DNA of 38,887 nucleotides from Gonapodya sp. JEL0774 (lineage: Eukaryota): contig JADIIX010000174.1 in assembly GCA_027604505.1 (NCBI GenBank), forward strand, positions 1 through 38,887. Reading direction: 5' to 3'. The notes under the pieces are model-generated. The model was not told the origin of the DNA. It did no database searches and saw nothing but the letters and a program-made list of their open reading frames with translations. This document shows positions 1 through 38,887 of this stretch, piece after piece (the stretch's first letter is position 1; the number at the start of each line of letters is the position of its first letter). The position numbers and the translations under genes are program-made.

Positions 1-1489
1 GCCCACCACACAAAAAACCTCAACGGTGTTTTTCGCATAGAAACACGCCCACCCCCCGGCCAAACGTCGCCCCCCCACTCCCCCCCCACCCCCTTTTCAT
101 CCCCCCCCCCCCCCCCCCCCCTCCCCACATCGACCGAAATCACTTACCCTGATCGCCCCCTCTCCTACCAACTCCAACTCCGCGTCCATTCCCGTCTTCT
201 TGACCGTCTCCGCGATCTCCTTCTTGAGTTTCTCGAGCTGGGCCTGCGCGCGCATCTTGTTGGCCTGGTGGATAAACGTTCCGGGTTCCACGAAGCTGAG
301 GGGTCGGGATTTGCGGGCAGAGGTGTTGGAGGAGGGGAGTAGGTAGGGGTTCTTGGGGGCGGCGGGGGCAGCGGGTTTGGAGGCGGTAGTGGCGAGGTGG
401 TGGGTTTTTTCGGCGAGGCGGAGGTTGGCCTGGTGGGGAAAGGAGGGGGATGAGGACGGGGATGCGAATGGGGATAGGATGGGATGGGAGCAGGGGGACA
501 TCGAAGATGGACAGGCTGAGAGATTGACAGAAACACAACGTGTTCTAACAGAAGACTCCTCCGTGACTCTTTATTGACTTGCGGATATTAAAATCACCGA
601 CCGTGCTCAAATGCCAATGTCGCCATTGCCCAAACGTCCCACAATCAACCCATCCACCGTGTTCCTTCCTGCTGGTGGCTCTCAATCCTCCTTGGTGAGT
701 CTATAACACCAAAGTTACTCACGGCGGTGGTCGCAAACGGCGCGGCTGGGACATTGAGTCTTGACGGGGGTCCTCTGGAGGAGGACTTGCCCGACTTTGC
801 AGCTGCAGAGGGCTCTTTACCCTCCAAGGCCGCCCTGAGAGAGGGATGAATGTCCATACCCAAGCCCCGTCCCTTGGCCGCGTTTTCGTCGGGCAGAGAC
901 AGGGAAGCAGGAACGGGGGTGGGTATGGAGGCCGTAGCCGAGGCGGCAGCTTTGGCCTGCTGCATTTTGAGAATCTTTTCTTTTGCTTCCTGGACTCTAC
1001 GGGCGATGTCCGCGGTGTTGACAGGTATGCCAGCTGCGGTGAGTGTGGGTACGGGAGTAGGCAAGGGGGGTGGAGTGGGGGTGCTAGGGGGAGCGGGCGG
1101 GGCTGCCGGGGGAGCAGCAGCCGAAGAAGACGAGGACAAGGCAGCGGGTTTGAGAGCGTTTGCATTTGCGGCCTTGATTGCAGCGAATCTGGCAGCGATT
1201 TCAGCGCGTTTCTGAGCGACAAGGGCGTCTGTCTGTGTGGTGTGTGTGGTGTATGTAGGGGATGGCATGTTTGTATGGGAGGGGTGTATGGGGTGTATGG
1301 GGGAGGGGGGGTGTATACGAAGGGGCAGAGGGATGAGTCAGCGGGAGTTGGAGTGTAGACTGCGGCAGAGACACTGACTGCGGACTGAGTCGCTGATGCT
1401 GCGGATGTCGGTGGTTGTGGCGCAGTAACTGCTTTCTGCTTCTTTGCATTTCTTTCGTCATCGCCTGCGTCCGGTGTCGATCGCTTCAT
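1..1489 (-). CDS. PRP3: U4/U6 snRNP protein Prp3, 5' part; spliced, continues past the left edge
   Basis: ATG at 1489 (MKRSTPDAGDD). Exons include DALVAQKRAEIAARF...GLGMDIHPSL and KNPYL...LSFVEPGTFIHQANKMRAQAQLEKLKKEIAE, the conserved Prp3 domain. GTGAGT/GTAAGT donors at about 722 and 147. Confidence 0.85.
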
Positions 1490-1842
1490 CCTTGGTTTTG
1501 TTCTCCCCTTGGAATGAACCACTGCCCTACCAAATATTGGATGGTGTTCGGTTGACCACAGCACAACCAGCACGAAAATGCTTCATCCCACATTCACTCC
1601 ATGCAATTATACCAATGTTTATGACTTGTACATTCCAGAATCGCGATCAAGTAACTCTAGAGCCACGAAAGAGCACCAGGCACTCGGGTGCTACACTACA
1701 CTAATCTCTTTTCTCGACCTGTTTTTTGCATTACCGCAAAAGAAAATGGTACGACTCATGGCCCCCATGACCGTCTGGTTGGCGTGAAGCGCTGGAGCAC
1801 GGGGAGCCCAGGGAATCTCAACAGACCTTCACACCCTGATCA

Positions 1843-3778
1843 ATGACCACCGCACTACAACAACGGTACGCCGGAAACGACCCAGTTCAATGATGTCATC
1901 CGTGCCTCATCGTTCCTGCTGACATATTTTCACTCGACTGCCACTCCAACCGTTCCCTCAACATCGTCCTGCAATATCTCCACAGCCGACAAGACCAAAT
2001 CCAGACCGTGCTCAAAGAGATTAAGAACGTCAGAATTCTCATCCCAAATGAACGTTTCGAAATCAAATTCGCACTCCCGGCGCCGCTTGGAACCATTTTT
2101 GTCCTGTTTCTCAACTTGCCCCCAGACTTTCCAAACGTGAAACCCGTCCTCACTTTTCAAACACCCGTGAGCCACCCCCTTGTCAACTCTGATACCCGAC
2201 AAGTCACCGGAAAGCCCCAACTCTCGCAAGCATGGAATATCAACCAGAACTTGGGCAAGATCATTCGCGACTTGATCGAAGAGTTCCAAAGAAACCCTCC
2301 ATACGTCCTCGATGTCGGCCCTGTGGGTCCCTTGGATATGGTTTCTTCTGTGCCTGCTGGTCGCAACGGGCCATACCCTCCTGTACCCGACCGAATGTCT
2401 GCACCCAATGGTTACTCTGCCACACCTGCACCATACCTACAGCACCCGTTGCCCACCATGCCCCCATCGGATTTGGAAGACGATTTGCTCGTTCTCAACC
2501 AGATGAGGTGCGTGGGTTGGACAGACTGCCCAGTTTTGTGTGACCTTGACCTGGAGGAGAATACGGTTGTGTGATTGTTTGGATGTTGACTGGGCCAACC
2601 GATGGCCTGAAGAGGAATGGAATGATTGGTCATTCCAACTAGATATCGATGATTGGGATTGTTGACAGGTTCCTGGCTTGATAACTTCTTTTATTCTGAA
2701 TGGGTTGCCTTCTGAGCACCAGCAGTTGTTGGGACATCTCTTTCCGTATTGAGGGGGATTTGCACTTTGCCACGTGCAATAGGGATGTGAACGTTGCCTT
2801 TCCGCTCTTGCTTTTGTTGCGGGTCCAACTCTCACTATCTCGTCCCACCTGACCCTCCGGCCCCGACGACCACGCCATGCCCCCATTCTCGATTGTGCAG
2901 CGATTCCGACCTGCAAGAGCTGGTGGAAAGCGAAGACGCATTCACGGCATTGTTTGAGTCTTTGCCGAGGATTGAATCGATGAGAAGAACTCAGGAGAGG
3001 ATCACACAGCAGACTGAGAAGGTTGCCGGTGGGTACAGCTGAACGTCTTGAGGTAGTGCAAGACCGTGGAGCGGCGGTACGGACTTGAGAGTGCTTTGTG
3101 CAATGCAACCCACCGTGGTTGGACCAGGCTCATGTTGACAGCGGAGTGCGACTGCAACGCTCTCGCTCTTATCCCTCCCGTCTTTCTGATTCCCGCCCTA
3201 CGGCCTATTCTTACTGCCTCTCCTCCCTGTCGCACCTCAATGAAGCCGCCGCACTCGCCCTTGAACCCACCTACCGCACAACATACTCCTCGTTACGCAA
3301 CCAGTTGGAGCAGATCGAAGGGGGGAAGCGAGAGATGGGAGAAATGCTTGGGAAGCAGAGAGTGGAGATGGGGGTGAGTTGAGTCAGAATGAGAAGTGAA
3401 GGGCAGTTTGGATCAGGCTGTGGGGAGTGGGCCGTGAAGTTTGGGTTTGATGGCCAGTCCACGACGTTTTGTGGCTTGCAGAACAATGCAATGAGTTGCT
3501 TGGATATTGGAGTGCCCGTTCCTCATTCTCCTTCTACAACTCAGAAATTCTCCGTCCCCAACCTCCTCACGGCCCTCTCTCGCGAAGTTGAGGATGCCGA
3601 CAAACAATCTCGGGACATTATCCAGTCCTTCCTCCAACCGGGTCACGGGGACGAGAGAATCACGTTTGACGAATTTTTGAGGCAGTACAGGGAAGCCAGA
3701 AAGCTGTATCACCTGAGAAGAGCGAAGATGGAGATGTTGCAGAGGGGGACAGGAGGAGTCGGTGGGAGAGGCAGGTAG
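1843..3778 (+). CDS. VPS37: ESCRT-I subunit VPS37 (N-terminal UEV-like domain, C-terminal Mod(r) domain); spliced
   Basis: ATG 1843 spliced to RQDQIQTV...LNLPPDFPNVKPVL...VSHPLV (UEV-like). C-terminus FSVPNLLTAL...SRDIIQSFL...FDEFLRQYREARKLYHLRRAKME fits Mod(r). Stop at 3778. Confidence 0.8.
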
Positions 3779-3864
3779 AATGGAGGGGGGTGACAGCCAT
3801 GCCGAGGGTGCCAGGAGAGACAGTACAGTCCTCTAATATTCTGAGTTTATATCCTACATATACC

Positions 3865-6800
3865 CTAGAATTTTGCCAATAATCGATCTAGTTCGGTATA
3901 TACTATATGAGTATTGATTTCCCGGTTCTGAAACGAGGAGAACAGGCTTTCGGCACCACCAATGACGTTGCTTTCGCCAAGGAGCGTTGAGAGGAGCGCT
4001 GTTCAGAGATAGTAGGGAGTCAGTGCGGGAACGAAGGGTGACGAAGGGGACGAAGGGGATTAATACACGGCAAGGGATGAGCGACAACCGAGGTGACGTG
4101 AGTATCACCATCCTACAAGCTGGCGTAGTGCACCAACTCACCGGTCATCTTCGACTTCAATCTCACCCACGCTTCGGATCTTGCAAGTTCCTTTTGCATC
4201 GTGGTGCGTTCAGGTTGGCTGCTGTCACCACTGAGTTTTCGACCTTGCGGCCAGAAGCTCTCCAAAGCGCGATCCAAGACTCCAGAGAGATTTTTCTCGT
4301 TAGTGTGCTCTTTAAGGCGGATGTTGAAATAGCTTGGTGGAAGAATGATGGTTGCGAGTAGTGAATTTTATGTGAACGAGGGTCCTCGGGGGGTGACAGA
4401 ATTTTATCGAACAAACATACCGGTCAATCATCTCCCCAAACACCTGTTGTAGTAAGATTGCAACCGCTTGCTTCCGAAACCAATTGCCCGATCCGTTCAA
4501 ATCGAACACTTCCACAATCAAGCTAAATAACCCGACCGCGGGCCCTCGTGCCATTGGTGTGGTCGAGTGGGGCAAGGGCGATTGTTCCTTTGAAAGACTG
4601 GTGGTGTTTGAAGCAACAGTTTTGCCAAGGCGTTTGGCAGCTTTCCTTTCCCGAAACATTGTGTCGGCAGATTGTTTGCCCAAGAGAAATACGGCGAGAT
4701 CTTCGGAAGTCGTTCTTATAGCGGGTACTAGGAGCAATTCCTTTGGCAATTTCAAGAACAGATGTTTGCGAGACACACTATCAACAGCCCACAACACGAC
4801 AAAAAATATCTCACATCCAAATAATTCTGTAACAACGCCCTCCTCGCCCCAGCAATCTCGTGCTTGGACTTCAGAAGCTCTGAGAACACGGAAATTTCAG
4901 GCACTGTTCGAAACATCATCGTGGAAGGGAATCTCCTCCGGAGTTCTCTGTGCAAAACAAGAAACTCCTTGTACGACCGAGATACCGCACAGGTATCGGA
5001 CAAGCCTTCTACAACGGTTCTTATGAGAAAATTGTTCGGGCCTTTCTGATCGTCGGATTCGACATTGCAGCCACAAATGATGGGGCCGCGGGACTTGGGC
5101 AATGTTCGTTAAAGAATGAGCCTTTCTGTCTTGATTGAACAATTGCTATGAAGATTCAACTTACAGCTGATATGTGGGGCCTAGAAAATGACTTCAAGTG
5201 CCCCTTTTCAAGAACTTGCTGTGACGAACTGGCGGAATGAACTAAAGTATCACCTATTTCTCGATTGGGCTTAGGCAGCGTATCGAGTTCAAACGTCGTG
5301 GTACGTGACTTCTTAGAGATGCGTTTGCTTCGGCCACTGTGCGACAAACTCGAGCTCTTCAATATGACGTGAGGGGATTCATGGTTATCACTTCCATTGG
5401 TACCGATGCTTGTAAAGGAGTTGGAAGACGTGCCCAGAATCTCGGATGATGCTGCACAAATCAGGGAGAGCAAACAGATTCGAAGTGGCATTTGGTTGTT
5501 AACTAGGAACGAGACGACCCACGATGTCCTTCGCCCCGGGGATTCAGACCTTGACCATACTGAAACCACGCAGGACTCCGAAAAAAAGTGGGCATGTCTT
5601 CCTGCTCCAGAATGTAAGTCAGCTCCCTGTTCAAACTGACAAAGAACTCCAAAATATCTCGCCGCCGGTCATCCCATGCGCTCTTTTCAGCGGCCTCTAC
5701 GACGCTTGCAGTGAGTGGATCCAGTTGTCGGAAGACCAGGCCCCTCCGTTGATGCTCACTCCATAACAGCACGATCTCGTTCCACCGAGACGGATCAATG
5801 CCGATTAGGTCCCGTGCACCGTCACTGAGGACTTCCATGACTTGTGCAAACGCAGTCCATTGTACTTCATCCACGTCTTCATTCACATCCAGCGGTAGAT
5901 TGGCCTGAGTGAGAATTTGCCAAACATGAATGAAAACAGTCTTGTTTTCCAGGTCGAGAAATTTCTCAAATAATGCAAACGCCTGCTTGTTACGGTATAA
6001 GTCTACTAGAGAAGCGAAGTTACCATCGTCCCTAAGAACAGTTGCGTCTATTTCGGTCGAACACTGTGCACAACGCTCAGTAAAACGAACCCACGTAATC
6101 CCAACTTTCCAATCTTCCTCAGTTTTTCAATTTTGCGTTCGATTCGCTTCTCTGCGACCTCTAGTCGATTTACGTAAACTCGCACGCCAGCTAAATTATC
6201 CCGAAATGCGTTTTTCGTGTTGGAAGGTTGACCCTCCATTTCAGCTAGCCATGGCGCAATTGCAACAAATTGACTTCTACCGATTTCTAGGTATTGAGAT
6301 CGCGCGGTTTTAGGAACTCACCCACGAGCTTTTTTTGAGCAGCGAGTTCTGTTTCAATGTTGCTTTGGATAAGTTCTGCTTCTATCAGGTCTTCACAGTC
6401 TTTTATGAAGTCGAGGAACTCCTCGAAAGTTTGGAACTTGAGAAGCGATTGGTCGTGGAGTCGGATGTTCAAGTTAATTTTTGAGCGCTCTTCGAACCGC
6501 AACAACGACTCCTGGATGCCAATTATCTCTCCCCTAAAGTGAAGCATGCCCAACGCGAGAGTTGGCTATAGACACCATACTTTCGGGACAACAACAGTCT
6601 CACCGTTGCAGCAGTGGAGACTCAGACTGAACGAGAGCAGGAGAATGCCCCAAGTCTCAATTCACCTGAACAGACGTGTTGCTGAGAAAAACCTACCAGA
6701 GAGATAATGGTTTGATTCCAAAAATCTGGTTCCGTGATCTTTTCGAGCAATGGCTGCAATATCTTGCAGACAATAATCTCTCGAACGAGAGATATCACAA

Positions 6801-7503
6801 GAGCACTCTGTCTTTCAGCTTCGGGCATGACGACGTGAAGAATTTTTGCAAGACTGCCCCTCAGATGAAAGCATTCCGCCTCCGTGCGATTCCCGAACCT
6901 CGTAACAACAGGGTGAAGATTCCCGCCACGATAAAAGCGCTCCAAATTCCTGTTTTCGAGAGTGTGAGCTTCCAACCTTTGTCTGTTAAGAACACTAGAG
7001 CTGAGGAGGCGTCTTTCGGCTCGTTTTGTCTCTGCAACATGTTCAGTAATCGCGGGTAGGAGTTCATCCGATATGTAACGTGCCCAGTCTACAGTTAGTA
7101 TCCGCCGAAGGAGCGCTCCGACTGATATCACAACTTTGTCTTGAACAGACTGAAGAAATTTCTTCTCTTCTGAAAGCTCCCCGTACCATGGGACCAAAAA
7201 CTCGGCAGTTATTTTGCTTGCGAGCTTTCGCAGAGGCTTTTCAAATCCTTCCCCGTTCGGCACGTTCCTATGTCCTGCGGCCCTTTCTGATTGGTTTGCA
7301 GATTGACGTTCCTGTAAAATGTGTCCATACAGCTTTCTTAGTGGTGGGAGCTGCCTCAGTGACTCCCTCTCCGTCGTGCTCAAATCGAATTTGAGCCGAC
7401 TTGGTGGATTCGCAATGAGAAAAGCAAGTAGAGCCGTGACAGAGATGCCAACAACAGTTAAGGCTGCTCCGATCACTCCAGCTGTGAGTTCTGAGAGAAT
7501 CAT
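3865..7503 (-). CDS. Sorting nexin of the SNX13/14/25 / Mdm1 type (TM-PXA-RGS-PX-Nexin_C); spliced
   Basis: Hydrophobic N-terminus; PXA (EFLVPWYGELSEEKKF...REIIVCKILQPLLEKITEPDFWNQ); RGS-like segment (AFALFEKFL...LEQEDMPTFFRS); PX (VSRSYKEFLVLHRELRRRFP...RRALLQNYL); Nexin_C (NWFRKQAVAILLQQVFG, SFWPQG, FQNREINTHIVY). TAG at 3865-3867. Confidence 0.85.
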
Positions 7504-7650
7504 ATGGGTTATGCTGTGCTGCGTCAGTGATAACTAGCAACCACTCCTTCAGGCCTTGTTCAGGATTCACAAAAACCACATGTATTTGTTGGAAGAAGAG
7601 GATAATGTTATACACATGCAACAATCGAAAATACGGAAGATGATGAGAAA

Positions 7651-8218
7651 TCATGGATGATGTGCGCTTTCGTCCAGCAAACTGCGAAGGTACTGGACGC
7701 GCGACTCCAAATCTGCTTTCTGTTGCACAAGATCATCTACGTGCTGAATCGCCATATTCAGCAAGTCACTTTCGGAGCGTCGCGATTCGGCAGCCCCCGG
7801 GATTAGTTCTGAGTGAACAAACGAAAGGACAAATACCCCAGCAAGACGGTCACCCGGATCATCACCAACGAACAGAAGTGAGAGCATTGTAAATATCATG
7901 CATCAGCTGTGCCTGGTGCAAGTAACTGTTCGGAGCCTGCTGGGACTCACGAATGAGCTCTGAGAATCCTTTGCGGATCTGATTCCTCCGCTTCTTCTCA
8001 CTGTTCAGATGATTCCTCTTCTTCTCAATCTCCGTAAGAAATCGTCCGTTTCCATTTTGCCGCTGGCTCCCCTCGTCGTCGTCGATGGAGGTCTCGTCGT
8101 CAGAGCTCCCCTCATGGTCAGATTTTGGCTGCCGTGATAGTGCTGATCGTTTCTTCTTCGAGTCATTTTCGTAGTTAGCATGAGCTTCGCCTTGCTTTGG
8201 TGATTCGTCTGCAGCCAT
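7651..8218 (-). CDS. bHLH transcription factor (Ino4/Mlx-like), two exons
   Basis: LTEIEKKRNHLNSEKKRRNQIRKGFSELI spliced to LIPGAAESRRSESDLLNMAIQHVDDLVQQKADLE: basic region, helix-loop-helix and short zipper. ATG at 8218. Confidence 0.85.
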
Positions 8219-8312
8219 GTGAAACTTTGCCCGTGCCTTGTTTTGGCTTCGCTTTGGTTCCGCCGTGCCCCATGGCCCATCATTACATCTTTTCCACCCT
8301 CTCACACAAACC
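8219..8312. promoter_or_regulatory. Very short divergent (bidirectional) promoter between the bHLH gene and ValRS
   Basis: The bHLH ATG (8218, minus strand) is 94 bp from the candidate ValRS CUG (8313) and 259 bp from its ATG (8478). Confidence 0.5.
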
Positions 8313-8477
8313 CTGGCCTTCCATCAACGCATTATTGCGCGCCAACTGTTCACTGCTGTGTGCATTCCATCGCAGACTCATCTCACTCTCGGTGCAGCCC
8401 AATTTCGCGCGTCATCGATCTCCCGACCAATAGCTTCACCTTCGGCTCCATTCTCAGTTCAACGAAAGTTACTGTCG

Positions 8478-11400
8478 ATGAACGGAGGCACGGTAAACGG
8501 AACTAAGGACTCAGAGAATCCGGATGGGGCAACTAAATCAAAGAATGCATTGAAAAACGAGGAGAAAAAGAAGGCAAAGCAGGAAAAAGCTGCGATGAAA
8601 CAGCAGAAGGGAGAGGAGAAGAAGCAGCAACCGGCGGTAAGGTAGCTCGTCCTATATCGATTCTTTGAAGTGAATTTATTGAGCTCTTTACTGTCACAAA
8701 CCCCAGTCGTCTGCCGAGCCCAAAGCCAAACCGAAGAAAGATGGTGTTTCAGCTGCTGTGGAGGAATTTGTGAATACCACCCCTCGCGGTGCCAAGAAAG
8801 GTATTTTTCACTTTGAGTGATTCCAAGGCGTTTCTGATCCCCATTCTTTGCACATATCGCCTCCGGTACCTTTGGTGCAAAGATCTCTCTGCCCCCATGG
8901 CATCCTCTTACAACCCCAAAGCTGTCGAAGCGGCCTGGTACTCGTGGTGGGAGGAATCTGGGTACTTCAAGCCGCAGCTGACTCCCGAGGGAGACTCTCG
9001 GAATGAGGGCACGTGAGACCCATCCCCTGTTAAAGCGACGAGTGTATTCCGCTGATTGAAATCGCTCTACGGATTCACGCAGTTTCGTCATCGCTATTCC
9101 TCCGCCAAATGTCACGGGCTCCCTTCACTTGGGACACGCTCTCACCAACTCTATTCAGGACACCATGACGCGATGGTTCGTTCCCTTTTTAGGGTTCTTT
9201 CAGTTTGGAGTTCCTTCCAAAGATTTGGAATGTCTTTTAGGAACCGTATGAAGGGGAAAACCGTGCTTTGGAACCCCGGTTGCGACCATGCTGGTATCGC
9301 CACTCAGGTTGTTGTGGAAAAGAAACTATGGAAGGAGCAGAAAAAGACCCGTCACGATTTGGGGAGAGAAGAGTTCTTGAAGGAAGTGTGGAGGTGGAAG
9401 GATGAGTAGGTTTTGAAACGAGCGAGTGGAATGGTTTGGTGGAGTTTCACTTATTTGACATTGGCTCGTGTCTCACAGGTCTGGTGGTCGAATTTACGAG
9501 CAGTTGCGACGTCTTGGTGGATCTTTTGACTGGGATCGTGCTAGATTCACAATGGACCCAGTGAGTAGTTGTTTTCGGCATTCGCCGTTCTGTTTCTGAG
9601 TTTTTTTTTTTTTTTGGCTCCAGATGCTTGTGAAAGCGGTCAATGAAGCATTCATTCGATTACACGAAGAAGGCATTATATACCGTGAGAACAAACTGGT
9701 GAACTGGTGCACGTCACTCAAGACGGCGTTGTCTAACCTGGAGGTGGAGAATGAGGAGATTGACAAAAGAACCATGAAGAGTGTGCCAGACCATGACCCT
9801 AACCGCAAGTACGAGTTTGGCGTGATCGCAAAGTTCGCGTACCCTCTTGAAAGCGGTGATGGGGAGATTGTGGTTGCAACAACCCGTTTGGAGACTATGC
9901 TGGGAGACACAGCAGTAGCTGTTCACCCCACAGATGAACGCTACAAGCATTTGCACGGAAGTTTTGTTGTTCACCCACTCAATGGACGTAAGATACCCAT
10001 AATTGCGGACGAGATGGTCGACCCGGCATTTGGAACTGGGGCGGTGAAGATTACACCTGCACACGACTACGCAGACTACGAAACAGGAAAGCGACACAAC
10101 CTTCCATTTATCAACATTTTGAATGAAGACGGATCTTTGAATGAGAATGGAGCACCTTACACTGTGAGGCGCGTTCCAGTTTCAGTATCTTAACATAAGT
10201 AAACGTTCCTTGTTTGATTCGAACAGGGTCAGAAGCGATTTGACGTGAGAGTAGCAATTGAGAAGGAATTGACCGCGAGGGGCTTGTTCCGTGGAAAAGA
10301 TCCACATAAAATGATGCTCCCGATCTGCGAGTAAGTGGTTGGCACCCCTTTTGAGCCCAACTCGTCATTTGACGCACAGCGTGTAGTCGCTCTAAGAATA
10401 TTGTGGAGCCCTTGATGAAACCACAGTGGTGGGTGAGGAGCCAGCCCCTTGCTGTCCCAGCGATGGAAGTGAGTGGTCTTGAAACTGATATTTCTGGTGC
10501 ACATAAACGTGAACATGGTGTTGTCAGGCCGTACGAGATGGTTCGTTGAAGATTCAACCTATTTCTTCAGAGAAAGAATGGTTCGCCTGGCTGCAGAACA
10601 TTCAGGACTGGTGGGTGAATCAATTGCCAAACACATGACAGTCCCACACTTCACCATTGTGTCGTGAAAGGTGTATTTCCCGGCAATTATGGTGGGGCCA
10701 CCGTGTACCTGCCTACCTGGTAAAAGTCGACGGTCAAAGTGTGAGTACCATTTGGACGGACCCATGCTGCGCACCAACACCATACTCACTTTATCCTACA
10801 ATCAATCCAGACTGCGGGAGAAACTTGGGTTTCTGCACACTCAAAGGAAGAGGCACTGAAGAAGGCGATGGCGAAGTTTCCCGACATCCTGCCATCCAGA
10901 CTAACACTCGAACAAGATCCGGACGTCCTTGACACTTGGTTCAGCTCTGGCCTGTGGCCATTCTCTATCTTTGGTTGGCCGGACAAGACAGAGGACATGC
11001 GTTTGTTCTACCCGACCAGTCTCTTGGAGACTGGTTGGGACATTCTATTCTTTTGGGTGGCTCGTATGGTTATGATGGGAATTAAACTCACTGGTCAGCT
11101 ACCATTTAACAACGTGTTCTGTCACGCCATGGTGCGGGATCGTGATGGACGCAAAATGAGTAAAAGCTTGGGAAATGTGGTGGATCCGATCTCCGTGATT
11201 GAGGGAATCTCACTCGAAGAACTTCATAGAACCCTTCTGACTGGAAATTTGGACCCAAGGGAAGTTGAAAAAGCGAAAGACAACCAAAAAAAGACCTTTC
11301 CAAAGGGCATTCCGGAGTGTGGAACGGACGCCCTGCGCTTCACCCTATGTGCTTACACTTCGACCGGTGAGCTGACGTCCTAATTCTGTCATTTCATGTA

Positions 11401-13744
11401 TTCTGCTTAAGTCAGATACTCTTCCGTGTTGTGAGCAGGTCGCGACATCAACTTGGACATCATGCGTGTGGAGGGTTACCGCAAATTCTGCAACAAGCTT
11501 TGGAACGCGGTCAAGTTCGCACTCATGAAGCTCGGCGACGATTACACTCCTCCAAAATATCGTGTGATCGCTGGTTCGACTCTTGCAGAGAAATGGATCT
11601 TGTCGAAGCTCAACACTGCGGTTCACAGCGTGAACAACAATCTGGACGCGATGAACTTCATGTCCACTACAGCCGCAATTTACAGTTTCTGGCTCTACGA
11701 GGTTTGTGATGTATACTTGGTGGGTCTCAAATTCGTTTCGGCTTCGGATCCTCTGTATTGCATGAATTTTAAACAACCGACCACGCGTGCAGGAGGTCAT
11801 CAAACCCATTCTTGATGGAAACGACTCCGATGAAACAACAAAGAAGTCTGTCCGAGATACTTTGTACACTGTCACTGAGGAGGGCTTAAAGCTATTGCAC
11901 CCATTCATGCCGTTCATTACTGAGGAGCTCTACCAGAGGCTACCTCGACGACCAGAAGATACCATCCCATCCATCATGTTGACCAAATTCCCTGAGGCGG
12001 TTCCACGATGGAGCAACCCTACTGCGGAAAAGGATTTCGGTGTGGTCAATGATGTTGTCCACGCTGTCCGCTCTTTGATGGCTGACTATCAAGTGAAGAC
12101 AAACGCCAAAAGTATGATTTGCTTACTCTCATCATTGTGCTCACTTGCTGATGTTTTAGAACGATCTCTAGTTTTTATTCTGACGGGCACTCGAGAGGCG
12201 AGGGACCTAATGCTTTCCCAAACGCCGGCCATTCAGACTCTTGCCCGAGGTGTAAGTTTCATTGATGTTCGGGATGATGAAAACCATCCTGTGGGATGCG
12301 CTCTCGTTACAGTTTCGGAGGCCATACATGTCCTTCTTCTGGTGAAGGTTGGTGTCGACTTTGATCGGATCTAACTCAATGAGATTATGATTTCCGGTAT
12401 TTTAAAACAAGGGTGTGGTAAACATCGACCAAGAGCTAAGTAAATTGAGGAAAGAAGCAACCCAAGGTCAGTTAGCGTGTGAATGTTTCACACTGTAATG
12501 TGGGAATGACCCTTCGCACTGTTCTCCTCCGCCACGCAGTGGCTGAATCGAAGGCGAAGTTTGAAAGAGACTTGGCACGTGTGCCCGATTATGAAACGAA
12601 GGTGCCGGCAAATGTTCGGGAGCAGAATGACGCCAAGCTGCGCGAGTTCGACGCGAAACTGAGAGGTATGCTGTGACAATTGATTGAAGTCATCAGTAAC
12701 TGAACACAACTGCAACATCGAGTCAGCTCTTGCCACTGCAGTTGAGACTTTTGAGAGGATTCGCGACGAACCCGAAGCGAACAGCACCCTTAAGACAAGC
12801 GTGACGTCACCAAATGAGTTCCCTGACTTACCTGGTCCAGCGGGATTGAAGGATTTGAACACGTTCCTCGAATCTCGTTCATACATTGAAGGGTGAGTGG
12901 GCTCATTTGATCATCACTCTACGAATTGAGACTACACTTAATTTCTCTTAAATCAAGATGGACACCCTCCCAAGCAGATGCTCGCATCTTTGCCAGGGTA
13001 GGGGAGAGTCCCAGCGAGTCGCACTATCCCCACGTGTGGCGATGGTATCAACACATTGCTTCTTTTGGTGATGCCAAATCACAGTACGTAAAATTGAAAG
13101 GACACACTAATGGATTTAAATGCGCTCACCATCACCCCATTAGGTTTGCCGCTGCAAACGGAAAGACTCTGGTTCCAACTATCGGTTCATCTGCTCCTGT
13201 AGCTCCTCAAGCAGCCCATGAGGACGAAGAGGAGGAGATTGATCTGTTCGGTGACGATGAGGTAGATGAGGAAGCGGAGAGAATCAAGGCGGAGAGGGTT
13301 AAGGAGTACGAGGCAAAGAAAGCCAAGAGTGGGTTGTTGCTTTCGTTTTGTACCAGCTGCGACTTTGCGACTGATTTTATCTCATTAGAAACTGTTGTAA
13401 TCGCAAAATCCTCCATCTTGTTGGATGTGAAACCATGGGATGATGAAACGGACATGACCACCTTAGAAGCAAATGTCCGGTCAATTGAAATTGATGGCCT
13501 TGTTTGGGGACAATCGAAACTCGTCCCGGTAGGGTATGGCATCAAGAAGCTCCAGATCTCATGTGTCGTGGAGGATGACAAGGTTGGCATGGATGATTTA
13601 TCGGATAGAATTCAAGCTGATGAGGACCACGTGCAAAGTGTAGACGTGAGTATTTGATGTTTATCTTGACAGGAGTCAAGGTCTGTGAACTAATACGCAC
13701 CTGTTTGCTTGTGGTGGAAGATTGCCGCGTTCAACAAAATCTAA
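8478..13744 (+). CDS. VAS1: Valyl-tRNA synthetase fused in frame to a C-terminal elongation factor 1-beta (EF1B-alpha); many short introns; possible CUG-initiated N-terminal extension from 8313
   Basis: [19 protein letters not shown] region [26 protein letters not shown]; editing domain [11 protein letters not shown] and [43 protein letters not shown]; anticodon-binding domain; coiled coil ending [24 protein letters not shown]. No stop before the EF1B part. Confidence 0.9.
12819..13744 (+). CDS. EFB1: EF1B-alpha (EF-1-beta) portion of the fusion: GST-C-like N-domain, acidic linker, GEF domain
   Basis: [32 protein letters not shown]...[43 protein letters not shown]...[21 protein letters not shown]...VQSVD|IAAFNKI*. 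Introns 12893-12957, 13084-13143, 13329-13388 and 13646-13720. Confidence 0.93.
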
Positions 13745-13952
13745 ACAACGAATCTTGTTTTGTTGAATGTAAATGAACAGCTACTGTATATTTTGAACCC
13801 AACTCTCATCTGGTGTTGGCCCCATTCATGCATGCCAGTCGTATGTGAAATCCAATTGTAAGATTGAGTGGCTGGTGACTTTTCATCACCTGCAACCAAC
13901 CAGTTATCGAGAACACTTGCTAGAAAAGCCCACTCTCGGCCCACTGTTTTCA

Positions 13953-14494
13953 ATGTCCCAGCCGGCAGACACCCCTCCAGAGTCATATGATTCTGTTGAT
14001 GCAATTGACAGACACGTTCGAGCCTTGCAGCAGGAGCTAGAGGAAAAGCTGGTTCATCTCGAAGTGGATGCCGACGGAGGAATCGACTGGAGTCAGCTCG
14101 GTGAGCACCTGGTTTTCCTGACAATCATAGTTTCATTGTTGACAGTTTTTGGTAACGGGTTTATGACATTGTTGATTCGATCGCGGCGGGGGACCGATTT
14201 TGCGGGATGCAACCTTACAACCGCCATGGGAGGAAAGACTTGAAAACCGATATTGCTTCTCTCTTGCAAGTAATGGATCGTACTAATCGAGCGTTGGATG
14301 CGGTGGAAGCGCGGGCTGATAATTTGAACTCGAAGCTGGACGCAATTCTGCAATCTGCAGAGGCGGAGAAGCAGGTCATGGAACAGAGCAAACGAGAAGA
14401 GGAGGAAAGACGAAAAAGGGAGAGTGGAGCGGCACCTGCAGAGGCGCCACCAGTCACTCCGAGTTCGAAACTTTCGGAACCCCTCTCCCAGTGA
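13953..14494 (+). CDS. Small coiled-coil protein, UPF0184 (C9orf16/bublin)-like; two exons
   Basis: MSQPADTPPESYD...IDWSQL, intron 14101-14237, then DLKTDIASLLQVMDRTNRALDAVEARADNLNSKLDAILQS, which resembles the UPF0184 core by recall. Confidence 0.55.
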
Positions 14495-14948
14495 TTATAC
14501 TTTGAATGGGAATTCTGTATGTTTGCATGTTATGAGGGTACATTTTAACTGAGTATCCGTTGTGAAGAACTGCATATTGTTGTAAAGTACATACATGGTG
14601 TCACTGTTGAGAAGAACGCCCAGAACGCATTGCCATCACCTTCGCTTGATCCCCACTCCAGGAATTCCGATCCCAGGAAGAAATTGTGTCTTCGTGCAAT
14701 CATCAAAGGATTTCTCGGGAAACCGATCGCGAGCACTGAACCTTGACTCATTGTCTTTGATGGTTCAGGACGGCGACACTTGAAGTCATTGGAAACCCGC
14801 CACCCAAAGATTGAGCAGGATTCACACCAGAGGAATCAGGTGAGTGTGAAAATGCTGCATCTGTTCACGTCCAGTCAAAAATCACATGACTGTCATCACC
14901 GCAGTTAATTTCCCTTATCCTCTGCCTCTTGCACCGAACGAGAGATCC

Positions 14949-17900
14949 ATGTCGCGGTATCTTTTGGCCCGAACATGCTAAGCTCCAGTAACAAGTTCAA
15001 CCAACAACGTCCAAATACCCAGGCACCGATCGGAAAGTCTTCGGACTCTGCAATCATGTTTCCCTCCTCATCCAACAACCCGCGTGCTGCTTACTTTGGG
15101 GTTTCTTCTGCCCTGGATGGAAGCTCTCATGTGGCTACCTCCACGAAAGGACCGGCCTCGAGTTACTTCTCTGAAACGTCTACTCTTTCTCTCAAGGCTA
15201 CAGCCAACTCCAGCACTGCCTTGAAAGATGGTAATCGTGAGTAGTTTCTTTGGTGCTTTTGCGCTTGTGTTAGTGTGATTGGAAGGAGTTGAAGCACAAT
15301 GAGCAAGGCAGAGAGGTATTGACATGGAAACGCAGCTGTGTTTGGAGAATTTGACCTTGGACGGCCCAGCGCTCTTTGCTGCACTTCCCTGGGCCGAAAG
15401 CCTCCTACCTCCATTCAAACCGCGAATAGATTTTAATCCATAATGCCTCCATGCTAATGAACGGTTCCCACTCCCTTCCTCGCCCAATACACGCGCACTC
15501 GGTGACGTTGCTTACAATAAGTGTCCCACTCGGCGCGTGAGCCCTGGTCGAAGCTGCAACCTGCGGAATCTCAACATATCTCCGTTGGGCCATCGCGTTC
15601 AAGCTCTTCGAACAACCCCACCCCATTCACCTCGCAACCCACCTTCTCCAATCCGCAGCTCAGTCAGGTGCTGTCGTCGTTGCTTGTAATTGATTGTTCA
15701 GTTTTTGAGCTAGTTTTCTTCATAGGTGCTGCAGAACCCCAGTACATCGAAGAGCTCCATGTCCATCGCCGAGCAAGAAAGCGTGCTCATCGAAGATCTC
15801 CTCTACGTTCTGACTGTAAGACAATCTCTTAACAGCGCGCACTGCGTTTATTGGGCTTAAGTGGGACGCTCTGTTTCAGGGTATCGACGGCGTTTACATT
15901 TTATCGGATCGAGCAACTCAACCCTCAGCTTTGAATGGACAGATGACTGGTTGGAAGTCTCGATTTCCTCCACAAGGTTTATCTTACTCTATTGATACTG
16001 ATATTGGTGGGTCTGCGTTGTTCAAACGCTTGTGTTTGCCCTTGCTCCACGTTTGACCTTAGATGCCAGAGGTCTCCCTCTCAAGTCTCGCACAGCGTAT
16101 CATTCCTTTAGCAACACACTACACCACCGTCCAAAGCTACATTGACTCGCACTCAGAGTACTTGTATGGGAGGGTGTGTCAAGCTATTGCTGCGGCGATG
16201 CGGGGTCTTCTCAAAGTAGGTGGTTTGGTACCATTATCCGCGCCACATAGAATAGATCGTTCAATGGCCGCAAACCTCGCAATGTCTGTCCCTTTTACTA
16301 CTCCGTTTCAGGAATACTTCGTCCTTGTCGCGCAGCTCGAGCGACAGTTCCGGGGTGACCCTTCATTTTCGCTCCAGCAGCTATGGTACCATGTCAGCCC
16401 CACCATGGCCACCATGAAAAGCCTTGCGGCGCTTGCAGAAGCTTTACGAGAAGCGGAAAAGCCTCTTCCGCCGGCTCCGGGGGAGGTTAGGGCGTGGGGC
16501 GAGAAGGAACCGTTAAGGCTAGGTGGGGTGCTTTTGACTTTGTTGGTGCAGAGAATGAACAAGCTGGGAGGGTGAGTGGTCGATAGCGTCATAAATTCAT
16601 TCGGGCTTATGTGTGTCAACTCACGATTCCAGTGATACTTCCACTCGAACGCTCTACATTCACCTGCTTCGATGTGCTGCCATCCCTTTCTTTGACATCC
16701 TCCGTAATTGGATTCACCGAGGTGATTTGGTTGATCAATGCAATGAATTTATGATACAAGAGAATCGGAAACACACCAAGGCCAACCTCCGTAACGACAT
16801 ATTGGACGCTTACTGGAGTCAGCGATATGTCCTTCGGGATGGTGCTGTGCCTCCATTTCTAGAGAAGTGGGCAGACAGGATTCTTACGGCGGGTAAGTAT
16901 TGGAACGTGATAAAGGAGTGTGGAGGTGATCCAGAGAAGGACGGTCGGATCGCTTTAGAGCGATATCGCGATGGAGAGGGTGTGACGGTAGACTCAAGCC
17001 CTGGAGATGACCTTTTGCGGGCTATTGGTGCGACGAGGTTCGTTTTCAATCCAATTGCTGTCCGTTTCACCTCGAATGAACTTTCGTTTTGGTATTGTTT
17101 AATAACTTTTTCATAAGCATTGTGGAGGAGATTGAGACTGCATATCTTTCCGCGAACCGTCTCCTTCTTGCTCGGCTGATGAATGAGGAGCATTTGGTTG
17201 ACAGGATTCGGTTCGTCATCCCAACCATTAAAATTTCGTAAAACCCTATCTCTCACCTTAAATCCTAGTAGATCGATCAAACGATTCTTTCTTCTCGACC
17301 AATCCGATTTTATCACCCACTTTTTTGACCTCGCTTCCACGGAACTTGCCAAATCCGCAGCCGAAGTTTCGGTTTCCCGCCTGCAGAACCTTTTTGACCT
17401 CGCTGTTCGAAATCCGGCGGGTGTCGGCTCCAATGACCCTTACCGAGATGATCTGAAGGTGGAGATGAGCAGGACGACGCTTGTCGATATGGTTTTACGG
17501 ATCAGCATGATTCAGGGAGAAACACTAGGATTGGATCGAGAGAAGCAGATGGAACGCATAAAGCAAAATGCGTGGGGAAGTATTGAACCCGTCCACCGGG
17601 CTGTTCTTACTGGTGCGTCTTTTGTTTGGTCACTTTCCCTCTTCCGACTAAGCTTTTTCCGAAACGATCTAGGATTGGACGCCTTCAACCTTACTCTCAC
17701 CACGAACTTTCCTGTGACGTTGGTTCTGAACCTGAGAGCGCTCACCATGTATCAGCTACTCTTTAGGCATCTAATGATCTGCAAACACGTTGAGCGATCT
17801 CTTAGCACCCTGTGGTCCGAGCAGATCTCGGAGAAATCAAAACTGTGGGGCTTGCGACAACGCTCAGTCGATCCCACATCAGATCTTGCATCTTTTTCTG

Positions 17901-18658
17901 CTCGGCCAGAGAGTGCAGTCTCTAATTCAGAGAAGGCAGATCAAGTGTTCGAGACACGCATGTACACTTTGCGGGCGCAGATGCTCGATCTCATTCGGCA
18001 GGTTCTTTATTACGTGTGCTTCGAAGTCGTTGAACCAAATTGGCGGGACATGGAAGCAAATCTTCTGAGGGTACGTATGGGTGATTCCGGCTTGTGCGTC
18101 AACCTCAACACGGAGTCACTGGCTGCTTGTCCTCAGGCGAAAACTGTGGATGAACTTCTTAAGAAACATGAAGACTTTCTAGAGACATGCTTGAAAGAAT
18201 CCATGCTGACTCAAGAGTCTCTATTGAAGGTAATTTCTCGAATTCAGCGACCATGGTTTGGTAGCCAATATTGCTTTATTACTGTCCGATAGATATTTAA
18301 CAAGCTCACCGTGACCGCGCTCTATTTCTGCAACTTCGCTGACTGGCATAACCGAAATCGGCGACAGTACAACACGCTTTCTGGAGATGCTGGGGTGGCC
18401 CCAGCCTTTTCTTTTCCTGAGTTCCTGCTCCCTCCCTCATCCCCGAGTCTTGCTAGGAGCCTTGCCCTGTCTTCGTCGTATTCTAAAGTCAATACTTTGG
18501 ACAAGTTTGAGACCACGTTTGCTGGTACCGCTCAGTTACTGATTGATGCGCTGCGATTCTTCGCATCCACTGAAACTGCGCGACTGGGAGGTCTTGCGAG
18601 TCGCATGGACTATAACCAGTTTTACTCCCGCGGTGCTCCGTCTAGTTCCACGTACTAG
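14949..18658 (+). CDS. SPC97: Gamma-tubulin complex component 2 (GCP2/Spc97); spliced; start uncertain (14949 or 14975)
   Basis: EQESVLIEDLLYVLT|GIDGVYI; RIIPLATHY; YGRVCQAIAAAMR; SLQQLWYHV; YWSQRY; ILTAGKYWNVIKECG; SIKRFFLLDQSDF; YQLLFRHL; HEDFLETCLKESML; RMDYNQFY (GRIP1/GRIP2 domains). Confidence 0.9.
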
Positions 18659-18792
18659 CCTAGTACACTCAAATTTGTATATAGAAGCAGAGTTCTTGAG
18701 CGAGTTCCAATGAAGACTTGTTTAAGCAACGTTACACAGTTCATCCCTTACATAATTACAGCCAAAACTAACAAAACGCGGTTATCATTCGA

Positions 18793-19718
18793 ATGAACGG
18801 TGAAGAAGCAACTATACCGACACTCAAGTTTGTTTTGCTTGGCGATGGAGCAACGGGAAAGACTCAGATTGCGCGGCGTTTCTGCTCGTTGCCCTTTGAT
18901 GCCATTCACCACCACACGAAAGGATTGGACTTTTTCCACAAGAAATTGACCTTTCCTGGTAGGATTCGAATGAATTATGGAATCTAAATTCTATCTGTGT
19001 GACCAGTCGCCCACCACGGCGAACCCTCTCGTAGACGGTGTGTCTGCGTGGATTGAAGTCTGGGACGCCAGTGGAGAGGCTCTTTCGTCAAGATATTCTC
19101 CTAATCTCATAGCAGAGGCAGACGCACTCCTCCTGGTGTACGATGTGACGCACTTCGGATCTTTCCAGAGCATGGACGAATGGCTTCGTCTAGTGAATCG
19201 CGTATACGGATGTACAGAAGGGTCATCAAGAGGGGTTCGAAATCCGCGTCTGCCGTATCTTGCAGTCATTGCGAATAAGAGTAAGAATGAGTCGTCCAAG
19301 GCGGCAATATCATATCGCACCAATGATTCCTCCTGTCCCTAGTGGACTTGATGCATATGCAAACAGTGAAGCAGGAGAAACATGACAATTTCGTGCAGTC
19401 GAATTGCATCAGAGGTTTCGCACTATCAGCCAAAGTTGGCGACTCAGCTTCGAGCCTGCTCACTCGAATCACTGGTGAACTGCTCGGAGTGTTCAATGAA
19501 ACGTCAATAGATTTGAGTTTCTCCACTGTGAGTGTACAATAACTGCTGCGATTCGTGACGCAGCGGCTCGCATTCAAATATGTGATGTTCAGTATGTTAA
19601 CTCTACTTCTCCTACGTAGTGACAGATTAGGGTGAATTTGTTTGCCAACCGTTCCCATACGTTCGTGTTGTAGTAGTCCGAAGTTCGCAGAAATTTGTAC
19701 AGAATTGAGAAGAATTGA
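18793..19718 (+). CDS. RAB28: Rab28-like small GTPase; spliced; 3' end uncertain (about 19673-19718)
   Basis: LKFVLLGDGATGKT; TKGLDFFHKKLTFP; WDASGE; LLLVYDVT...SFQSMDEW; NK|MDLMHMQTVKQEKH; SAKVGDS; ITGELLG. These match Rab28 signatures. Confidence 0.8.
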
Positions 19719-19786
19719 GAGGATCGTGTGAGAACAAGAACAATTGTTGACCATCTACTGCCCACCAACAGAACCGAGCCTGCGTG

Positions 19787-20491
19787 ATGGTTTACATTGA
19801 CACATGGGAAGATTTTCAGCGAGCGGTAGAGGCACTATATCAATCAGCTCCGAACAGGGTGAGTCTGGTGGTTAGCGATGATGGATTGCGAAGTGAGTCC
19901 CCAATGTCGCGTACTCAATCCCGCTCACACCACAGGCCCGTTATGTAGCCAAGTATCGCCACTTGGAGCCGGAACTTATTCTCAAAGTAACGGATGGACC
20001 AACAGTGAGGAATAATGAATGGTTCTTCTACATATTTCCAAACTGAAAGGTCCTATTTTCCAAACGATGGTAACAAACACCGGCGTCCATTATCTTTCCG
20101 ACGTCTAAACCATCCATTGACTCGGATAGGCCGTTAAATTTCGAACGGATCGATTGCAGGGTGGGTTTTCTACACAGCGCTCAGTTTAAGTTCGCGGACT
20201 AAAAGACCTTCCATTCCTCTAATGGCAGACGTCAAGAAATTCGAAAAACTCAATCGCTCGCTCATGTCTCTAATGCAAAATAGGAAAGAGAGGACAGTCG
20301 GAGGTGTTGAAGGGGCACTGGAAGGTGGAATCAGAAGTATTCCTCTGTTAGAACCATGGGAGGTTCTAATTGTTCTCAACTTTTGACACCGTCATTCAGG
20401 TTCCTCGTCTTCTGCTCTGAAAGGTACCAGAAAGGTAGCAGCGCCAGCCGCGTCTCCGAGAGTAAAGGCTGGCAAGAGGAAGGGGCGATGA
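19787..20491 (+). CDS. SRP9: Signal recognition particle subunit SRP9/Srp21; five short exons
   Basis: Assembled by eye: MVYIDTWEDFQRAVEALYQSAPNR|ARYVAKYRHLEPELILKVTDGPT|AVKFRTDRLQ|DVKKFEKLNRSLMSLMQ...|...KAGKRKGR*. The exons are too short to appear in the ORF track. Confidence 0.88.
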
Positions 20492-20649
20492 CAATTGTTG
20501 TCCTCACATTGTTGGATACGTACTCATTACATCATTTTAATAATCACTCTCTTGCATTGAAAATTATTTGAGTACGGGTTATGGTGTGGTGTAAAAGTGG
20601 TGCATGCAAGGGGGTGACCAGTTGTCCGTCGAACTAACAATCAATCGCG

Positions 20650-22149
20650 ATGCTGGACGCAAAGGCCATCGCCAGAAAGCAATCGGGTGGATTCGCTATT
20701 GCAGAGATAATGAAACCCACGCGGGGCCTGCGGTGAGCTTCTGACTTCATCGCGACACCACCGTGGTGGGAGCGCCAGTCCCATAATCCCAAATCACCGA
20801 ATCATTATCAGGGACGAGATTATCAAGCGGGGTGGGAAGCCTAAAGATCACGGTAGAGAGAACAAGAAGCGATTGAAAGCGCTGGAGGAACTGAACCGGC
20901 AGAAGAGAGAGGTTGGTCACAGCGTTACAGACAAGAGATTTGACCGATAAGCGCAACCAAATGAAGCAGCATCAATATCGGTGAACGGTAGGAGGAAGCT
21001 AAGCCCCCGTCCCCGATGTGGAAGATGAAGCAGTTCGAGCAAGTGCCAGCGAAGGTTGATACGAGGGTGGGTTGCACCAACAACCTGCGTGTAGCGATCA
21101 CTACTTTTCCCAAGTACATGCACTACCCTTTGCATTGAAATCCCAGTCTAATTCTGGTTCGAAGACGCCGTCAGAAGCGTCACTAAGTCGGTCAGATTCC
21201 AACGACGCTGTGCACGAATCCGAACTCGCCGCCGCGTTAGCACAAATGCAGCTGAATGGTGGCATTTCACCTCGCTCGAAGGTGAGCATGTCAGAGAAGC
21301 CATCCTCCTTGCGCAGATGTTCTGAAAAGTCGGGTATCCTCAAAGCCCGCGAACTTCATACAACGCAACGTACACAAAAGCGAGTCCACGCCATTGCGGG
21401 TATGCCTCTCCTTTTTGAATTGTTGGATTCACACTTTATTGTGAACACATGACGGATTGACAGGTGGCTGAACCGAAACCGAGTCGCGAAGTGCCGCGGA
21501 CAACGAGGGTGGGTGAGATTCCTCAATAGTAAGTTAACAGCAGTACGCTATTTTTGTCTTCTGATGTGGCTTGATGTGGTTTGCTAATCACCTGGATGTT
21601 AAGCTTGGTGAATCGAAAGGTTGAGTGGGCGGACAAGGAACAACAGAGGATAGCTGCCCTGAAGCCCGAGTGAGTCTCTCGTCCCTATATTCCGAAACAT
21701 GGCAGAGAATTAATTATTGTCCGTGATGTGCCTCCAGTGCACCGCCAGGTGAGAGATAAGATTTTAGGCTTCATCGAAGCACTGGTGTAGAACTCCTTAA
21801 ACATTTACTTTCCTCTACTCATAGGAATGGTTCGAGTTAGTGAAGACGAGAAACAAGAAACGCTGCGATTTCTGAAGCAAAGTAAGTATGTCGTGCATAC
21901 GAACGATGAACGAGTGTTCACTTTTTCGCAGGTCAAGCCGAGCTGCTCGATGAGTTGACAAAAATGCCCATCGCGGTAACATCTATGAGTATCAAGAAAA
22001 GGAAGAAGGAGATCGACGACCGTTTGGCTGAAATTGAGGTGTGTTGGGTTGAGTGTTGGGTTGAAACATTGAGTTCCGAGCTTTTCCCCGTCTATTTCCA
22101 GAAAGGGATCCAGGTGTTTTCGCAACGAGTTGTGTATACGAAGAAATGA
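20650..22149 (+). CDS. ENKD1: Enkurin-domain protein (ENKD1-like); many short exons
   Basis: GGKPKDHGRENKKRLK; PMWKMKQFEQVPAKVDTR; C-terminal enkurin domain GEIPQ|YLVNRKVEW...PPG|MVRVSEDEKQETL...ELTKMPI...RKKEIDDRLAEIE|KGIQVFSQRVVY. Confidence 0.75.
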
Positions 22150-22229
22150 ATTTCAATTGTAAATTTCCAGTTCTAGTCATATCCTGAGATTGTTTCAAAT
22201 GCATCGTCCTTCTCATTCCTTGGCGTGCG

Positions 22230-23331
22230 TCATTCTACTACGTCCATTTCATCTTCTTTCATCTCCTGCTGCTCTCGTTGGGTATTTGCGAAATGTTTGG
22301 CTTGACGGCGGAGGTCTTTGTTCTCTTTCAAATTAGCTTTCCGAATAAGTTTTCGGCAGCCACTTTGGGGGCACTAGAGAGATTGCGAGCGTTTGACGAA
22401 GATTTAGATATACTTCAAACAAGCCTTTAAGTGTGTGGTACCTCGATCTCTCCGGCACGTTTATCTTCTGCCTGTTCAAACAGTTCCTCGATGGCGGCTT
22501 TCTCAAAAGAGTGGCCACACTCCTTTGCCGTCATTGGAATCTTGAATATCTGTCGCGTTATGGGACATATTGGTTTCCGGGTGACCGCTTCCAGAACAAG
22601 TTCGGCGTTCTCATCTGCAGGTTCGGCAAACGGATGAGGTCCGTTTTTGTTCACTTCCCACACACTGGTCTTGAAACTCTGATATTTCGGGTGGTTGTGG
22701 TACTTCTCAACATCTGATCGGCTTCCATAGTCTTGCATCTTTCTTTGGAGCTGAGTCTCATACTCCTCGGTAAGACTTGCAATCTCTTTGTTTCCCACCA
22801 GGTCACGACCCATTTCTTCGATGAGAGTATGTCACTCGCCGTGTGTGCATAGGGCAGAAGGGCAATGACAATTCATACCTCGCAGGACTTCCCTCTGTAT
22901 AAGCAACTCATTCTCCATGTCAATAAATCGCTTCAAGCTCTTTTCAATGCTTGCGACCTATGAGGGAGATAAAACTACAATATTCGTCATGCAAAGGGTT
23001 TCGATGGGATTTGATAAACTAACCTGTTCGGAGTCACCACTCTCCTCCATATCGACGGCCAATTCGATAGAGCTCTGCCAGATAGCACAGTAGAATTAAT
23101 TTAGAAAAAGTGCGGTAGCGAATGTGTAAAGTTTTAGGTGATAGTGACCAGCATCGCCGAGTTAATGTTCTCGAGTGGTGCATCAAAAGACGATTTGCTT
23201 CCAACTTGACCAAGTTTCCCTGAAAGCTTTGACCTATTACACAAGTGCATGACTTGGTTTGATGGCGACCACCGTACCGGTGAGTTGTTCGATCTTCCCG
23301 GCAATTCTGTGTCGAAATGAAGGGAAGGCAT
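22230..23331 (-). CDS. NSE2: Smc5/6 SUMO E3 ligase Nse2/Mms21 (SP-RING); spliced; start approximate
   Basis: KYHNHPKYQSFKTSVWEV; CPITRQIFKIPMTAKECGHSFEKAAI...|CPQSGCRKLI (zf-Nse SP-RING). TGA at 22230-22232. Confidence 0.85.
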
Positions 23332-23517
23332 ATACCGCGAAATTCGGTCCGAAAGCGTGAGAAATCCTCACATTTGACCTTTCACCGGCTGGATGAAAGA
23401 ACTCTCTTCGCCTGCATGGGCTCGGACCATTTCTTCGTTCAAATCTCTTGGAGAAGCTGGAAGCGGACGTGGGTTGTCACACAGCCGGACCACAGTTGGT
23501 CCTGTAAACTCTCCAGC

Positions 23518-25928
23518 ATGAGGGAATGGACCACGCGATTGCGCAGAGGAAAACGAGAATCTGCTTTAACTTCAATTTTGCCTGACACCTCTGATGGTGA
23601 GAACGTGTTGCAGAGCTTGAATGCATTGCTTCTGTTAATCGTCATCCCTCAGAACGAACCTCGCGTCTCCTTACGATCATGTCTGTGTGGGTGGCTGTCT
23701 TGTTCATCGGAGTACCGTGGTGGTGGAAAACAACCATGGTCTACAGGGCAGCATTGCCCTTCGACGATATCACGAGCTTGGCTAACCCTGGTGTGAGTCA
23801 AGCATCACGACCCGTCCTCCTCTGCACGGCGTATTTGACTCGGAAGTTTCTTGTTTTCAGCGCCTAGATGTTTCCTTCGTAGTTAACGTGACCTTGCATG
23901 TGCCGGTGGACTCGAGCCGACCCTCAAGTGACCGAGAAGCTCTAGCCCTCAGAGTTGGCGATGCCGCTACGGAGTTGATGCGCCAAAAGTCGTTATCCGA
24001 CATTCCGCTGATCTACACTACTGGCTCCGTGCCGCCACCGAACACAAACATGCTGTTCCACATTCAGGTGTTGGAGAAGCACCCGGTCATGCGAGGCACG
24101 GAATCGATGTCTGTGAATGGTTTGCTTCTTCGTGAAGTTTTGTGAACATTGTGTAGAACTTTTCTAATGATTCATGTTTGTGCTCGTGGGACAGACACTG
24201 CGCATCGGGTGGGGGCCTACCACATACACGTGGAGGTCTCCATCCCAAATCAGCACCAACATGGTGATATTGAAATCGGACCTGAAAGAGGTTTGTCACT
24301 CTTTTTGGATGACCCGAGTAATCACAGTAGGTACCATTTGTCTCAAAACTTCAAACAGAAATTAGTATGGCACTCCTAAGCGTCACCACACATGAACAGA
24401 CCATGTGCTCCAATACACGTCTTTACTTCTTTTTGCTGTGTTCTCCGAGGAACGCCGTCACCTGCGCCGTGCTGTGTCTGAGGAAGATCACTCCAACCAG
24501 GAACACGCCCAAATGAAGACAGTCAAATTCGCACCCAACTACAACGTCATTTTCAGTCTGATCAGCACAAATCCCAATACATTGCGAGCATCTTGGAATA
24601 TTGAAGATCTCCTTGATTGTTCGTAAAGTAAATGGACAGACAGTTTTCTGGAATGTCTGAACGATTCTCTTCCACCAGACTCAGTCCGACCGCTCTTTGA
24701 AACCCTCTCGGTCCTCTCCAACTTTACGATTCACTCGCAAGTCCAATACTACTCGACCACGACGGTGATACCACATGTCGTTGCGGGAGAGAACCTGTTC
24801 CACGTTTTGAGGCCCGAAGATCTCCGAAACTTCATTAACTCGGCAGAGTGGCCTTTGTGTGAGTTCTTTCGATTCTTGCTCTTCATTTTGCTATTGTGAC
24901 AACTTCTAGAATGATAAGCGTTTGCTTCTCTCCAGCGTCTGCTGTCTCGGTTGACCCACCTTTGAATTTCCTGTTTTACGTACCCCCCACCGAGCAAAGT
25001 CCACTCCACATTATTGACGCCTCAGGTTCGAGTAGTTTCTAAATGTACCGCAGCCTGCATTGTTCTCATCGGTGGGAGGGTGAACTCACTTTGAATCGTC
25101 GCATCTATCTTCAGGTGCTGTTGTTCACAGCAACGCATTCTTGATTCCCCAATGGGGCGGTGTTGCCATTGTAAACCCGACTGTAGATGCAAGCGGTGGC
25201 AAGCGACTGACCGAACTTGATTTGCGGATTCATATGACCCTTGTCGTAGAGCACTTGCGACAGCTGCTTGGAGTGCAGCAAGTCGAGATTTTGAGAGATA
25301 TTATTCCCGTAGGTGTGCTTGAATGACCAGTGGGTCTCGCCGTGTCGGATTTTCGGATCAAAGCTTTGAATCGTGAGTCGTAGACCTCGTTGCCAATGCG
25401 GATTGTGTACCTGCCCAACTCCCAGAACGGAATCACCGGATTCGAGCTCGACCGGCTTATCCGTAAACGAACGGTGCAGAACCTCGTTAATGCCGCGAGA
25501 ACGCTTCATTCACTCGGTCGACTTGTTCAGTCGATGCCCAACATGGTAGTTTTGGACTCGATAAGCGAGCAGATTCAAACATCCTTACGGTCGATCAAAG
25601 AGGTGAGTTGACCTATCACACTGCTACATCTTGCCACGTGTTGTTAAATGCAGTTGCCATACACGTGTTCTAGGCTTTTTCGCGGTTGGATCCCCAGGGA
25701 ACACCGGACCCGGTGTCGGCATTCCAGTATTCGCGGTCTGCGATCTCAGCAGCCGAGTCCGCTTTCTTTGATCCGACAATGGTTTCAAAACTGTACTTCC
25801 CGGACGAACATCGGCTAGCGATTTACACGCCATTTTTCGTCCCTGCTGGTGTTTCATTGATAATGGGAACAGTGAAGGAGTGGCAACGTTATCGCTCACT
25901 CAAAATTGTCAAGCATAAGCGAGAATAA
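23518..25928 (+). CDS. GPI17: GPI transamidase subunit PIG-S (Gpi17); spliced; start approximate
   Basis: TM segment plus GVPWWWKTTMVYRAALP; VKFAPNYNVIFSL; SNFTIHSQVQYY; FINSAEW; NAFLIPQWGGVAIVN; LRQLLGV; TLHSLGRLVQSMPNMVV; AESAFFDPTMVSKLYFPDEHRLAIYTP. Confidence 0.92.
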
Positions 25929-26037
25929 ATGTAGATTCTGTGATGATGTTGTTTCAGAACATGTACATTCAATATCTCGCCGGCTGAAATAGTTATCCCT
26001 CAGGTTCCTTTGGTCGCCGGCTCAAACGAAGATCAAC

Positions 26038-27936
26038 ATGTCTCTCTCAGCAACGAACGGGTCGGGTTCCAAGTCGAGAGTGATTTATTTCTATGACGAG
26101 GATGTGGGACTATACCACTATGCGGGCGGTGAGTGCCAATTCGGGGTCCTGCTCTGCCAAGGCCTTATTGATCCTCATTCATTACCGCCGGCGAACAACA
26201 ACTGCTCATTCTGCCGTTAGGGCATCCAATGAAACCTCATCGGATCCGTATGACCCACGAGCTCGTTGTCAACTATGGTCTGGATAAAAAGATCACAATA
26301 CTCAGGCCTGACAGGTCAACGAGGAAAGAACTCACCAAGTTTCATACCGGTAAACTCTTTGTCCCACGTTCACCTGATGAGAACCGCTCTAGTCAACCCC
26401 GATCTGTGTGTGGTACGGGTGATTTTGTTTTTTGATATCCCAGACGAGTATGTGGACTTCCTACGACACATCACGCCGGAGAAAGTCGAGGATCAGGAGC
26501 AACTGAAGGCGAGGTTCAACATCTGGGATGATAATCCGATTTTCGAAGGACTGTGAGTGATTCGATTAATCGTTTGGACTTGTTTTGTAGCCGCTCTGAC
26601 AACTGTCGTTTGTCAGTTACGAGTTTTGCAGCATCTCCGCTGGTGGTTCAGTTGCCGCGGCGAAGCGGCTGAACGAGGGTACCTTTGACATTGCCGTTAA
26701 CTGGGCCGGTGGTCTGCACCATGCCAAGAAAGATAGCGCGTCGGGTTTCTGCTACATAAACGACATTGTGCTTGCGATCTTGGAGCTTTTGAAGTACCAC
26801 CAAAGAGTCCTCTACATTGGTGAGAAATGAACGTCAGATGCAGCGCCAATCACGAAAAGGACTCAGTTTCTCTCCTCTGTTAGATATTGATGCCCACCAT
26901 GGGGATGGCGTCGAAGAAGCTTTCTACACGAGCGACCGTGTGTTGACAGTTTCATTCCACAAAGGTGGAGACTTTTTCCCGGGCACGGGACTTGTGGAAG
27001 ACATAGGAGCTGGGAAGGGGAAATACTACTCTGTGTAGGTCGATACTCGAAACAGGTGCCACGATACAAAGCTAATCATGTAAGCACCTCCCTCGCAGCA
27101 ACATCCCTCTGGACTCGGGAATTGATGACGAATCCTACCACTTCATATTCCAACCTATTATGCAGCATATCATGGACTGGTACCGACCTGGTGCTGTCGT
27201 GTTGCAATGCGGCACTGATTCACTGGCTGGAGATCGCCTCGGCTGTTTCAATCTGAGTAATGTTGGGCACGGCATGTGCGTAGATTTTATGAAGAAATTC
27301 AACGTTCCGATCATGTTACTGGGTGGTGGCGGTTACACGCCGAAGAATGTGTCGCGCACGTGGTGTTATGAAACCGGTGGGTTGCATTCAAGGAGAGCCT
27401 TCCGGGGAGTTGTTGATAAGTTCTCACTCTCATTATTGTTTGTGACATCAGCGCGCGCTGCGGGTGTGGCTTTGGAACCTCACCTGCCGTATACCATCTA
27501 CTTTGACTACTTTGGTCCCGACTATTTGCTCGAAGTCCCCGCCACCAACATGCCAAACGCCAACCACCGCCAATCCCTCGAAAAAATCAAGCGCACCATT
27601 CTTGAGAACCTCCGACATATCACCCACGCCCCGTCCGTGCAGATGCAACAAGTGCCGCAGGACCACTTCTCTGACGACGAGATGGACGCTCACGAGCCTG
27701 GCGACAGGGACCAACAGACGGCAGATATTCGTGTGACTAAGGGGGAGAGGGATGCGCAAGTGGTTCGAGAAAATGAATACGAGGAGAGCGACGATGAAGG
27801 TCCAGGTGGGGAGCGGAAACACACAGGCAGACGGAACCGGCATCTTTATACCAGCTTGGGCATGGGAATGGGCGGGGTGACGGTTACGGACGATGAACCC
27901 AATGGAAAAGAGACAGGACGGATGGAAGTCGATTGA
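26038..27936 (+). CDS. RPD3: Class I histone deacetylase (Rpd3/HDAC1-like); spliced
   Basis: [100 protein letters not shown]. Confidence 0.93.
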
Positions 27937-27993
27937 TACATTCAATGATATTGTGATGCCTATGTAAATGCGGCCCAGTGTTTTGGATGGGTT

Positions 27994-30900
27994 CTAACAC
28001 CAAGTAAACCATGGCTGACGAGTCAGAGCTTCAAACCTACCAAAAATCGATTTAGCAAAAGTGAACAATCTAGAACAGGAGCTAAGAAATGGCTTACCTC
28101 TGTCTGACTGTTCGAATTCGACGTCGTATCTTCCCTTCTGTCTCATGGCTTGGTGTAGGTGGCGCTGAGAAACCTACGCATGTGAATCTCGTTAGGGATG
28201 TACTTCCAGGCGACCCACTTTCCGTCGAACGACCCAGAAGCCCATGCGCACCTACTACGCCCTCTGGAATGTCATTGGGAGCGAATACGAAACACTCCTC
28301 CTCGTACACCATGACGTTGGGTCGCCTCACAAGAGCCCAGGGAGATCCGGACTCAGGGTTGTCACTGACAATGGCGATCTCGGACCGACGGAGAATTTCT
28401 ACGATGTCCGAATGACGATTCGTAATCTATCGACATCCATCCTTTGCAAGCGAGAAACTCACCAACGAGATTGTAGCCCTGGTGTTGACGAATTGTGAAT
28501 CAGTTCTGAATCAGTCCATTTCACACAAACAGCCATATTTTTTCATTTACTCACTTGCCCCCTCATAACCGCCTTTTGCTTCCTCCACATCCCTTCATCG
28601 AATCCCGGGTCCACTCTGAAAAGCTGCTCTAGTCCGTCAAACAGGTCAGTCCACCACGACTCGTTGGTCAGTAGAGGCAAAACCAATTCTCGGGTGCTTT
28701 CTGAAAAGGGCACTCGGGCAATGGGTAAAAAGGCCCACCCGAAAGGATAGCTCCGCCACTGGTCTGGGTGCTTGTGGGGGAAAGCGAGACCGTTATCGAT
28801 CGCGGCGATGCGAATGGTAGGTTCACAGGGGGTGAAGGCTTGCGGGTGCGATATTGTCGGAGACGAGTGGGAATCGGCAGCAATGACGGTGATGGGGTCG
28901 GACTGGAATGGTTGGTCGCGGGCAGGGGCAATCGACGGAATATGGATAGACTTTGAGGAAACATCGGTTGCACCGGAGAGCGCAACTTGTTGTGCAGGCG
29001 GTTTGACAGAGGTGCCGATAATTTCGTTTTGCATCTCAAGTTCGGCGTTGTATCGCACGAGCCTGTAAGGTCGTGTTCGTAAAGTAAGACCCAAAATCGC
29101 AAACAACAATCGTCATCCCGTGCATCAGATACTCGCCAGTTATCCATACCCCTGTCAGTGTTCCTGATTAAATAATCAAGTACCACCTGCCATAAATAAA
29201 CGAGTCAGAACTGAGGGGAGTCTAGCTGGTGATTACTCGAACACACTTGGCAACTCACCAGACGCTCAAACTGCAGCTGAAATTCTTTCTGTGTCCTCTC
29301 ACTCCATCCCATGGGATGCCCTGCCACCCTTCCCACTGTCTCCCTCTCCTTCCCTCTCGCACCAGCAGTCTGACCCGAACTTTCAGTGTCAGTCGTCTCC
29401 CCTGCATCAATCCCCGCAAAACCTTCCATAGACGCCATAGAGTTTCGAACAGAGGATCTGGCAGAAGCGTAATCAGTTCCCGCGCCGATACTCGACGTCT
29501 TCATCGCACTCCCGGGCCTGCACAAACTCCCCGACTGGACAGGATTCTCCGCGGCAGCTCTCTCGTATCCCTCTTTAAAAAACGAGCCTGAGTCTTTGAA
29601 ACCGCTCACGAAGAGTTGGAATGAGCCTGTTTTGGGAGGGAGGGGTCGTGGACGTTCCGGAGTCGACTTGGCATATGCACGACGGTCGGCGGTGGAGTAA
29701 TGGAAAGCTGGTGAGGCTAGAGAGACAATTTCAGTGCGGGGGACAATATTGAGGCCCATTTTCCCTGATTGGGTAGAGTTTTAGGTGGCAACAATGGGTT
29801 AGATATCGGAGCTCGAAGCGGGCCGATTTTACTCACGGTCGACAAATGATGCCGCAGCCTCGGAGACGTAACCAAGATTTGGAATCAGGCAGTTGCGCCC
29901 TGCTCAACCACAACACCGAACCAGGTCAGCAATTGCCCACCAATGCACACCTTGCACAAACCTCCCACTCACCAAACATACACGGTGCAAAATTCCTCTG
30001 CACCCATTTCGCCCACTTCGGGTTCATTGCTCCGTACGGTTCCTCGTCTCTGGGCTTGTAAACACCCACGATGTTACCGTCCTCGTTCCGGGCAAAGTAA
30101 CTCCCACTGGACCCTTTGGCGATCAGAAGTGGGTCCACTCCAACGGAAATACCCCGGACGACGGAGTGGAGCGTGAGCGCAAACTGAGCGGTGGACGTGG
30201 GCGTGAGCGGGGGGATGGGATTGGTGGGGGAGGGAGGGGGAGGACCAAGGGTGGTGAGGTGCGAGTACGGAGTGGGTGACGGTTTTGGACGCGTAAGAAG
30301 GGTGTGCAGCTGGGAAAAACGGCGGCCTAGATTGTGATTGCATATTTATGTTTCGTTTCACGCGGTTTCGCGCCAGCTCAGAAGTTCCAAACCTACTAAT
30401 ATTCTGCCTTAGCCACGATCCCGAACCTCCCACACTTCTATGCCCTCTCGCCCTCTCTCTGCCCCTCTGGGGCTGAAAGCTCTGGGACCTTGGTAAGACG
30501 CCGGTTGCGCTTGCACCGAACGCTAGACCCTTGCTGGTACCGTGGCCAGGATCGGTAACGATCGGCGCGTGGAATCCCGAGTCCTGAACGATGACTGGTT
30601 CAACAGAAACGATCGAGTGGGACGGACAAGTTGGGCAAGCACCACCTACCCGAGGCTGCTGGGGGTCCACTCCGTGTCCCAGCCCATACACCTTCCCCTC
30701 CACATCTGTCCCCAACCCAGCAATCCCATTCGCATGGAATGGTGCCGACATGGATCTATGTCGATTCCCTACGTACGCTCTTCCGTCCGCGATTTTGACC
30801 GAGGCCGCGCCATCACCCTGTACTTCAACTTCTGGATCGGTAGTGAGTTTGGAGGTACCTTCAGCACCAACACATCCAGGCAGAGTGTCGCGGCCGGCTC

Positions 30901-32222
30901 TGGCTCCAACGCTGTGTCGTCCGGGGCCAGCGGTCTGTTCCATCTCCGGAGCGTACACGGTGTCAGGTTTGACGAACTGAGACTTGTCCACCCTGCTTCC
31001 TGCTCCGAGTCCCACGGTTTGGTTCTTCCTCACGATTGCTGGGTGGTCGAAACGCGTCGGAGCAGACGCCGTTGCAAGGAGAGGTTGGTCGACTCGGTCA
31101 CCCTCGGTGTCCGTGTTGCTGTCGTCATGTGGACCGTGAGGCGACGGGACGAGGTAGGCGCCGTAGGTTTCTTCCGAGATGCGGTGTGGTTCTGGGCTTG
31201 CGCTCCCGAGTGCGTTCCGCTGTTTCGCCCCACCATCGCTCGTTCCGTTCGTCATCTCAGCTTCTCTCAAGATCCTCTCGATGTCAATGGGATCCACAAA
31301 TACCGAGGGCACTTTGGGCTTGTGGGGTTTGGGTGGTGATGGAGTGGAGAACCTGGACATAGAGAAGGGGTTGTGGAAAGGAACAGAGGATGCGGAGGAC
31401 GCACGGGTTGCAGGGGATAAGAAAGGGCGGGAAGGGCTGAGCGGGACGTGGGAAGAAGAGAGGCGGCGGGTCGGTGGAGGGCGAGTCTGAGAGGGGATGA
31501 GGTTGGGTAGTGGTAGGAAAGAGTTTGTGACGAGGTTCAGTGTGAGGGAGCAGACAATGGGCAGCCCTTCCTGAGACTTTGGACGCTGGAGCGTTTTGCA
31601 AATCAATTCCGGGCTCGCAGATGTGCTCCGTTGATCGCGCTCGAGGAATCAAAGGAGAAACCATCCCCACAAACAAGAAATCTCCAAACGTTTCATTGGC
31701 TTCATTCCGTATCTCTTTACAATGACCCCAAACGCTCCGATGTACACTCACCCATGAAAACGGTGCCCATTCTTGACTCGAGCCCGGGTCCGACAGCCTG
31801 TGAGACCTCCCCGACGAGCCCGAATGCTGCTCTGGCACGAGCAGGTGGTCGACGTATCCGTCATCTGCATCATCGTCCGCAGCAGCGTCATCGGATCCCG
31901 CGTCGAGTTTCTGGTACGTCTTCCCGTCTCTCCTTTTGGAGCTGAAGAGAGTTTGGAACCAGGAGTTGATGGACGGCGGGGCAGGAGGGAGCGAGCGGGC
32001 GAGAGGGGGAGGAGAATACGGAGAGGTCGGTGACTCGGGCGAGGTTGGAGATGTGGGGGAGTAGGGCGAGTAAGGCGAGTCGTTGGAGAAGTGGTGGTGC
32101 GGGGGTCCAGGAGATGACGGTGAAGAAGGGGCGACAGGCGACAGCCCAAGTGTACCCAGTGTTTCCAGTGTCCCCGGTCGTAAACGACTGTGTTGTGATT
32201 GTGTGCTTGGTAGTGCTGCCAT
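27994..32222 (-). CDS. LSB6: Type II phosphatidylinositol 4-kinase (Lsb6-like) with a long disordered N-terminus; spliced
   Basis: PLLIAKGSSGSYF...VYKPRDEEPYGAMNPKWAKW; CLIPNLGYVSEAAAS; LNIVPRTEIVSLAS; PPKTGSFQLFV; LDYLIRNTDRGMDNW; IAAIDNGLAFPHKHPDQWRSYPFGW; C-terminal QPWFTWC*. The start at 32222 is tentative. Confidence 0.9.
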
Positions 32223-32600
32223 GTGGTTTGCCGATTTTCCTGTGTCCGCGTCACCGTTTTGCCGAGCGTTCCCCTTTTCCGTTCCCCAACTTGTTCGCTT
32301 TTCTCGCTTCTCGCTCAGAACGTCCCGCTTTCCTGGATCTGTCCACTTGATTGCGACTGTTTTTTCTCTCCCGCGACCTTGACGCCGGCGGACGCTTTGT
32401 CTCGGTCTGGAGGAGTGTTGTTTGGGGTCCCTGTCTGATCGGGCCATATTCATAATACATAGTTGCAGTGGCTCCATCATCAAGGCCAAATGGACCAACA
32501 AAATGCAGAATTCAACTTTACTTCAATTGAATTGCTATCATGTTACACCCTTAATACGACTACGAAAACATTGTGGACGAGTATTGTTAAGAAGAAGTTG

Positions 32601-33116
32601 CTACCCCTGACTCTTGGAAAGAATGGCATCAATCTGCCCAACAGCTTCGGTAAGCCCATGAACCATCCCCATCTTCTCGAGTTCCTCCATTGACTCGGCG
32701 TTTGGAAACTTGGAGACGATGGTGAACTTGGAACCATCTGAGAGTTCATCGAGCGACATGGTGAACTCCGTCGTCGGCATCGAAGTTTCTTCGGCTCCGT
32801 CCGGTGTCTGAAACCCATCCTGAGCAGTGATGCTCCTGCCCTCCTCGACCTTGAGAATCTTCCAATAGCCACCGTGCTTGTCGCCCTTGGGACCGGTCAT
32901 GAAGTACTCCACCCGACCACCGGGGTGAAGCTGGTGCACGGTGACCGTCGCCGGGTACTGTGGAGGGCCCCACCACTGCTCGAGCTCGCGAGGGTTTGCC
33001 AGGAGATTCCACGCACGGGGACGGATGGCGCTCAGTTCGGCCGTGAGTATGACTTTGAGGTGTTCTTTGTCGACCACAACATTGGAAATCGGCATTTTTG
33101 GGAGTACCTTTGCCAT
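32601..33116 (-). CDS. Intronless SRPBCC / AHSA1-like (START-fold) domain protein, bacterial-like
   Basis: 171-aa uninterrupted ORF: AWNLLANPRELEQWWGPPQYPATV...PGGRVEYFMTGPKGDKHGGYWKIL...DGF...ELEKMGMVHGLTEAVGQIDAIL, typical of the AHSA1/SRPBCC family. Confidence 0.85.
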   Translation of the reverse strand: MAKVLPKMPISNVVVDKEHLKVILTAELSAIRPRAWNLLANPRELEQWWGPPQYPATVTVHQLHPGGRVEYFMTGPKGDKHGGYWKILKVEEGRSITAQDGFQTPDGAEETSMPTTEFTMSLDELSDGSKFTIVSKFPNAESMEELEKMGMVHGLTEAVGQIDAILSKSQG

Positions 33117-34830
33117 GTCGAGCAGTGAAGAGAGTAATAATAGACATGTAAGTGATTGACCCCGAGAAGTGTGATAGATCCTGAATACACACAGTACCTC
33201 GTGGTTTCAAACAACACAGGGGCAAAACAGAGAGTATTAGGAAAATGCCAAATAAATTTCAGAAATCGCCCTCGATATGGGGTTTTTATAAAGAGAACTG
33301 TGGGCTCCGCGGTCGGAACGGAAGAACTTGTGAGAACCCGAGATCTTGCGCTCCCATGGTCCCGACCACCCGAAAACAAAGAGACGCCCAAGAAGTACAT
33401 CGGTCCATTCTTTCCATCTGTTTCAGATTTCAAAAAAAAAAAAGGAGTATCATGGTATCACGGGATTTATCTTGCTTTTGATGATTGGGGTATCCGGTAC
33501 CAAAGGCATCACTATTCTGTGTTTCCCATCACTAGTGGCTCTTTGCCGCACCTGCTCAACAGGCTCGTCATCCCTCGCACAGTCCCCGCGTCCCACCACG
33601 ATTGGCTACGGGCCATGCATGCGCGGTGTGGCATCAAGGAGAAAACGAATGAAGAAATAGCAAGGTCCAGATGCCCAACGCAATGCACATCTGGGTGATT
33701 CACCTCGGACTCCTCTGAGCTCGCAGGAGTAGAGTGTCGGTTTGGGTTGGCTTCGGAAAATTCGCGAACACTTTGAGGGTGGGTTTGGTGGTACGCTTCT
33801 GACGTGCCTGTGAAACCACAACAGGTGTTTCTCGAGTTGACTTGACGAAACTAGAGAGAGAGAAAACGAAACAAGAAGTGCTCCCAACAAAAAACCCGCA
33901 TGCAAGAGACATTTACTCATGTCGGCAAAGCGTGCACACGAATGAAACTTGGCAAAGTAGAGCAGCTTCTTGATCCACACAGCTGCTGCGTGGAAGGCGT
34001 CCACGAGATGTGACAGTTTCACCCCGCAAATGAGATTTCCCGGCCGGTGAAATTGCCGAGTGCCAGTTTGAATCGCGTGACACCGCAAGCACCGCACCAC
34101 TCACCACTCACCACTGAACCTTGACCAAACACTCTGAAATTCGGCCCTCTCGATCCTGAACACTCTGGACGAACTTCACACCCCAGAGTGGGCCAATCGA
34201 CAGTCGAGGAGGGCACGTGAAAGTTCCCGGGGGGGCGCGATGTGCCGGTTGTTGCGGAGGTAGGCGAGCGGGGGCATGTCGTCTCGGTCCTGTGAGGATC
34301 GCAACGGTGAGAAGACGGGGGTTTCCCTGCACAGAATCGAATCCGAGTTCCACTTCACTCACCAGAAACTCTTGGAGCGCGGTGATGCAACAGTACTCGC
34401 CCTGGACCAGAATTTTGAAGGATGACGACGTGGACCGAGCTGAGTCGGTGAACTCGACGACCGCCTGTTTGATTCCGGTCGGGGAGATATGGACGGTCTT
34501 GTTCCCCACGATCAAAAGAATCTTGGGAATGCTGGAATGAACAAAGGTGCAAGGTTGGTGCACGGTGGGTTGCCAAAACAGCGACGTTGCCAGGAAGTAA
34601 TAGTGACGCACCAGTGCCCCTAAGGTGAGACGTTACTCCTTGAAAGTTTCCTTTGTAAACACAGAACTTGTAGATGCAAGTAAGACTACGGATGGTGGGT
34701 TGTGAGTGACTCCAACCCTTTGATTTGCGAGATCGGTCGATGCTGAGCGGGTTGTAAGACATCGTTTTACCTGTTTAGAGTCCTTTCGATTTGCTTTCTT
34801 TCTTTGTTATAGGCTTTCTTTGCTCGTGCA

Positions 34831-34857
34831 TCCACTTTTCTGTAAGCGAAAAGTGGA
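34831..34857. repeat. Perfect 10-bp inverted repeat with a 7-nt loop
   Basis: TCCACTTTTC-tgtaagc-GAAAAGTGGA in the intergenic region; function unknown. Confidence 0.6.
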
Positions 34858-35449
34858 AGTGAGGAGAGTGAAGTCAATCAGCGGGAGAAGGGGGAGAAGT
34901 ATCGTCATCAACATGAACTAACGGTGGTGATGTCATCAACCTAGTACAGAGTAAAATCACACCTCACAGTAATCACGGACATCAAAGTAAACGTTTATCT
35001 CGGATATTTAATGGCGAGAACTTCGAGCCGCTTCCCACCAAAAACGCGGGCAACAAGCGCGCTGTGAAACGAATGTCTCGTCCACGACCTCAAAACCTAG
35101 GTCCCACGCTTTCTGAGACGGAGTCCCTTTCCAAACATCGGGTCACTCGCTCACTCGCAGACATGTCTTGAGATGGAGTCACGGAGGACCTATAAGGCCG
35201 TAGTCGGTATCCCGGCGTAAGGCATTGGGTTCGTGTAATGCCCCGGGTGCAAAACAGAAACAAACTGCGTCGGATGGATGTGACAGACTTTTGTGGGAGT
35301 TGGCCTGGCGCCGAGTACGGCGGGAACGCCTTGACGGGGAATGGGGAGTGAGGAGTGCAGGTGGACAGGAGGGGCAAGGCCACAGGGCGGCGACGCACTC
35401 TCACCCCACCGAGTCAGGGCAGGAGCGCATCACCCCCCCACACACACGG

Positions 35450-38206
35450 ATGACATCACCATCCACGGGGCATCAGTCACCCCACACAGCAGCCCCACTT
35501 GTCGATCCTTCGCGCCCTGTCTCCCACGGTGGACAGTCTCCGCCCTCGTACCAGGACTCGCTGTACCCGCCTAACCCGACTACGACTACGACTGCACTGC
35601 CCCCACTCCGCCCACTTTCCCCTTCCCCTTCTCCCCACACCGTCATCGCTCCCTTCGCCTTCCAATCCTCAATCGTCGCGGAGGAATTCAATCTCGCTAA
35701 AACCCATTCAACTTCTTTCGCTTTCGACAAAACCCTACACAGACTCGTCCCAACCAACTCCAGATCCTGGTCGTCCCCTTCATTTGTTTTCTCGGTGGGT
35801 GCCATCCATGACCCCACGCCTGTGACGACGACTGACTCTTCCATCCATTCTCGCCCCGTTCTTACTTCTCTCCTTCTGTTGTTGTCTGTTCGTGTCTTTT
35901 CCAATCAAATTCAAATCGGCGTACCCCGGTCCCCTCCCTGTTCGCATCAGAAAGCTCGCACACATCTCCCAGTTCTTCCGTGAAGCCTTTCTTCCAGACG
36001 GCTTCCCTCACTCCGTCACACCCGACTACTTGCCCTACCAAATATGTGACTCGTGAGTTGCCTCCCGTGTCCATGGGGGTTGGATGGGTCCGAATCCGGT
36101 GGGGGCCACTTGCGCACGGACAAAGCACCAAGGGGAGAGCAGACTACCAGTGCAACCAGACCACCTTGTTCAAATGACGTGGTATTCCGAATACCAATCT
36201 AGTACCCGTTTCCCTCTCCCAGAGTCCAAGCCTTTGCAAGTGCAATAACGGGATTGCTCGCAACCCGGGCAGGTCAGTCTGTCCATCCCGTCCAGGATCT
36301 CTCCTTTCCCTTCCACACACCTCATTTGTAACTCACCCGTTCCCTCACATCCCCCACCCTTTTGTGCCTTGCAGTCCTCAAGGGTTCCGGCGTCGGCGAC
36401 ACTTCAGGTTCGTCTTCGTCCTCCCCCCTTCTTACCTTCCCATCAGCCTCGCTGCCTGTTCCGTCCACTCACGCCCACCACCCGGCCACCGTCACCCTTG
36501 TTCTTTTTCTCAGCCACGGCCACGGGCGCGCTGGTCACATGGGTCGTCAAGGACGGCACGGGCATGTTGGGGAAAATCCTCTTCGCGTGGAAGGTCAACA
36601 CCAGGCTGGATTCGGACGCAAAGGTGGGTGTGGGTGGGGGCCAAGAGGAAGTGTGTGCGTGTGTTCGTGTGGACCCGGCACCCTTGTCGTGCTCTGACCT
36701 TCACCTTTGTCGACCCCGTACTCTGTTGCTTTCCCCCATCAACCACCACCCACCCATCCAGACATGGCGCTTCGTCGCCGACAGTAAGTCCCCGCACCCT
36801 CTCCCTTTCCTCCTCTCCCCCATTCCCACCAACCATTCCCCCACCAATTCCCACCTCCCCCCCTCCGCCCCACCAGTCCTCAACGACACCGCCATCCTCA
36901 TCGACCTCCTCTCCTCCCACCTCCCCCGTCACTTGTTCCCCCTCCTCGTTGCCCTCTCCACCCTCCTCCGCGCCGTGTGCGGCGTCGCGGCCGGTGCGAG
37001 CAAATCGGCCATCACGGTGCACTTTGCGCGACTGGGGAACGCGGGGGACTTGAACGCCAAGGAGGGAAGTCAGGAGACCGTCGTGGGGCTGGCGGGGATG
37101 GTGGTGGGTTTTGGGGGGGGGGCTTGTGGGAACCTGGATCGCCCGCCCGTCGTGTGTGACTGGTAGTGTGTGTTCCCTGCCGACCCTCCCCCCGCACCAC
37201 CCGCTCGTTCCGCCTCCACCACCCCACCCCCCACACGCACACCCCCCATCGCTTCCCAGGCCGGCACCTTCCTCCTCACCTCCCTCCCCGACACTTTCCC
37301 CACCACCATGTCCCTCTTCCTCCTGCTCACCTCGTTCCACCTCTCCATCAACTACCTCGGCGTGTCCCGCGTGGTCCTGGCCACACTCAACCGGCAGCGG
37401 TCGGCCATACTCGTCGCCGAGTGGTGTCGCGCGGCGGGGGGGGGTGCGGGCGGAGGGGACGATGCGCCGCAGGTTCTGGGAAGGACAGAGGTGGCGGAAC
37501 GGGAGGGCGTGTTTTGGTGGATGGGGGGGCCCGGGGTGAGCATCGGGTGTAGGATCAGGGACGTGCTCGGTGGGTAGGGGAGAGTAGGGCAGAGTCGCTC
37601 GTTGTGTCGGCGGCGGGGCTTCGTTGCGTTTTCGGCCGTTTATCGTGCGCGGCAAACACACCCCTACCCTTCCCCTCTTCCTTTCGCGCCTTCCCCTCCC
37701 CGCCCCCAGCCCCCACCCACCCCCCGACCCACCTCTCGGCCCTCCTCGCCGCCTTCTCCCCCTCCCCGCACATCCTCACCTACCACGGCTCCACCGTCCG
37801 CGTGGCCCTCTCCTCCTCCGCACAGCCCGTCGACGTGTTCCGCGCGTGGTACCACGCGGTGGTCACGAGGTGCGCGGTCAGGGGGGACTGGGAGTGGCGG
37901 GGTTGGGAGGCGAGGGTAGGCGGGTGGGCTGGAAAGGGCGCGGGTGGTGGTGGGGGTGCGGGTGCTGCCGGCCGTGGGCTCGATGGGCCACCCCACTTGA
38001 TCACGGACCCCCACTGGGACCTGACGATGTCCACACTTGCCTTCACGCGGGCCACGTTCGACGTGTTTTTGACTCAGTTGAGGGTCAAAGGGTGGGATGT
38101 GGATAGGATGGTGGAGAGGAGTATGTTGGAGGAGGGCGTGTGGAGGTATAGGGCGGGTGGGGGTGGGGGGGCCGGGGTGGCGGGGGAGGGGTACAAGGCG
38201 GAGTGA
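35450..38206 (+). CDS. RUS1: RUS1 / DUF647 (C16orf58-like) family protein; spliced
   Basis: FFREAFLPDGFPHSVTPDYLPYQICD; QAFASAITGLLATRA; VLKGSGVGD; LVTWVVKDGTGMLGKILFA; LDSDAK|TWRFVAD; GVAAGASKSAITVHFA...NAGDLNAKEGSQET; TLNRQR; FLTQLRVKGWD. Confidence 0.88.
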
Positions 38207-38654
38207 GGGAGTGTTTTTCAAGTTGTGGGGGCGTGCCCAGGCTACAGAGGGACGGGGACTGTTGGGTCGCAACTGCATGCGCCGGTGGGTGTGTCACAAA
38301 GGACGCTCTGAGGAGGTGTCGACAGCTGGGGAGCCCGCCAAATGAGAAGCGGGATACAACCGCGCGTTTCGGCGCACGGATGATACTTTCCCGCGTTTCG
38401 GCACAGTCGGGTGTGTATGCATGCATGGTAGCTTCACGATCCAGGAGGAGCGGATACCCTCGGATGAGCATATTCCAACATATTCATTCAAACCCTCGTG
38501 TATTCGGGGGTATTATTCTATCGCATGGAAACAAAGAAAATTGCAAAGTCCCGTCTTCCGTCTTCGTACCCGTGCTTGCGCAATACGCATGGAGCATGCC
38601 ACCATCGCGTCCTCATCCCGACAACACCCCTGCCTCGACTTCACACCATCTGCT

Positions 38655-38887
38655 CTACTTCCCTGTCTTCTGCCTCTTTGCCGGCCGGCCATCCCCCTTT
38701 CCACCCTTTCCCCCCTTGGCACCCTTTCCCCCCTTCCCACTCTCCACCCCTCCCCTCGCCAATCTCTTCCCCACCGCCTTGCGCACATTGAGTATGCCAT
38801 CTGGATTCGCACCCGAACCCGAACCCGAACCACCGGATCCTGATCCAGATGCGGTCCCGGTCCCGAGTTTGGAAAGCACCTTGAGTG
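38655..38887 (-). CDS. 3' end of a gene entering from the right edge; probably ribosome biogenesis regulator Rrs1
   Basis: LKVLSKL...GILNVRKAV followed by a GK-rich basic tail and TAG at 38655-38657. Resembles fungal Rrs1 C-termini, but only a short fragment is visible. Confidence 0.45.
   Translation of the reverse strand, partial: LKVLSKLGTGTASGSGSGGSGSGSGANPDGILNVRKAVGKRLARGGVESGKGGKGAKGGKGGKGDGRPAKRQKTGK

What the first reader, a model, noticed from the sequence alone, without database searches (positions are those of the whole stretch)
8478..13744. Valyl-tRNA synthetase fused in frame to full-length elongation factor EF1B-alpha
Seen in sequence: after the ValRS C-terminal coiled coil, removing intron 12666-12726 gives [24 protein letters not shown], a normal ValRS ending. 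The frame then stays open through a linker of about 16 aa ([16 protein letters not shown]) into [25 protein letters not shown], the EF1B-alpha N-terminus. There is no stop, no intergenic space and no in-frame AUG until deep in the GEF domain. The alternative acceptor at 12696 is also in frame. Established: vertebrate ValRS binds the EF1B/EF-1H complex through an N-terminal GST-like extension, while yeast VAS1 and EFB1 are separate genes. This ValRS has no N-terminal GST-like domain. Inference: a covalent, independently evolved version of the ValRS-EF1H complex that could channel Val-tRNA to EF1A. I do not know of a description of this fusion.
Basis: partly seen in the sequence, partly recalled or inferred. 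Interest (0 to 1): 0.92.

Follow-up and report, generated by a model that had tools for sequence, protein, structure and literature searches.

The report
tRNA synthetase fused to EF1B recharger
In two water-fungus species the gene for the enzyme that loads valine onto tRNA runs without a stop into a complete copy of elongation factor EF1B; similar synthetase-EF1B fusions turn up in about nine separate eukaryote lineages and would likely hand charged tRNA straight to the factor that carries it to the ribosome.

Summary
The gene splices (21 GT-AG introns) to one 1290-residue frame: complete ValRS, 16-residue linker, complete EF1B-alpha without a start Met. ValRS relatives end exactly where the linker begins. 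An indel or annotation artefact is unlikely: Gonapodya prolifera has a model carrying the same ValRS tail (11/13 identical), a same-length diverged linker (2/16) and Met-less EF1B, besides an ordinary free EF1B gene. The fusion is one case of a recurrent pattern: 79 of 119 long EF1B-bearing proteins are synthetase fusions (Phe-beta in teleosts, Ala in annelids, His twice, Thr, Ser, Lys, Val), all with EF1B at the synthetase C-terminus; a second, independent ValRS-GEF fusion was found. A tree needs 8 changes and rejects one origin. Ten literature searches found no description. Likely function: tethered GDP/GTP exchange on EF1A beside the synthetase, a covalent analogue of the vertebrate ValRS-EF1B complex; untested. 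No RNA or protein evidence exists for this locus, and G. prolifera's annotation splits the gene. Earlier scan notes report only GST-domain (non-GEF) synthetase fusions on other DNA.

The parts
8478..8800 (+). ValRS exons 1-2: start ATG and lysine-rich N-terminal extension; no GST-like domain
8883..11719 (+). ValRS catalytic and editing region (exons 3-13; HLGH at residue 143, KMSKS at 649) and start of the anticodon domain
   Evidence: Pfam PF00133 E=3e-154; T. thermophilus ValRS 1gax E=2e-169
11793..12665 (+). ValRS anticodon-binding domain and C-terminal coiled-coil arm (exons 14-17)
   Evidence: PF08264; PF10458 below its cut-off; alignment to 1gax
12666..12726 (+). 61-nt intron; retention gives a stop three codons in (1041-residue ValRS lacking its last helix segment); alternative in-frame acceptor at 12696
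12727..12770 (+). Last ValRS helix (natural ValRS end), start of the junction exon
   Evidence: 44 of 50 relatives with the arm end at P0001 positions 1040-1049, median 1046; 11/13 identical in G. prolifera P0221
12771..12818 (+). 16-residue linker, no stop; contains out-of-frame ATG at 12814 and palindrome GTGACGTCAC
   Evidence: same length, 2/16 identical in P0221; low pLDDT in model
12819..13083 (+). EF1B-alpha N-terminal GST-like domain without start Met (intron 12893-12957 inside)
   Evidence: PF21972 weak; profile A1 hits PDB 5dqs_D E=8e-30; three helices in model
13144..13328 (+). EF1B hinge and central acidic region
   Evidence: PF10587
13389..13744 (+). EF1B GEF domain, with the last exon 13721-13744 carrying the C-terminal Lys and the stop
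   Evidence: PF00736 E=1e-30; 71/84 identical to P0221, 72/84 to P0222; 1f60_B, 1b64_A

Best explanation
One gene encodes a complete valyl-tRNA synthetase joined in frame to a complete EF1B-alpha, and the protein likely works as a self-contained loading station that recharges EF1A with GTP beside the enzyme and passes valyl-tRNA to it. Shown: the continuous frame, both sets of domains, loss of the EF1B start Met, the same junction in a second Gonapodya species, a free EF1B paralogue there, and repeated independent synthetase-EF1B fusions elsewhere. Inferred: (1) an EF1B duplicate landed behind the ValRS gene in a Gonapodya ancestor and the ValRS stop was lost; (2) the spliced mRNA is translated mainly as one 1290-residue chain; (3) the GEF, on a flexible tether at the end of the tRNA-binding arm, binds EF1A-GDP, exchanges the nucleotide, and EF1A-GTP takes the newly charged tRNA hand to hand; (4) the GST-like domain may also dock the enzyme on EF1B-gamma; (5) the free paralogue serves bulk EF1A recycling.
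For: Single frame, one stop. ValRS relatives end where the linker starts, so the last ValRS helix and the EF1B start share one exon. P0221 keeps tail 11/13, linker length, GST-like 42/68, acidic 33/36, GEF 71/84. The two fused copies are sisters (99/82) inside a Gonapodya clade (100/99). 79 of 119 long EF1B proteins and 8 of 30 hand-grouped partner lineages are synthetases; binomial p 4e-13 to 8e-5 for a background share of 0.4 to 5%. Seven such fusions are continuous ORFs on contigs only 161-623 nt longer than the ORF, so they need no splice prediction. One origin rejected, p-AU 1e-6. Chytridiales HisRS fusions and the second ValRS fusion P0476 keep only the acidic region and GEF, so the GEF is the shared unit. 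Channelling in the vertebrate complex is described in PMC9458455 (passages).
Against: No transcript, read or peptide for this locus was seen. The G. prolifera annotation presents the tail-linker-EF1B as a separate 267-residue protein with 11 unalignable N-terminal residues, and its DNA and ValRS model could not be fetched. The window's own database model P0001 is over-merged with the downstream gene, and 29 of 119 long EF1B proteins have unrelated partners, so merge artefacts are common. An out-of-frame ATG sits at 12814. The two fused copies are unresolved from the free copy in the GEF-only tree, and pairing the window copy with the free copy is not rejected (p-AU 0.31). Channelling was not tested.
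Confidence: 0.65

Rival explanations
1. The fusion is real but serves as a docking or co-expression device: it ties ValRS to the EF1B complex (through the GST-like domain) or simply fixes stoichiometry and location, with no direct tRNA hand-over.
For: GST-like domains are the usual glue of synthetase complexes (PMC9136112 passages); the domain is intact here; partners span seven amino acids with no evident chemical pattern.
Against: Two independent fusion lineages (Chytridiales HisRS, P0476 ValRS) lack the GST-like domain and keep the GEF; the GEF is the best conserved part, 71/84.
Confidence: 0.15
2. One locus, two main products: intron retention or early polyadenylation gives free ValRS, an internal start or cleavage in the linker gives free EF1B, and the full fusion is a minor form.
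For: Retention of 12666-12726 gives a near-complete 1041-residue ValRS. G. prolifera is annotated split. In the fish Sparus aurata both a 589-residue free and an 849-residue fused PheRS-beta are annotated with an identical 589-residue start. No free EF1B of the window's species appeared among the best 120 hits.
Against: Retention would drop the last 15 residues that relatives keep; no in-frame ATG for a free EF1B; none of the polyadenylation-like hexamers tested lies between 12400 and the stop (weak in fungi); the linker sequence is not conserved as a cleavage site would be (2/16).
Confidence: 0.15
3. Assembly or annotation artefact: a base lost in the TT run at 12819-12820 hides the EF1B start at ATG 12814 and the ValRS stop.
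For: ATG 12814 lies one base from the expected Met position; draft assembly; no reads were available to check.
Against: G. prolifera has a linker of the same length, in frame, with no Met at that position; the other 20 introns and all exons splice cleanly without frameshift; two separate genes would overlap with no room for a promoter.
Confidence: 0.05

Closest known systems
Vertebrate ValRS-EF1B (EF-1H) complex
   Same: ValRS physically joined to the EF1A exchange factor; hand-to-hand transfer of Val-tRNA to EF1A-GTP proposed (PMC9458455 passages; PMC4394549 passages).
   Different: [quoted passage not shown] Here it is covalent, C-terminal, with an EF1B-alpha type chain, in an early-diverging fungus.
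GluProRS (EPRS) and nematode MetRS-p43 gene fusions
   Same: Covalent fusion of translation proteins that elsewhere associate in trans (PMC4394549 passages).
   Different: Partners are a second synthetase or a tRNA-binding cofactor, not a GEF.
Synthetases with appended GST-like domains (ValRS, MetRS, GluRS; Arc1p, AIMP)
   Same: The fused EF1B brings a GST-like docking domain (PMC9136112 passages).
   Different: Those carry only the docking domain; this one carries the acidic region and the catalytic GEF as well.
Archaeal LeuRS-EF1A complex
   Same: Synthetase coupled to the elongation factor for channelling (PMC4394549 passage).
   Different: Non-covalent, and with EF1A itself.
Database-annotated synthetase-EF1B fusions (teleost PheRS-beta, annelid AlaRS, Chytridiales HisRS, brown-algal LysRS, Nowakowskiella ThrRS, unnamed SerRS, HisRS and ValRS P0476)
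   Same: Synthetase first, EF1B GEF at the C-terminus, start Met missing in 78 of 79.
   Different: Different synthetases and independent origins; found only as database records, no paper found.

Membership tests
Eukaryotic cytosolic-type ValRS | HIGH and KMSKS motifs, class I catalytic domain | tested here: met
   HLGH 143, KMSKS 649; PF00133; 1gax best hit
Eukaryotic cytosolic-type ValRS | Anticodon domain and complete C-terminal coiled-coil arm | tested here: met
   PF08264; PF10458 weak; end position matches 50 relatives
Eukaryotic cytosolic-type ValRS | Valylation activity | not testable with these tools
   needs an assay
eEF1B-alpha | N-terminal GST-like domain, central acidic region, GEF domain with C-terminal Lys | tested here: met
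   role of the Lys in exchange is recalled, not tested
eEF1B-alpha | Stand-alone chain with its own start Met | tested here: not met
   no in-frame ATG before 13454; none in P0221 at that position
eEF1B-alpha | GDP/GTP exchange on EF1A and binding to EF1B-gamma | not testable with these tools
   no EF1A or EF1B-gamma of this organism was in hand; no complex prediction was run
Vertebrate ValRS-EF1B complex | N-terminal GST-like domain on ValRS | tested here: not met
   no Pfam hit before residue 103; lysine-rich extension only
Vertebrate ValRS-EF1B complex | Non-covalent binding to the EF1B-beta (delta) subunit | tested here: not met
   partner is covalent and of the alpha type with a GST-like N-terminus
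Vertebrate ValRS-EF1B complex | Channelling of Val-tRNA to EF1A-GTP | not testable with these tools
   inferred by analogy
Neighbour-merge annotation artefact | A predicted intron skips the upstream stop and the downstream gene keeps its own start; not conserved | tested here: not met
   junction lies inside one exon, conserved in G. prolifera; the downstream merge in P0001 does fit this pattern (316-nt intron skipping the true last exon)
Bifunctional synthetase fusion (GluProRS type) | Two synthetase catalytic domains in one chain | tested here: not met
   second module is EF1B

The most novel reading that the evidence does not exclude
Synthetase-EF1B fusions are an undescribed, convergently evolved class of self-loading synthetases: at least nine times in eukaryotes (Val twice, His twice, Phe, Ala, Thr, Ser, Lys) a GEF for EF1A was welded to the C-terminus of a synthetase because direct tRNA hand-over is under selection. 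The Gonapodya protein is the single-chain form of the vertebrate ValRS-EF1B complex.
Probability: 0.55. Interest if true: 0.9.

Novelty: new variant of a known kind. Interest (0 to 1): 0.82.

Why it matters
Whether charged tRNA is channelled from synthetase to EF1A, and why ValRS in particular binds EF1B, are old open questions (PMC9458455 and PMC4394549, passages). A single-chain ValRS-EF1B lets one compare cis with trans directly, with GEF-dead and linker-cut controls, and is a simpler target for a structure with tRNA and EF1A than the multi-subunit vertebrate complex. Repeated independent fusion with seven synthetases is evolutionary evidence that the coupling is general, and valine being picked three times (vertebrates non-covalently, Gonapodya, P0476) bears on the weak-binding hypothesis for Val-tRNA. 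The teleost PheRS-beta case, with fused and free isoforms annotated, offers a genetic model in medaka.

Tried and rejected
No whole genome is held for this window, so the search for a free EF1B in the same genome could not be run. No sequencing run was listed; this is no evidence either way. Two metagenome scans with the junction exon found 595 and 458 pattern matches and no confirmed relative. The ESM Atlas gave no usable hit for the fusion region and only bacterial ValRS C-terminal clusters under 0.9 for P0476. The G. prolifera ValRS model was not recovered by the representative search. The AlphaFold model of tail-linker-EF1B (mean pLDDT 64, pTM 0.32) shows the expected separate domains and nothing on their arrangement; no fold search was run on it. 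Splice-site strength did not single out intron 12666-12726 (10 of 20 pyrimidines, range 9-18). The indel reading was considered and rejected on the second species. The P0001 extension (residues 1278-1397) was rejected as a merge with the next gene. Look-ups of earlier findings by place and by sequence gave nothing. Ten literature searches listed no paper whose title or abstract start describes such a fusion; subscription papers and supplements were not seen.
Full report
Observation. The sequence at 8478-13744 is an intron-rich gene on the + strand. Mapping the database model P0001 on the window and refining it by hand gave 22 exons, 21 introns of 56-82 nt, all GT-AG, and a 1290-residue frame with a single stop at 13742-13744. 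Pfam places the ValRS catalytic and anticodon domains first and the EF1B acidic and GEF domains last, with no GST-like domain at the N-terminus. The junction is inside one exon (12727-12892): last ValRS helix, 16-codon linker, then the EF1B N-terminus beginning at its conserved Phe. Of 150 ValRS relatives from the representative search, 50 had an alignable C-terminal arm; 44 of these end at P0001 positions 1040-1049, median 1046, which is where the linker starts. The helix in the junction exon is therefore the true ValRS end. No in-frame ATG lies between the junction and 13454. The protein search names the window's own model as a Gonapodya sp. protein; that model also swallows the next gene by a 316-nt intron that skips the true last exon, so it is not evidence by itself.

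Artefact check. An open in-frame gap of 16 codons has about a 0.14 chance probability, and an out-of-frame ATG at 12814 would become the EF1B start if one T were missing from the assembly. No reads could be had. The second species decides it: the two best hits among 134-427-residue proteins are both from G. prolifera. P0221 (KXS10905.1) carries the ValRS tail (11/13 identical), a linker of the same 16 residues (2/16 identical) and EF1B with no Met at its start; P0222 (KXS11361.1, another contig) is an ordinary EF1B with its own Met. Against my reading: P0221 is annotated as a separate short protein with 11 N-terminal residues that do not align to ValRS (probably read from the intron; inference), and I could not fetch its DNA or the ValRS model upstream. 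No free EF1B of the window's species appeared in the best 120 rows; the draft may lack it or the fused copy may be the only one.

A recurrent architecture. A search with the EF1B part restricted to chains of 768-2445 residues gave 119 hits among 2406 candidates. 79 are synthetase fusions, 11 long EF1B-delta isoforms, 29 have other partners. The synthetase cases are PheRS-beta in teleosts (65 clusters), AlaRS (5, with Capitella teleta), HisRS in Chytridiales (4, GEF without the GST-like domain), a second HisRS type (1), ThrRS in Nowakowskiella (1), SerRS (1), LysRS in brown algae (1 cluster of 4 members) and this ValRS. EF1B follows the synthetase in all 79, and 78 lack a Met at the EF1B start; 13 of the 29 other partners have EF1B at the N-terminus, as expected of merged neighbours. 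Grouped by hand, 8 of 30 partner lineages are synthetases; for a background share of 0.4, 1, 2 or 5% the binomial p is 4e-13, 5e-10, 1e-7 or 8e-5 (the background shares are my assumptions). Seven records are continuous ORFs on contigs only 161-623 nt longer than the ORF. Sparus aurata has both a 589- and an 849-residue PheRS-beta with the same first 589 residues. Among the 150 representatives, 2 had an EF1B match: P0476, a second ValRS followed directly by the acidic region and GEF, on a 2024-nt contig, and P0509, with only a GST-like domain inside ValRS. Some single records (ThrRS, the second HisRS, P0476) rest on one sequence each, and an oxidase-GEF model in Entophlyctis shows that the Chytridiales GEF-only copy also appears with a non-synthetase partner. 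Chains of 404-767 residues were seen only among the best 120 of 1265 hits.

Origins. In a tree of 50 EF1B rows (21 fused, 29 free or neighbour-merged; most fish rows left out) the fused label needs 8 changes, and holding the fused rows together is rejected (p-AU 1e-6). The two Gonapodya fused copies are sisters (99/82) and join the free G. prolifera copy (100/99); pairing the window copy with the free one is not rejected (p-AU 0.31). In a 30-row tree of the GEF region P0476 groups with the brown-algal copies (100/99) and a clade of the three ValRS-fused GEFs is rejected (p-AU 0.027, long branch). Several fused rows have long branches, so their exact places are unsure.

Mechanism. The profile of the EF1B part matches the solved N-terminal domain (5dqs) and GEF domains (1b64, 1f60); the model shows a helical domain, a disordered hinge, the acidic helix and the GEF, with a disordered linker. 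The GEF is the most conserved part (71/84 to P0221, 72/84 to P0222), and the last exon keeps the C-terminal Lys, recalled as needed for exchange in yeast. In vertebrates ValRS binds the EF1B complex through an N-terminal GST-like domain and passes Val-tRNA to EF1A-GTP; the authors suggest weak Val-tRNA binding to EF1A as the reason (PMC9458455, passages), and a review restricts that domain to Deuterostomia (PMC4394549, passages). I infer that the fusion does the same job covalently: the GEF, tethered to the end of the tRNA-binding arm (arm contact with the tRNA elbow is recalled), reloads EF1A next to the charged tRNA. That the GEF, not the GST-like domain, is common to all nine lineages favours this over mere docking. 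Rivals are docking or co-expression only (0.15), two main products from one locus (0.15; retention of intron 12666-12726 gives a 1041-residue ValRS), and an artefact (0.05).

Novelty. Ten full-text searches listed no paper on a synthetase fused to the EF1B GEF; I read passages of PMC4394549, PMC9458455 and PMC9136112 and saw only listings of the rest; supplements and subscription papers were not seen, and a domain-architecture table there could hold these cases. Earlier notes of this scan report AlaRS and ThrRS with EF1B-type GST domains only, unchecked here. The function has a known analogue, the covalent form and its recurrence seem undescribed: new variant of a known kind, interest 0.82.

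Noticed in passing
window 8223-8477 (+): 85 codons open in frame upstream of the ValRS ATG, with 8 Arg/Lys, no Asp/Glu and several near-cognate codons but no ATG: resembles a mitochondrial leader started at a non-AUG codon. If so, a mitochondrial isoform would carry EF1B unless intron 12666-12726 is retained.
   Followed up: partly
P0126, P0099, P0353/P0359 and 60 more teleost clusters: PheRS-beta fused to a duplicated EF1B across many fish, with free and fused isoforms annotated in Sparus aurata; no paper found.
   Followed up: partly
P0476: Second, independent ValRS fused to the EF1B acidic region and GEF, with a GEF nearest to brown-algal copies.
   Followed up: partly
P0509: ValRS fragment with an EF1B-alpha-like GST domain inserted just before the anticodon-binding domain.
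   Followed up: no
P0180, P0172, P0106, P0177, P0184; P0200, P0206, P0210, P0211; P0175; P0194; P0216; P0004: AlaRS, HisRS (two types), SerRS, LysRS and ThrRS with a C-terminal EF1B.
   Followed up: partly
P0207, P0208: Entophlyctis models join a flavin oxidoreductase to a GEF-only EF1B of the same clade as the HisRS-fused ones; real or merged is open.
   Followed up: no
window 13646-14491: The database model P0001 skips the true last exon (13721-13744) and merges a small downstream coiled-coil gene; it also omits six residues before intron 11720-11792.
   Followed up: yes
window 12800-12809: Perfect palindrome GTGACGTCAC (CRE-like, recalled) inside the linker, with in-frame GTG and ACG codons that could serve as weak starts.
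   Followed up: no
window 7865-8221 (-): A gene starts head to head about 260 nt upstream of ValRS; its frame looks bHLH-like by eye; not tested.
   Followed up: no
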